From: Euprymna scolopes
Taxonomy: Eukaryota
Assembly (NCBI GenBank): GCA_053919585.1
Contig: CM132793.1
Strand: one strand, 5' to 3'
DNA length: 64,000 bases
Shown: positions 1-64,000 of the stretch, one piece after another
Layout of the letters: every line of letters begins with the position of its first letter
Numbering within the stretch: the first letter of the stretch is position 1
Notes under the pieces: model-generated
What the model was told of the DNA's origin: nothing
Seen by the model: only the letters and a program-made list of their open reading frames with translations
Databases searched by the model: none
Program-made: the position numbers and the translations under genes

Positions 1-429
1 ATTAAATTTCTGTTATTTCCTTGGAAAAATTGTAAGATTTACCTTCTTATTAAATTTACCTATATTTCTCTTGAAAACTTATAATCTCTGGAAAAGTCTA
101 TTTAAGTGTTTTAATTATTGGATGTCACTTCAAAATACATTGCTTAAAACATGCATGCATAAGAATACTGGCTGTATTATTGAAAAAAATTGGAATTGGG
201 AATTTAGCATGGAATTGGTAATTGTATCAGAATTTGGGAAAAATATTGGAATTGTCCCTCACTGGTATATATATGTATAAATGTANNNNNNNNNNNNNNN
301 NNNNNNNNNNNNNNNNNNNNNNNNNNNNNNNNNNNNNNNNNNNNNNNNNNNNNNNNNNNNNNNNNNNNNNNNNNNNNNNNNNNNNNNNNNNNNNNNNNNN
401 NNNNNNNNNNNNNNNNNNNNNNNNNNNNA

Positions 430-3170
430 TGCTGAGGCGCCGTTTAAAAGCTGCCCCTGTCCATGAAAAGTTGGAAATTCAAAATATCATTGACGATATA
501 CAAAAGAGGATTTTGGCAATATCTAGAGCTGAGAATCAAAGAAAACATCGAAAGAAGAAACGCCTGGCACGGAAAAAATTCTACAAAAATCCTTATGCTT
601 TCGCAAAAGAAACTTTTCACAGAATCAAAGAGTGGTAAACTAGATGTACCGAGGGAGGAACTTGAAAGTCATTTGAAGCTGACATATTCTGATGAATTAA
701 ACAGTATCCCAATGCCCAATCTAAAAGACTTACCAAAACCCAAAGACCCAGTGGTAACGTTTAAGGATAACAGAATAGAACTGAGAGAAGTCCGAGACTT
801 TGTCCATAAGGCTCGTGCTGGTAGCTCCCCAAGTATAAATGGAATATCGTACAAGCTATATAAAAATTGCCCAGGCGTCCTCAAGAGACTCACTGTCCTT
901 ATGCGGCAAGTTTGGAGGCAGGGTATTGTACCACAGGAGTGGGGTCTGGCTGATGGCATTTGGATACCAAACGAGATGCAATCGAAAGGGATCACAAATT
1001 TTCGCCCTATATTCCTCCTAAATGTAGAGGGGAAAATATTTTCCAGAGTTCTTGCTCGTCGTATGACAAACTTCCTGATGAGCAACCAGTATATAAACAC
1101 ATCTGTCCAGAAGGCCGGAATACCTGGTTTCCCTGGATGTTTGGAGCATTCACAAATGATCTGGAATTCATTAATATCAGCCAAAAAAGATAAAGCGGAA
1201 CTTCATGTAATTTTGCTGGATCTTGCAAATGCATATGGATCAGTTCCGCACCAATTAATCCAAATGGCTCTTGAATTCTTTAACTTCCTGAAGAAGGTGA
1301 GCGAAATTATGAAATATTTTAACTCAGCCTTCATGAAATTCACTGTAAAGAACTATACCACAAAATGGCAGGCACTCGAGATCGGTATTATGATGGGGTG
1401 TGTGATCTCCCCACTTCTTTTCGTTCTAGCTATGGAAATCATATTGCGTGGTGCGGCAAACACATCAAAAGGAGTGATGACTTCCGAGCAACTGAATCTT
1501 CCTCCATCCCGAGCTTTTACGGATGACATCACTATTCTTGTCCCATCCAAAAATGATGCCGATGCACTTCTACAAAAATACCATGACCTTTTTTACATGG
1601 GTGAGGATGTAGGTTAAACCAAAGAAAAGTCGAAGCCTTTCGTTAGTCAAAAGATCTGTTAGGAATATCCATTTCAATATTGGGAGTGATACGATCCCAA
1701 CAGTTAGGGAGATTCCGGTTAAAAGCCTTGGCCGCATGTACTCAATCTCCTTGACTGATCGACATCGTGGTATAGAAATCCAAAAAGTAACTTCAAAGGG
1801 TCTTAAGTCAATTGAAAAGACGGATCTACCCGGAAGGATGAAGGCTTGGTGTTACCAACATGGTCTACTACCACGCCTGTTATGGCCGTTACAAATATAT
1901 GCGCAAGTGGCTTGGAGTTCCTCCTTGTTTTTCAAAAGTAGGCCTATATACTAATACTGGAAACCTACAGCTGCCAATATCCTCCCTAGTGGAGGAGTTC
2001 AAAGTTGGAAAAGTGAGACTCCATATGATGATGAGGGACTCAGCCGACAAGATCATTAAAAAAATACACCCAGAAATAAGATCAGGGACAAAATGGTCGG
2101 CCAGTAAGACCACTCAGGAGGCGGAATGTAGCCTACGAATAAAGGATATAATATGCGTCACTCAGTCCAACAGAGCTGGGCAAGGCAGTACGACTAACAA
2201 AATATTTGCTAAAGAGGGTCCAAAGGAAAAAAGAGATATGGTGCTCGAAGAGGTCAGGGTGTTTGAGGAGGAGCAAAGAACAGCCGTTGCTGTCGCTCAG
2301 GCCAAACAATGTGCATGGACAAAATGGAATGACATCAAACCGATTAAGTTATCATGGAAATCATTAATTGTGATGGAACCATTGGCGATATCATTTCTTC
2401 GTTCTACGTATGATATTCTGCCTAATGCGACCAATCTAAAATTATGGCGGTATACCGATTCAGACCTGTGTTTTTCATGTAAACAGGATCGGGGCACTCT
2501 GCGCCATGTGCTATCCGCATGCCCGAAATTGCTTCAGTTGTACACATGGCGACATAACCAGGTACTGGAGATAATTATTGAATTGCTGAGAACACAATAT
2601 GAGTCAGCAAACCAACAACCAGTGACAGTCAAGCAACCCACAATCCAGTTTCACAAAGAAGGTGAACGTCCTGCGAGGAAGAAAAATTCTGAAGTGAAGC
2701 TGTTGAATGGAGCTAATGACTGGAAAATTTCAGCGGATCTGTTTACGTCTTTACAATTTCCAGCCCACATAATCCAAACGGAAAAACGACCAGACACTGT
2801 AGCATGGTTAGACACAAAGAGTGTCCTCCTGATAGAATTGACCGTCCCCTGGGAGGAGAATGTAGAAGACGCACATGAACGAAAGAAAAATCGTTACGAA
2901 TCATTACGCGCCGATTGCATAGAAAAGAATTGGAAATGTTTTGTAATTCCTATTGAGGTTGGGTGTCGTGGGTTTCTGGGCCACTCAGTCATTTCGCTTC
3001 TTACAAAACTGGGAATAACGGGCCAGAAGCTGAAAGCTGCCTCTAATCAACTTAAAATCACAATTCAACACGCCTCAGCTTGGATCTGAGCGAAGGAAAA
3101 AATTTAAAAAACTTCAGCATGAACAGTCATTAGAATTGAACTAACGTCGCAGGTTAAAAAAAAAAAAAAA
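430..3170 (+). mobile_element. Non-LTR retrotransposon with RT plus restriction-like endonuclease (R2 group, HERO/NeSL-like), frameshifted; 5' end lost in gap
   Basis: ORFs 463-1617, 1736-1954 and 1860-3089 carry RT motifs (FRPIFLLNVEGKIF, LLDLANAYGSVPH, GIMMGCVISPLLF, FTDD), a CCHC knuckle (CFSCKQDRGTLRHVLSAC), WRHNQVL and the RLE motif KRPD..LLIELTVPWEE..ERKKNRY. A-tail at about 3155-3170. Confidence 0.9.
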
Positions 3171-3865
3171 TTAAAAGGACATAAAATAATTAATATGAAA
3201 AAACATTCAAAATCAACCATTACAAAAAAAAACAAAAAAAAAACGAACATTATTTATTTGCTTGTTTATCTATTTATGCAGCTATTTACAGTATTGGTTT
3301 TTACCTTTTTTTTCTTTTTTTTTTTCACAAATAGTTTTATTTATTCGGCGATCTTGTACTGTAGGCCGTCAGCACACGACGACTCGGCCCTTCGAGGAGG
3401 GGGGGACACCTAGTTATTTACACCGGTCGAAACGAAACGCAAATTCACGGTTGCCAGATTGGCTTTTTTAAGAAAACCACAAAAAATTTTTTAAATGAAA
3501 TGTGACACGCTGTTTACGGGAGAAAGACTTTTTTATTATCAAGATAGTTTTCATTTTTGTTTGAAATTTACAGAAGAAATACTTTTTTAGTGTACAGATA
3601 ATTTTCATTTTTGTTTGTAATTAAATCGTATTTTGTTTATAATTTTTGTTTGAAAGTTTTTTGTTTTTTACGGTAAAGTTTTTGCGTAAGTTGTTTTTTT
3701 GGGTTTTTTGTTTGAAAGTTTTTTTGTTTTATTAAATTTTATTAAATTTAAATAGAATTTCAATTTTTTTTTACTTTTTTTGTTTGAAAATTTCACATTT
3801 TTTTTTTACTTTTACTATTTAGTATTACGTTATTTTTTGTTTTAAGTTGTACTTAAAAAAAAAAC

Positions 3866-4808
3866 ATGAAAACCGAAATTATCGACCATGTCATGGCAGT
3901 TCCAGAAATCCAGCAGAGGAGGTGGACCTTCGCTACTTTCGGGGAGTTACTCGGAAGTAATGAATTAGAAGCTGCAGCAGCATTGGGCCTTATAGGCAAC
4001 ACAAGCCACTGTGAACAGTGCAATAGGGTGAGGGTCCTGCACAAAAGATCCAATAATTCGGATGGGTTTGTTTGGAATTGCGTACGACCCTGCAGGTCCT
4101 CAGCCAGTGTGAGGAAAGGATCTTTTTTTTGAAAAAAGCCGCCTACCACTTAGAAAATTATTAAATTTGTTATTCTGGTGGAGCATGGGAATGCCCCAGT
4201 GCCAAATAATGGAGGAGGTCCAGGTATCTGAACACACAATTGTAGATTGGATGTCGTTCATCCGTGAGGTGTGTGAGAAAAACCTGTACGACAATCCAAT
4301 GCTACTTGGTGGCATAGACGACCAAACACAGATTCCCAAAGAAGTTGAGATTGATGAGTCTCTGTTCTTCCGCCGAAAATACAACAGAGGGCGCGTGAAG
4401 AATGGAATATGGGTATTTGCGGCCGTGGAGCGAGGAAGTAATAAGTGTAACCTGATAGATGTTGAAAAAAGGGACAGCCAGACGCTAATCCCAATAATAA
4501 GATCCTGGATTTTGCCAGGGACGAGGATTCTAAGCGACGGATGGGCGGCATATGATAGTCTGCCACCAATTTACCTTCCCAATAAGGTAATCCATCAGCA
4601 ATATTTTGTTAACCCAGCGGACCCCTCAATCCACACACAAACCGTTGAGGGGTTTTGGTATCAAATAAAAAAACGACTGAGGAGATCAGCAACGACTGAT
4701 AACTTGTTCCATTCGCATCTGATGGAAGAGTTATGGAGACGTCGTGGAAAAGGACATGTTTTCCAATGTATATTATTATGTATACGAGAACAGTATATTG
4801 TTTCATAA
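3866..4808 (+). CDS. Merlin/IS1595 DDE transposase with one +1 frameshift in a T run
   Basis: N-terminal CxxC...WNC..PC, EIDESLFFRRKYNRGR, WVFAAVER, ILSDGWAAY, HTQTVEGFW. Removing one T in the run at about 4123-4130 joins ORFs 3866 and 4167 through SFFEKSRLPLRKLL. Confidence 0.88.
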
Positions 4809-5018
4809 CTAAATTTCATAAATAAAACTTTTAATAAATATATTTTTTTCATAAATAAACTTTAATATATTTTTTATAATGTTTTGTTACACATTTGAAA
4901 ATTTTAAATCTTAAAAGTTCATAAAAAAACTTTCATACTTTTAATAAATATATTTTACCGGTGTAAATAACTAGGTGTCCCCCCCCTCCTCGAAGGGCCG
5001 AGTCGTGGTGTGCTGACG

Positions 5019-6093
5019 TAGCAGTATCAGAATTTTTGTAGGAATTTTTGACACCCCTAACACGAAACTGCGAATACAATATAAAAATCTCGTAATTTCT
5101 CTGTTAAAAGTGGGTTATTTATTTTCTTTATGGATTATACTTCCAAAATAAACTATTACAGTTGTTTTAAAAGTAATAAAAATATTTTTATTTTTTTTTT
5201 AAAACAGTAATGAATTTTCCGAACTCAATATTTTTCAATTTTTAAACTCAATATTTTTTAATTTTTAAATTTTAAAAATCTATCAAAATTTTTCTATTGA
5301 TTCTATTTTTACGATATTTTCAGGGTCAATGTGAAATTTTATGTTCTTTCCAATAAACCGAATATAATATTTTAGACAAACGTTTTTTTTAAATTCACGC
5401 CCCCCCATTTTCACGCCCCCCCCCCATTTTGAAATGTCTATTAAAAAGTAAATAATTAATTTATGTTTAATAGGTTTATATATCACAAATTGAAGAGAAA
5501 AGGTCAATAAATAATATATTCAAATTTAAAACAAAAAAAAAAATCAGTTTTTTAGAAATTTACCTGTAAAGTCCGAAGTTTAAAACCTTATTTTATAAGA
5601 ACACATTTTTTCTTTTTGTCTTTTTTTTTTTTTTTTTTAATGAAACCTTGGTCCTTGCTCCTTTAATTGAAAAAAAAATTAGGGCTTGAATTACATTTTT
5701 CGAGGAGTTATAAGCTTAGAAAGATAGGGGGTCGAATAATTTACGCCTCTCATTTTGAAATGTCTATTAAAAAGTAAATAATTAATTTATGTTTAATAGG
5801 TTTATATATCACAAATTGAAGAGAAAAGGTCAATAAATAATATATTCAAATTTAAAACAAAAAAAAAAAATCAGTTTTTTAGAAATTTACCTGTAAAGTC
5901 CGAAGTTTAAAACCTTTTTTTAAAAAAAAAAACACATTGTTTTGTTTTGTTTTTTTTTTAAATAAAACCTTGGTCCTTACTCCTTTAATTGAAAAAAAAA
6001 ATTAGGGCTTGAATTACATTTTTCGAGGAGTTATAAGCTTGGAAAGATGGGGTGGAATTATTCACTATTTTCACGAAATTTCTTACACTGCTA
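5019..6093. mobile_element. Non-autonomous TIR element with 9-bp TSD (Mutator-like), nested in the Merlin right TIR
   Basis: Termini TAGCAGTATCAGAATTT / AAATTTCTTACACTGCTA. TSD GTGCTGACG at 5010-5018 and 6094-6102. Internal direct duplication of about 320 bp (~5426-5725 and ~5751-6048). Confidence 0.8.
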
Positions 6094-6250
6094 GTGCTGA
6101 CGGCCTACAGTACAAGATCGCCATTTATTCTATTTATATTTATTCATTTATTTTTCCAAGAAATCGCGAACAGTATTTCAACAGACTAGCAGTCGCATGG
6201 TCTGATATATTTTTCAAAGAATTAATTGCAATTCGCTAACGGCGGTTGGG

Positions 6251-6281
<31 letters not shown>

Positions 6282-6915
6282 AATATGCTGCGTCGATAAA
6301 ATTATCAAAGTACAAAGAGAGATAAGTCAAATAGCAAAATATTTATTCAAGGGAAAAAACTCTTGTTTTTGTTTTCTGAATGTCTCGCACGTTCAATGTT
6401 ATCTTTTTCTCTATTTTTATTTTATTCTTTTTCCCCTTTTTCTCTTTCTCTTTTTTTTTTAAATCTCAAACACACTGTTTGTAACGGTCGTAATTTCGGA
6501 GGGCTCTGATCGATTACATTCAGTAAGACAACCGACACCTGAAAGACTTCATAAAAAGACGGTATTGTTACTATTTTTATTTTATTTATTTATTTATTTT
6601 TTTCTCCTGTCTAGTTGATTAAGTTTCTTTGTTGTATTTTTTTTTTCAATATTCTGCTTGGCGGCTAAGTTCTTAATACTAAAAGCCGCTTGGTGGCACC
6701 AGAAGTGGCAGTCCTGTCTTGGGCCACCGAAACTGTTATCACTCTGGTTGACAGCTGATGAGAGCAGAATATTGCACATNNNNNNNNNNNNNNNNNNNNN
6801 NNNNNNNNNNNNNNNNNNNNNNNNNNNNNNNNNNNNNNNNNNNNNNNNNNNNNNNNNNNNNNNNNNNNNNNNNNNNNNNNNNNNNNNNNNNNNNNNNNNN
6901 NNNNNNNNNNNNNNN

Positions 6916-8530
6916 TTGGCACGGTAAAATAAAAGTTAAATTTTGTCTAATAAATTCTAAAAAAGGGATTAAATTAAAGAAAATAAAGTATATTATGTAT
7001 TTTTAACTGGCCTTTCCGATGCAGCAATCGGATTTTAGAAAAAATAAATAACAAAGGAACAACAAACATAATTGCAAAAAACCCTTGTTCAAAATTATTG
7101 GCACGGCTTTGTTTTTCTTTTAGTATCAGTATAATATCAATCAATTTCCGGTTTACGTGCTTTCTGAACTTTTTTCTAGCCATATTATGCTTGTTTAACG
7201 CTAATTCAGTGAATAATTTTTTTCAGATAATTTTTAGATAGCGATTTATTTAAACTATTATAAGTGACTAAATTATAATTTTCAATCGCCATGGTTAAAA
7301 CTAAGGAACACAGCGAAGACGTCAGGAAGCTTGTTGTAGCATGCCATACCAATGGGGAGGGCTATGATAAGATTTCAAAGAAGCTAAACCTTCCCAAATC
7401 CACTGTTAGAGCCATAATAAACAAGTTCAAATCGCAAGGCCACGTTATGAGTTTAGAGGGTAGAGGGAGAAAAAGGATTCTTTCCCCAAGAGATGAACGG
7501 AAAATTGTTCGACAAGTAAAACAAAACCCAAGGATCTCTGTTGGGGAGATTGTTGATGAACAGAGCACCTCTGGAGTGAATGTATCTCGACATACAGTTG
7601 GTAGAGTTTTGAAGAGAGCTGGTTTAAAAGCATGTCGTCCGAGAAAGACTCCCTTATTGAAGCCTATGCACCTGAAAGCAAGGCTAGCCTTTGCAAAACG
7701 TCATATTGATAAAGATGTTGCATTCTGGAAACGTGTTCTATGGACTGACGAAACGAAAATAGAGTTATTTGGCCATACTAAAGTGTCTTATATTTACAGA
7801 AAATCTGGCGAAGCTTTCCTGCCTAAGAACACCATACCCACAGTGAAGCACGGTGGAGGCAGTTTGATGTTTTGGGGATCCTTTGCTGCCTCTGGACATG
7901 GGCGACTTGTTAAGGTCACAGGTAGCATAAAAAAGGAAGATTATGTTAAAATATTGGATGAAAACCTGAAAGACTCTGCTAAAGAGCTCTCACTTGGTCG
8001 TCGTTGGTGGTTCATGCAAGATAATGACCCAAAGCATTCGGCTAAACTGACTAAGAAATGGCTTGAGGACAATCATATTAATGTTTTGGAGTGGCCATCA
8101 CAAAGCCCAGACCTTAATCCAATTGAAAATTTATGGAGAACATTAAAATTGAGGGTAATGCAAAGGAAGACTAAGAATCTTATTCAATTGGAGGATTATT
8201 GTCAGGAAGAGTGGGCTAAAATTACTACTGAAGAGTGCAACAACTTGGTTGTAAACTATGAAAAGCGACTGAGGAAGGTAATCAAGGCCAAAGGCTATAC
8301 AATTGATTATTAAATAAATCGTGCCAATAATTTTGAACAAGGGTTTTTTGCAGTTATGTTTGTTGTTCCTTTGTTATTTATTTTTTCTAAAATCCAATTG
8401 CTGCATCGGAAAGGCCAGTTAAAAATACATAATATACTTTGTTATTTTCTTTAATTTAATCCCTTTTTTAGAATTTATTAGACAAAATTTAACTTTTATT
8501 TTACCGTGCCAATAAATATGATCATCACTG
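6916..8530 (+). mobile_element. Tc1 transposon with ~210-bp IR/DR-type TIRs; left tip lies in the gap
   Basis: 6916-7105 is the near-perfect reverse complement of about 8320-8512. Right end CACTG followed by a TA run. TTGGCACG is repeated at the inner and outer ends of the TIR. Confidence 0.93.
7291..8313 (+). CDS. Intact Tc1 DD34E transposase, 340 aa
   Basis: Paired-like HTH, GRGRKR, WTDETK, VKHGGGS, QDNDPKH, WPSQSPDLNPIENLW. 34 residues counted between the second D and the E. Confidence 0.95.
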   Translation: MVKTKEHSEDVRKLVVACHTNGEGYDKISKKLNLPKSTVRAIINKFKSQGHVMSLEGRGRKRILSPRDERKIVRQVKQNPRISVGEIVDEQSTSGVNVSRHTVGRVLKRAGLKACRPRKTPLLKPMHLKARLAFAKRHIDKDVAFWKRVLWTDETKIELFGHTKVSYIYRKSGEAFLPKNTIPTVKHGGGSLMFWGSFAASGHGRLVKVTGSIKKEDYVKILDENLKDSAKELSLGRRWWFMQDNDPKHSAKLTKKWLEDNHINVLEWPSQSPDLNPIENLWRTLKLRVMQRKTKNLIQLEDYCQEEWAKITTEECNNLVVNYEKRLRKVIKAKGYTIDY

Positions 8531-8569
8531 TATATATATATATATATATATATTTTTATATATATTTCA

Positions 8570-10620
8570 ATCCAGTTACCATAAAAAGTCAATCCACAAA
8601 CAAGATTTTTTTTATATTCATTTATTTGTTTTATTTATTTAGTTATCTTTTAATATCTAAGCGAATTTTTATATTAAATTTGTGTCTTGCATGTGTTTCA
8701 TTATGTTTATAGCCGATGCTGCCATAACACAAATTATCAGACAGATAGATATTAAACACAATCACACATAAGTGGATGGAATAAAAAAGTTAAAAACAGG
8801 TTGCTTCAAGCATGGGAAAATGTAAGTTAGGGAAACTCAAAGACATTACTTATAAATGATATCCGACAAAAGATAAGTACACTTAATAACACAGGAAAAA
8901 TATTCAACAGCACCATCATATACATATATACACATGCATGTGCACATGTGTGAAAATACCAGTAGTTTTTAAGATTCTATGATAATAAAAGATTGATTTT
9001 CTGTAGATTTTTCTGTATTTAACTTTGAACAATTTCAATTTAAAAATTTATCAGTTAAAATTGAATTCCTATTTAAACTAAAATTTGTAATAAAAAGATT
9101 TTTCTTAATTTTCTAATTTTAATTTAAATCATTTTCTTTTCTTAGCTAATATTTCACGGCGCACAGTATGGAATTGATGCCAGAAAACACAGAAACATTG
9201 TTTCAATATTCACCAATGAGTATTGACTTTTGTGAAATGAACAATGACGACCATAATGAGAATGAATGTACAGAATTTAATGATCCTGACAGAGAAATCT
9301 TGTTTGGTCCCCTTAATGAATTCGATGACAACGATGATGATAATGATGGCGATGATGGCAATGATGTTGTTAATGAATTTGATGATGATGACGATGTTAT
9401 TGTTATTGATGATGATGACAAGAATGATGATAACGAACTTATTGGTTAAAATTGAAATCCTCTTAACTAATATTTGTAATAAAAGATTTTTCTTTATTTT
9501 CTAATTTTAATCATTTTTTAATTTTCTTTTCTAGCTAATATTTTATACAAAACTGAAACCGGTGCACAGTATGAAATTGATTCCATAAAACAAAACTGAA
9601 ATAAATATTTCAATATTCACCAATGAGTATTGACTTTTGTGAAATCAACAACGACCATAATGATAACAAATGTACAGAATTTAATGACCATGACAGAAAT
9701 CTTGTTTGGTCCCCTTAATGAATTCCATGATGATAATGTTATTGATGATGATTCACACGGTGTAAAATTTAGTTCAGAAGAAAATATTGATGTTTATGAA
9801 ATCAGAGACGATGATAATGATGACGACGACCAACTTAATGCCAGGCAATGGATTTGCTTTTATACTGTCCATACTGCCTGAGTAGATTGAATGCCATATC
9901 TGTTCTTAGACAGACTGTCCGATTTGTGGTATATCATCTATCAATTTATTAATAGAGAAAAACTTTTCATTCACGAATGCGGACAATTAAAAGGGAGATA
10001 ATCAAATGTTCACAATTATCTGACTGTTTTCGAAAACCTTTTCTTAGATGGCTTTTCTTTCATAGCGAAAACATTTTCCTTTTTATTGAAATTCGAATTG
10101 ATTTAAAAACAGACTGATCTTACACCCAACAGTATTAGAATGGCAATCTGGATAATCAGAGCTCTGGTGAAAACCAAGAAGCATTTGATTGGTAACTGGC
10201 AGTTTTAGACCATCTTGTCCCTGCATCTGCAGATAATCTGAGGCAAACAAGTCATTCTCCCAATAAAGATATACTTGCTAATAAATTGACTAGCTCCATG
10301 GATACTCAATACTCATGCTCATCTTACAACATACAATGAATCTTGGTATGGTGTTCATAAAAACTAACATGATTGCTGCTCCAGTGATGCGAGTATCAAA
10401 TCAGCAAACTGGGATGATTGTGAAATATGGAAAGATATTTTGGAAGATCAAGAACAACATCGATTGATGCAGAAAGAAATCCAATTTATCCTTCTCCAAA
10501 TACATCAACATAGCCTGCCTCTCAAGAGTCAGATTTCCCGATACGGACTGTCAGAAAATAAAAGTCCCTTATTTGGTGCCCAAAAGCGATGGATGCTCCA
10601 AGGACAGTAAGGATGGACTT
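8570..10620 (+). pseudogene. Decayed paralog of the 3' part (intron plus acidic exon, tandemly duplicated) of the ZnF-acidic gene
   Basis: 8570-9150 is an inverted homolog of about 54520-55180. Two acceptor-led exon copies (TTAG/CTAATATT at ~9145, CTAG/CTAATATT at ~9534) encode ETLFQYSPMSIDFCE...REILFGPLNEF plus Asp tracts. Degenerate YCPYC and CPIC pieces at ~9865-9985. Stops and frameshifts are present. Confidence 0.7.
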
Positions 10621-10687
10621 ATTTGAGAGGCTGGGGCTTAAAGTTTGGTTCTTAACATGCATTATTTATTTTCTGTTTATTTTTCAG

Positions 10688-10997
10688 GAACCCCAGCACG
10701 CACATCAATGACCATTTTGCAGCAGAACTTACTAAGACATCATGAGGGGTAATCTGCATTGACCAACATGGTCCTCTAATTTATTACCATGTGACTTTTT
10801 TATGGGGATGTCTGAAATCAATTGTTTACGTTCGTCCTAGCACCTTGACTCATCTGAAAAACATTCGTCGAGCTGTCACCAACATAGCCATTGATATGCT
10901 GGAAAGAATTGACCGAAACTTCAGAGTTCGATTAACTCAGTGTATTAAGAATGGACATCATCTTACTGATATCATCTTTAAAACTGGTAAAAAATAA
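10688..10997 (+). mobile_element. Tc1/mariner-superfamily transposase C-terminal remnant
   Basis: PCDF.LWGCLKSIVY...RLTQCIKNGHHLTDIIF resembles the WPPRSPDL.PCDFFLWGYLKSKVY end of DDxD transposases. Confidence 0.75.
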
Positions 10998-12699
10998 AAT
11001 TTAAATGTACTAGTTGCCGTTCAAAGGATTATATGTATAACTGCATTACTTGTATTTTTATTTGAAGAAAGAAGCCGTTGCTGCCGAGACCAAAGTCAAA
11101 GTACTTGAAGCTGCAGAGCAAAGCACCTACAGCCATCCCAAACTGGACCCCACTCCACCTGAATACTCGAGAGTACCTGGCTGATCAAGCAACATAAAGA
11201 GGCATGGGGATATATTGCAACGGAGTCCCAGGCGATGCCAGGAACCCTGCTAAGAGATGAGGAAGAGGGAGGATGAGGTATGGTTGGGGAGGGGGTATGC
11301 TGACACTTGGTCAAGAAAAACAGATGTCCATGAAATTGTGTCCATCAGAAAAATAAGGTTTCAATGAAAGGAAAATATAAATCTGATAATGAGATTTCTT
11401 TGGGGCAAGGGAGCTGGGGAAGGAGATTGTTTTTCTAGTTGGGTTTATAAAAAATTAATTTTAAATAACTAATGAAGGCAGACAAGTACAATAACAGATT
11501 CAAAAATTTGGTATCTAGGAAATGTTGTCATTTGGTCCACCTGTTATATTTAAATGCCAGGCCACCAAGTGGGAATTGAACCTTGGAAGATACAGTTTCT
11601 TGGAGGGAAAAGTAATTTGAGTTGAAGAGAAAGAAAGAAAAGGAAAAAGAATTAAAGATATGGTTATGAAAGAGAAAGAGATTCACAAGAAAAGAGGAAA
11701 GAAAAAGATGAAATAATGGGATAGAGAGAGAAAAATTTTTTTAATGACAGGGGGAAGAAGCCGATTTAATAAAAACGATTGTGTTTTTGGATAAAGGAAA
11801 CTTTTTCTGGCTGGCATCGAGGAATGCACATCGTCCTGGGCCCCCGCCCAGTGGGTGGGGGGAACCAAACCTTCAGAAAAGCTAAGTTGAAAAGCTCTTG
11901 TTCCTAGCGGAGAAATTGTCTAAACAAACTTAAGTTGTACAACCTGCATCACGATGCATCACAATGTCGTTAAAAACGCAAAGAACTCAACTTTATACAA
12001 GTGTACCATGTATATCTTAAATAATTATTTTGTTTGTTTATAAGAAAATGACCATGAGTTTTTCTTTACTTCTCAATTACCGGCCTAAATGAAGATGCAG
12101 TTCATTTCAGATATGCCCTGACGCCATACGATGGAAAAGAGACAAGATTTAGCATGAAGTCAAAGCGACGGTCGAAGTAAACAGTGTTGCCACACGGACT
12201 TAGGGTCATGCACGTTTTGCGTGCCCTGGGCAGCAGAGCGGTATTTTCCAGTGACCAGTGAGAATCTGGTCACCCTTGAAGGGTTCATACTAGACAGTTA
12301 AGAGTGTAACCCTGCTGGGTTGCATCTATGGTCCTGTGAGCCAGGATTGACGAACACAGCCAGCGTTATATCACAAATATGGTCCCGTGAACCAGGATCC
12401 GACAGATGTGGCCCAGAGGACGTAACATAACATACATAATGCCCCAGGGAATATCTTGACAAACTAAGAAACGAGCCCTCGAACTGCAACCCCTCTATAC
12501 CTCCCTTTATAGATGAGAATAGTTTATGGCCTACAAACTGTTTTCAACATGGATCACCCCTTGCAGGGTGCAGACATAGACAAGCCCTTGAAGAAGCAGC
12601 AGTCTGGACACTCATGGACAAAACAACCTCCCATCTGCTCCTGAACACCAGACAGATTTCATGCGATATCTCGCTCATCTCTACAGGCCTCTTAAAGTT

Positions 12700-13735
12700 T
12701 GATGACAGGCCCAAAAGCTACAAATCACAGATTGTAAAAATACTTCTTTAAAAATGCCAGCCAGGAGAGATCTATTGGCAAAGAGTCTTCAAAATGTGTC
12801 CAAGCCATCAGGTAACCACCCAAACTAAAGATGATAACTGTCCAGCACCCTTAATCGAGGACATTAACTTTTCTGAAATTGAGACAAAGTATAAAAAAAA
12901 AAAGATCAGTTTGGCAGCTGGATAACTCCACTGCCATTTAAATCACCCAGGCACTGCCTCCCGTATAACAAAGTGCAGACAGTTAACAGGCTAACATCCC
13001 TTAGACGCACGCGTGAGAGAAAGCCCAAAATGCGAGAACACTTCTTCGCATTTATGGGGAAAATGCTGAAAAACGGACATGCCGAAGTAGCACCTCCTCT
13101 TAAAGTAGGGGAGGAATGATGGTATCTACCGACCTTCAGTGTCTATCATCTCAAGAAACCAGGGAAAATCTGAATAGTATTCGATTCCAGTGCTCAGTAC
13201 AATGGGGTATCACTGAACGACATACTAAGTGGTCCCAAACTCAACAACCCCCTTATTGGAGTTCTCATCAGATTTTGCAGAGTCAGTAGCAGTAACTGCT
13301 GATATAGAGCAAATGTTGCTTGCTTTCTCATCAAAACCAAACATCAGAATTTGCTGAGGTTTCTATGGTTTGAAAACAACGACCCTAACAAAAATATCAT
13401 CGAATATCAGATGAGAGTCTATGTTTTGGGGAATAGCCCTTCTCCTTCAGTAGCTATTTACTGTCTTTGATGAGCAATCGAAAGAGGACAACCAGGCTAT
13501 GAGTCTAAGGTCGAACAGTTCGTCAACCATAATGTCTATGTCGAGGACTGTTTGAAATCTTTACCCAGCACTGACGGTATTATGTCCCTAATTTAGAAAA
13601 CCCAGAATATGCTTGCCGGCTCTAACTTGAAGCTGTACGAGATTGTCGCAAATAAGAATGAAATAATTGCTGCTTTTCCTTTGAGACCTCTCCAGCAATT
13701 TTCAAGAATTCGATTTAAGCAGATGTTTCTCCCAC
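12700..13735 (+). mobile_element. BEL/Pao LTR retrotransposon RT remnant
   Basis: Manual translation gives [59 protein letters not shown] and GNSPSPSVA, with stops. Confidence 0.85.
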
Positions 13736-13751
13736 TTAACAAAATACACTC

Positions 13752-14360
13752 GGAAAGCCGTCAAGGCTGTATTCTCTCACCCACACTCTTAAACTATGCT
13801 ATCGACTGGATCACTTTCAACTCTCCAGACTATTTCCCCAGATGTCACGATGAACGATGATTTATGCATCTCTGATCTTGACTATGCTGATGATACAGCT
13901 ATCCCAGGCAAAAGCTTTGATAACAGCAGTCATCAATCAGATGCAGATTTTTGTTAAACATAGAAATGAAGATCAGCGCAACAAAGACAATTACTAGCGG
14001 CTGGATTCTATCCAAACAATTTTCGTCAACGGAGAAATCCTTGAAGTACAAAGTTTCAAATACCTGGACTATTATCACCACAACAGGCCAAACTGAAGAG
14101 GATATTGGCAACCGTACCAACAATGCTTGTGTTGCCTTCACACCAAACTCTGGCCCAGAAATAAAATCAGACTTTGTACAAAAATTCAAATACACCTCGT
14201 TCACATCATTCTCCTGTACGGATGCAAAACCTGGCCAGTATGAGTTTGTGACCTGTACAGACTTGAATGTCACATCCTTCGGGTTCGCTGACACTAATTC
14301 ATCCCAAACAACACCATCTGTTCACGCTGCCGGATACCATCCTTCAAACAGTGCATAGCT
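13752..14360 (+). mobile_element. RTE/L2-type LINE RT fragment
   Basis: RQGCILSPTLLNYAIDWI, DLDYADD, FKYL, ILLYGCKTW; frameshifted. Confidence 0.75.
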
Positions 14361-14381
14361 ACAGACCTGGGCAGCATATGC

Positions 14382-16860
14382 CAGGGGGCGGCATTTTGAG
14401 GGGGTAAAAATAAAATAAAAATAAAAACTAACAAAAAATCTGAAATTTTATACCAAAATGAATCTTTAAGATTGTAAAAAAAAAATAAATCAGAACTTTT
14501 GGAGGTATTGGAATCAGAAAAATGTGTCCCTATTTTCCAATTCCATCGATCACAATTTTTAACTTAAAAAATCTTAGGTCGTTCATTCAGTGTGTCTTTA
14601 AGGAAATATTTTGAAAAGTAATCAATTATCATTTTAATTAAAAAAATCTTTTTTTATATATTTTCCTCCACTGGCCAAATTATTGTCATATATATATATA
14701 TATATATATATGTCTTTAAAATCTTTAAAATTCATTTATGTAAATGTAAAGCCTTTAAAAAACGAAAATTGACGTCTAATCAATTTCACTCAGAAATCCG
14801 TTACAAGCATCCATGGAATTGGAAGATTATGACCGAAATCCGGTAAAAAAAAAAAAAAAAAAAAAAAAACAAAAAAAAAAAGGTTAATGATATAAACATT
14901 TTGGACCTTTTTTCAAAAGCTGAGGTATTGGATGTCAGTTTTCAGATATTTATAAGGATGAATTCCGTTTTTTTGTTTTTTTTATAAATAATTAAAATTT
15001 AGTATCTATTCTTTAATACAATAACAAATTAGATATTTTCATTTTAATTTTTTTCTTAATGCTTAAATATTGAGGGAGAATACTCAGTTTTTAAACAAAT
15101 TAAAAAATTTTTTTTTTCAAGTTTTATATCCAATGAAAATAAATATTTCAAGTTGAATATTCCTGTTTTATATCAAAGAATAATTTCTTAAGTTCTGTGA
15201 AATAAAAAATAATTGTTCTATACCAACCCCAGACTTTATATTTTATTCATGAGTCCTAAAGCATCCGTTGGTTTTGGATTTTTAATTTTTTCAGAATATT
15301 TGCGTGAATTTTCAAAGGTACTGTAATGAAGAGAATGAAGGAGAGCGATGCAGCATTCCATAAAATGTGAAAAACAAAGGAGGAAGCAAAAAAGAAATAA
15401 GGCACACTGTTGAAATTCATTGAAAAGACTTCTACAGCCAAAGTGGCAGAAACGAAAGGTGAAAATCATGCTGAGACTGAAGATAAAGTTAATATTGCTA
15501 ACATTGACACTATTACTATTACTTCGGAAGTCGACATTGACAGCGTTGATACAGCAAAAATTGTCGATGAAACGCATGAAGTTAAATTGGAAAGGCAATC
15601 ACTAGTTGGCACGAAAACACTGCAACCGATTTTATAGATGTTGATCTGTGGCCAGTTGAGATTAACCATTAAATTTGTGGTATGCTTGTCTGGCAGGGAT
15701 CTGCTGCTGTGCAGCACCTCAATCATGAATTCAATGAAGTAGTGCAACCAAGAACGAAAACAAAAGGTGACATTAGAAAGCTAACAAAAAACTGGCTCTA
15801 TTAGGACTTGCGGAACTGTGAGGAAAGTTTGCAAACATGGATGGTGTATTCTCCATCCAGAGAAAGGCCCCATTTTGCTTCTACTGCAGACTGTTTTCAA
15901 CTGGACTGTTTAGTTTTTCTACTGATGTGGGTTTTATGAATTGGTGGAAATTAAATCCAAAAGTATATGAACACGAAGCTAGCACATCTCATGCCCAGGT
16001 GTTCCTCAACTGGAAGGAGCTAGGGATTCGGTTTGCTGATGGAAAGGTCATTAATAAAGTAGAGCAAAATCTTATTGAGAAGTGTAGTTTGATGTAATTT
16101 GCATATCAATGAGGCTACACACAGGAATGAGGTGATATAAGGCTGGAAATCGAATTGGGAAAAACCAAACTGAACGGAACGGATTTTGCAATATTGTTCG
16201 AATGCTGACAAGAATCCAGACTTTTTTTTTTTAAATTATAAGGAAATTAAGTGGCCAGAAATCCCAACAAGATTACTGAACATCAGATTTAAACCATAGA
16301 AACAATAAGTGCACAGTTTAATATCAGTCTGGCAACTGTACACACAATTATTCGTAGGGAACTAAAAATGAGGAAGATTTGGTCAAAGTTCGGCCCAATG
16401 GGGTTAGAGAAAATTAGAAAGACATTGCGATAGGCATCAAAAAAGTTCCTCACTCCTATAGTCAAGACCTTGCTCCCTGTGAATTTTGGGTATACCCGAA
16501 GTTCAAAACCTGGCACTACGAGGTCACCGGGAAGACATCCATGATCATGAAAGAGATCAAGAAAACAAAAGGAATTTTTTAGAATTAGTAAATTTATTGC
16601 TAAGTATGACCTTGTGGTCCGTGAACATTTGGTGAAAGAAAATCACTACTTATCTGTCACCAGAAATTCAAAATGAATTTGTGAGGATTTTGGCAAAGCA
16701 GATGAAAAAGAAAATTATCAAATCAAGTTACCAGATCAAGGAAAGTGAGTATTTTTGCTTAATTTTTTTATAGCACTCCTGATGTATTTCACAAGGACCA
16801 GATGAGCGAGCTGTTGCACTACGTAAAAATTGATGAAAATGAAGTGAACCTGGAGGAGTT
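14382..16860 (+). mobile_element. hAT transposon remnant (ZMYM1/TTF-zinc-finger, DUF4371 type)
   Basis: WMVYS..FCFYCRLF..GFMNWWKLNPKVYEHEASTSH (15837-16097). Then NFLEL..., SPEIQNEFV and STPDVFHKDQMS (16570-16850). Confidence 0.75.
16140..16400 (+). mobile_element. Mariner transposase HTH fragment inside the hAT remnant
   Basis: LTIETISAQFNISLATVHTIIRRELKMRKIWSKF matches the mariner second HTH and linker. Confidence 0.6.
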
Positions 16861-16861
16861 A

Positions 16862-17960
16862 TTCTCCACTTCGAGACAAATCCTCACAGTTAGTAAAAGA
16901 AAAAATAGATATCATGTAACACTTTCTATGTGTATAGGATTACGGCTGTGATGAGAGTTTCAACATGCTTATTAAATGTAGGAAGCTATTCCAACAATAG
17001 TTGACATGTATGTTAAAATAGAGTATAAAAAGCTTATTTACATTAAAACTCAAAGGGAACTAAGAGTTTCTTATTACATTCACTTGAGGCAATCACTAAA
17101 TATTGATGGCAATACAGAAAATGTGGACACATTGTCCATGTTACCACCAACAATTTATGGGGGGGGGGCTTGATACATGTATAAACGGACACAAGATGCA
17201 ATGATATGTGAGAAAACATGGAACTGCAGATTTATTTATAGCTTTCACCTGCAATTCAAAATGGTTTGAGATTATGAAATAACTCCTTCCGAATCAACAC
17301 CCACATGATCTTATAGCAAGAGTTTTCCATCCTTATCGAACTACTTAACAAAAGGAGACATTTCTGGAGTAGCAGTAGCATACATGTACACGGCTGAGTG
17401 ACAGAAAAGAGGATTGTCATTTGCCCTTGGTCTGGTTCGGTTCAAGCAAAAGATCCTGTGACGGACTCGATTATCAGTGCAGAAATTCCGGATCCTGTGA
17501 CAGATCCAGCTTTACATATTACGCACTACAGGATTCATGGACCATATAAAAACTTAAACTCTGCACTATGTCTCAGAGAAGGACAATACTCTAAGAAGAT
17601 ATCCCAGATATTTTTTGAATGAAACTCAGTTGGATAAAAATGGTTATCTACTATATCTGCGTCTACACCATGTTAGAGGTTCACAGAACTTTAATGACCT
17701 AAAAAATATCAGTGGTCAAATTATGAAGGGGGCAAGAGTTCATACGAACTACTTGATAATGATAACCACTAGTATGCTACATTACAGAATCATCTACATC
17801 TGAATCAAATTGGAAACTTGTTTGCCATCATGTTGATTTAATATACAGTATTTTATCTAACACGACTTTGGCATGCAAAGAAGCATTTCGTGAAGATTTC
17901 CTTCTTGAGGAACGCAATCAACATCCTGAGATGGCTCTGGTTCATATTAAACATTTGACT
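16862..17960 (+). mobile_element. Helitron Rep/helicase remnant
   Basis: LFQQ.VDMYVKIE, YMYKRTQDAM, GTADLFIAFTCNSKWFEI, HDLIARVFH, EWQKRGL-like, DSIISAEIPDP, LRLHHVRGSQNFNDLK. Confidence 0.82.
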
Positions 17961-19787
17961 TATAAGATGAATGGTAAACACTGACAGGTTTAAAGAGGAA
18001 TATTTCCGTTTTAATCATAAACAAGAGAAAAGAAATGTAAAACTTAACTTTTCACAACTTAAAAAAAAATAAAATAAAATAACAGTAGATGCTTAATTCC
18101 GAACTAAAATTAATCTAAACACAGTCAATAAATATCTGAAACTCTTGATTGTGACAAGTTCGGTTGGGAATTAATTTTAGTCATTTATTTATCAAGAGCG
18201 TTTCTGTAACAACACTCTTTCATAAAGAAAGCTCTTCCTTGGCAAAATTATTTTAATCTGACTATGAGCAGGAGGAAGCCTCCTGAATTGCGGCTGACAC
18301 ACCTAGTCAAGTCGTTCAAGCCCACCAGAAGAGTCTCAGCAGCAATAGATCAAACAGCCTTTTTCAGCGCTAACTTCGGCAAACTACTATCACAAACTAC
18401 CTGTATACAAATAGAAAATGGCAGACTGCTAATTTTTTTTTTTTTTTTTTTTTTTTTTAAATAGTTCTAACAGATCTACCCAATTTTCAGTAATTTAAAA
18501 AAATTTTTTTACTAATTTTGACATGGCATGCAAGTACGTAATGTTTTTCCCCGAAAATGTCATACTACACAAGCACTGATTTTTTTTTTTTTATGACTCA
18601 AGACTTTCAAGTCTCAAAATAATTTCTCAATGTATTCACACATTTCTTTAAACAGTTCTGTAGTGGTTCAAATGTGTGTTTAATGAAACACAGCTCTAAA
18701 TAAGCGGGAACTTTATTCACATAAATATCTTGTTGGAGGTGTTTTGCAAAAAGAGAGTCACTGTTTAGGATGCTCATTATAAATCTGAACATTTTTCTTT
18801 CATTTAAGAAATTTTGGCAGCAAAATAGCAGCTTCTATGTACTTATTGGTACGTTTGAGAGTTCGAGACCATAGACAACTGGAAGGCATGAATATTAAGT
18901 GACCTACATCATGATAATTTGCACCGAATTAAAAATATTTAGAAATTTTAACTGTAGCTCAGTGCTCTTTGAATACTTTGAAAACCAAGATGTGAACTGG
19001 AGACTGTATGGAGATGTGAAATTAGTTGCTAGCAAGAACAGGAACATAGCAGGCATTCTGTGTTTGCACAACAAAATTCATTAAATTACAGAAAAAGATT
19101 CAGGTAAGGCAATGTAAACCTTGGCAAGAAAGAGATGAGTATCAGAGTGGCAACTAAGTGATGCCTTAAGATCTTTGCTACTCTTCATGCAAGAGTCACA
19201 AGGGCCAAATATAACTGCCAAGATGGCTATATAAAGTTGCTGCCCACTATTGTCATAAATAGACACCACAAACTAGCACATCTGCAAATATTAAAAAATT
19301 TTGATCTGTCCTTATAAATGCATCTGACTTAATGTGGTAAAATGCTTAGCCACCACTAAAAAAAAGTTAAAAATTGGTACCAACCTCTACTCTTGTGCAG
19401 CATGTAGGGTCTGATCACCAGCAAAAAAATGGCTGCTGTATCTAATTATATGCTGGTGAGTCTTATGATTACCTTGTATGCAAAGGAGATGCTACCGGCT
19501 TGAATAAAAAGCCTATTTTTCAGAGACTGGGGCAAATGTGGAGTCGAGAGTTTGGGCAGTAACAGAATATTACCTGTCTCATGATGACTTTTACCCCAAA
19601 AAATTGTTAGATGAAAGTACAGAATAGTTAATTTATCATTTAACCATGTTAATAGACAAACATTTGACAAGATATTTTCATATTAAAAATAACCGATTCA
19701 AATTGCAAAAATATTAATTTTTAACCTACAAAACCAAATATTTTAAAACATATCAGATTTATCCAATTATCCGATTAATAATATGTA

Positions 19788-21031
19788 CAGGGTGTTCAAA
19801 ATTTACCGTTACAAGATTCTTTTATTTTCTATATTTAACAAAGTATCTATATTTTTTTTAATGTTTTTCAGGTGTATAAATCTAAGCTATAACTGAAACT
19901 TTAGTTTTGATCAGAATGCCACAGGATTTACAAAAAAGAACCGCCATTGTAGAGCTATTCAAATCTGGGAAGACAGCACCTGACATAGCGAAGACCTTAT
20001 ATATCAACAGAATGTTGATCTGGCGGACACTTAAACGGTTCAAATCAACTGGTGACATTGTTAATCAACCTGGTCAAGGTCGACCTTGTTCTGCCAGGAC
20101 CCCAAAACTGGTAAAATCCACGAGAAGCTTAGGAGGAACCCAAGAAGATCCCTCAAAAATCTCGCTAAAGAGGGTAAAGTGTCAATCGGAACGATGTCAA
20201 CGATTCTCCACACTGATCTCCAAACATCTGCGTACAAACATAAGCAATTGTTATCTGCAAGTTCTATCGAGAAACGTGCGCAAAGAGCTGAGTTCATCTT
20301 ATCTCGCATCATTGCCGGCATGCTTCCTAACTTGGTTTTTAGTGACGAAAAGAAATTTGACATCCAACAGCACGTTAACATCCAAAATGATCGGATTTGG
20401 TCGCGTAAAAATGAAGTCGAGTCTCGGGTGGTTACTTGGAGGCAAGGTGCCGCCTCAGTGATGGTCTGGGCAGCGGTAACAGAGACGAGAAGAAGTCCCC
20501 TCGTTTTTGTGGATGATGGCATCAAATTGAACCAGGAAAATTATCACATCCATTCCTGAGTCTGCATTATTGCCCTGGCCGCAAAAGCATTTAAAAAACA
20601 GGCGTTGATTATTCCAGCAAAACTCTGCACCTGCTCATGGAGCGAAAAAGACACAAGAATGGCTGACAGAGAATGTGCCTGCTTTCATCTCGAAGGAAGA
20701 ATGGCCTCCATCATCTCCAGACCTGAACCCACTGGACTTTGCAATCTGGTCAATCTTGGAGAGCAAAGTCTCAGCTACACACCACACCAGCTTGGATGCT
20801 CTGAAAAAGAAACTGACCAAGGAATGGGAGAAAATATCCAAATGAGTCATTCGTGACTCCTGCAGAGCATTCTCCAAACGTTTGCAGCAAGTTGTGGATG
20901 CTAATGGAGGTTATATTGAGTAAAAAGTTTATATTTTCATGACCATATTATTTTATACATTCCAATTAATGTAATTATAATTTTTTTGTTTATTTATTAA
21001 ATACAAGTAACGGTTATTATTAAACACCCTG
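19788..21031 (+). mobile_element. maT (DD37D) Tc1/mariner transposon, full length, inactive
   Basis: ~25-bp imperfect TIRs CAGGGTGTT..ACCGTTAC with TA on the left. Frameshifted transposase with VFSDEKKF, FQQNSAPAH (D mutated to N) and WPPSSPDLNPLD; spacing of 37 counted. Confidence 0.9.
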
Positions 21032-21076
21032 CATAATATATATATATATATATATGAAAAATAAAGATCTATTTCT

Positions 21077-21122
<46 letters not shown>

Positions 21123-21124
21123 AA

Positions 21125-22570
21125 ACATTTCTCTTCACAAATGTTTTTCATTTTCAAATGAAATGAAAAAAAAAAATAGTTGTATGATTTAACCCATAGA
21201 TGTGCAGAATAAGAGGATTTTTGTACATATGATATCCAGATAATGTAGGCTAAACTTGCTAGTAATATAATTTAAAAACATAAAAACAAGCCATATTTCA
21301 AAATGGGTCGGATTCACAAGCAATAGAAGACTAACAACATTGAAAATTTTAAACGTAAAAAAAAATAAAAACCTCAGTTGAAATGTTATCCATTATATTT
21401 GTTGTTGTTTTTTTTTTTTTTATTTAAAATGGTCACTTTTCAGTTCTACCAAAAAAAGTGGAAAAACAAAATTTAAAACAAAATTTAAAACAAAAACTTA
21501 CCTTCATTAGTAAAAGGCATTTCACAGATTTCACAAGTGTAACTGGTCAAATTGTGTTTGGAGATCTGTCTGTTTACAACAGATTTAAGAGATTGTGTAT
21601 GGACAATAAGGACAGTGATGCCAAACTGGATGGTTTGATGGCATCATGTCCATCTTAGAATGTTTTAATTGAAGATGTTTAAGTAAATTCTTTTTCCAAA
21701 AATGGCATTTGGCACTGGTTACATCCAAAACGGCTGATATGCTTCAAAAGGTGTCGGTCAAACATAAGTTTATGGTCAGTTTGTAGTCGCATAAAGAACA
21801 AGTCTGAACTGGTACATTTGTGTTTTGTTAATATTTCGGATTGTGATTAACAAGGAAATCATCTTGGAAAGACGTAGAAAAAAAAAAAAAGAACTAAAAT
21901 TTGGCAAAGGCAGTTTATCTTTGCGTTGTAAAACAATTTTGGGATTGCTTTTTTTTCCATTTGAAATCAAAATAGATTTTTCTTTTGACGAATATTTTAA
22001 ATTAATTCTCAGGTTTTGCCTTTGGAAGGCGCCATCGAAAAAGAATTTGAATGGCAATGACTCGTGAGCATCACGGATTGCTTTGTAATGGAATATTTTT
22101 GAACACCACAAACATGGATAGTTGCCCCGTAGTTTTGAAGAGATCCTTTTTCAGGTTTGAAGAAACAGTTTTAGTCCCCACAAATGAATGCTGGTCCATA
22201 TTTTTCATATGAGAAATTATATTTTCTACTAACCGAGACTTTTGAAATTGTTGCCTTCTTGCAATGGAGTTTCTTAATCATGACAAACATCAAATTAGTT
22301 CTTCTAGTGTTGGTAGGATTCTGCAATGGATCTGCAGGATTTTTAAAAGATAATTGTAAGATTTATGATAATTCAATCTTTGCATCACAAATAAGGGAGG
22401 AAGCACTTCAAATAGGAGAGAAATCAATCCACGTACAAAAGAAATCGTTTGCCTTTTGACAAATCTTGAGTCTTTACATTGGAAATCAAAACAGAAATCG
22501 TTTTTCAGTTTTCTTGTTATTAGATTCACAACCATCTATCCATGAAAAGGGCGTTCTGCATCCAATTCTA
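21125..22570 (-). pseudogene. C2H2 zinc-finger pseudo-exon paralogous to exon 1 of the 53969-57872 gene
   Basis: Minus translation across frameshifts gives CLWCSKIFHYKAIRDAHE, CSLCDYK.DHKLMFDRHLLKH, CNQCQMPFLEK..LLKHLQLKH, CPYCPY..LKSVVNRQISKH and CEICEMPFTNE, then a GTAAGT donor at 21501. Intron 21125-21500 resembles 57225-57583. Confidence 0.78.
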
Positions 22571-24071
22571 GAAAGATAAAAGAATGCAGGTAAGAACAAA
22601 AATATTACACTTGTTCAATAGAAATTTATTACTTAATTAGCAAAAATACATGATGTTGATCGAATGAGGAAACTTGCATCCTCTTACACTTAATAGTACC
22701 CATTTTATTATAATTTTCAATTTTGAGAGGCGGGCTAAATAATGCACTAAACAGATTAGAGTTAGGGAAGGAGGATGTTCGGGTTAGAGTGGGAGAAGGT
22801 GTAAATCTAGAAAATAAATTTTGAAATATTTATAGTTTAATTTACTTAGGAAAGAAACAGAAATTCTATTTCTTTTTTGTAGTAATTTGAAATAATTAGA
22901 AATGGAAATCTTTTAGTTATACCACTAACATCATTTTTCTTTTGATTTTTTAGATAGGTGTTCATACACCTATCATGTTTGCTTTAACATCAGTTTTACA
23001 TTCGGGCTATTATTCCAACCTTCCAGGCAAACCTTTAAAATCGTCTTTATATCATTACGAAAGTTTGCTCCAATTGACATTAGTATCTATTAATGGATGG
23101 CATTATAATTTGAGCTTGAGCCATTTTCAAACTTTCAGGAATTGGCAATCGTAAAGTTTAAAAGTGTCAGGAATGCTAGGAATTGGCAGTCGTGATGACT
23201 AGGAACGGAAAAAAAAATAAAAATAAAAAAATCAATTCCGATGAGTCAACATATACAAACAAAACTAAACTAACTTTGAAAATCAAAACATTTTAGGGTT
23301 GGGTTAAAAAAAAATTTAAAAAAAAAATTAGAGAAATTTTGGCACCTAGGCATTTTAAACATTGCTAACTTATTCCTTGTGCAGAACTCTAAAATGTAAA
23401 CAATTTACTTGGGAATGTAAAAATGCCCAAAATATTGACCTGCCACTACCTCTTCCCAAAAAAAGGAAAGAGGATTTAGCAGAGAAGCCAACAAATGCAA
23501 AAAAAATAAAAAAATTTTTAAAAATCAAATATACAATAAATAGATGTTACTGTAGCCAATAAACTACTTTTATACCTACCTGGCTTTTTTTGTGTACTTT
23601 TATTACATAGTCTTAAATGCTCTATATTGATCTCAAATATTCAGTTTTTATGAGTGGATCTGAAACAAGATGGCGGTGATGACATCTTGTTGGGAATGAA
23701 ACCTCGTTTTTAAATTTGCAGTTTCCATGATCCTTAAATCTTGTTTTGTTTTGCGCACATTTCAGGAACTTGTGCATTTTTTTAGAGGGGAAATATTCAA
23801 TTTCGGCACTTGTGCAGTTTAACATTCCAAACAAATTCTGTGTTTACATTTTAAGAGTTCTGTCAGCATAAGGAAAGACAATACTTATACACTTATTGAC
23901 TGTGCTAAAATAATGTTATTTAGAAAAGTATTCTTAGCATGGAGAGAGGAGGGTGTAACTATTTTGTATTTTCACTAAAAAAAAAGTAAAACTTGAAAAT
24001 ACTATTAAAAATAGCATGGTACAATAAGTGCAAAAGCAATGGAAAGACTTATGAATGTTTATAAACATTAT

Positions 24072-24154
24072 GGTACTTGTACAGTTTAATAACATTAAAA
24101 AATGAAAATATCAAAAAAAGTTATATTGTATGTATCTGTTTTGGACCGAATATC

Positions 24155-24191
<37 letters not shown>

Positions 24192-24541
24192 CACTTAATT
24201 TGATCTAGTTTTTTTTTTTGTTTTTTTTTTTTCAGCGGAAAAACTTTATGACAGCACGTTGAAGGTAGCCACATTTGAATTTTTAGAACACGCACGGGGA
24301 GATAATTTAAAATGCCAACAACCTCTCCATCTTAAATACTAGCTTTTTGTCTTAAAAATCGAAACATGACTACCTTTTGCTCGGTATCATAAATTGTTGG
24401 GGGGGGGGTCTGTTAAAACTACTTGATTACATTAAGTGAATCCCCCCCTTCCCTGAGAAATTCATTCCATAAGATACATACAAATTTTTTTTTTCTCAAT
24501 ATTTTCATTTTTTAATGTCTTGATTAAACCGTAAAAGTACT
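24072..24541. mobile_element. Merlin-type MITE, copy 1
   Basis: Long imperfect TIRs starting GGTACTTGTACAGTTTAA. TSD AACATTAT at 24064-24071 and 24542-24549. Confidence 0.78.
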
Positions 24542-24959
24542 AACATTATATTTTAATTCTTTTCATTTTTGGAGGTCGGGGGAATATTTAAATTTTGGCA
24601 CGTGCAGTTTAACATTTCCAAACAACTTCTGTGTCTACATTTTAAGAGAGTTCTGTCAGAAAAGACAGAAGAATGTTAAACTGCACAAATGCGACAATTT
24701 CTAAAACAGTTTTTTCAAACTTAATTTAGCCCTTATTTTTTTTTAATTTTTGGGTGGAGAATATTCCATTATAGCACTTTTTAACATAAAACAAATTCTT
24801 CTTTTTTTTTTTTTTGCACACTTTTTCAGAAGCTTGTTTGTAAACATCTTTTATACAATATGAACCAAACTTATTTTACTGGCATGAAACAAAATAAAAT
24901 AAGCAAAAACACCTTTAAAATTTTCTAATTTTAATTTGAAAGGATATAAAACAGAAACC

Positions 24960-25480
24960 TGTTCCCAAAATTATATAATCTTGAATTCACAAAAGCATTA
25001 CGACCATATTACGTCTACAAAATTATCTCTATGCAAGAATTTTTTTTTATAGTTAGCATTTGACCACATGGATTCAGTAGAATTGGTGCAAGTACTCGTC
25101 TATGGATCAAAATTTTGTGATAGACCTGGACATGGTTTTGACTGACTTTTTTTTAAAGACGCGTATAACCATGATAACTATCACTGTATATGATGCTTCC
25201 TAAACTTTTCCATTCTTCGATAAGGCCAAGAAGTGTTTCTGAAAGTTGGTCTTTTACTGGTACTATAAACTCGAGTTCTGTAGTCTGGTCATAGCCACTA
25301 AAAACCCACTCCTGTTTTATAAGGCAACCTTTGTTGTATTTTCGCCAGGTAAACAGACTAGTCTGCTTCAACGATGTGTCCAGAGTTTCCAATTTTGCAG
25401 GAATGTATTTTGAAATAGCCGACACACACATCTCTGCAAAATTAGAACCAATCTGTTACTGTGTGTATTAAGACCAACCT
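24960..25480 (-). mobile_element. Merlin transposase catalytic-domain remnant
   Basis: SLFTWRKYNKG..WVFSGYD..IIYSDSYHGY, followed by CTNSTESMWS. Confidence 0.8.
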
Positions 25481-26434
25481 CCGGCTTAGTTAGCAGACAC
25501 CCATACCCCTATTAATGCCTAATATACAGAAATCAATATTTCATTTTCTTCTAAATATGCAAAAAAATAAAAATAATCAAGTATAACTTATTTTTGTGAA
25601 ATAAGTTTTAAAAATGAAAATTTGATAAAACCCTTTTCATTAAAAACACTAAAACTTATCCAATTAGGTAGAAAAGCCTTTGATAACATTTATTTGTTAT
25701 ATATTTGTTTTTTTGACAACTTTTTTGAATCTATGTGTATAGTAAAACAAACTCCTTATTTTTAACTAAAACATGCACCCTAGTGTAGTCGTGATTTAAT
25801 AGTGGAACATTTAGGCCAATACGAAATTTTCACCTTACATCGGCTTTTACTCTCACTGGGACTGTTCTTTTTTAGTTACACCAATAAATGCTACTAACGG
25901 CATTACCTTACAATTTAACAGTACACCGACCACTCTAATTTGGTTTTTCTATGGGTATTCAAGGTCGCTGACAATGAATCTGATAATCAGTCCAATGTTG
26001 CTTTAATTACAAAATTGTTTTATTAAAAAAATATTTTCTTCTGCAGACTTTCCAATAAATGTCTTTACAATTATATTTTGATACAATAAATGTTTTGGTT
26101 TTCAAATGGCGCTTGCCCGAATACTGCAGAAGTGTCAAAATATGTATTTTTTTTCCTGTTACCGAAATTTATTTCTAGTTAAAAAAAAAAAAAACACATA
26201 TAGTTAAACAATTATGAATGTCCTTTTCATTTTCTGTTTTTAGTTAAAAGAAAAAATGGGTACTCATGCAGAGAGTGATCCAGACATAATTCAGAGTCCG
26301 CCCGGCTTTCTCCGGAACATGACGTCAACAGCTGGAGTAAGCCAAGCATTGCTGATGAAAGCATAAAAGAAAACCTACCTTAAATTTTAAGTTTTATTAA
26401 CTGTAAAAGAAAAATGTTATATTTTTTGTTTATG

Positions 26435-26462
<28 letters not shown>

Positions 26463-26466
<4 letters not shown>

Positions 26467-26630
26467 AAAACTTTAGGTGTCAGGAAAATGATAAAATCAT
26501 TTTTATGTCCTTTTGTTGGTTTTGTAAGTCCAATAACTACCCTGATGAAGCTATTTTAACAAAATATTAGACTTACAACACCAAAAGGACATAAAAATGA
26601 TTTTTTCCCCGAAACCTAAAGTTTTCAAAA
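26463..26630. repeat. ~165-bp imperfect palindrome with CTGATGA in the loop
   Basis: TTGAAAACTTTAGG...ATGTCCTTTTG pairs with CAAAAGGACAT...CCTAAAGTTTTCAA. Confidence 0.7.
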
Positions 26631-26841
26631 TATTCAAATTTCTATTCAAAATAAGTGTCTTCAAATAGTGTGCAACTATTTTCTTATTTCATATATATTT
26701 TTTTTTAAATAAATAATATTAAAATTTTTTGTTTGAGAAAAGGGTCAAAGGTAAGTCAAATAAATACTTTCAAAGAATCTTTTTTTTTTTTTCAAGGAAA
26801 AACCTGAAAACTAGAAAATTTGAAACAAAACTGGGTGGGAT

Positions 26842-26872
<31 letters not shown>

Positions 26873-27039
26873 CCATATTAAAACAGTAGGTATGGGCAAA
26901 AATAAACAAATAAGGGTAGGGGGACCTAGTTTTGAAAGCCGATTTATCATAATTTTTTTGTAGGTTTCCAAATACTTTTTGATTGTATTTGAAAGATTAA
27001 GGACTAAACTTAATTTCCCAAAGAAACAAATATTTGTAC

Positions 27040-27078
<39 letters not shown>

Positions 27079-27632
27079 ATGAAAAATGTTTTCATGGCGA
27101 GCTAATCCATTCAGCTAAATTTTGAAGTTAAATTGATTCTAAAAATCCTTTTAGAGATAAATATTAGTTTTATGGGTCTATTTCAAAGATAATTAGTAAA
27201 GTAAAATCCTAAGATACTGAATTAAAAAAAAAAAAAAAAAAAAAAAAAACAAACACCTTGTTTGCACAAAAAATATCTGAATTAGACCCAAAACTGAGTT
27301 TTTTTGTCATTCACAAAACCACAACAAACCATACTTTTGGAAATACGGAATATACGGAGGCCCAAAATCTGAGACAGTCGAAAAGCTGTCTGAGAATGAC
27401 GTAATGTAATTAAAAGAAAGGAGGGGCGCTGAGTTTCCCCCCCCCCCCAGACGGGTATGTATAAATTTTACCATTTTTTAATTTAATTAATTTTCTATGT
27501 TCCTGTTTTTAAATTAATTATTTTTTTAATTATTGGCCAATATTATATAAAAATTGTTACGCCGAAAGTTTCACATTCTTGCGAGCAAGGAAATTATTAA
27601 AATCTTGCATATAAAAATCATGCAAAATCTGT

Positions 27633-27672
<40 letters not shown>

Positions 27673-28189
27673 CAAATATTTTTGCTATTATAATTTTTTT
27701 TGTGAAAATATTAAACAATGCTTAATTCAATAGTAATATGAGTAGTTAGAGAAATTCATTTTTCTCAGTTATATCGAATTCATTAATACAGACTTTAGGG
27801 GCTTTTTCCATAATGTTCCTGTAAAAATTTTACTTTATTTTCATTGTTACAAATTACGATGCTTTATTTATATAAACAAAGCAAAAATAAATTCTTGCGT
27901 TTTTTTTTTATTTACTACTGAAAACCATAACTTTAGTAAAGGTATTTTTTGTTTAAACAAAATAATACATTTCCACTAAGATTTAAATAAAAATAATTAG
28001 TTCATTATATTCCGCGATCATTATTTAATAAATACTGAAATTTTCATCAAAATTGGTTAATTTCCTGATTTTTGGTGAATTTTTAAGTAAAGGGAGGAGT
28101 CAAAATGTTTATACATTTCGAGCGTCGGCATTCATTTTGCCCGTACCTATAAAACAGATGTTTCTTCAGGCCGTTGTTTTATTAATGGT

Positions 28190-28440
28190 GTGTATAGATC
28201 ATATTCCGCATTCACGTTGGAAGTCTTTCTGTGTTGCTCACTCGAACGCCCACAAGTAGATTATTTTAATTATGATGGCAACTGTCAGCCTAGACTTTGC
28301 AAAAAAGGTACCAGTCCAGATGATGTAAAAGTTCGGCATTTGGTAGCCTGACACCTCCAGGCATAGCCATCACTTACCTTTCCGCTTATAAGACTGCATC
28401 AGTGTCCACATGATGCACAAGTTTTCGTCCGTGCCAGTAA
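28190..28440 (-). mobile_element. Merlin transposase N-terminal remnant
   Basis: LLARTKTCASCG...DGYAWRCQATKC...GTFFAKSRLTVAIIIKIIYLW parallels the N terminus of the 3866 transposase. Confidence 0.65.
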
Positions 28441-30600
28441 TTTTTTTTCTTTACAAAAATCAAGGACTCCAGCCGGTGTTTAAGGCTGTAAAATTCATGT
28501 TTTTTTTTTTTTTGACATAAAAGTACGAAATGGTGTGCTTTTTTTCTTTTTTTTTACTAATTTGTTTTCTTCCTCTTCCAAATTGTCGTGTACTGCTTTG
28601 AATTTGCGAACGCACATCGCATTGAAAACCATCGCGCTACATTGTAATTGGTTTAGCTTTATGTTACATCAGACGGCTTAATTTCCTTGGCGATGCTCTG
28701 CTTACTCGTGGCCAGCGAGAGTAAAGAAGGCTGATGCACATGACAGCGTAACGTCACTTCCTGATTAACTTGTAAGTATAGACAGCTTCCGGTATTCAAT
28801 CACATGGTCACGCTAACAGGCAAAAAAATATGACTACCGATTGTCCAAGTATGTTCTAAAGAGAAAGAACAATTCTTCATTTGGATAATAATTATTATAA
28901 TTGCACATTGGGAGAATTTTAATCTAACAAAATATAGTAAGTGAACTAGTTTTTGAACCTTTAGTTTCTATCGGAGAAAGTAAAATATTTCATTTTATTT
29001 ACTTATTTATTTTTTTTTGTACTGCAAAACAAACAATTTTTATATATTTTTCAGTCCATTCTTAATAATAAATAAAACTTTTCACCGAGTATTTCCAAAC
29101 CCAAAACTTTAACTTTGAAATAATATCTAAAATACATATGCGTACACTGCACAAGCACCCTTATTATCATAATAATAAAAAACTGGTGTAGATGACATCG
29201 ACTGGTGCCACTCCACCTAGTTGTGAAGGGGTCAGGGAGGATGGAAAGACAGAGGTGGGAGAGTACTAACCAAATCTCCACTGGAAGTGTGCAGTTCAAA
29301 TCTGGTACCTTGGGGAGACATTTTGTCACCTAAACCCAAGGAAACACCAATGGCAGATGCCAACGAGAAATCAGTGACAACGGCTGTTGCAATAACATGC
29401 AATCATCTGCACAAGTGGTCAAGAGGTGGAAAACACTGGAAATCTGGGGAGACTTTTTGTCACTTGTTCTCCAGGGAATACCACAGGTTACTACTAGTGA
29501 GCAATCACTGATGGCCTGCGAGACAACTAATGCGCTACACATTTTGATGAAAAATATGGGGAGGAGGGGAAAAAAAAAAAAAAAAAAAAAAAAATGGACA
29601 TAGAACAGGAACAGAAAACCAAAACTTTATAATTTCTCTATTTAAGGTAATAGTTATTTAAATATTTCGACATATAATCTTGTGGGCAAAATTCAGCTTC
29701 CCAATAAGGGGCACTCTGGATAGGAACAAAAATAATCTCAGTCATGAAGGATTTCTCCTCCACCAACCGAGGACAGAAAGGATAAAGTGTAGCATCAAAA
29801 CATACTACACTAATCTTGTTCCGAAGGCCAAAAAATATTCGTGTTTAATGTTTCTTTAATTGTTTGTTCCCCAAATTCATAATTCAGTTTTATCAGTATT
29901 AAATTGTATCTTGCTTTAAAATTACTTATTTTTACATAGATAATATTTATATTGGATAAAGTTTCAGTATTAATCGAACTGTGTTCCTTTTTCTTTTTAA
30001 AAATGCTTTATTGCTCTTTTTCAAATGGCCCTCATATAGTACTGACAGTCTGACAAATCTTACCTACATCGCCTGCAGACATTTTTCAGTTAACAGGCCT
30101 TCTTACTCTCAGTGGCCGTGGCTTAGTCTGGCTGTCGACGTCAGGTTCCGAGGAAAGCCGGGCATGCGCTGACTTACGTCTGGATCACTCTCTGCATGAG
30201 TACAAAAAAAGTATATGTATACGTTTCATGAAAAAATTTCCCCGTTTTCATTAATTAAATTGAAACATTTCCAATTAAACAATTTATGGATATGTTATCT
30301 TTCACTTTATTTCCGTTTTTCATAGTTCTTTCTGGAAGCAATTAATATCTAGTTTAATTTTTTTATTTATTTATATTATATTTCGGTCAGATAAAAAATA
30401 CTGATTTCTCCTGAAAGGTGCCTAAAAAAAAAAAAGCTCTTGCAGACGGAACCACAACTCTTTGTAATGACATTTTATGAAGGTCATAAGGGACTGTCTT
30501 AACTCTTCACATGGTGAATGCCGCCGCAAAAAAAAGGCCGATCCAAGTGTTTGTATGACGGCAGCCATCTTGTTTACGAAATTCAAAAGCTCGTAAAAAT

Positions 30601-30601
<1 letters not shown>

Positions 30602-30637
<36 letters not shown>

Positions 30638-32628
30638 GGTAGGCACCACTTATCAAGGCCCAGAAGCCCCTCTGGGATAAGGGTTATTGTGTGTACAGTA
30701 TATTAGTATTGGAGATTTGATAAAGTGTCTTAAGGTGGCGGTTCACCAGGAATTTGTTTATATTGGACTTGAAGACACCCAGATTGTAATCAGGTGAGAA
30801 ACAGGCAACCGGAACAGAGTTCCACAGGCATGCACTTCTAAGAAAGAAGCTTTATTTATGGAATCTACGTTTTGATTTTGGCACAGATAAGGAGGAGGGG
30901 GAAATTTTTGACAGTGGTTTCAGCTAGACGGGTGTTTATCGTGAAAGATTGGCGAGGAGGGGGCAGAGATTGGAGCTCAGACGAGCACCTGCCATCGTAG
31001 TAACGATAAAACAAAGACAGGCTTGCAACATCTCTCCTGTGGGAGAGAGGTTGCAGGGAAGAGAAAAGGGCATCACCCACTAGACCACAAAGTCTATTTT
31101 GTACTGTCAAGGCAGGATAGGCTGTTTTTAGCAGCTCCTGCCCAGATGTGGCAGCAGTACTCCATCCTTGGACATACTTGGCTTTTATACAAATAGAGGA
31201 TTGCATCAGGGGTGAGATATCTTCTGCAGTGGTAGAAGGATCCTACCATTTTTCCAGCGATATTGGCAACTGACTTGATGTACGTGTTCCATTTTAGGTC
31301 AGGAGTAAAGGTCAAGCCCAGAAGCTTATCAAAACATGGAGCTTCCCCTAGACGAGAGCCACCCATTTCAATTGATGCCAGATGGGGATCAGAGCATTGA
31401 TGATGTAAAGATAGGAACTTGGTTTTAGATGCATTAAAAGTAACCAGCCACCTCTTCCTCCACTGTACCATTCGTTCAAGATCAGAGGAGAGAGAATCAT
31501 TTGCGGCCTTTGATGTGTTGCCATAGATGGTTTTGTCATCAGCATAGATGTCAACGAATGATTTAAGTATGTGTTTTGGGAGATCATTGATGTAGATCAG
31601 GAAGAGAGTTGGACTCAGGATAGACCTCTGAGGGACTTTAGCATTAATATTGAGGGCCTCTGATTTCTGCCCATCAAGTACTACTCTTATGAGCCTATCG
31701 AAGAGAAATGATTTAATGATCGAGAAAACATTTCCAGTTATACCATAGCTGGAAATCTTGTAAAGTAGGCCCTTATGCGATACCTTATCAAAGGCCTTTG
31801 ATATGTTAAGAGCAATTGCCCTAGGGAGGAAGCCTTTGTCAAGAGATTCGCTAATCCTATATGATATAACAACACATCTGCTGTAGATCTGGCAGGACGG
31901 AAACCATATTGCATGTCACTAAGAAGGTTATTTCTGCTGAGGTGGTTGACTACTTCTCTATTTAATATGGATTCCAGCAGCTTACCCAGGACACACAGGA
32001 GACTTATTGGTCTGTACTGAGAGGAAGATTACTTATCACCTGAATTCTTAAATACAGAGCATACTGATGAGGTTTTCCAGGGTGTTGGGAAGCACTTCTC
32101 CTTAAGGCAACGCTTAAACAGTTTTGTAAGTATGGGAGCAAGTTCTGGTTGAAGCTTTTTCAGCACAATGATTGGAATGCCGTCGGGGCCAATTGCTTTA
32201 CTGGAATCAAGGTTCTTGATTAGCTTGGCGACCTCACGCACAGATATTTGTACGTTGCAGAGAGTGTTATCCGTTATAGGAAGAAATACGGAGAGCTGAT
32301 GGCCTTCGTTGCATAGGGTAGGATTAGCTGCAAAGTTTTTGGCAAATAGTTTGGCCTTATCTGATGCTGACGAGATGAACTCAGGTCAATTGATGATGCC
32401 TTGGATAGAACGCAAGCTTCTGTTCAAGATCCTATTAACTATTTGCCAAAACTTGTGGGAACCAAGCCGCTGCTCAGCTACTTTGGATTTAACGGACTGA
32501 GCATATAGCTCTCTTGCATTTTTTATTACTCTTTTGCAGTGGTTGCTGGCAGTCCTGAAGGCAGCTTTAGTCTCAGTGCATCTATTACGTTGGTAGCTAT
32601 GGAAAAAGTGATTTCTGTGCACGATGGC
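30602..32628 (-). mobile_element. CR1-group LINE, 5'-truncated, same subfamily as 47631-50952
   Basis: RT motifs (GPDGIP, IYADDK, MEYCCHIWAGA, LQPLSHRR). Poly-T tail 30602-30633. High similarity to 48980-50945. Confidence 0.9.
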
Positions 32629-32688
32629 AAATATTCAAGATTAAATAAAAAGCATTTAAAACTATTAAGAAACACCCAAAAATGTAGG

Positions 32689-32880
32689 CGGTAGTTATAG
32701 AGATATAAAATGTTGTATTATGCATTGTATTCTTTGGCAGTCATGTTTTTTACGCGCGTGCGCGCACGCCATAAACAAATCTACTCATCTATGACTGACG
32801 TTGCGCTCTGCACGCGTGTAAAAAAGATGGCCGCCGAAGAATACAATGCATAATACAACTTTTTATATCTCGATAACTAC
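32689..32880. repeat. ~190-bp palindrome inside a probable DNA-transposon remnant
   Basis: GTAGTTATAGAGATATAAAA..GTATTATGCATTGTATTCTT pairs with AAGAATACAATGCATAATAC..TTTTATATCTCGATAACTAC. Confidence 0.75.
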
Positions 32881-33124
32881 TTATTTCTGCAAAATGTCAA
32901 TGCGATTTCCGTATTCAGCATAGTCGAAAACCTATAAAAAGTGTCATTTAAAAGAAAATTGTGGCGGTGGGTGGACCTAATCTAAAACAATATCAAAATG
33001 GTTTCCATGATACAAAGAAATTACATGGGCCTTAAAGTAAAATAATACAATTCTTTTAAAGCACACCGAAAACTACAAAACCCTTAAAAAAAAAAAAAAA
33101 AAAAAAAAAATTTATACGAACGTG

Positions 33125-33450
33125 GGCACTTGCACAGTTAAGTCAAGCCATTAAAAAAATGAAAATATCGAAAAAAGTTTAAATTGCATGTATCTGTTAT
33201 GGAACGAAGTTCTCCGAAAAAAATTTCACGTAATTTCATCAAGTTTTTTTTACAGTGGAAAAAACACGTTTTTATGAGAGCGCGTTGAAGGCAGACATCT
33301 TGAATTAAAAAAAAAAAAAAAAAACTACTTGATGAAATTAAGTGAATTTTTTTTTTTCGGAGAACTTCGTTCCATAACGGATACATACAATTTAAACGTT
33401 TTTTCGATATTTTCATTTTTTTAATGGCTTGACTAAACTGTACAAGTACC
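33125..33450. mobile_element. Merlin-type MITE, copy 2
   Basis: ~120-bp TIRs GGCACTTG.../...CAAGTACC. TSD CGAACGTG / TGAACGTG (8 bp, one transition). Same family as 24072. Confidence 0.82.
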
Positions 33451-33482
33451 TGAACGTGAGACGAACCTTAAAGTAAAGCTGA

Positions 33483-34329
33483 GTGTTTGTTTTACTGTAT
33501 ACAGATTCGAAAAAGTGGTCACAAAACAAATATAGAACAAATAAATGTTATCAAAGGCAAGATAAGTTACTTTTCTACCTAACTGGATATATTTTTTGTG
33601 TTTTTATTCAGTGTAACATGTTTATTCAGCTCGAAAAACATGCAGTGTTTACCGATGTATTGGAAAATTCAAAATGGCGGTCGACTCTCTCTTGGAGAGG
33701 GTAAGTTTGGGGAAAGGTATTATAAATAATAAACTAGACAAAATACTGTTAGAAATTCGCTCAATATATGTTACCGTGACATAAGTTGACATATATCCAG
33801 TTGTTTTTTAATAGTATTTTGTCTAGTTTATTATTTATAACATCTTTTCCCAAACTTATCGTATTAAAGAGACAGTCGGGCGCCATTTTGAATTTTCCAA
33901 TACATCGGTAAACACTGCATGTTTTTCGAGCTGAATAAACATGTTACATTGAATAAAAACACGAAAAATATATCCAGTTAGGTAGAAAAGTAACTTATCT
34001 TGCCTTTGATAACATTTACTTGTTATATATTTGTTTTTTGACAACTTTTTCGAATCTATGTGTACAGTAATACAAACCCGATGTTTTTAGTGTTTTATAT
34101 TTAATGTAACATGTTTATTCAACTCTAAAAACATACAGTGTTTACCGATGTATTAGAAAATTTAAAATGGCGCCCGACTCTCTCTGAGACGGTAAGTTTG
34201 GGAAAATGAGTTATAAATAAAAACCAGTCAAAATACTGTTAAAAAACCGCCGAATATATGTCAGCCTATGCCACGGTAACATATATTGAGCGAGTTTCTA
34301 ACAGTATTTTGTGTACAGTAAAACAAACC
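33483..34329. repeat. Foldback element: ~600-bp hairpin (33483-34078) plus a partial third arm; related fragment at ~25660-25752
   Basis: ORFs 33483+ and 33856- translate almost identically, showing inverted arms. 34080-34329 repeats part of the first arm and the terminal sequence. Confidence 0.8.
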
Positions 34330-35071
34330 AGTTTTTTTTTTTTTTTTTAATTGCGATTTTCCTGCACCGAAAAAAAAAAAAAAAGTGAGCCACGGTCAGG
34401 TCCGCCAAAAAACTTACTTAGATAAGTATAAGAGTAACTAACTAGCTAACATTTATTTATTGTGTAGTCCTCATGTGCATTTTGCTATGCTCACAAAATC
34501 ACCAATAACTTCATTTTTTTTTCTTCCCGCCAAATTTTTCAAGATTTTCACATGTTTTAATCAGAAACGAATGTATTAATATACAGTAAATACGGTATAT
34601 TTACCTGTTTCTCGTGGCAAAGTTACATTCAACTAACTTGTAGTTATATCGGCCGAGTCGGCAATTCCACGATAGTAGCGTAAGTAGCGAGCAGCGTCCC
34701 AAACGACCGGCAATAAACGAATACATCTGCAGAAGGAGATAACGTCTGGGATGGTATTCTCCTGAGAGCGAACAGAATCGTTTCCATGACGTTAGCTCAA
34801 AGCTTGGATTATTATTTATTTATTTATTTATTTTTTTTTTTTAATTTTTTTTTTTTGTAATGTGGTGGAGTTCTTTGGACATGTTTTTCGCCATCTAACA
34901 CCGTTCACAGCGGTGATATAGAAAAAATACTTATAATCAAATACAATTCCGAGAGAAATAATGTTAGTCCAAAAAAAAAACATAGTTAGTCTCAAAGTTG
35001 TATCAAGAAGCAGAACTTGATGTAAGAACTAAAACATGAATTTATATCCTACGGACACGAAACGAAACGAA

Positions 35072-35108
<37 letters not shown>

Positions 35109-35404
35109 TTACTGCAATATGTAGTTTTAATTATTTTCTTCTGTATCTTTACTTTTCACCGTAATAAAAAAAACAAAAACATGTTAGGTGCATTCAAAAT
35201 AATTAAAATAACAATTCACCGTTTTGGGGAGTTCTGTTAAGAGAAGCCAACAAAAACGTGACAAAGGTGAGATGTTACTCTTTTACCTACGGAGAAGTTA
35301 CGTATTTTAATGCTTTTATTCGGTTCGATAAGTTACTCTTCTACCTACCTGTTTGTTTTCCGGTGTGTTGAAAACGAATATCTTTTATACATTTTATAAA
35401 TGAG

Positions 35405-36230
35405 GAGACAACTCAATTCGAAATTGTAGTCAGCTAGAAAGCAGAAAAAACGGAAGACAATTCCACAGGCGTGCAGTTGCAGTACTGCAGTTCTAAGAAA
35501 GAACCTTTTTTTCATGGAATCTACGTTTAGGTTTAGGCACAAATAAAAAAGTGGGGGGGGGGGATTATTGATAGTGTTTTCAGTTAGACGAGTGTTTCTT
35601 GTGAAAGTTTGGTGAGGGGGGGGACAATAGATTGGAGCTCAGTCGAGCACTTGCCATGAAAATAATAATAAAGCAGAGACAAATTCGCAACATCTCTTCT
35701 GTGAGATAGAGATTGCAAGGAAGAGAAAAGGTCATATCCTACGAGGCTACAAAGTCTATTTTGAACTCTATCAAGGCAGGACAAGTCCTTTCTAGCAGCT
35801 CCTGCCCAAATGTGGCAACAGTACTCCATCCTTGGACATATCTGACTCTTATATAGATAGAGAATTGCATCAGCAGTGAGATATCTACTGGATCGATAGA
35901 AGGCCCCACCATTTTTCCAGCAGCCTTGGCAACAGATTTGATGTACGTGTTCTATTTCAGATCAGGAGTAAAGGTAAAGCCTAGAAGCTTGTCAAAACAT
36001 GAGGCCTCCCCAAGACGAGAGCCATTCATTTCAATTGATGCCAAATGGGGATCAGAGCGTTGATGATGTAAAGATAGAAGCTTGGTTTTAGATGCATTAA
36101 AAGTAACTAGCCACTCCTTTCCCCATTGTACCACGCGCTCAAGATCAGAGGAGAGAGAATCAGAGAGAACTTGGTCGTTTACGGTCTTAGATGTACTACC
36201 ATAGATGGTAGTGTCATCAGCATAAATAGA
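35405..36230 (-). mobile_element. CR1-group LINE 3' fragment
   Basis: IYADDTTIY, WLVTFNASKT, MEYCCHIWAGAARKDL. Confidence 0.88.
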
Positions 36231-36471
36231 AATACACTCTTGTGTTCCCTTGAACTGAGGAATGAATTTGTCAGTAAATTTAGATGTATTTGGCACAATA
36301 ACTATTTGCTGTCAATTAGAGAAGTAGATGCCAACATTAAAGATGCCCCTCCCCCCCAAGTGTCAGGGGGAGAAATCGTTCTTATCGAATCACCAAATAA
36401 GTCCCAGCCCTTCTGCAGTTTGGTCAAGTAAGTCATCTGCTGCTTATGTAAATTTTTATTTGCATCAACTT

Positions 36472-36551
36472 TGTGATAAAAATATCTTGCATGATAAAAA
36501 TGTGATAAAAATATCTTGCATGATAAAAATATCTTGCATGATAAAAATATC
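36472..36551 (+). repeat. Tandem ~18-bp repeat TGATAAAAATATCTTGCA (about 4 units) near the LINE 5' end
   Basis: Directly visible. Confidence 0.85.
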
Positions 36552-38904
36552 AAGCGTAGAAATTTGGAATTCAAATAAAAACTATTTTCTGGGTAGACTT
36601 TCACCATTCTTTTTAATATGCGCATATATTGTCTTTAACTCTTTGCTTCCATGCGAGTCGTTTGTTCTATTACTTTATTTTTTATTTATTTATTCACTTT
36701 GTTTATTTATTTCTCTTTTTGCTTTTACCAACTGTATACCTTCTCTTTAAATGTATTTATTTAATGCATTTTAATTACATATGCGTAAAAATGGTCTCTA
36801 ACACTTAGTCCCACGCGAGCCGTTTTTATGGTCAGAAGAACTCTACTCGATAACGAATAGCCTATGCAAGAATATAGAAGAGCTAGGACCACCTTTCTTT
36901 CTACTATAGAAGACAGAAGAACTTTATTAAGTAGTATACTTAATATATGCAATCACCGTACGCTTGCTTGTATTTAAGTGTCCTCCATGATACCCATACC
37001 ATACCAAACCACTGCACGTTGCTCATAATTTGACTGACACTATATTTGTAACTGCAATATACATAATCCCAGCTGTGATACTAGGGCTAATTTTCTGAAT
37101 AGATGCAACACTCTGCGCCTGACCTTAATGACTACAATTCCAAATCCCAACGAACTAGCTGTCCCTATAACTGGGAGGGAAAAACCTAATAGCTAGCTAC
37201 GAAATCTTATACATTTTACCTCCAAGACGATTGCGTTTGTCTTACCTGCATGCATAAAAAAATAAAAAAAAAAAAAAAAAAAATTTCCTCCCTTCTTCAA
37301 ACTAAACCTTACCTGTAACTCAAAAATCCTAATGGAAATCCATCTGTAAATAAATAACCCCTCTTCTCTTGAACGCTAACAATCTACTCCTTCCAACCTA
37401 TCCGCCACTACACTCCCACATTGCTCCGCATCTGTAGTGGAATCGCTAACTTCCAGCCCCTAATCCCTCACATGCAAACTGATTTAATAGCCATCACTAA
37501 ACATCTATACATTTCTACCTCTAAGGCAGGCATTACAGCTCATTCCTATCCAGTAAGGGACTTAACAGCCTATGCACATAAAGGCAGGTACTTAACAGCC
37601 AAAGTACCCAGAAACAAAGCGATATGCACTACACAACTGTCTCCTCGAGTTTTGCAACGACTAATTACGTTATTGAAACGACACTCCTTGTTATGCAAAA
37701 CGCCCCATGACTCTTACTAAAAAATACCTACAACTTCAACTCTATTCGCACCTACTGAAAACCTGCCCATATATCTATTCACCTAATTACGCATGACTCA
37801 AAACTTGCTGTCTTATCCATGCTATATTGCCCTTACATCTTAACCCTCCTATCATCTAAAATAGCTCGGGCAAAACTCGTAGCTCAATTCTTAATACCTA
37901 CTCATACTGTAACACTATACTAGACCTAAGCTAACATTAATAAAATAAAAAAAAGGGTAAGACTAAAATCACATTATCTCCTCCCTAACAAGCCCTCTTA
38001 CAAACATAGACGCTTACACTGCATGAACTTCACCCCCCCCCCCTTTATCCATTAACAAGTAAATAGCATGTCCCTAAATCACTTTGAGGAGTGTAACTAA
38101 TCAGTAGAGATAAAATCCCTCACAAACTAACCCAGTAACACTAACAACGCGGGGTCGCAGAAATACCTGGATTAGAACCTAGGCGCGGAGAAAACCCTCT
38201 CAGGGCTGACGGACCCAGTAGGTCTTCCCAGATCATCCGTCTAGGAGAAGGAAAACTCTGAAACTAAACCAAAGGGGAGAGAGGCCTCTTCAGTCTTGGA
38301 TGACAACCTTCCTAGAGCTGGTGACTCAAACAAATTCACCGGTTTGCAAACCTAAATTGCTTAAGGAGTAGATAGGCTCTGTCTATCGCCCGGCTTCCAT
38401 ACTCCTTCTTTGCCTATTAGTCAAGCGCAGAGACACTATCTCAGTGATTCGACAGAAACACCCAGCGGTAGATCTTGTTTCCTGGCTAGGGCAATGAACG
38501 CCGTTCTTCCCCATTCCCAGCATGCCCCACCCCTAAAACTGAACATGTGGGAGTGCTTGAGTATAAGATATGCCTGAGCGATTAGATTGGGTTGACCTTC
38601 TTCTAAAGGGTTGAGGGTACCGGATTGACAGTTCCTGGCTGCTGTTCCCGACTGGTAGTACAGGAGCCCTAACTCTTTGGTAGCGCTTAGAGCGGCTGCT
38701 CCATCAACAGTTGAATAATATCGGGTTGTTTGCAGTGCCATGACGCGCATGGAAAGGGACCCTGCACTCATCCCCGGTGGGCTTTCCTGAGGCCACAATC
38801 CTAATTGGAGAAAGGTCAGCTGATGGTCTACTTGTGATGCATGTCTGAAGCTCCGCATAACCTCTTGTTTAGCTCCCCCTTACCGAAACTCTTAAAAAAA
38901 AAAT

Positions 38905-41817
38905 ATGACGACAGTACAATCTAAAAATAAGCTTAAACCAGGATTAGGGACAAACAAATTCAACTTGCCTCCTCCCTTGAGGCTCTCATTCACAAATATC
39001 CGTGGGCTTAGAACTAACTTAGCTGATGTTGAAGCATTTCTCTTAACAAATACCCCGGATATCTTAGCACTAAGTGAGACTAACCTACACTCCTCCATTC
39101 CCTCTAACCACTTTAACATGCCTGGATATCTCCCACTCTGCCGTAAGGACTCTGACAGACATATGCACGGACTTGGAGTTTACATTCGTAATACCCTTCC
39201 CTTGACTAGAGAAACAAACCTAGAAACAGATGATCAAGCCTTTATGTGCTTTAGACTAAACGTGCAACACAGTATTAGCTACTATTATTTTCTCTACCGC
39301 TCTCCCTCGACTCAGGACTGCTCCATAATAAACAAAGTATCTGACAGCATAGACACGGCACTGTCCCTCGACACTAGCGCACAAATACATGTGTTTGGTG
39401 ACTTTAATGTCCACCACAAAAACTGGCTTGGATTCTCTACTCACACAGATGCAGCGGGCAGCACAACCCATAGCTTCGCTATATCTCACTCCCTATCACA
39501 AATTGTTACGTTTCCAACCCGTTTCCCTGACCAGGAAGAACAACACGCATCACTTCTAGATCTGTTTTTGACCACAGTTCCCGATGACTGCATAACGAAG
39601 GTCCACAGCCCACTCGGGAACGCTGACCATGCAGTGATAATGGTTGAAATCGCCCTAAACTCTAGACCCAAAACTGAAGAGCCAGTGCTCAAAACAACGA
39701 GATATTATAATAAGGCTGACTGGGAAGCCATCAGGGAACTAATTAGAGATGCTCCATGGAAAAATATTTTCTCTCTCCCTGCTGAACAATGTGCAAACGA
39801 GACCACTGACTGGTTCAAAACTGCAATCGAAGCGCATGTTCACATGCGGAAATTTTATAGTAAGCCCCACTCTCCCCAATGGTTTACGTCGACTTGTGCA
39901 ACTGCCATTACTCAAAAGCAGCATGCATACCGTAGGTTTAACCGACATAAGTCCAGTTCAAACAGACTGAAATATATAGAAGCTAGAAATAACGTTAAGA
40001 AAGAAATAGCGACAGCTAAGAGAGAATTTACGGAAACCACTAAAAAGCGCATCGAAGCACAAAAACTAGGAACTCGAGACTTCTGGAAAATCTACAACAG
40101 TGTAGTAAATAATGGGCAATCAACAATTCCCCCACTAACCAACAATCACGAGGTTGTCTCCTCAGCAACCGACAAGGCTAACATGCTTGCCAGTCGGTTT
40201 GCCTCAAACTCCACACTGGACCCTTCCAACCACCCCCTACCTGACTTTCCTATGCGGACAGACGCCACACTAGACGATCTGAAAACCACCCCTGCTCAGG
40301 TGCATGCTATCATAAAAAACCTTGACACCTCAAAAGCATGTGGACCCGATCTTATCCCAGCTGTGCTATTAAAAAAGTGCTCAGCCGAAGTAGCTCCAGT
40401 TCTCTCCAAACTCTACAACAAATGTCTTAATGAAGCTTGCTTTCCGGGCTGTTGGAAAACTGCTTCTGTTGTACCAGTATTCAAGAATTCTGGCGAAAGG
40501 ACAGACCCATCAAATTATCGCCCCATTAGCCTCCTCCCACTTTTTGCCAAAATATTTGAGACCATAATTAACCATGCTCTAGTCCATCATCTTACAGATG
40601 CTAAACTACTGACTGACAAACAATATGGATTTAGACAAGCCCGTTCCACAGCAGACATCCTCACTGTGATCTCTGAACGTATATACCAATCACTGGACAA
40701 AGCGGGGGAAGGCAGAGCGGTAGCTCTAGATATATCTAAGGCTTTTGACAGGGTATGGCATGAGGGTCTCCTCAGTAAAATCAGATCATACGGTATCACT
40801 GGTAGAATACTTAACATAATTAAATCCTTCTTAGATAAGAGAAAAATCCAGGTAGTCCTTGACGGTCGCACATCTAAACAATATGATATAAATGCGGGAG
40901 TGCCCCAGGGTTCTATCCTTGGACCTCTATTGTTCCTGATATTCATAAATGACCTCCCCGACAACATTGCCTCTGAGATGGGTATATATGCTGATGACAC
41001 TACACTCTATGGCAGACACGACAGGAAGACGAATGAACACATTTCTAAAGAAATGGCAGAAACACTAGAGGAAGACCTCCAATCTGTAGTGGAATGGGGA
41101 CAAAAGTGGTTGGTCGCATTCAATGCTGCCAAGACTAAACTAGTTTCATTCAATAATTACAAGAAACCCTCTCTACCACCCATAGCAATGGCCAACGACT
41201 CTTTATCTGAGAGTCCATCTTTCAAACTCCTTGGCCTAACGTTCACAGGAAACATGAGTTGGAACAATTACATTGAAGGCATTGCCAGGGCCGCTGCAAG
41301 AAAGGTAGGCTCTCTCTACCGTGCTAGAAAACTACTAACACCCGAAAGTATCCTGTACCTCTATAAGGCCACCATGCGCCCATGTATGGAGTATTGCTGC
41401 CACATCTGGGCTGGTGCATCTGCTACTAGTCTCTCGCTCCTTGACAAGGTTCAAAAGAGAGTCGCAAACCTGATAGGCCCTGAACTGGCATCTAAGCTTC
41501 AGCCTCTGTCCCATCGACGAAATGTTGCATCCCTCTGCCTTTTCTACAAGTATTTTAGTGGTGAATGCTCTGACGAACTGCAATCACTTGTGCCCCCACG
41601 ACGCGAGCACCCTCGACAAACCCGACAGGCTACTAGATCCCACCCCCACACTGTAGAGGTCCCTAGATGTAAAAGATCTTTTTACTCCAATAGTTTCTTC
41701 CCCAGAACCGCAAGACTCTGGAATTCCATTCCAGGTCCCTGCTTCCCCAACAGTACTGACGTGCAGAAGTTCAAGTGTAACGTGAACCGACACCTTGCTG
41801 CCCAAATCCCTACATAG
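38905..41817 (+). CDS. Intact LINE ORF2: APE endonuclease plus reverse transcriptase, 970 aa
   Basis: NIRGL, LSET, YRSP, GDFNVH, LDLFLT and DH (APE). YRPISLL, LDISKAFDRV, GVPQGSILGPLLF and YADD (RT). No stops. Confidence 0.95.
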   Translation: MTTVQSKNKLKPGLGTNKFNLPPPLRLSFTNIRGLRTNLADVEAFLLTNTPDILALSETNLHSSIPSNHFNMPGYLPLCRKDSDRHMHGLGVYIRNTLPLTRETNLETDDQAFMCFRLNVQHSISYYYFLYRSPSTQDCSIINKVSDSIDTALSLDTSAQIHVFGDFNVHHKNWLGFSTHTDAAGSTTHSFAISHSLSQIVTFPTRFPDQEEQHASLLDLFLTTVPDDCITKVHSPLGNADHAVIMVEIALNSRPKTEEPVLKTTRYYNKADWEAIRELIRDAPWKNIFSLPAEQCANETTDWFKTAIEAHVHMRKFYSKPHSPQWFTSTCATAITQKQHAYRRFNRHKSSSNRLKYIEARNNVKKEIATAKREFTETTKKRIEAQKLGTRDFWKIYNSVVNNGQSTIPPLTNNHEVVSSATDKANMLASRFASNSTLDPSNHPLPDFPMRTDATLDDLKTTPAQVHAIIKNLDTSKACGPDLIPAVLLKKCSAEVAPVLSKLYNKCLNEACFPGCWKTASVVPVFKNSGERTDPSNYRPISLLPLFAKIFETIINHALVHHLTDAKLLTDKQYGFRQARSTADILTVISERIYQSLDKAGEGRAVALDISKAFDRVWHEGLLSKIRSYGITGRILNIIKSFLDKRKIQVVLDGRTSKQYDINAGVPQGSILGPLLFLIFINDLPDNIASEMGIYADDTTLYGRHDRKTNEHISKEMAETLEEDLQSVVEWGQKWLVAFNAAKTKLVSFNNYKKPSLPPIAMANDSLSESPSFKLLGLTFTGNMSWNNYIEGIARAAARKVGSLYRARKLLTPESILYLYKATMRPCMEYCCHIWAGASATSLSLLDKVQKRVANLIGPELASKLQPLSHRRNVASLCLFYKYFSGECSDELQSLVPPRREHPRQTRQATRSHPHTVEVPRCKRSFYSNSFFPRTARLWNSIPGPCFPNSTDVQKFKCNVNRHLAAQIPT

Positions 41818-43776
41818 TACCCCAGTAGTTGTTGCCCCTGATAGTAGCCCCCTACACCAAAGTGGCAATTTGCCTTGTTTGGGGTGAAAATGTAATAAAA
41901 AAAAAAAAAAAAAAAAAAAGGTACTTAAATTGTTGGTCGGTAATGACCATAAAGGTTCGCTCGGTCTCGGTTTTGAGGGACGGGTGTGTCCAAGTTCATT
42001 CATTAAAAATATTTAGCCCCTTGAGGTAAAACATGATTCTGAATCTGCAGTAACTGAATTTACAGTAGAAGGAGGCCCCTTCTTCTGCTATACATGCTCG
42101 ATTGCTAATGATGGAGCAACACCTATGTTGTGTTGCGACTCATGCAATAATTGGTATCATTTCAGTTGCGTTGGAGTTGACCAGCGGGACACCATAGGCA
42201 AGTGGGTTTGTCCAAGTTGTACAGACAAAAAATTCTTATATTACATTATCGGGGTCATCGACTTAATTAAAGTCATTTTCTCTTTATTATTTATGTAGCA
42301 ACCCCCCCCCCCCAATGAACTATACTCTCTGACGAATCAATGCTTCCCTGTAAGTTCTTCGGCCATAGACTGGCCAATCGACATGCAGGGCACATTGATC
42401 CTACTGTCCCCAAAAAGAGTGCAGGGGACATCCAACAGTCAGCACAGAGCTGCGAGCGAAGACACACCTTCTTCTCCTCCTCACCCAGCACCGACAGTCC
42501 GGCTTGGACCTGACTCAATAACTTCGAGCTCCACCACTATTATCCCGTTGAATAAATACTTGCAAATGTTTAATGTTAAAAGGAGTTTGTCGTTTTTATC
42601 GAGGGTTCTAAAAGATAAATAATTAGCTGGGGTACAACTACAAACAGTTGGTTTTAAATGTTTTGTAATTAATATAGCTCATTCTTTTTATTTATTTATT
42701 TTTATTATAGTTATAATTTTTATTATTATAATTAGATTTATTAAAAAAAGTTCTGTAAATATATTTTAAAAAAAAATGCACTCAGAAAGACACCCATTTA
42801 TTTAAGTATATTTTGTTGGCACTGTTTTACAATTTGTCATTGTTCTGAAGGAGACAACTCTCTTTAACTAAGAAATTAATTCATTTTTTCATCTCATAAT
42901 TTAGGACGCTTATAACGCTGTCAGTAAATTTTCACAAGCGGTTTACAAAAACATACTTTTATGTTTTTCATTCTTTTGTTTGTGGGAGGGGGGATATGAG
43001 GGGCATTCAATTATAGAACTTGTATAGAATCACCTGTGTCCGTAACAACAGTAAACAGAATTTTTGTGAAATATTAAAGGGTTCTTCTGCTCAGTTAATG
43101 TCGGCACGTTACTTATAAAAAAAAAAACGGTTAATTAAACTGCAGAAGCACCTGTTAAAAACTATACAAAGGAACTATGTTACATCTCCACGCATAGTGA
43201 TACAGCGTACAGATTGGAACGTTTAAGAACATCGGTATATAAGGATTTTCCACGAAATCAAATCAGTTCATTCCAGTTTCTCTCTTGTCTTCCCCAAGTC
43301 TGGATGTCAATGAAACTCTGCCACTGGAAGGCGTTAAAATCACATGTCTTGAATTTGCATGCCATACATATGTACCTAAATTCTCATCATGGAAAATTAC
43401 CACGTCGAACAAGAATTAATTCTTCTTTAAATAATGTTATTTTGAACTACTGTTTTCTTATGCAATGAACACACACACACATACACACATTTTGCTTACA
43501 TGGTTTAATGACTGTTTTTCTCTCATAAAATATTCACATTCATTTCAAGCCACGTGTAACACGCTGTTAATAAAAACCAGTAATTTTAAACTTCATGCTA
43601 TTCTCATGGGATCCTCATTTAGTTAATCCTGCATAATGAACACTCGTTGCGAGAAAACACTTACATTGGAACGATTTGAATTAATATTCCTAACACGTAA
43701 ATAAATGTTATTTCATATTAATAGAGTGATTTCGAGTTCTTTGTCAAGTGCCATTATTTTCTGGAGTTGTTTATGT

Positions 43777-44310
43777 AGCAGAAACAAATAGAACTCTTTT
43801 CTTGTGCGTCAGTGCCTCCCCTGACTGTGCGATATGGCACATACTGACCAATAAGAGGTATAATGCAGGGATCTTCCTTACCCCCTTAAGGAACTATAAC
43901 TGCTTCCGTCCCGGACGAGAAAAACTCTTCCCTTTTCTAGCGAGACATCAAAGAGAGCAGACCTGTTTCTTCACACTCTCTCTCTCTCTCTGCCTACACT
44001 GGTATCTACAATTCCCACTTGGGATTAAGTACCGGGCAAAGGCGGATGAGTTCTATCCCTAGCTATATCTAAATGGCATCATGCCCTTGCTTCAATAGAC
44101 CTTTTCCTTGCAAGTTTTATGAAGTCTTTTGTTCGTTTATTCAGTAGCTTGTGTTGAAATATTTATTTTATTAGCGAGTGCCCGAAAAGCATTAACTCAA
44201 CTCTCTAAATTTCTATTTTTATTTTCTGTATGTGAGGATGTGCACTGGTGGAAACATTCTATTAATCAGCACTCTCATTAAATTTACCTTTAACAGTCTG
44301 GTGGATACTC
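43777..44310 (+). mobile_element. Possible LTR followed by a primer-binding site
   Basis: GC-richer block starting TGTAGC, ending TTAACA and followed by GTCTGGTGG. No partner LTR or coding region seen. Confidence 0.3.
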
Positions 44311-45587
44311 TACTACTTTTGACTTAAAGCGATTCCTGCACCTGCAACCTCGCTCCTAAAAATTGATAGATCCCAATTGCGAATTAGCGAACACTGATAC
44401 ACATCTTTCTAATTAGTGACAAAGTTCCTATCGAGTTTTTGGTTATTTTTAGTTAATTTTTCTTTTAATAAATCTTGTTAATTATGTTTCCCACGTCTCT
44501 TATTTGGATCAACTTTTTCCAGCAGTTCTTGTCAGATGACTGTTGAACCCACGATAATATCTTGGAAATCCGGGTCAAAAGATGGTTCTGTGCTTGTACA
44601 TCTGTTTTACAGGGCAGAAATAATTACGTTATTATTTAGAAATCCATTCTTAACATGGGCAGGTGGTATTTTGTAACTATTCTTGACTTTCACCTAACAA
44701 TTTAATAATAAAAAGTATCGTAAAAATTGAATTTAACTTGAAAAAACTATTTTTAAAAAATAACACGGTAATATAGATGCACAAGCACTCAATATTCTTT
44801 TCCTTTTACCTTTATCGGAATTTTTAAATTTATTCCATTTTGTGTTTTATTTATTTATATTTTACCTGTTCCGTTGTTGATTTGAAAGTATTTAGAACTA
44901 GAAATAACACAAGTGGATGTTTTTGGAGTTATTTCCCTTGTATTGAAAGGAGACAAATATCAAAGGGAGATAACTAAAATTAACAAAACATATCCTCCAG
45001 TTTAAAAATATGAGTTTTTCCTCTCTGCTGATTTTTGTTTTTAGGGGATTATTAAACCATTTTACATATTATCAGGCGTCTGGAATAGTCTAAATAATTT
45101 TTTCAAATAAATTGCAACGAAATACACCATTATATTTGCTAATAACACAGTAAACAATAGCAATTGAAAACTGGTTGTCAGAAGCAAAGTTTGATTTGTC
45201 AGCTAAAACGCTATTTGGGTCTGAATTTGAAAATCCANNNNNNNNNNNNNNNNNNNNNNNNNNNNNNNNNNNNNNNNNNNNNNNNNNNNNNNNNNNNNNN
45301 NNNNNNNNNNNNNNNNNNNNNNNNNNNNNNNNNNNNNNNNNNNNNNNNNNNNNNNNNNNNNNNNNNNNNNNNNNNNNNNNNNNNNNNNNNNNNNNNNNNN
45401 NNNNNNNNNNNNNNNNNNNNNNNNNNNNNNNNNNNNNNTAAATTAAGCTATGACTGATTTCAATTAATGTTTATGTGAAACGTGTTGGAGAGGAAATGTT
45501 AACATAAAGCAAATATAATCTTATAGTCTTATGTTATTTTATCACATCCAAAACATAGATTTTATTTTTTCACTACCAATGCACTGG

Positions 45588-46325
45588 CCTCAGTTGATAT
45601 GAATGGCTCTAGTAGTAAAAAAGTACCCTCCTCCAACAAGCTTCTTTTACTGACCTCAACTCCTGACCTAAAATGGAAGACTTTGATCAAATCAGTTGCC
45701 AAAGTCACTGAGAAAATGGTTGCATTCTATCGCTCCAGAAGGTATCTTACTCCCAACACAATTCTCTACCTTTATAAGAATCAATTATGTCCTAAAATGG
45801 AGTACTGTTGGAGTAAAATGGAGTACTGTCGCACGCATCTGGGAAGGGGCCACTGGAAGCAGCCTATCCTGCTTTGACAAAGTTAAAAATCGGCTTGGAA
45901 ATCTGATAGGTAATGCCTTTTCTCTTCCCTGCAACCTTTTTCTCACAGAAGAGATGTTGATGCTTGTCAGAGCTTCAGTCTATGGTCTTGCCATGCCAAA
46001 CTTTCATAAAAAGTACTTGCCTAACTACAACTATTATCATCAATTTCCCTTACTTTCTGTCTATGTCTAAATTTAAATGCAAGTTCCATGAACAAAGCTG
46101 TTTTCTTAGAACTGTCCAGCAGAGTAACTCTGTTCTGGAAGTCTGCTTTCTGGCTGACTACAACATAATCGTCTTCAATTTCAATGTAAAAAAAATTCTT
46201 ATTGAACCGTTCCCTTAAATAGTAAATTTCTACCCAATTTCCATCGCCTGATGTGCATTAACCTTTATCGTCAAGTGGCCTTCAGGTCTTAATAAGTGGT
46301 GACTCCTCTGTAAAAAAAAAAAAAA
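45588..46325 (+). mobile_element. Old CR1-group LINE 3' fragment
   Basis: TPDLKW, ILYLYKNQLCPKMEYC, the shared 3' UTR (..ATAAGTGGTGAC..) and an A-tail. Confidence 0.82.
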
Positions 46326-47630
46326 CACCCTATGTTGTTCAGGATTCAAGAAGGAACACAATTTTTTTTTCTTCACAATTCTCATAAAATCATATCATTT
46401 TTTTTATTTTCTCCCTGCCTCCTGTTTTATATAAGAAATCTGGCCAGTGAGGGTTGAGGACATGCTTTGCTTGGAGATAAACATTATGGGTAGACATACA
46501 TATATTTGTATTTCATTTTCTTCACTTATATAGAAGAATTTTCTAATTCTGAAATATATGCATTTCATGTCGACTTTTAATTTCTTTCTTTTCTATACTT
46601 TTTGCTCTCATCAAGTACATTGTTTTCTGGGGTAGCTAAGTAGACTTTCTCTTTTGTAATCATATGTAGTTTTGCTGCAAATAATATTACATCTGAAAAC
46701 AGACGATTGAATATTTTACTGAGTGAATTCCTGGTTTCATTAACAATGTCTTATGATGAACCTCATTGTCAACTGAATACAGACATTAGTTAATAAGAAG
46801 CATTTGGTGGGTCAAATGCTAAGTCAACTGCTTCAATTAATGAGGGAGTTAGTTGAAGATGTACTTACTGATGGTATTTTTCTTTAGTAATTCTTTGTAT
46901 CACAGTTACTATCTAATATTCTTTGAACAATTGGCATTCTTAGCAGATAAAATTATGAGTTTTACTGGGACTTCCCTCCCTCAAATTCCGACTTCTAATT
47001 TTTGTAGCAGAGATCTCATCGTTTATCATAAATTCAACCCCAGACTCCAAGTTCACAAAAGGCTGTTGAGCAGCTTACAAAGGAGATAAAAAGTTTAAAG
47101 TTCGATAGGACCCAATCATCTAGTCAACTTAACTATGTCTTTCAGTCTCCTCAAAATTAGGTACTCTGGGTTGGAACAAAAATTAAAATTGCCTCCGTCT
47201 GAAAGCATTTCTCCTTAACTAATTCATTAGAATAATTTAGTTGACATCAGCATGAGAATCGTTTACAGAAAAAAAAATAATGACTAATAAAATGGGGAAA
47301 AACAGGAAACAAAAAGAAGTAAAACATTTTATTTAAAAAGATAAATTTTATTATAAAACTAACAAAGGATTTTGCCGAGTGGTAAAATATGCTTAAATAT
47401 TAGACTATTTTCAAATATCGTCCTAAATTGGGAATGGAGCAACGGACTATATAAGTAGATATTAATAAGTCCCTCTTACCTTTTTTTTTTTTTTTAAATG
47501 GAGAGTAGATAATGCACTGTGGATGTGTTATTGGCAGCTCCAGTAACTCCCTCTTCTCCTTTTTTGTTCCAGGTCGGTAGTACTTCATGAACAGTAGCCT
47601 GAGATGTCGAAAATTTTCTGTTTCTATATC

Positions 47631-50600
47631 TATCCTTGTGGCCATGTCACTAGTAAGGGTGCTGGAGGTAAATGTTTCATCTGGGCTGACGTTATCCACC
47701 TGATAGTCAGGGACCCGAACCTTGGATTAACCACTAAGGAGGCTGTCCTATCAGCAGGTGCAAAGTACTGGGGCTGCAGTATTGCCATTTAGTGAAAGGA
47801 TTCTGGACCATTCAGTGGTTTCTGGTGAGGCCTCTCGATGCCATACTAGTGGGTAATTGTTACGACTTTACCTGATCATGTGCTGCAAAAAGAAAAAAAA
47901 ATGTCCTGTCTTTTTCTCTCTTACTTTCTCTCTTTGTTCTGCTCTAACCAAGTCTTTCGACCTGTTCTGCAAATCCCAAAACCTCAACATGAAATATCTC
48001 CAGAAAAAAAACACGTATAAACCTAGAACCCCATCCTTCAATGTAGACCCCTAATACCATGTCTCCTTCTCCAACATCAGGGGTCTATGTTCTAATCTTC
48101 CAGAGGTTGAAACCCAATTACAAGAGTCGAAACCAGACATATTCTTTCTAAGCGAAATTGGCATAGGACTGACCACTTCCCTAGATGAGTTCATAATTAA
48201 AGGATACTCTAACTTAACATCTAAATCTGACCCCTAAGATCGCCATAGGCATGGAATATGTGCCTACATTAAAGATGGCTTTCCGTGTGGTAGGGATATC
48301 TCCAGAGAAGACCCTAATTTAGCTTATATGTGCTTCCGGGTTGCACTTGCTTACACCACCGCATTTATATTTGCCCTCTATCGCCCCCACAACAGGGGGT
48401 TACTATCTTAAAGAGTATATCTGAGAAAATCGACCATATCCAGTCTGCTCATCCTTCAGCTAACATTCACATTTGCGGTGACTTCAATGTCCATAATGCG
48501 GAATGGCTGACCCACTCAAATAAGACAGATGACGAGGGGAGGTTCTGTCATGATTTTGCCATTGCCTATAACCTTACTCAGATTGCTCACAAACCCACCC
48601 ATGTGGCCAATACTACCAGTCAGTGTGCAAGCCTTCTAGACCTTTTTCTCACAACTTCCCCTGAGCTATGTTCATGTTCTGTTCTTCTCTGGGATCCTCT
48701 GACCACTCAGTTGTATCACTTAAGATAAAAATGAAATGTAATAAGTCTTCAGACATACCTCTCCACCGTACTGTATATCGATACTCTATGGCTGACTGGG
48801 ATAGCTTCCGTACATTTATATCTGATCTACATCTGCATTCTATGTTTAAAAAGGATGTGTCCTCTATAGTATCAGACTTGACTGAATGGTTAATTGTAGA
48901 CATAGACAAATTCATACCATCCAAAAAATTCCAACAAAAACTAACAGCCAGCCATGGTTCTCCCCAGAATGTACTGCTGCCATCGCGCACAGAAATCACT
49001 TTTTCCATAGCTACCAACGTAATAGATGTACTGAGACTAAAGCTGCTTTCAGGACTGCCAGCAACCACTGTAAAAGAGTAATAAAAAATGCAATAGAGCT
49101 ATATGCTCAGTCCGTTAAATCCAAAGTAGCTGATCAGCGGCTCGGTTCCCACCAGTTTTGGCAAATAGTTAATAGGATCTTGAACAGAAGTGTGTGTTCT
49201 ATTCCAACCATCATCAATGGATCTGAGGTCATCTCGTCAGCATCAGACAAACCAACCTATTTGCCAAGAACTTTGCAGCTAACTCTACCCTATGCGACGA
49301 AGGCCATCAACTCCCCGTATTTCCTCCTATAACAGACAACATGCTATTCAACATAAAAATATCTGTGTATGAGATCGCCAAGCTAATCAAGAACCTTGAT
49401 TCCAGTAAAGCAATTGGTCCAGACGGCATTCCAATTATAGTGTTGAAAAAGCTTCGACCAGAAGTTGCCCCCATATTTACAAAACTGTTTAAGTGTTGCC
49501 TTAAGGAGAAATGCTTTCCAACACCCTGGAAAACCTCATCAGTATGCCCTGTATTTAAGAATTCAGGTGATAAGTAATCTCCCTCTCAGTACAGACCAAT
49601 AAGTCTCCTGTGTGTCATGAGTAAACTGCTGGAATCCATATTAAATAGAGAAGTAGTCAACCACCTCAGCAGAAATAATCTTCTTAGTGACATGCAATAT
49701 GGTTTCTGTTCTGCTAGATCTACAGCAGATGTGCTAACGGTTATATTTCATAGGATTAGTGAATCTCTTCGACAAAGGCTTCCTTTCTAGGGCAATTGCT
49801 CTTGACATATCAAAGGCCTTTGATAAGGTATGGCATAGGGGCCTACTTCACAAGATTTTCAGCTACGGTATAACTGGAAATGAGTTCTCAATTATTAAAT
49901 CCTTTCTCTCTGATAGGCTCATAAGAGTAACGGTTGATGGGCAGAAATCAGAGACCCCCAGTATTAATGCTGGAGTCCCTTAAGGGTCTATCCTGGGTTC
50001 AACTCTCTTCCTGATCTACATCAATGATCTCCCAAAACACATACTTAAATCATTCGTTGACATCTATGCTGATGACATGACCATCTATGGCAACACATCA
50101 AAAGCCGTAAATTGGCATCAATTGAAATGGATGGCTCTCGTCTTGGGGAGGCTCCATGTTTTGACAAGCTTCTGGGCTTGACCTTTACTTCTGATCTGAA
50201 ATGGAACACGTACATCAAGTCTGTTGCCAAGGTTGCTGGGAAGATGGTGGGATCTTTCTACCGCTCCAGAAGATATCTCACTACTTATGCAATTCTCTAT
50301 CTTTATAAAAGCCAAGTACCTCCAAGGATGGAGTACTGCTGCCACGTCTGGGCAGGAGCTGCTAAAAACAGCCTATCCTGCCTTGACAGAGTACAAAATA
50401 GACTTCGTGGTCTAGTGGGGGAGGCCCTTTTCTCTTCCCTGCAACCTCTCTCCCAAAGAAGAGACGTTGTGAGCCTGTCTTTGTTTTATCGTTATTTCCA
50501 TGGCAAGTGTTCGTCTGAGCTCCAATCTCTGGTCTCCCTCACCACTTCCCTAGATGAGTTCATAATTAAAGGATACTCTAACTTAACATCTAAATCTGAC

Positions 50601-50952
50601 CCCTAAGTTCATAATACACCCGTCTAGTTGAAGCCACTGTCATTAATTTTCCCCACTCTTTATCTGTGCCTAAATCAAAGCGTAGATTCCATGAACAAAG
50701 CTTCTTTCTTAGAAGTGCACGACTGTGGAACTCTCTTCCGTTTGCCTGTTTCCTACCTGACTACAACTTGGATATCTTCAAGTCCAACATAAACAAATTC
50801 CTGATGAACCGCTCCTTTAAGTAAGACACTTTATCAAATCTCCAATACTAACGATTACTAAGATACTATCACATTGATTACTGTACACACAATAACCCTC
50901 ATCCCCGAGTGGTTTCCGGGCCTTGATAAGTGGTGACCTCCATGTAAAAAAA
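47631..50952 (+). mobile_element. Near full-length decayed CR1-group LINE (leader, APE, RT, 3' UTR, A-tail)
   Basis: NIRGLCSNL, GDFNVHN, GPDGIP, LDISKAFDKV and MEYCCHVWAGA spread over many frameshifted ORFs. Deletion of about 120 bp near 50112. Confidence 0.9.
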
Positions 50953-51597
50953 TATATATATATTTTAATTCAGGCAAATTTCATATTTATTATTAGAGTC
51001 AATTCCCTATTGAATATTATATTGTACCTAATATATAGTAGTGATTTAAAAAGTTAAAAATATGACTTGCTATCAGCTAGAATTGAAACCAAAACAGTTA
51101 GCGCTCCAGCTACATTCTCTACCAGAGTAGCTATTGAGAAATAGGTAAGAAAGATTTAATATTAAATGACTTGAAAAGAAATTAATTTCGGTATGTGTAG
51201 AAGGAATAAAAATATGTTGGCACATATGCATTTCAATTTGTTGATATATCATGTTATTCATCCATCTAAACAAAGATTTTATTTGTTATAAACCATCCTT
51301 TGTGTATAGTTAATATTTCCTATTAATTTCAGTGTTGTGTGACCAATAGTTTAAGAGTTTATTGGTTAAATATTTTTACATACACACTGAAACACACACA
51401 TCTACTGACTTATTTATCTAAATTCATATTTCATAGAAAAAGATTTTCACAAAAGGAAAATGGTTAAACAAAATGTCACGAGTAAGTCTATTTTCCACCT
51501 GAAGAAATACAGCTCAGTTATTTCGTAATTTTTACTCATTCTGGCGCTGTTTTAATTTTCGGCTACATACACTCAACAGTATAGTTGACTTAAATAA

Positions 51598-52545
51598 TTT
51601 TTTTTTTTTTACATAGGCATCACCACTTATCAAGGTCCAGAGGCCACTCGAGGATAAGGGTTAAATTGGACAATATAGTAATTGTTAGTAATGGAAATTC
51701 GGTAAATTTGTTAACTTAAGTAGAACGGTTAATCAAGAACTTGTTTACTTTGGACTTGAAGATGACCATATTGTAATCAGCTGGAAAGCAAGAAAACGGA
51801 AGACAGTTCCACAGGCATGCAGTTCTAAGAAGCTTTCTTCATGGAATCTACGTTTAGGTTTAGGCACAGATAAAGAGTGGGGGTAATTATTGGTAGTGTT
51901 TTCAGCTAGACAGGTGTTTCTTGTGAGAGTTTGGCTAGGGGGACCATAGATTGGAGCTCAGTCGAGCACTTGCCATGAAAATAATGATAAAGCAGAGACA
52001 AACTTGCAACATCTCTTCTGTGATAAAGAGGTTGCAGGGAAGAGAAAAGGACATCCCTATGAGGCTACAAAGTCTATTTTGAACTCTATCAAGGCAGGAT
52101 AAGTCCTTTCTAGCAGCTCTTGCCCAGATGTGGCAACAGTACTCCATCCTTGGACGTATCTGGCTCTTATATAAGTAGAGAATTGCATCAGCAATGAGAT
52201 ATCTACTGGATCGATAGAAGGATCCTATCATTTTTCCAGCAGCCTTGGCAACGGATTTGATGGATGTGCTCCATTTCAGATCAGGAGTAAAAGTCAAGCC
52301 CAGAAGCTTGTCAAAATATGAGGCCTCCCCAAGACAAAAGCCATTCATTTCAATTCATGCCAGATGGGGATGAAAGAATTGATGATGTAAAGATAAAAGC
52401 TTGATTTTAGATGCATTAAAAGTAACCAGCCACCTCTTTCCCCATTGTACCATGTGCTCAAGATCAGAGGAGAGAGAATCAGAGAGAACTTAGTCATTTA
52501 CGGTTTTTGATGTGCTACCATAGATGGTAGTGTCATCAGCATAAT
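51598..52545 (-). mobile_element. CR1-group LINE 3' fragment with T-tail, same subfamily as 35405-36230
   Basis: YADDTTIY through MEYCCHIWARAARKDL. Poly-T at 51598-51610. Confidence 0.88.
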
Positions 52546-53161
52546 TTTACATGAAAAATAAATTTTGGTCGCAAAAATTGGGGAAACAATCGTGAAAATC
52601 TGAACAAGTCGGTCACTTTACACTTGTTTACAGAGACCATGTGCGTCTGCAAAGTTCAAGGTCAAATCAATGTCGATTGAAATCTGTCTTTATTTCCTTC
52701 TTTGACTCGCGTCGTTTGGGGTCCTTATTCCATTCTTTGGTTCAAAATAAAATAAAAATGATTATTCCTAAAGTATCTCCGTTTAGAATTCTTCAATTAC
52801 AATATTTTCGTTCTTTCTTAGGATAAATAATAAAATTCAATATAATTCTTTGATAAAAATTTACTCTAGACTTCTTTTTGTTTTTTTTGTTTTTTTAAAT
52901 TCCAGGTGATTAATGTTCAATTTCTGAAATAAAAAATTGCCTTTCACAAATGAGAATATCTACAGAAAGAAAAACTTTGACTCATAAAACCAGGTGAAAA
53001 AATAAATAAAATAAAATTAAAAAAAAAAAGTAACCAAAATAGAAATACATTTTATTAAAAATAACAAATTTTATTTAACAATTGATATTTTTACAAAGAG
53101 ATTAAAAGAAAAAGAAGAATGATTAAAAAAAAGTCTTGAGTTTTCAATAATACATTCAACA

Positions 53162-53500
53162 TTTTTATGTAATGTCTGTTAATATGTGAGTTTTGAGCAA
53201 TGGTTTTATGTAATATCTGTTAATGTGTGAATTTTGAGCAATGATTTTATTTGACGCCTGTTAATGTGTGAGTTTTGAGAAATGGTTTTTATTTGACGTC
53301 TGTTAATGTGTGAATTTTGAGAAATGGTTTTTATTTGACATCTGGTAATGTGTGAGTTTTGAGCAATGTTTTTATTTGACGTATGTTAATGTGTGAATGT
53401 TGAGAAATGGTTTTTATTTGACGTCTGTTAATGTGTGAATTTTGAGCAATAGTTTTATTTGACATCTATTAATGTGTGACTTTTGAGTAATGGTTTTTGA
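53162..53500. repeat. Minisatellite, about 8 units of 40-41 bp
   Basis: Unit approximately TTTATTTGACGTCTGTTAATGTGTGAATTTTGAGAAATGGT, head to tail with no spacers. Confidence 0.9.
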
Positions 53501-53968
53501 AGTGACATCCAAGAAGTAAAACACTTACAGGCGTTTTCTGTGATTACAATGGAAATAAAAATGGAAATTTAAAAAATATCCTTGAATTTTGTAATTATAC
53601 TAGAATTAACTTTTAGTTTTAAAATTAATTTTCCATCTGATAATTAATCTTCTATATGCTGAATGAATTCTAAATATAATAATCAGTTATTTTTACTTAC
53701 AGAAACATTCAATTTTACTGAATAACAAAATTTATGTGAAAATAATGAAATTTGATTTTTAAATCAACTCTGATGATAATAATAGAACAAAATGATTTCT
53801 TTAGAGAGAGACAAAAATCCATCCTTAGCAACGACACCATAACTCAGGACTAATGAGAAAAAGAAGAAAGAAAGAGAATTTTTCTGTAGCAAAGAAATGT
53901 CCTCTGTTAACAAAAAAAAAAATGTTAACAAAAGAAAACAGAACAAGTAACTAAATAAGATTTCACTT

Positions 53969-54353
53969 TCAGATGACGTCGTCATAATCAAACTCGTCAA
54001 GAGGACCAAATAGTATCTCTCTGTCAGAGAAGCAGGCATCATTTTCGCCGTCTTTGTCATCGTCGCCATCATCATCATCATCATAGTCACTTATTTCACA
54101 AAAATCAAAGTTGATTGGTGAATGTGTGAAAAATTCTTCATTCATGATTTGTAGCCCTAATTCGATGCTGTATGAATGTTCAAGGTTCGTATGAATGGAA
54201 CTGAATTCTTCACCGTGTGAATCATCATCATCAACAACATCAACGTCATCACTGTCATTATCATCATCGAATTCATCAAGGGGGCCAAATGATATTTCTC
54301 TGTCAATGAAACAGATGCCATCATCATTATTAAATTTTGTACAGTGTGAATTC

Positions 54354-54393
<40 letters not shown>

Positions 54394-55203
54394 TGTCGTT
54401 TATTTCACAAAAGTCTATACTCATTGATGAATACTGAAATAATGTTTCGGTTTTATTTTCTGGTATCAATTTCATACTGTGCGCATGTTCCAATTTTGTA
54501 TGAATGGAAATATTGGCTAGAAAAACAAAAAAGAAAAAAAATAATTATTTAAATTAAAATAAGAAAAATGAAGAAAAATCTTTTTAATGAAAATTTAGCT
54601 AGAAATTCAATATTAACTGAGAAATTCTAAAATTAACACGAATTTCGGTAAAAAAAAAAATTAAAAGCTTTCAAAGTTAATTAAAACAATCTGCAGAAAA
54701 TAAATCTGTTATTATCGTAGAATCTTACTTTATTCAACTTGCATGACATTCTTGTTTATGAATGGACAACATTTTCAGCAAAAACTACTGATATTTTTAC
54801 ACACGCGCACATGCATGTGTATATATACATGATGTTGAATATTTTTCATGCGTTATTAAGTGTACTTATCTTTTATGGATATCTTTTGTCAGATATCATT
54901 TATTAGTGTCTTCGAATGTCTGTAAATTGTGTTTTTGCTTGCTTGAACCTTTCTTTCTTCTTTTATATTCCACTCAATTATGCCTATAATATATATCTGT
55001 CTCTGATTTGTGTTATGAAAGCCTCGGCTGTATACTCAATGAAACATGTGTAAGACACATATAAAGTAAAAATCCGCCTATATATTAAAAAAAATAACTA
55101 AATAAATAAAAGAAATAAATGAATATAAAAAAATAAAAAAGCATGTTTGTGGATTGACTTTATGTGGTAATTGGAATATAAAATTAAAGCACACACACAC
55201 ACT

Positions 55204-55242
<39 letters not shown>

Positions 55243-55894
55243 GAAATAAAATGGAGGTGAAAGGACTTGAATACTCAACGTTTCACCCAATTTATGCGGG
55301 CTTTTGTCAATGATAATCCCTCTTGAAAAAGCCTGCATAAATCGGGTGAAATATTGAGTATTCAGGTCCTTTCACCTCCATTTTATTTCATATCGTTGGN
55401 NNNNNNNNNNNNNNNNNNNNNNNNNNNNNNNNNNNNNNNNNNNNNNNNNNNNNNNNNNNNNNNNNNNNNNNNNNNNNNNNNNNNNNNNNNNNNNNNNNNN
55501 NNNNNNNNNNNNNNNNNNNNNNNNNNNNNNNNNNNNNNNNNNNNNNNNNNNNNGTCCTCATAAGGAATCATCAGGCTAAGATGCATGGAATTCGTGTAAC
55601 CTGCTCTTTCTATATATAAACGTAGTGTTTAGGTCAGCTAACAAATCAGGTTTATTATGATTTAAAGTTTTAATAAGGTTAAAGTTTTCATTAGTCAAAA
55701 GTAATTACTATCTAGTTGTACTCATCTATTAAACAGTGTTGAAGTAAATATTGAAAATTGATACGTAAAATGCTACCTCTTGTCACAACAGTTAAAGGGA
55801 ACACATGAAATAATATGTGTTGATTCTGAATTATTGGAACTGATATAAAAGAAAAAGTGTAATGTATTTTTCTGAAACTATTCTTTCTCTCTCT

Positions 55895-55966
<72 letters not shown>

Positions 55967-56161
55967 GGTGTGTGTTATAACAAAAAAGGTTGATGGTTAT
56001 AACTGAAGCATTTTTGTCATATTAATGATTTCTTAGCATTAAACATTAACAGAAAACATTAAACACGTTCGTTACAGCATGCTGTTATGATTGAATATAT
56101 AAAGACCGTGTTCGTGTGTTCCTATGCCAAAGAGTTACAATCTTTGTACGTAGGAAAGTAG

Positions 56162-56247
<86 letters not shown>

Positions 56248-57872
56248 CGTGGCTTTGTAGAGATATATGATACTCTCAGATGTGAGTAATTTCCTAGCAT
56301 GGTAGAAAGAGATAACTTTCTTCTCAGCAATGTCTTCAATTTACTTGTTCTAATTCATGTTGCTTGCGAATGTTAAGCTGAGGAGTTTGGACAATGAGCT
56401 TTCAGGTAGCATATTATCAGTCATGGCAATTTATGGGTGAGAAGGTTTCTTGTAATTGTTAAAAGGAAAGAAGTTAATCTTGGCAGTATTGATTATTACC
56501 GTCCATTTACATCCCCATTTCATTACAAAGTGAAGATTTTTCTCTAAGACTGCTGTCACGAAGAGGTCATTTATGAATATCAGGAGAAATAAATAAATAA
56601 ATAAATTTTTATATTTTCAGAATATTTTTTATGAATAACTGAGGTGATTTTTTTTTTCAAAATCATGACGATATGACTAAACGTTGACATAACTTTAAAA
56701 AATTTTTTTTTTTTTTTAATAAATGATTTCTTTATCGAAGACACGCATGTCCAAAAGAATGGAAGAGAAATAACTCCTGAAATCTCTATTCGAATTATTT
56801 CCAGGAAAAAAAAATCAAAGATCAGAAGAAAGAAAAAAAAAGAAAAGAAAATTGTCCCAGAAAAAATAGAATGAAATTGTGAAAATGTTAATTATAGGAG
56901 AAAAAAAAAACTTGCAGCCATGCATAATACAAGAAATGAACCTTTATAGTACGTAAATAAATATATATATGTCCACTGGCCAAATTATGTTTGAAAATAT
57001 GTCTGTTCATGACATATTCACATTTAAAGGATGATTTGTATGTATAACATGAAAAATAAAGACACAATATTAACAACACAAATGTTTATAAAATGATTTT
57101 AAGGAAAAGAAAAACCTGTCTCCATTACATTAATGCAAATAAATATTTTTTTAAAATGGTCTAGTAAAAAGTTGGTTATTTTAGTTAATGGCATATCAAC
57201 TTTTATTGCCATTTAAGTTTGGAATTGTTTTATCTAAACAAATGATATTCTTTTGCAAATGAACTATTAGAAAAAAATAATTGTACTATTTAATCCATAA
57301 ATGTGCAGAATGAGGGGATGCATGTCTCACTCCAAAATTATTTTATACATATTTGATACCCAAGCAACATTGACGAAATTTGCTGGCAATATTAATAAAA
57401 ATAAAAAAAGGCCACATTTCAAATCAAATGAATCAGATTCAGTAACACTAAACTGACAATATTGAAAATTTTAAATAGTATACAAGAAAATAAATTGAAA
57501 TGGTATCCATTATTTTTTAAATGGCCACTTTTCTATTCAACCAAATAATCAAAAGGAATATTGAGTTTAAAACAAAAGCTTACCTTTATTAATAAAAGGC
57601 ATTTGACAAATGTCACAAGTGTGACTGGCCAAATTATGTTTGAAAATATGTCTGTTCATGACGGATTTAAAGGATGACTTGTATGGACAATGGGGACACT
57701 GTCGGCATTGAAATGTATTTTTAAGCTTGGATATTTTTGAAAGTTTTCCTGGTGTCAAGATGGACGTTCGTTTGTGGTGATATTTCCGTTTGTGGTAAAT
57801 AACATTTCCCATTGTCATAAATGGCTTCTTGCAAAAGTTGCAGGAAAAAGAATACTTGATGTTTTTCACCAT
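53969..57872 (-). CDS. Two-exon C2H2 zinc-finger protein (3 fingers) with Asp-rich repeat tail, 278 aa; exons 57872-57584 and 54516-53969
   Basis: Phase-1 GT-AG intron 57583-54517 (AAAG|GTAAGC ... TTTTTCTAG|CC). Splicing rebuilds CDIC-QMPFINKANISI-HTKLEH (CX2CX12HX4H). Total 837 nt in frame. Additional upstream exons are possible. Confidence 0.8.
55191..56244. repeat. Intronic microsatellites: (CA)n 55191-55230, (CA)n 55896-55959, (TG)n(AG)n 56163-56244
   Basis: Directly visible. Confidence 0.95.
55239..55393. repeat. ~155-bp hairpin resembling an inverted Penelope-type terminal repeat
   Basis: Arms of about 70 bp. Each strand reads TTGA.AAA-GCC...GGGT-GAAA-(C/T)(G/A)TTGAG. Confidence 0.6.
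56270..56586 (-). mobile_element. Old CR1-group fragment related to the 38905 subfamily
   Basis: CCTGATATTCATAAATGACCTC and AACAATTACAAGAAACC are shared with 40936-41170. Confidence 0.7.
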
Positions 57873-60187
57873 CTTTTTCTTCTTTCAAGCAAAAAAGTTA
57901 AATGATTTTGTAAATAGAATTAAAATTGTTTATAATTTTCGAACCAAAATATTTCAGTTAAAAATGAATTTTTTTTTAAATTAGAAATTCTGTGAAAGAA
58001 AAATGAACTGTTGGTGAAAGATTTAGGAGGGATCAAAGCCCGACCTTTTTGTGATAAAGTCTATTTCAAGAAGTTGTCAACAAAGACGTTGACTCACTGC
58101 TTGCTTATAAACTTTGAACCAGAAATAAATGATCAAACCAAAGTTATATTCTTTTAAAATAAATGTGGAATTGGACTTTAGACTTTAAACTTCAGTATCA
58201 TATTTCACTGAATGACAATAACATTGAGGTCAATGAGGCTACACACAACATGATCAAAACACCACTCCCACAAAATGTGAAATTCTAACCAAACAGATGT
58301 TTCTAAATTACTGATTAATTACTAAATAAGAAAATGTTTATATACAATGAGATTAAGTAGAGAAGCATGTACAAATATTTTCAATGGCGAAAAAAGTTTT
58401 AACTTCATAAAAATGACTTCTTTTTTTTCTAAAAATAATATAAATAATTGAAAAACAGTCTTCTACAATTGTGTTCAACTTAAAATCAAGAGTTAATTCG
58501 AGTGATGAATCCTGAATCACTAGTAGATTCGATTCTGTCAAATGAAAATATAAGTTGACTTAAAGGAGAAACGAAAAATTATATTTTCACATTTCGTTTA
58601 AATGGATGTTTTTTATTCATGTTCAACACAAAGAAGGCATATTCATCAGAGCACATTCCATTAAAACACTTGTAAAACTGGCACAGCTGTATTATGGCTT
58701 TTAATACATGACTCAAGAAGCAGCACATATGATGGGTGACGATTAATTACCAAGTAGACCTAGTATAGATTTTAACACAATATTGGCACTGTTAATTATA
58801 AATAACAGATAATATATACAGCAATAAGAAAGTAATAANNNNNNNNNNNNNNNNNNNNNNNNNNNNNNNNNNNNNNNNNNNNNNNNNNNNNNNNNNNNNN
58901 NNNNNNNNNNNNNNNNNNNNNNNNNNNNNNNNNNNNNNNNNNNNNNNNNNNNNNNNNNNNNNNNNNNNNNNNNNNNATCTAACAATCAACTGGTATGGAA
59001 ATCTGTGATTATAATTTTTACAAAATATTATTGGCCTTATTATTCTATAAGTACTATCCCACCTAAATAAAAAAAATTGCTCGATATACAAGAGAGAGCA
59101 AATAAATAAAATTTTAGTCATTCAATGAATTTAAAAAATTATGACGTGAAATGTTTAAATTTCAAATCAAAAGATTTTTATTATTCTATGTAAGACAAAG
59201 AATACATTTGAAATACTATAACTCCTAATCCTATAGGATTCCGATGTCTACCATCTCTTCAGAGGAGAAAATATTAGCAAATAGTTATAATGGTTTACAC
59301 CTTATTTGCTAAAGTCAGTGAGACATGGAAAATCACAATTAAAAGTTGTTTAAGTATTTAAATGTCATAGAGTAAGGGAAGTTAATGAAAAGGATATAAA
59401 AATTCACATCCAAATTGCATGGTAAAATCCGAAGTGAATGTCTTTGATGGCAGTTTGGTAATTGATCCCAACTGTATTTTGAGTAATCCACATCACAAGG
59501 TAATGGTTCAAAGAGCTTCAAATTCCACTCCAAAATAACTTCAAATTGTTAATAAAATAAAAATTAAATCGCTTTCAGTAGACAGGCCACGCAAATTAAG
59601 ACAAACTGAACTGATAAGAAAAATGAGAAATGAAAAAAGAAAAAATTTAAATTAAAAAAAGTAAAATATTAAAAAATGAAAAACTAAAAATAAAATGAAA
59701 ACTGAAAAGGATAAAAATAAATGAACAAATAAATAAATAAATAAAATAAAATAATAAAATAAAGTAAAAAAGACAAGAAAAGAAAATGCTTACGTGTAAT
59801 AAAATAGCGAATATAAGAGAAGATAAGATAAAATAAAATAAAGGGGAAGGGAAGGAAATAGATTAAGGAATAGGGAGAGATAGAAAATAGAAAAACGAAA
59901 ATAATAATGAAGAAAGAAATAGAGAGGGGAGAAAGAGAGAGAGAGAGAGAGAGAGAAATAGGAACTAAGAAGACGAAGTCAATAAACCTTTATAAAATAA
60001 AGTGACAGGCCGTGAAAATAGGTCAGAATGCGAAAGTAAGTCTAGACATATGCAAGAAAGAAAAAGAAAGCAAATAAAAAATCATGCATGTCAAGTAGAA
60101 ATTCCCGCTTAAATAAATTTAAATCAAATCAACTCAAAATAATCTTATCTAATATATACAGTACAATTCTTGCTAATTTTATAACGA

Positions 60188-60985
60188 TGTACGATCCGGC
60201 ATGATTTATAACGTTACCGATGTGGCAGGTGTCTTTGATCGCACCGTGTCTCGTTACAAGTTGGCCTGTTGATCGTCCTTACCCACTGTGTTTTCATGGA
60301 GGGGCGCTTTTCCTCTCGATCGAATCGTCTTTCTTCCATGTGTAGGGAGTCTCCGGGTACATCAATCACTCCGCTGGTCCTTGCGGTTTGCTGACAAAAT
60401 CAAGAGTCATCACCACAACAAACAGAACTCTGGGTTATAACAGTAACAAACTACTTATTGTTTTCATTACTTCATAACAACTACTGTCTAATTTGAGATA
60501 ACTGACTATAGCAGTGAACGATGTAAGACCAGATCAGTAAAGTCACAGAGTTCCCATTAACACAGGCTAGTTCCCATCATAACTTCAGGCCCTAAAGGGC
60601 TCCCCAAATCGGGAGCGCCTGACAAACCCAGCCGTTCAGCTTGTTGGCTACGACTCCTCTGCGTTTCGAAATCCTTTTTCTGAATCCAACCCCTTTTCCC
60701 CCACCTCTACTTAAGAGAGTGGTTACAAACACCTTTCTTTCTTTCTCTTAGAGCTTATCTCTACCAAACCTCAACCCCCACCTGTACTGAGGTGTTTCTA
60801 CTTATTATCAAATTAGGGGTGATTAGTCACTCCAAGTCGAACAATGCTTGGCAGCGACCCTCACCCTTGACCCACATCTTCATATCGCTCAGCAGAGGTT
60901 TTAAAACAACCTTTTCCGTTATTAACAGATATATAACGGCCATGAGATAAAATAATTATCATTTGTTTTTTTTCTTTCTGACAAA
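60188..60985. mobile_element. Probable LTR-retrotransposon-derived non-coding sequence
   Basis: GC-richer non-coding block with TG..CA-like ends. No diagnostic motif. Confidence 0.25.
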
Positions 60986-61009
60986 ATCCCATAGACATTT
61001 CTGTTTAAA

Positions 61010-61110
61010 CAACATCAAACCATCATCATCATCATCATTAGAATTCAACTGTGCGAATTCCTCTGAATTCGTGTCGACTAGCTAGGTCACTCGGCATCGC
61101 CCGGTCCCCA
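61010..61110 (-). mobile_element. 3' end of an RTE-like LINE/SINE with (GAT)n tail; second copy at 63797-63945
   Basis: (CAT)n followed by TAGAATTCAAC.GTGC.AATTCC..TGAA.TCGTGTC...CCCCATCGGGTC in both places. Confidence 0.6.
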
Positions 61111-61703
61111 TCGGGTCGCATCTCGCCCCCTACCTGTTTTGTCCTTTACTTCGTAAATGACACCCAAGCCCCAACCAGACATCAACCCCTCCCTCTTCTG
61201 CCATCTCTTTCTCTATTTAAAAAACAAGACCATCTCTTTTGACACGTAGATAATTCCAAATCTGTCTCCCTTTTTGAGGCAACACAACATCTGCTTTATG
61301 TCTAACAAGCTTACAATGACACATCGGCGGCTGGTCCTATTTTCCTAGCTAAGGTTTTGCATCTCTCTGCACTCCCTCACACCATCCCATCTGGTCAAAC
61401 ACCCTCTCAGATGCATAGGCTTAGGTGTGAGATGCAACTGATGCCAATACCTGTGGCGTTATCCGTGTTTTCGTCTAGTGGTCAAGTTCGTCCCCATCGT
61501 CGTCTGCTCACTGTTCCATCTTTGAATCAGCTTCCAAACTGTTATGGTATTATTACCATACATTAATATGGGTACTAATTAGAGGTCACCATTTCGGTAG
61601 GCTCCCACTTCGGTGCGCCTTGGATAACAGGGAGAACTGGAGCGCTGAAATAGAAAGAAATACTGGTAAAAGAAGACATTGTCTTCTTATAAAAATGAGG
61701 ACG

Positions 61704-63315
61704 TGTAACGCAACTTTGTTAGGAATTCATGAGGTTTTATATATCCAATATATATGTGTGTGTCTTCCCGAAACTCAGGTTACAAAGAAATACAGTGCAA
61801 TTTGTAAAGTCTGTATTAATGTTCAATGCTCCTCTTGGCTACCTAACAAGAGCTGAGGAGTGAGGCGTGTGTTCTGTCTCTAGTCGCCGTGGAAGTAAGG
61901 ACGTTTCCTTCACTCGAATGTCCCATGTAAACCGTTCTCGCTTTTCATTGGCTGGAACCTCTGATGACGTATAAGAAGAAAGGAAGGAAAAGAGAAAAGA
62001 GTAGGGAGAAAGAGAGAACTAAGGTGAGAATACAGCCTAGTCTTGTAGTAGTAGCAGCTCACTACAAGAGTCCCCCTCCAATTAACGGAGTTAAGTAACT
62101 TATACCCAATTATTAAATCTGTTCTTTGTTTAAAAATAAAAGTATTCGTTTTTCTTCTTCCATGTCACCTTCCTTCCTGCTCTAGACTTATATGTGTCAG
62201 TAGCAATTCCATCTTCGACTTTGTCGGTATCGTCTGTCCTAATAATCTTATCACTAGTATTAACTTTATCTGTCTGTGACTTCTCCATCTGTCTAATTTT
62301 ATTACTAATAGTTGGTTCTATATACGGTTTTAATCTATCTATTGATACGTGTGTGTGAGTACCGTTGTTCATGTCGATCTGGAAATGCTTTTTGTCTGAT
62401 CGAGTCAAGACTTTATAAGGACCTGAGTAAGGTGCTTCTAACGGTTTTCTAACTCGATCGACCCTGAGCCATACTTTTTCACAGGACCGTAAGGTTTTTG
62501 GTATGAAAGTTTTTGAATTGTCGTGGATATGTCCTTTTCCATTGTCGAGTACATCAATTTGGGACATCCATTCACACAAATTACGTATGTACTTATTATT
62601 AACTGGGGTCTCTCCTGCTCTCCGTTTGTGTATTAACTGCTGAGGAATCAATATCGGAGCTCCAGTAACAGATGTAAAAGGGGAAAAACCTGATTCGTTA
62701 GGGGTGCTACTTATACCAAGTAGAATCGCCGGTATGACTTTCATCCATGATTCTTTGAGAGCTACTATAGCTGCTTTAAGAGTACGGTGTGCTCTTTCGA
62801 TCATCCCGTTACTTTGAGGGTGATACGAAGTTGTCCTCAATCGGTAAAAACCTACTACCTTGGCTAATTTCTGAAACAACTCGCTCTCAAACTGACTACC
62901 TCTGTAAGTTACCACATGCAGTGGGACTCCAAATCTGGATATCCATGCATTGATAAATGCCTCTGCTACCGACTGTGCGGTTATTTCAGTCATAGGCTGT
63001 ACTTCAATCCAGCGAGTTGCACGGTCGATGCAGATAAGCAAGTATTTGTAAGGACTTAAGTAAGGGTCAGACTCATTGCGCGTTAAGGGCAAGGGACCAA
63101 CAATATCAATATGTACCGTCTGGAAATGTGTAGATGGTAACTCAAATTCTTGGACCACAGACTTTGTGTGTCTGTGAACTTTTGCTTGCTGACACTCTAT
63201 GCAGAATTGCTTAATTGTTCTATCTAAGCTGGGCCAAAAGTATCTGGACTTAACCAGTTTAATAGACGCTCCCGTACCAGGATGCGCTAAGCTATGTAAA
63301 CTGTTGAAAATAGTC
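61704..63315 (-). mobile_element. Ty3/Gypsy LTR retrotransposon 3' part: integrase, PPT and 363-bp 3' LTR (61704-62066)
   Basis: HHCC zinc finger (LHSLAHPG..YFWP..CIECQ), HIDIVGPLP, TYRGSQF (catalytic D mutated to Y), YHPQSNGMIER and GPY motif. PPT GGAGGGGG at ~62072-62079 just upstream of TGTAG. LTR termini TGTA...TACA. Confidence 0.88.
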
Positions 63316-64000
63316 CAGTAAGGTTGCCGACTTTGAATGCAAGATCGCCGAAGAAAAAGAAAAGAAAATAATGAAAAGCGACCTTTACAATTACTGAAGA
63401 GAAAGAAAAGGTTTTCGCCCCCCCCCCTCCGCCCATTCCTCCTGTCACGATCCCAGACTAAATTACCATGTCAGCGAGGCAATAAATGTCCATATGCTAG
63501 GAAGATGGGTTGTTACAGTCAAGTAACACTCAACGGGTCCATCAGGCATGTTCTCGGAGTGGTCTTCTCTTCAGCAGATAACGTCCATAACCTCACTGTT
63601 AGTCGCTTCTTTGTTCAACCACTTGACAGCGATCTCTCTTGGCGGTCTGTCTATCAGCATAAGTCGCCATCTGTTCTGCTTAAGAATTATCTTTATGACT
63701 CTCATTCCGGCGTAGACACTTGTTTCAGTTATCCATTCTTGGGGGTGGGAGAGATTATTTTGATTATCGAGCAAGAAACAGATGTATTCTTTTTTAAACA
63801 TCATCAACATCATCATCACCATCATTAGAATTCAACCGTGCAAATTCCCCTGAAATCGTGTCAATAGGGCTACCCAGACGACATGCTGTCTCATAATCAA
63901 CTAGCAAGGTTTGCCCAGCATCACCCGACCCCCATCGGGTCACACATATATATATATATATTATATATATGATAATGTGCTTTATATGACAATATTAAAC

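What the first reader, a model, noticed from the sequence alone, without database searches (positions are those of the whole stretch)
38635..38735. Covarying RNA structure shared by the leaders of two divergent CR1-group LINE subfamilies
Seen: 38649-38713 and 47697-47760 each lie about 190-230 nt before their ORF start and fold the same way with different sequence. Outer stem CGACTG/CAGTTG versus CACCTG/CAGGTG; a TAGT(A)CA bulge; stem GGAGC/GCTCC versus GGGAC/GTCCT; an invariant CC/GG pair with a CT bulge; an NAA loop; inner stem CTCT/AGAG versus CCTT/AAGG. Both are preceded by CTGG(G)CTG..GTT and followed by a GGG-containing segment that can form a small hairpin. By eye it does not fit the hammerhead, HDV, twister or pistol consensus. 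Inference: a conserved cis-acting RNA, such as an IRES-like element for ORF2 translation, an RT-binding signal or an unclassified ribozyme.
Basis: partly seen in the sequence, partly recalled or inferred. Interest (0 to 1): 0.7.

Follow-up and report, generated by a model that had tools for sequence, protein, structure and literature searches.

The report
Conserved multi-hairpin leader RNA of LINEs
The flagged hairpin is real and is one part of a roughly 190-290-base, three-to-four-hairpin RNA module that a deep lineage of single-gene jumping elements (LINEs) of marine invertebrates keeps just upstream of its gene; it matches no catalogued RNA family and its job, most likely helping the gene to be translated, is untested.

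Summary
It is part of a larger conserved module: a boundary motif, a small hairpin H0, H1, a linker, a long hairpin H2 with an inner hairpin, a tail motif, and in most relatives a tetraloop-capped hairpin H3.

I found the module in 12 elements. Two are in the window. Ten come from public (mostly marine) metagenome contigs whose LINE proteins are only 38-57% identical to copy A. On these 12, 38 base pairs are 92.5% paired against 36-48% in shifted controls. 25 pairs show compensatory changes, and 0 of 500 shuffles reach any observed measure.

No Rfam family matches. The HDV-like, hammerhead and twister signatures are absent. The region is not coding.

The host elements have one ORF (endonuclease plus reverse transcriptase), no ORF1, a poly(A) tail and repeated units at the 5' end, as published for Zenon-like CR1-group elements. 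The module lies inside the leader, about 100-190 nt before the ATG.

I rate a structured RNA under selection at about 95%. The function is inferred only: cap-independent or shunt-like translation (about 40%), a protein-binding RNP signal (about 25%), an export or stability element (about 15%), or a ribozyme (under 10%).

The parts
36616..41920 (+). LINE copy A: 2.29-kb leader, single ORF, short 3' UTR and poly(A) tail. Its 5' end is cut within a roughly 550-bp repeated leader unit.
   Evidence: Copies in the same genome are 98-99% identical and have variable 5' ends. Homology to longer copies starts at 36616, and L048 carries about 5 tandem units roughly 552 bp apart. The poly(A) run is visible.
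38613..38620 (+). 5' boundary motif GAGGGUAC (GGAGGUAA in B-type elements). Conservation between families begins here.
   Evidence: Upstream alignments of 10 elements; G.UA is invariant in alignment A5.
38627..38646 (+). Hairpin H0 (GACAG / loop UUCCUGGCUG / CUGUU). Rated probable.
   Evidence: Read by eye. The same position has GGCAG/CUGCU (L079), CUCAG/CUGAG (L084, L119), CACUUG/CAAGUG (L085) and CGCAU/AUGCG (L121). Not tested with the pair-count tool.
38649..38713 (+). It has an outer stem of 6 bp, an internal loop with invariant UAGU, a middle stem of 5+2 bp with a CU bulge, an inner stem of 4 bp and a 12-nt loop.
   Evidence: Helices 1-3 are 93-96% paired over 12 sequences, and 11 of their 18 pairs show changes on both sides.
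38714..38719 (+). Linker AAUAAU between H1 and H2, mostly conserved.
   Evidence: Alignment A7.
38720..38778 (+). Hairpin H2. A long interrupted stem (AUCGGG..UGCAG with CUGCA..CCCGGU) encloses inner hairpin H2b (CCAUG-ACGCG-CAUGG, 38738-38752) and a conserved unpaired G.CC stretch.
   Evidence: RNAalifold on MAFFT alignments. Pair counts: helix 4 has 15 pairs, 12 of them with double changes; helix 5 is 95% paired. The MFE fold of copy A reproduces it.
38789..38796 (+). 3' tail motif GAGGCCAC (GAUGCCA in B-type elements).
   Evidence: GA.GCC is invariant in A6. The pattern scan that used this motif recovered new true instances.
38799..38904 (+). Variable spacer that ends in a pyrimidine tract and then an A run before the ATG. 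It contains 3 upstream ATGs.
38905..41817 (+). Single intact ORF of 970 aa: apurinic-type endonuclease plus reverse transcriptase.
   Evidence: Pfam PF03372, PF14529 and PF00078.
41896..41920 (+). Poly(A) tail of copy A, preceded by AAUAAA.
   Evidence: RNA- and DNA-run contig depth stops near here.
47484..50950 (+). LINE copy B: an older, degraded family whose copies are about 84-94% alike. The 3' limit is approximate.
   Evidence: At least 14 of 29 copies share the 5' end that corresponds to about 47484.
47656..47846 (+). Module of copy B: boundary motif AGGGUGCUGGAGGUA, H0, H1 (47697-47760), H2 (47767-47826) and tail GAUGCCA (47837-47843).
   Evidence: Model R2 gives 134.9 bits at 47697-47846. 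Within the family, variation per column is 0.010-0.024 at 47712-47811 and 47837-47861 (0.041 at 47812-47836), against 0.086-0.153 at the 5' end and 0.074-0.345 downstream.
47851..47872 (+). Hairpin H3 of copy B (GGGUAAUUGU-UACG-ACUUUACC). It is present in 9 of 12 elements and missing in A, L079 and probably L122.
   Evidence: 82.5% paired against 35-50% in shifted controls, with 20 cells changed on both sides.

Best explanation
This is a conserved cis-acting structured RNA module in the 5' leader of a deep lineage of ORF1-less, poly(A)-tailed CR1-group (Zenon-like) LINEs. On the sense RNA it folds into hairpins H0, H1, H2 (with inner hairpin H2b) and usually H3. Invariant unpaired nucleotides sit in the loops and bulges: UAGU, the GGCUG bulge, UGCCA and GA(G/U)GCCA.

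The module lies downstream of a fast-changing, ATG-rich, repeat-bearing promoter and leader region. It sits about 100-190 nt upstream of the single ORF, followed by a pyrimidine-rich and then A-rich unstructured spacer.

The most likely role is to let ribosomes reach the ORF start without scanning the whole leader, by internal recruitment or a shunt. The conserved loops would then contact a conserved host component such as the small ribosomal subunit or an initiation factor.

Shown here: the structure, its covariation, its position, its depth in the LINE tree and its reduced variation. Inferred only: any function.
For: Structure:
- On 12 elements, 38 pairs are 92.5% paired against 36-48% in shifted controls.
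- 25 pairs and 82 cells show changes on both sides.
- 0 of 500 shuffles reach any of the five measures.
- RNAalifold on plain MAFFT alignments gives the same H1 and H2 independently.

Breadth:
- H1 or the whole module was found upstream of the ORF in L079, L080, L081, L084, L085, L086, L108, L121 and L122, and upstream of a broken or run-off ORF in L119.
- The proteins of these elements, where an intact ORF was measured, are only 38-57% identical to copy A.
- Module carriers sit on both sides of the deepest split of the ORF tree.

Selection:
- Inside family B, variation per column is 0.010-0.024 across most of the core (0.041 in one 25-nt bin).
- The flanks show 0.086-0.153 at the 5' end and 0.074-0.345 downstream.
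- The family consensus repairs a mismatch in H2b.

Context that favours translation:
- The leader of copy A has 33 ATGs in 2,289 nt, so it shows no depletion.
- The distance from module to ATG is similar in 8 elements (95-187 nt).
- A pyrimidine-rich and then A-rich run precedes the ATG.
- There is no ORF1.
- Loop and bulge nucleotides stay invariant while the element's own protein has diverged to 38% identity. That fits a conserved host partner better than the element's own protein (inference).

Precedent: structured 5' RNAs of non-LTR elements that allow translation of the downstream ORF are known, namely HDV-like ribozymes and the twister variants of Perere-3 (PMC8501958).
Against: - No functional data of any kind exist for this module.
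- The spacer between module and ATG holds 0-4 upstream ATGs. A land-and-scan mechanism would therefore meet decoys.
- Single-sequence folding energy is not better than shuffled sequence.
- One close relative with an intact ORF (L082) has the module and spacer deleted. Either the module is dispensable for keeping an ORF open or that copy is dead.
- Non-autonomous derivatives of Zenon in Lepidoptera keep the 5' UTR although they need no translation (PMC6740152). That points to a promoter or RNP role for Zenon leaders in general.
- The RNA runs were available only as assembled contigs. Transcript starts, cleavage and splicing could not be read.
Confidence: 0.4

Rival explanations
1. Protein-binding RNP signal. 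The module would be the 5' binding platform for the element's own ORF protein, or for a host chaperone. It would give cis-preference, or position a second protein subunit for second-strand steps. In this it would stand in for the missing ORF1 protein, as the 5' RNA pseudoknot does in R2 elements.
For: - The elements have one ORF and no ORF1.
- The module is a multi-helix RNA with invariant loop and bulge nucleotides.
- R2 elements, which are also single-ORF, bind a structured 5' RNA (background knowledge; R2 papers are listed).
- Zenon-derived internally deleted elements keep the 5' UTR (PMC6740152).
Against: - Sequence-specific loops stay invariant while the protein diverges to 38% identity, and no co-variation with the protein was seen.
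- APE-type CR1-group LINEs are known to recognise their 3' end, and a conserved 3' hairpin is present in these elements.
- L082 lacks the module.
Confidence: 0.25
2. Nuclear export, stability or anti-silencing element. The hairpins would recruit a host export or protective factor to an intronless, long-leader transcript, like the constitutive transport elements of simple retroviruses.
For: - The transcript is intronless and polyadenylated.
- The module region is present in contigs of poly(A)-selected RNA libraries.
- The internal-loop motifs are conserved in extended hairpins.
Against: - There is no sequence or structural match to any catalogued transport element.
- The constant position just upstream of the ATG is not required for such a role.
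Confidence: 0.15
3. Self-cleaving ribozyme, either a diverged HDV-like form or a new class. It would process the 5' end of the LINE RNA, as in R2, RTE, L1Tc and Perere-3.
For: - Ribozymes at LINE 5' ends are common, and some promote translation (PMC8501958; papers).
- The RNA is complex and has invariant unpaired nucleotides.
- Earlier notes of this scan report HDV-like folds in RTE LINEs of the same genome.
Against: - Genomic copies of family A carry up to 2 kb of leader 5' of the module, and copies of family B carry 210-270 nt, with no pile-up of 5' ends at the module.
- No ribozyme model of Rfam scores at E up to 10 on eight leaders.
- H1 begins with an invariant C-G pair, not the G-U of HDV P1.
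- The column-pair scan found no clear crossing helix beyond short, weakly varying matches.
- The hammerhead and twister core motifs are absent.
Confidence: 0.07
4. DNA-level promoter or enhancer element only. The conservation would reflect transcription-factor sites, and the RNA pairing would be incidental.
For: - The module lies in the 5' region, where LINE internal promoters sit.
- Initiator-like CAGTT/TCAGTT occurs in H0 of several A-type elements.
Against: - 25 of 38 pairs change on both sides while keeping pairing, which DNA-site conservation does not produce.
- The stems differ completely in sequence between lineages, while loops and bulges are kept.
Confidence: 0.05

Closest known systems
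HDV-like ribozymes at the 5' end of R2, RTE, Baggins and L1Tc non-LTR retrotransposons
   Same: Both are conserved structured RNAs on the sense strand upstream of the ORF of single-ORF or ORF1-poor LINEs. The HDV-like ribozymes are reported to aid translation of the downstream ORF.
   Different: This module has no nested double pseudoknot and no Rfam hit. It is internal to the leader rather than at the element's first nucleotide. At about 190-290 nt with 3-4 independent hairpins, it is also much larger.
Twister-variant ribozymes of Perere-3 LINEs in Schistosoma mansoni (PMC8501958)
   Same: Both are structured RNAs of a LINE leader in a lophotrochozoan. In Perere-3, cleavage was sufficient for translation of a downstream reporter.
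   Different: The twister signature segments listed in that paper (GUCCCAAGC, CCGG, GUAAA, GGAG, GAGGG in order) are absent, and there is no twister Rfam hit. The Perere-3 ribozyme sits at the element's 5' end next to the target-site duplication.
R2 5' UTR pseudoknot / 5' protein-binding RNA
   Same: Both are conserved multi-helix 5' RNAs in LINEs that lack ORF1. This is a plausible functional analogue.
   Different: The LINE clades differ (restriction-like endonuclease in R2, APE-type here). There is no sequence similarity, and binding has not been tested.
Viral and retroelement IRESs and shunt structures (picornavirus and HCV-like IRESs, the mouse L1 inter-ORF region, pararetrovirus leader hairpins; PMC5902531)
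   Same: All combine a long ATG-rich leader, a multi-domain structure, and a pyrimidine-rich spacer placed before the authentic ATG.
   Different: No IRES family of Rfam matches. The spacer contains upstream ATGs. No ribosome-binding data exist.
ORF1(-) CR1-group elements with 5' repeated subunits; Zenon (PMC13343379, PMC6740152)
   Same: The host elements fit the published description: a single APE plus RT ORF, no ORF1, a poly(A) tail and repeated units near the 5' UTR.
   Different: In the text I searched or read, neither paper mentions a conserved RNA structure in the leader. Membership of these mollusc and marine elements in Zenon proper was not tested phylogenetically against reference Zenon sequences.

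Membership tests
HDV-like self-cleaving ribozyme | Match to the covariance models of the family (HDV, CPEB3 and the drz-type models in Rfam) | tested here: not met
   cmscan at E up to 10 on both window leaders and at E up to 5 on six relatives gave no ribozyme hit.
HDV-like self-cleaving ribozyme | Nested double pseudoknot (P1 crossing P2, plus P1.1), with cleavage 5' of a G that forms a G-U pair closing P1 | tested here: not met
   H1 and H2 are separate, non-crossing hairpins. The first pair of H1 is an invariant C-G. The column-pair scan found no convincing crossing helix with covariation.
HDV-like self-cleaving ribozyme | Self-cleavage activity | not testable with these tools
   Only assembled contigs of RNA runs were available, so RNA ends could not be read.
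Hammerhead ribozyme | Three-way junction with conserved core CUGANGA ... GAAA ... UH | tested here: not met
   The nearest strings are CUGAUAG (B-type) and CUGGUAG (A-type), which are not conserved as CUGANGA. No Rfam hammerhead hit.
Twister / twister-variant ribozyme | Conserved loop and stem segments (L4 GUCCCAAGC, P4 CCGG, L2 GUAAA, L1 GAGGG) with two pseudoknots | tested here: not met
   The segments listed in PMC8501958 are absent from alignments A7 and A8. No Rfam twister hit.
Any Rfam 15 family (IRES, tRNA, 5S rRNA, snRNA, riboswitch and others) | Score near the family's gathering threshold | tested here: not met
   The best hits within the searched stretches are unrelated families at 12-22 bits with E 0.065-5, and none overlaps the module core.
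IRES (functional class) | Cap-independent initiation on the downstream ORF in a controlled bicistronic or circular-RNA assay | not testable with these tools
   Only context is available: an ATG-rich 2.3-kb leader, a fixed distance to the ATG, and a pyrimidine-rich then A-rich spacer.
CR1-group, Zenon-like ORF1(-) LINE (the host element) | Single APE plus RT ORF and no ORF1 | tested here: met
   The 970-aa ORF carries PF03372, PF14529 and PF00078. No other ORF of 100 aa or more starting with ATG lies on the + strand of the 2.3-kb leader.
CR1-group, Zenon-like ORF1(-) LINE (the host element) | Poly(A) tail, stated in PMC13343379 to be unique to Zenon among CR1-group elements | tested here: met
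   Copy A has an A25 run after AAUAAA at 41896-41920. A runs of 8-22 follow the 3' UTR in L079, L084, L085, L086, L108, L082 and L083.
CR1-group, Zenon-like ORF1(-) LINE (the host element) | Placement of the reverse transcriptase inside the Zenon clade in a tree with reference sequences | not tested
   No reference Zenon or CR1 proteins were on hand. The assignment rests on architecture only.

The most novel reading that the evidence does not exclude
The module would be a new class of catalytic or ribosome-binding RNA. One version is an unclassified self-cleaving ribozyme. The other is a compact animal-retrotransposon IRES with a defined, deeply conserved fold. Either would replace the ORF1 protein's role in ORF1-less CR1-group LINEs. 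If so, these hugely abundant elements of cephalopod genomes would depend on an RNA machine that nobody has described.
Probability: 0.08. Interest if true: 0.9.

Novelty: new variant of a known kind. Interest (0 to 1): 0.62.

Why it matters
Structured 5' RNAs are known for only a few LINE clades: R2, RTE, L1Tc and Perere-3. How ORF1-less CR1-group elements express and package themselves is unknown, although they dominate many animal genomes.

This family has at least thousands of copies of leader A that are about 99% identical in a 5.9-Gb cephalopod genome. Here a defined RNA fold with strong covariation is kept across elements whose proteins have drifted to 38% identity.

That gives a concrete, mutable target for testing translation, RNP assembly or cleavage. 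It also offers a candidate new Rfam family, and a marker for telling full-length, potentially active copies from truncated ones.

Tried and rejected
- **Rfam on eight leaders:** nothing found.
- **Threading the HDV-like, hammerhead, twister and pistol topologies by eye:** none fits.
- **tRNA or 5S rRNA origin:** short look-alike strings (UUGGUAG; GGGUGCUG.AGG) were recalled from memory. Their order is wrong and no Rfam hit supports them, so I dropped this.
- **Kissing interaction between the H1 loop and the H2b loop:** the A-type pairing GCG:CGC, L085 AUG:CAU and L081 GCGA:UCGC look compensatory. However, L080 breaks it and B-type elements need another register. Inconclusive.
- **H1 loop pairing with the H3 region (GUAGC:GCUAC):** this conflicts with the H3 stem and is absent in A.
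- **Upstream GAGGGU pairing with the 5' strand of the inner stem as an alternative fold:** it is possible in 9 of 10 elements, but swapped type combinations pair almost as well. Not convincing.
- **Antisense ORF 38436-38858 (140 aa):** most relatives have stops in every frame, and 1-nt indels occur between relatives. It is an accident.
- **Conserved GGUA as a splice donor with the pyrimidine tract as acceptor:** no GT..AG joint crosses the module in RNA contigs, and L085 has GAUA. Unsupported.
- **My first reading that family B starts at 47567:** this was wrong. That position is an indel breakpoint, and the shared 5' end is about 47484.
- **Target-site duplications on metagenome contigs, to fix element 5' ends:** none found.
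- **RNA evidence:** all runs were contigs, so starts, ends and levels could not be read.
- **Viral-contig scan:** 0 hits.
- **Full-text search for two conserved motif strings:** 0 papers.
Full report
**What is at the coordinates**

- Aligned alone, the two differ by one 1-nt gap in the 5' bulge.
- All 17 proposed pairs form in both copies. Five pairs changed on both sides and two on one side.
- Sliding the 3' partners by 1-3 columns drops pairing to 35-64%, with 0-1 compensatory pairs.
- A covariance model of the hairpin (R1) finds only these two sites in the 64-kb window, at 88 and 85 bits. The next hit has E 2.8.
- Single-sequence folding energies are not better than shuffles, so the case rests on comparison.

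**The host elements**

Copy A has one intact 970-aa ORF (38905-41817) with endonuclease and reverse-transcriptase domains.
- No ORF1 lies in the 2.3 kb upstream, and a poly(A) tail sits at 41896-41920.
- The window lies in a 5.9-Gb genome. The top-scoring copies of this leader are 99-100% identical over the 701-nt query and 98-99% over 3.7-kb loci, out of 1,847 first-look candidates.
- Their 5' ends are variably truncated. The longest copies run into tandem leader units spaced about 552 bp apart.
- Family B is older, with copies about 84-94% alike.
- Most B copies share one 5' end, equivalent to about window 47484, and one subfamily carries an extra unit of about 145 nt. My earlier reading of 47567 as the 5' end was an indel breakpoint.
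- The architecture (no ORF1, poly(A) tail, repeated 5' subunits) matches what PMC13343379 describes for ORF1(-) CR1-group elements, and for Zenon in particular.
- Earlier notes of this scan call the genome a cephalopod. One protein hit is from a cuttlefish.

**Relatives from elsewhere**

I therefore took LINE proteins 38-57% identical to copy A and fetched the public contigs that encode them.
- R1 found the hairpin 180-290 nt upstream of the ORF in L079, L084, L085, L086, L081 and L080.
- RNAalifold on plain MAFFT alignments recovered H1. It also found a second long hairpin, H2, with an inner hairpin, and many compensatory pairs.
- I built a second model, R2, covering H1, H2 and the tail.
- A pattern scan of JGI metagenome contigs constrained only the inner H2 hairpin and the tail motif. 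It returned 34 loci, three of them true: L108 with an intact 972-aa ORF 115 nt downstream, L119, and a partial L089.
- Two more contigs carried the module: L121 (protein 46% identical) and L122 (38%).

**Strength of the structure**

On the model-based alignment of 12 instances (A8):
- 38 pairs are 92.5% paired, against 36-48% when slid.
- 25 pairs and 82 cells changed on both sides.
- 0 of 500 shuffles reach any of the five measures. That includes the two measures that the tool's own trials found robust to relatedness.
- The alignment is fitted to the model, which favours it. However, the same helices came from unfitted alignments and from MFE folds of A and L108.
- H3 is a stem of about 9 bp capped mostly by UACG. 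It is present in 9 of 12 elements, with 82.5% pairing against 35-50% slid. It is missing in A and L079.
- H0, just 5' of H1, has different stem sequences at the same place in every lineage. I only read it by eye.
- Invariant or near-invariant unpaired positions are UAGU (H1 internal loop), the GGCUG region with its CU bulge, CA (3' internal loop), UGCCA and GG of the inner H2 hairpin, G.CC in the H2 junction, and GA(G/U)GCCA in the tail.

**Selection and history**

- Within family B, variation per column is 0.010-0.024 over 47712-47811 and 47837-47861, and 0.041 at 47812-47836. It is 0.086-0.153 in the first 45 nt compared and 0.074-0.345 in the spacer.
- Subfamily-diagnostic variants cluster in the flanks. 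The family consensus restores an A-U pair that the window copy lost.
- In a maximum-likelihood tree of the 12 ORFs, all forks are supported, and module carriers lie on both sides of the deepest split.
- The two contigs without a hit are nested among carriers. L082 is sister to L085 and has a deletion that removes the module and spacer while keeping upstream leader homology. L083 is sister to L122, and its leader has rearranged look-alike motifs that R2 does not score.
- The module is therefore ancestral to this LINE lineage.

**What it is not**

- No Rfam 15 family matches any of eight leaders at permissive thresholds.
- The HDV-like, hammerhead and twister defining features are absent.
- It is not coding. 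Most relatives have stops in all six frames, and the 140-aa antisense ORF in A is not conserved.
- Two conserved 14-16-nt strings occur in no paper of the searchable library.
- The CR1-group and Zenon papers I searched or read do not describe a leader structure.

**Position and context**

- The module is internal to the leader. It is preceded by about 2 kb in A, 210-270 nt in B and at least 220 nt in the L085/L082 lineage.
- The tail motif lies 95-187 nt before the ATG in eight elements.
- The spacer turns pyrimidine-rich and then A-rich just before the ATG, but it holds 0-4 ATGs.
- The full leader of A has 33 ATGs, close to chance expectation.
- Contigs from poly(A)-selected RNA libraries of mollusc samples contain the region. 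Because only contigs were available, they show neither transcript ends nor splicing. No GT..AG joint spans the module.

**Interpretation**

The structural claim is solid (about 95%). The function is inferred.
- I favour a role in getting ribosomes to the single ORF past a long, ATG-rich, rapidly replaced leader, by internal entry or shunting (about 40%). The reasons are the fixed position before the ATG, the leader's make-up, the invariance of the loops despite protein divergence, and precedents in other LINE clades (PMC8501958 and the HDV-like literature).
- A protein-binding RNP signal analogous to the R2 5' RNA is the main rival (about 25%).
- An export or stability element comes next (about 15%).
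- A ribozyme is unlikely (about 7%), because copies retain long sequences 5' of the module and no catalytic signature is present.
- A purely DNA-level promoter element is contradicted by the compensatory changes.

**Verdict**

This is a real, previously uncatalogued structured RNA family of LINE leaders. It is a new variant of a known kind, namely cis-acting 5' RNAs of non-LTR retrotransposons. I score interest at about 0.6.

Noticed in passing
window 36616-36919 and locus L048 (units starting near 410, 965, 1510, 2067, 2617): Full-length copies of family A carry a tandem array of about 552-bp units at the 5' end of the leader, like the promoter monomers of mouse L1. The window copy starts inside one unit. 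Family B shows short units of about 145 nt at its 5' end.
   Followed up: partly
window 41830-41895; L079 3585-3643; L084, L085, L108, L082 just before their A runs: The 3' UTRs share a short hairpin (for example GGCAAUUUGCC, GGCAGCUUGCUGCC) followed by CCUUG...GGGGUGAA before the poly(A). This is probably the reverse-transcriptase recognition stem-loop of the lineage.
   Followed up: no
window 35423-36227 (minus strand): The 3' part of a different LINE (RT C-terminus with MEYCCHIWAG on the minus strand) lies directly upstream of copy A. It belongs to a very abundant family, with 11,750 first-look candidates about 90% alike.
   Followed up: no
window around 38338: Contigs of one run (X1, 49 records) switch to a different upstream sequence at 38338, and depth rises about tenfold between 37958-38151 and 38152-38345. 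Sister subfamilies therefore appear to share the core from about 38340 onward but have another 5' leader.
   Followed up: partly
L083 330-572: This is the leader of a module-negative relative. It contains look-alike pieces in another order (GGUAUCGAUGCCAGUG, GGUAUUGCCGUGG, ACAGGAUCCCUAAC) and folds stably (-77 kcal/mol over 246 nt). It may be a rearranged version of the module.
   Followed up: partly
L083 70-111 and L122 516-558: A further conserved hairpin (GGUGGUA...UACCACC) lies about 200 nt upstream of the module in the deepest-branching pair of elements.
   Followed up: no
L082 744-1121: The 125-aa ORF upstream of the module-deleted LINE reads like part of an LTR-retrotransposon polymerase (…SSWAHPMVSVPKPNGQ…). 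The contig is therefore likely a LINE copy next to or inside another element. Pfam gave no significant hit.
   Followed up: partly
window 38613-38618 versus 38672-38677; 47664-47669 versus 47720-47725: The upstream purine motif (AGGGU in A-type, GAGGU in B-type) can pair with the 5' strand of the inner H1 stem (ACUCU, ACCUU). That would compete with the inner stem and could form an alternative fold. The statistics are not convincing.
   Followed up: partly

What the first reader, a model, noticed from the sequence alone, without database searches (positions are those of the whole stretch)
53969..57872. Hidden spliced gene: three C2H2 fingers fused to an Asp-rich tail with a repeated DREIxFGPLxEF motif
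Seen: two ORFs that look unrelated join through a canonical 3067-bp phase-1 intron, which restores a perfect CX2CX12HX4H finger. The tail has two copies of a unit: SIHTxLEH half-finger, F..SP/SM..DFCEI, Asp run, C, DREI(L/S)FGPLDEF. The hydrophobic motifs are conserved in all four copies in the window while the Asp runs vary in length. Known: clustered, fast-turnover C2H2 genes with lineage-specific effector domains (KRAB, ZAD) often sit in TE-rich regions. Inference: the motif is an effector or cofactor-docking module I do not recognise, in a lineage-specific ZnF family, with an acidic activator or DNA/histone-mimic role.
Basis: partly seen in the sequence, partly recalled or inferred. Interest (0 to 1): 0.75.

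Follow-up and report, generated by a model that had tools for sequence, protein, structure and literature searches.

The report
Expressed zinc-finger gene with acidic tail
This mollusc genome holds a real, expressed two-exon gene for a small three-finger C2H2 zinc-finger protein with a very acidic tail carrying a repeated motif that matched nothing in the libraries searched; it is most likely an ordinary lineage-specific transcription factor, and the tail's role is untested.

Summary
On the minus strand, exon 1 (57872-57584) and exon 2 (54516-53969) join across a GT..AG phase-1 intron. The join completes a third canonical C2H2 finger. RNA contigs from two runs of two studies, one of them an oligo-dT RNA-seq library, skip exactly 57583-54517, so the splice is real. 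The assembly gap (55400-55553) lies inside the intron and does not touch the reading frame; only the 3067-nt intron length is nominal.

The product is 278 aa: a basic finger head (net +18) and a hyperacidic tail (net -56). The tail has two homologous units (BLASTP E 9e-16). Between the units, silent sites are saturated (pS about 0.8) while amino acids are kept (pN about 0.25, Fisher p 1e-6 or lower), so the motifs have been under protein-level constraint.

The two further copies at 9146-9860 are frame-broken pseudogene pieces. A four-finger exon-1 pseudogene lies at 21800-21502.

Neither exon has relatives in Pfam (beyond zf-C2H2), PDB, the ESM Atlas, the word search or a profile search of 1.84 billion proteins.

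The role of the tail is inferred, not shown. Acidic activation or cofactor docking is the most likely. It is a new member of a known kind, of moderate interest.

The parts
57584..57872 (-). Coding part of exon 1 (96 codons plus the first base of codon 97): finger 1, a long basic linker, finger 2 and the first half of finger 3. The 5' UTR reaches at least 57955.
   Evidence: Sequence and ORF; Pfam zf-C2H2; RNA contigs X2 record 5 (57955-57580) and X3 record 17.
57777..57842 (-). Finger 1, C-X2-C-X12-H-X4-H
   Evidence: Pattern scan; Pfam zf-C2H2_4 stretch at residues 9-32.
57636..57698 (-). Finger 2, C-X2-C-X12-H-X3-H, of the CPxCPY type
   Evidence: Pattern scan; Pfam zf-C2H2 stretch at residues 58-79; nearest solved fingers are ZFAT, ZBTB10 and BCL11A.
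54517..57583 (-). Intron, GT..AG, phase 1, nominal 3067 nt. It holds the assembly gap 55400-55553, CA/GA microsatellites, TE pieces, a 155-nt hairpin and a 68-nt copy of finger-2 coding sequence.
   Evidence: Sequence; RNA joint in X1 and X2; repeats.
53969..54516 (-). Coding part of exon 2 (181 codons plus stop): second half of finger 3 and the acidic tail. The 3' UTR runs to about 53739.
   Evidence: Sequence; RNA contigs at 54512-54405 and 54344-53739.
54485..54516 (-). Second half of finger 3 (the two His). With 57617-57584 it completes C-X2-C-X12-H-X4-H.
   Evidence: Read across the RNA-supported junction.
54209..54514 (-). Tail unit 1: half finger, FQYSSMSIDFCEI, Asp run, CFIDREISFGPLDEF, acidic spacer
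53972..54208 (-). Tail unit 2: relic half finger without Cys, FTHSPINFDFCEI, Asp run, CFSDREILFGPLDEF, C-terminus
54354..54393 (-). Perfect (GAT)13 microsatellite that encodes the Asp run of unit 1
   Evidence: Tandem Repeats Finder, 100% matches; RNA contigs break here.
9146..9860 (+). Decayed paralogue of exon 2: two tandem copies of unit 1, each with its own intron 3' flank and AG, followed by a truncated unit-2-like end. Frames are broken by a 19-nt deletion, one stop and two frameshifts.
   Evidence: exon identity equals intron identity.
21502..21800 (-). Decayed paralogue of exon 1: four fingers with three frameshifts. It has the same G|GTAAG donor splitting the last finger, followed by homologous intron sequence down to 21128.

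Best explanation
Shown: a transcribed, correctly spliced two-exon gene encodes a 278-aa protein. The N-terminal 110 residues are three canonical C2H2 fingers and are strongly basic. The C-terminal 170 residues are a hyperacidic tail, probably disordered. The tail was built by an old internal duplication of a unit of about 90 aa, and pure GAT microsatellites within it make Asp runs of variable length. The gene is the only intact member of a small local family; the other copies in the window have decayed.

Inferred: the fingers bind nucleic acid, most likely a short DNA site read by the closely linked fingers 2 and 3. The tail is the effector part. Its two conserved hydrophobic motifs per unit (xxDFCEI and CFxDREIxFGPLDEF), held exposed by the surrounding Asp and Glu, act as short docking peptides for a co-regulator. 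That is how acidic activation domains work.
For: - Splice and expression: the joint 54516/57584 is seen in RNA contigs of X1 and X2. Exon contigs are also present in X3 and X4, which are oligo-dT or polyA libraries. Together the four runs come from three studies.
- Fingers: sequence patterns and Pfam, and similarity to solved fingers.
- Charge: head net +18 over 96 aa, tail net -56 over 181 aa.
- Internal repeat: BLASTP E 9e-16.
- Constraint between units: pS 0.75-0.82 against pN 0.22-0.29, Fisher p from 1e-6 to 8e-13. In the 15-codon FGPL motif, 7 codons differ silently and only 2 change the residue.
- Intactness: the gene has no lesion in 278 codons, while both paralogous loci carry three or more lesions each at about 15-20% divergence.
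- Activation-domain rule: 21 of 143 39-aa tiles of the tail pass the published acidic activation-domain rule, equation 1 of PMC10550315.
Against: - No functional data exist.
- The activation-domain rule is passed by composition alone; shuffles pass as often.
- Since the split from the paralogues, exon and intron identities are equal (0.86/0.85, 0.81/0.79, 0.83/0.84). Recent constraint on this copy is therefore not demonstrated; the stretches are short and the test is weak.
- Of six coding differences among runs, four change the residue, although some may come from a paralogue.
- AlphaFold from a single sequence says nothing either way (pLDDT 37 and 43).
- With only three fingers and a non-canonical first linker, RNA or protein binding is not excluded.
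Confidence: 0.55

Rival explanations
1. The acidic tail works within the molecule or on chromatin, not as an activator. It folds back on the basic fingers as a DNA mimic and gates DNA binding, as the acidic tail of HMGB1 does (from my own knowledge), or it binds histones.
For: There is an extreme charge dipole, +18 head and -56 tail. There are long pure Asp runs. Acidic patches on transcription factors are discussed as affecting target search in PMC10550315.
Against: A pure mimic would need charge only. Yet the conserved parts are the hydrophobic motifs, while the Asp runs vary in length and come from microsatellites.
Confidence: 0.2
2. A young orphan on its way out: it is still transcribed and spliced, but the tail no longer has a role. 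The motif similarity then only records constraint in the ancestor of the family.
For: - Two of the three family loci in the window are dead.
- Exon and intron identities between gene and paralogues are equal.
- No relative was found in any library.
- Non-synonymous differences occur among runs.
Against: - The 278-codon frame is intact in DNA of 29% G+C, where the paralogues have acquired three or more lesions each.
- Splice sites are conserved and used.
- The gene is expressed in several studies.
- There is a strong deficit of amino-acid change between the units.
Confidence: 0.17
3. The gene belongs to, or was captured by, a transposable element, which would explain several partial copies in different orientations within a TE-rich region.
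For: The family pieces lie on both strands among Tc1/mariner, IS1595-like, LINE and LTR elements.
Against: - No terminal inverted repeats flank the gene.
- Neither exon matches a transposase or any TE protein family.
- The copies share intron sequence, as segmental DNA duplicates do.
Confidence: 0.05

Closest known systems
KRAB-, ZAD- and FiNZ-type zinc-finger gene families: lineage-specific non-finger module plus C2H2 fingers (KRAB and FiNZ are discussed in PMC10547256; ZAD is from my own knowledge)
   Same: C2H2 fingers are joined to a module restricted to one lineage. The paralogues are clustered in TE-rich DNA, with rapid birth and death of copies.
   Different: - The module is C-terminal, hyperacidic and probably disordered. 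It is built of short motifs and is not a folded N-terminal domain.
- There are only three fingers, not a long array.
- The family seen here is tiny.
- There is no Pfam match to KRAB, ZAD, SCAN or BTB.
Acidic transcriptional activation domains of the VP16 H1 / CITED2 type (acidic exposure model, PMC10550315, PMC9241528)
   Same: Strong net negative charge with interspersed F, L and Y. 21 tiles pass the published rule. Disorder is likely.
   Different: This is a functional class without a sequence family, and activity was not tested here. Activation domains are usually poorly conserved, whereas here two motifs of 12-15 residues are kept almost unchanged between old duplicates. The Asp runs are far longer than is typical.
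YY1/Pho-type factors: acidic runs plus four C2H2 fingers (from my own knowledge, not tested here)
   Same: A few C2H2 fingers are combined with homopolymeric acidic runs in the effector part.
   Different: In YY1 the acidic part is N-terminal and the fingers are C-terminal. No sequence similarity was found.
Acidic tail of HMGB1 (from my own knowledge)
   Same: A basic DNA-binding head is followed by a long Asp/Glu tail on one chain.
   Different: The HMGB1 tail is pure Asp/Glu without conserved hydrophobic motifs, and its head is made of HMG boxes, not zinc fingers.

Membership tests
Classical C2H2 zinc finger (Pfam PF00096) | C-X2-4-C-X12-H-X3-5-H spacing, with hydrophobic core residues at +4 and +10 after the second Cys | tested here: met
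   All three fingers fit. Finger 3 fits only after the splice.
Classical C2H2 zinc finger (Pfam PF00096) | Profile score at or above Pfam's gathering threshold | tested here: met
   Exon 1 alone scores 25.6 bits against a cut-off of 25.2, E 1.5e-5, with two stretches. This is only just above threshold.
Classical C2H2 zinc finger (Pfam PF00096) | Beta-beta-alpha fold that binds zinc | tested here: inconclusive
   AlphaFold2 on a single sequence gave pLDDT 43, which is uninformative. Zinc binding cannot be tested with these tools.
KRAB / ZAD / SCAN / BTB zinc-finger subfamilies | Presence of the named effector domain | tested here: not met
   hmmscan against Pfam of both exons at E up to 1 gave no such domain.
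Acidic activation domain (functional class) | Composition: 39-aa tiles with net charge -9 or lower, W+F+Y+L of 7 or more, and the diagonal rule of PMC10550315 | tested here: met
   21 of 143 tiles pass, all in unit 2. Shuffled tails pass equally, so this is a statement about composition only.
Acidic activation domain (functional class) | Activates a reporter when tethered, and binds a coactivator | not testable with these tools
   This needs a GAL4-tether or similar assay.
Transposable-element protein | Similarity to a transposase, integrase, RT or other TE family, or terminal repeats around the gene | tested here: not met
   No family match. No flanking inverted repeats.

The most novel reading that the evidence does not exclude
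The bipartite unit (xxDFCEI, Asp run, CFxDREIxFGPLDEF) is a new, mollusc-restricted cofactor-docking module of zinc-finger proteins. It would be a short-motif counterpart of KRAB or ZAD that recruits one specific partner. Since each motif is a hydrophobic strand-like core next to an acidic run, the partner could be a ubiquitin-like protein such as SUMO or Atg8; that resemblance is from memory only and was not tested.
Probability: 0.25. Interest if true: 0.55.

Novelty: new member of a known kind. Interest (0 to 1): 0.35.

Why it matters
Molluscs, cephalopods above all, have very large zinc-finger gene expansions (PMC12513265, PMC10547256). I found no mention of KRAB-like partner modules for them in the passages of these papers that I searched. 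A zinc-finger protein with a conserved, repeated docking motif would give a first handle on how such factors act in this phylum.

The gene also appears to be missing from public protein sets. This shows that short finger genes whose last finger is split by an intron escape ORF-based surveys, which often demand five or more fingers in one ORF (PMC10547256).

Beyond that, it is one small orphan gene without functional data.

Tried and rejected
- Word search of 5.8 billion proteins: exon 2 gave 2386 word-sharing candidates, none at E 0.01 or better. Exon 1 gave no candidate.
- Profile of the four unit copies (A1, 93 positions) against 1.84 billion representatives: 0 hits at E 0.001 or better. In a library of that size a relative that keeps only the two short motifs would score too low, so only fairly close relatives are excluded.
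- ESM Atlas by features: no usable hit.
- PDB by sequence, exon 2: nothing credible.
- AlphaFold2 on each exon alone: pLDDT 37 and 43, so no fold search was made.
- Notes of this scan: no other mention of the motifs.
- Rfam over 53000-58800: only sub-threshold matches on the intron hairpin.
- Asp-rich shell-matrix protein, considered because this is a mollusc: rejected, because the N-terminus is a basic finger head and not a signal peptide.
- Chance ORFs: rejected by the RNA junction.
- I could not search this species' genome or other mollusc genomes for further family members, because no tool here holds them.

Full report
**What is there**

The window is AT-rich animal DNA (35% G+C overall, 28-30% around the locus). 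It is full of transposable elements: an intact Tc1/mariner transposase ORF, an IS1595-like DDE ORF, reverse transcriptases and an integrase. RNA runs that hold the locus are labelled 'mollusc metagenome' or 'invertebrate metagenome', or belong to one coded organism. Earlier notes of the scan also call the genome a mollusc.

**Gene model, read from the sequence**

All features are on the minus strand.
- The ATG is at 57872, with A at -3 and G at +4, and an in-frame TGA five codons upstream.
- Exon 1 ends AAA G|GTAAGC at 57584.
- A long pyrimidine tract and TAG precede exon 2, which starts at 54516.
- The stop TGA is at 53971-53969.
- The intron (57583-54517) is phase 1 and 3067 nt as written.
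- The product has 96 + 1 + 181 = 278 codons.
- Finger 1 is C-X2-C-X12-H-X4-H and finger 2 is C-X2-C-X12-H-X3-H; both lie in exon 1.
- Finger 3 has its two Cys and the core Phe in exon 1. Its core Ile and two His are in exon 2, and it reads C-X2-C-X12-H-X4-H only after the join.
- Pfam recognises zf-C2H2 in exon 1, just above threshold (25.6 against 25.2 bits). It finds nothing in exon 2.
- The nearest solved chains for exon 1 are ordinary fingers of ZFAT, ZBTB10 and BCL11A.

**The gap**

The N run 55400-55553 lies wholly inside the intron. It therefore cannot affect the frame. The RNA evidence below joins the two exons regardless of what the gap holds. Only the intron length is an estimate.

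**RNA evidence**

Exon 2 with its 3' flank is held by 20 listed runs from 10 studies. Five of these runs are on record as RNA, from oligo-dT or polyA libraries. I laid four runs on 53600-58100.
- One joint is reported as 'skips 3067, CT..AC (cut +4)', that is 54516 joined to 57584. It is the reverse complement of GT..AG, so transcription is from the minus strand.
- This joint is present in X1 and X2, each in a contig with 108 nt on the shorter side.
- X2 record 5 runs 57955-57580 and then 54512-54405 with two mismatches.
- X2 record 4 runs 54344-53739.
- X3 and X4 hold exon 1 and exon 2 contigs as well.
- The mRNA is thus about 1.15 kb, with at least 83 nt of 5' UTR and about 230 nt of 3' UTR.
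- No contig crosses the perfect (GAT)13 run at 54354-54393, so the length of the Asp run in the RNA is unread.
- All runs are contigs, so nothing can be said about expression level or exact transcript ends.

**The tail**

Exon 2 translates to a sequence with 46 Asp and 17 Glu in 181 residues (net -56). The head has net +18 in 96 residues.

The tail is two homologous units (BLASTP E 9e-16 with composition adjustment, 53% identity). Each unit has four parts:
- a half finger, SIHTxLEH, which in unit 2 is a relic without any Cys;
- a hydrophobic motif ending DFCEI;
- an Asp run;
- the motif CFxDREIxFGPLDEF.

The duplication is old and the protein has been constrained since.
- In a codon alignment the units differ at 75-82% of synonymous sites, which is saturation.
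- They differ at only 22-29% of non-synonymous sites (Fisher p 8e-13 over all columns, 1e-6 without the Asp/Asn columns).
- In the 15 codons of the FGPL motif, seven differ silently and two change the residue.

The Asp runs, by contrast, are microsatellite products and differ in length between copies.

**Relatives in the window**

- At 9146-9860 (+) there are two tandem copies of unit 1, each with its own stretch of intron and an AG acceptor, followed by a truncated unit-2-like end.
- The first of these copies has lost the half finger through a 19-nt deletion that shifts the frame relative to the acceptor.
- The second copy has a stop and two frameshifts.
- At 21800-21502 (-) there is an exon-1 copy with four fingers and three frameshifts. 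It ends at the same G|GTAAG donor inside its last finger and is followed by homologous intron down to 21128.
- Between the gene and these copies, ungapped identity is the same in exon and intron (0.86/0.85, 0.81/0.79, 0.83/0.84), as expected for pseudogenes.
- This also means that recent constraint on the intact copy cannot be shown from these short stretches.
- Because the truncated unit-2-like end is present at 9776-9860, the internal duplication predates the split of the gene copies.
- Two RNA contigs point to one more expressed paralogue or allele that uses the same donor.
- X1 record 2 has 10 mismatches in its exon-1 part and then runs on unlike the window. X4 record 26 stops exactly at 57584 with 139 unplaced letters.

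**Relatives elsewhere**

None were found. The searches were: word searches with each exon, a profile of the unit copies against 1.84 billion representatives, the ESM Atlas and PDB.

These blanks exclude close relatives only. The length window of the word search, the size of the big library and the shortness of the conserved motifs all limit the reach. The libraries evidently lack even this gene's own product. That agrees with 'hidden', meaning it is in no public protein set that I could search. I could not search mollusc genomes.

**How it most likely works**

- Shown: an expressed gene for a basic three-finger head and a hyperacidic tail with two constrained hydrophobic motifs per unit.
- Inferred: fingers 2 and 3, joined by a 7-residue linker of canonical length, read a short DNA site. 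Finger 1 sits 22 residues away on a basic linker.
- Inferred: the tail is disordered and presents its hydrophobic motifs, kept exposed by the surrounding acid residues, to a co-regulator, which is the logic of acidic activation domains.
- The published composition rule (charge -9 or lower, W+F+Y+L of 7 or more, plus a diagonal; PMC10550315) is met by 21 of 143 tiles, all in unit 2. Shuffled tails pass as often, so this adds only that the composition fits.
- Rivals: an autoinhibitory or histone-binding acidic tail; a decaying orphan; a TE-borne gene. I rate them 0.20, 0.17 and 0.05.
- What speaks for docking motifs over pure charge is that the hydrophobic motifs are conserved while the Asp runs drift.

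**Comparison and verdict**

By membership this is a classical C2H2 zinc-finger protein. It is not a KRAB, ZAD, SCAN or BTB member. By design it resembles lineage-specific finger families with their own effector part, and acidic activators. The tail motif is unmatched, but nothing shows that it is more than a pair of short linear motifs in an acidic effector region.

I file it as a new member of a known kind. Interest is 0.35.

Each exon was handled by reference.

Noticed in passing
window 55239-55393 (inside the intron, abutting the gap at 55400): A near-perfect 155-nt hairpin: arms of 67 nt, 93% complementary, RNA fold -102 kcal/mol, z -20. There is only a sub-threshold Rfam match (mir-3202, 43.6 against 90 bits). 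Very short RNA contigs (31-52 nt) pile up at 55354-55396 at high depth in X2 and X4. It is probably a multi-copy MITE-like element; a source of small RNAs is not excluded.
   Followed up: partly
window 56975-57042 (-), inside the intron: A 68-nt copy (87% identical) of the finger-2 coding stretch of exon 1 (57685-57624). It is out of context and has no evident splice sites.
   Followed up: partly
window 57584-57698, RNA contigs X1 record 2 and X4 record 26: Contigs share the exon-1 donor but carry mismatches and continue into sequence unlike this locus. A second expressed paralogue or allele, or an alternative downstream exon, probably exists elsewhere in the genome.
   Followed up: no
window 7291-8313 (+): An uninterrupted 340-aa Tc1/mariner transposase ORF (HTH_Tnp_Tc3_2, Sleeping-Beauty-type HTH, DDE_3). 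It may be a young or active element, and it sits just upstream of the decayed exon-2 copies.
   Followed up: partly
window 4167-4808 (+): A 213-aa ORF with an ISXO2/IS1595-like DDE transposase domain (E 4e-13) in an animal genome. From memory, this fits a Merlin-type DNA transposon.
   Followed up: no
window 53162-53498: A tandem array of a 41/83-nt unit (8 copies, 86% matches) about 250 nt downstream of the end of the RNA contigs of the gene.
   Followed up: no
window 56246-56546 and 41066-41375: A repeated element (70% identical) inside the intron. RNA contigs of three runs match it with a 78-nt replacement at 56364-56443, so they come from other copies of that element.
   Followed up: no
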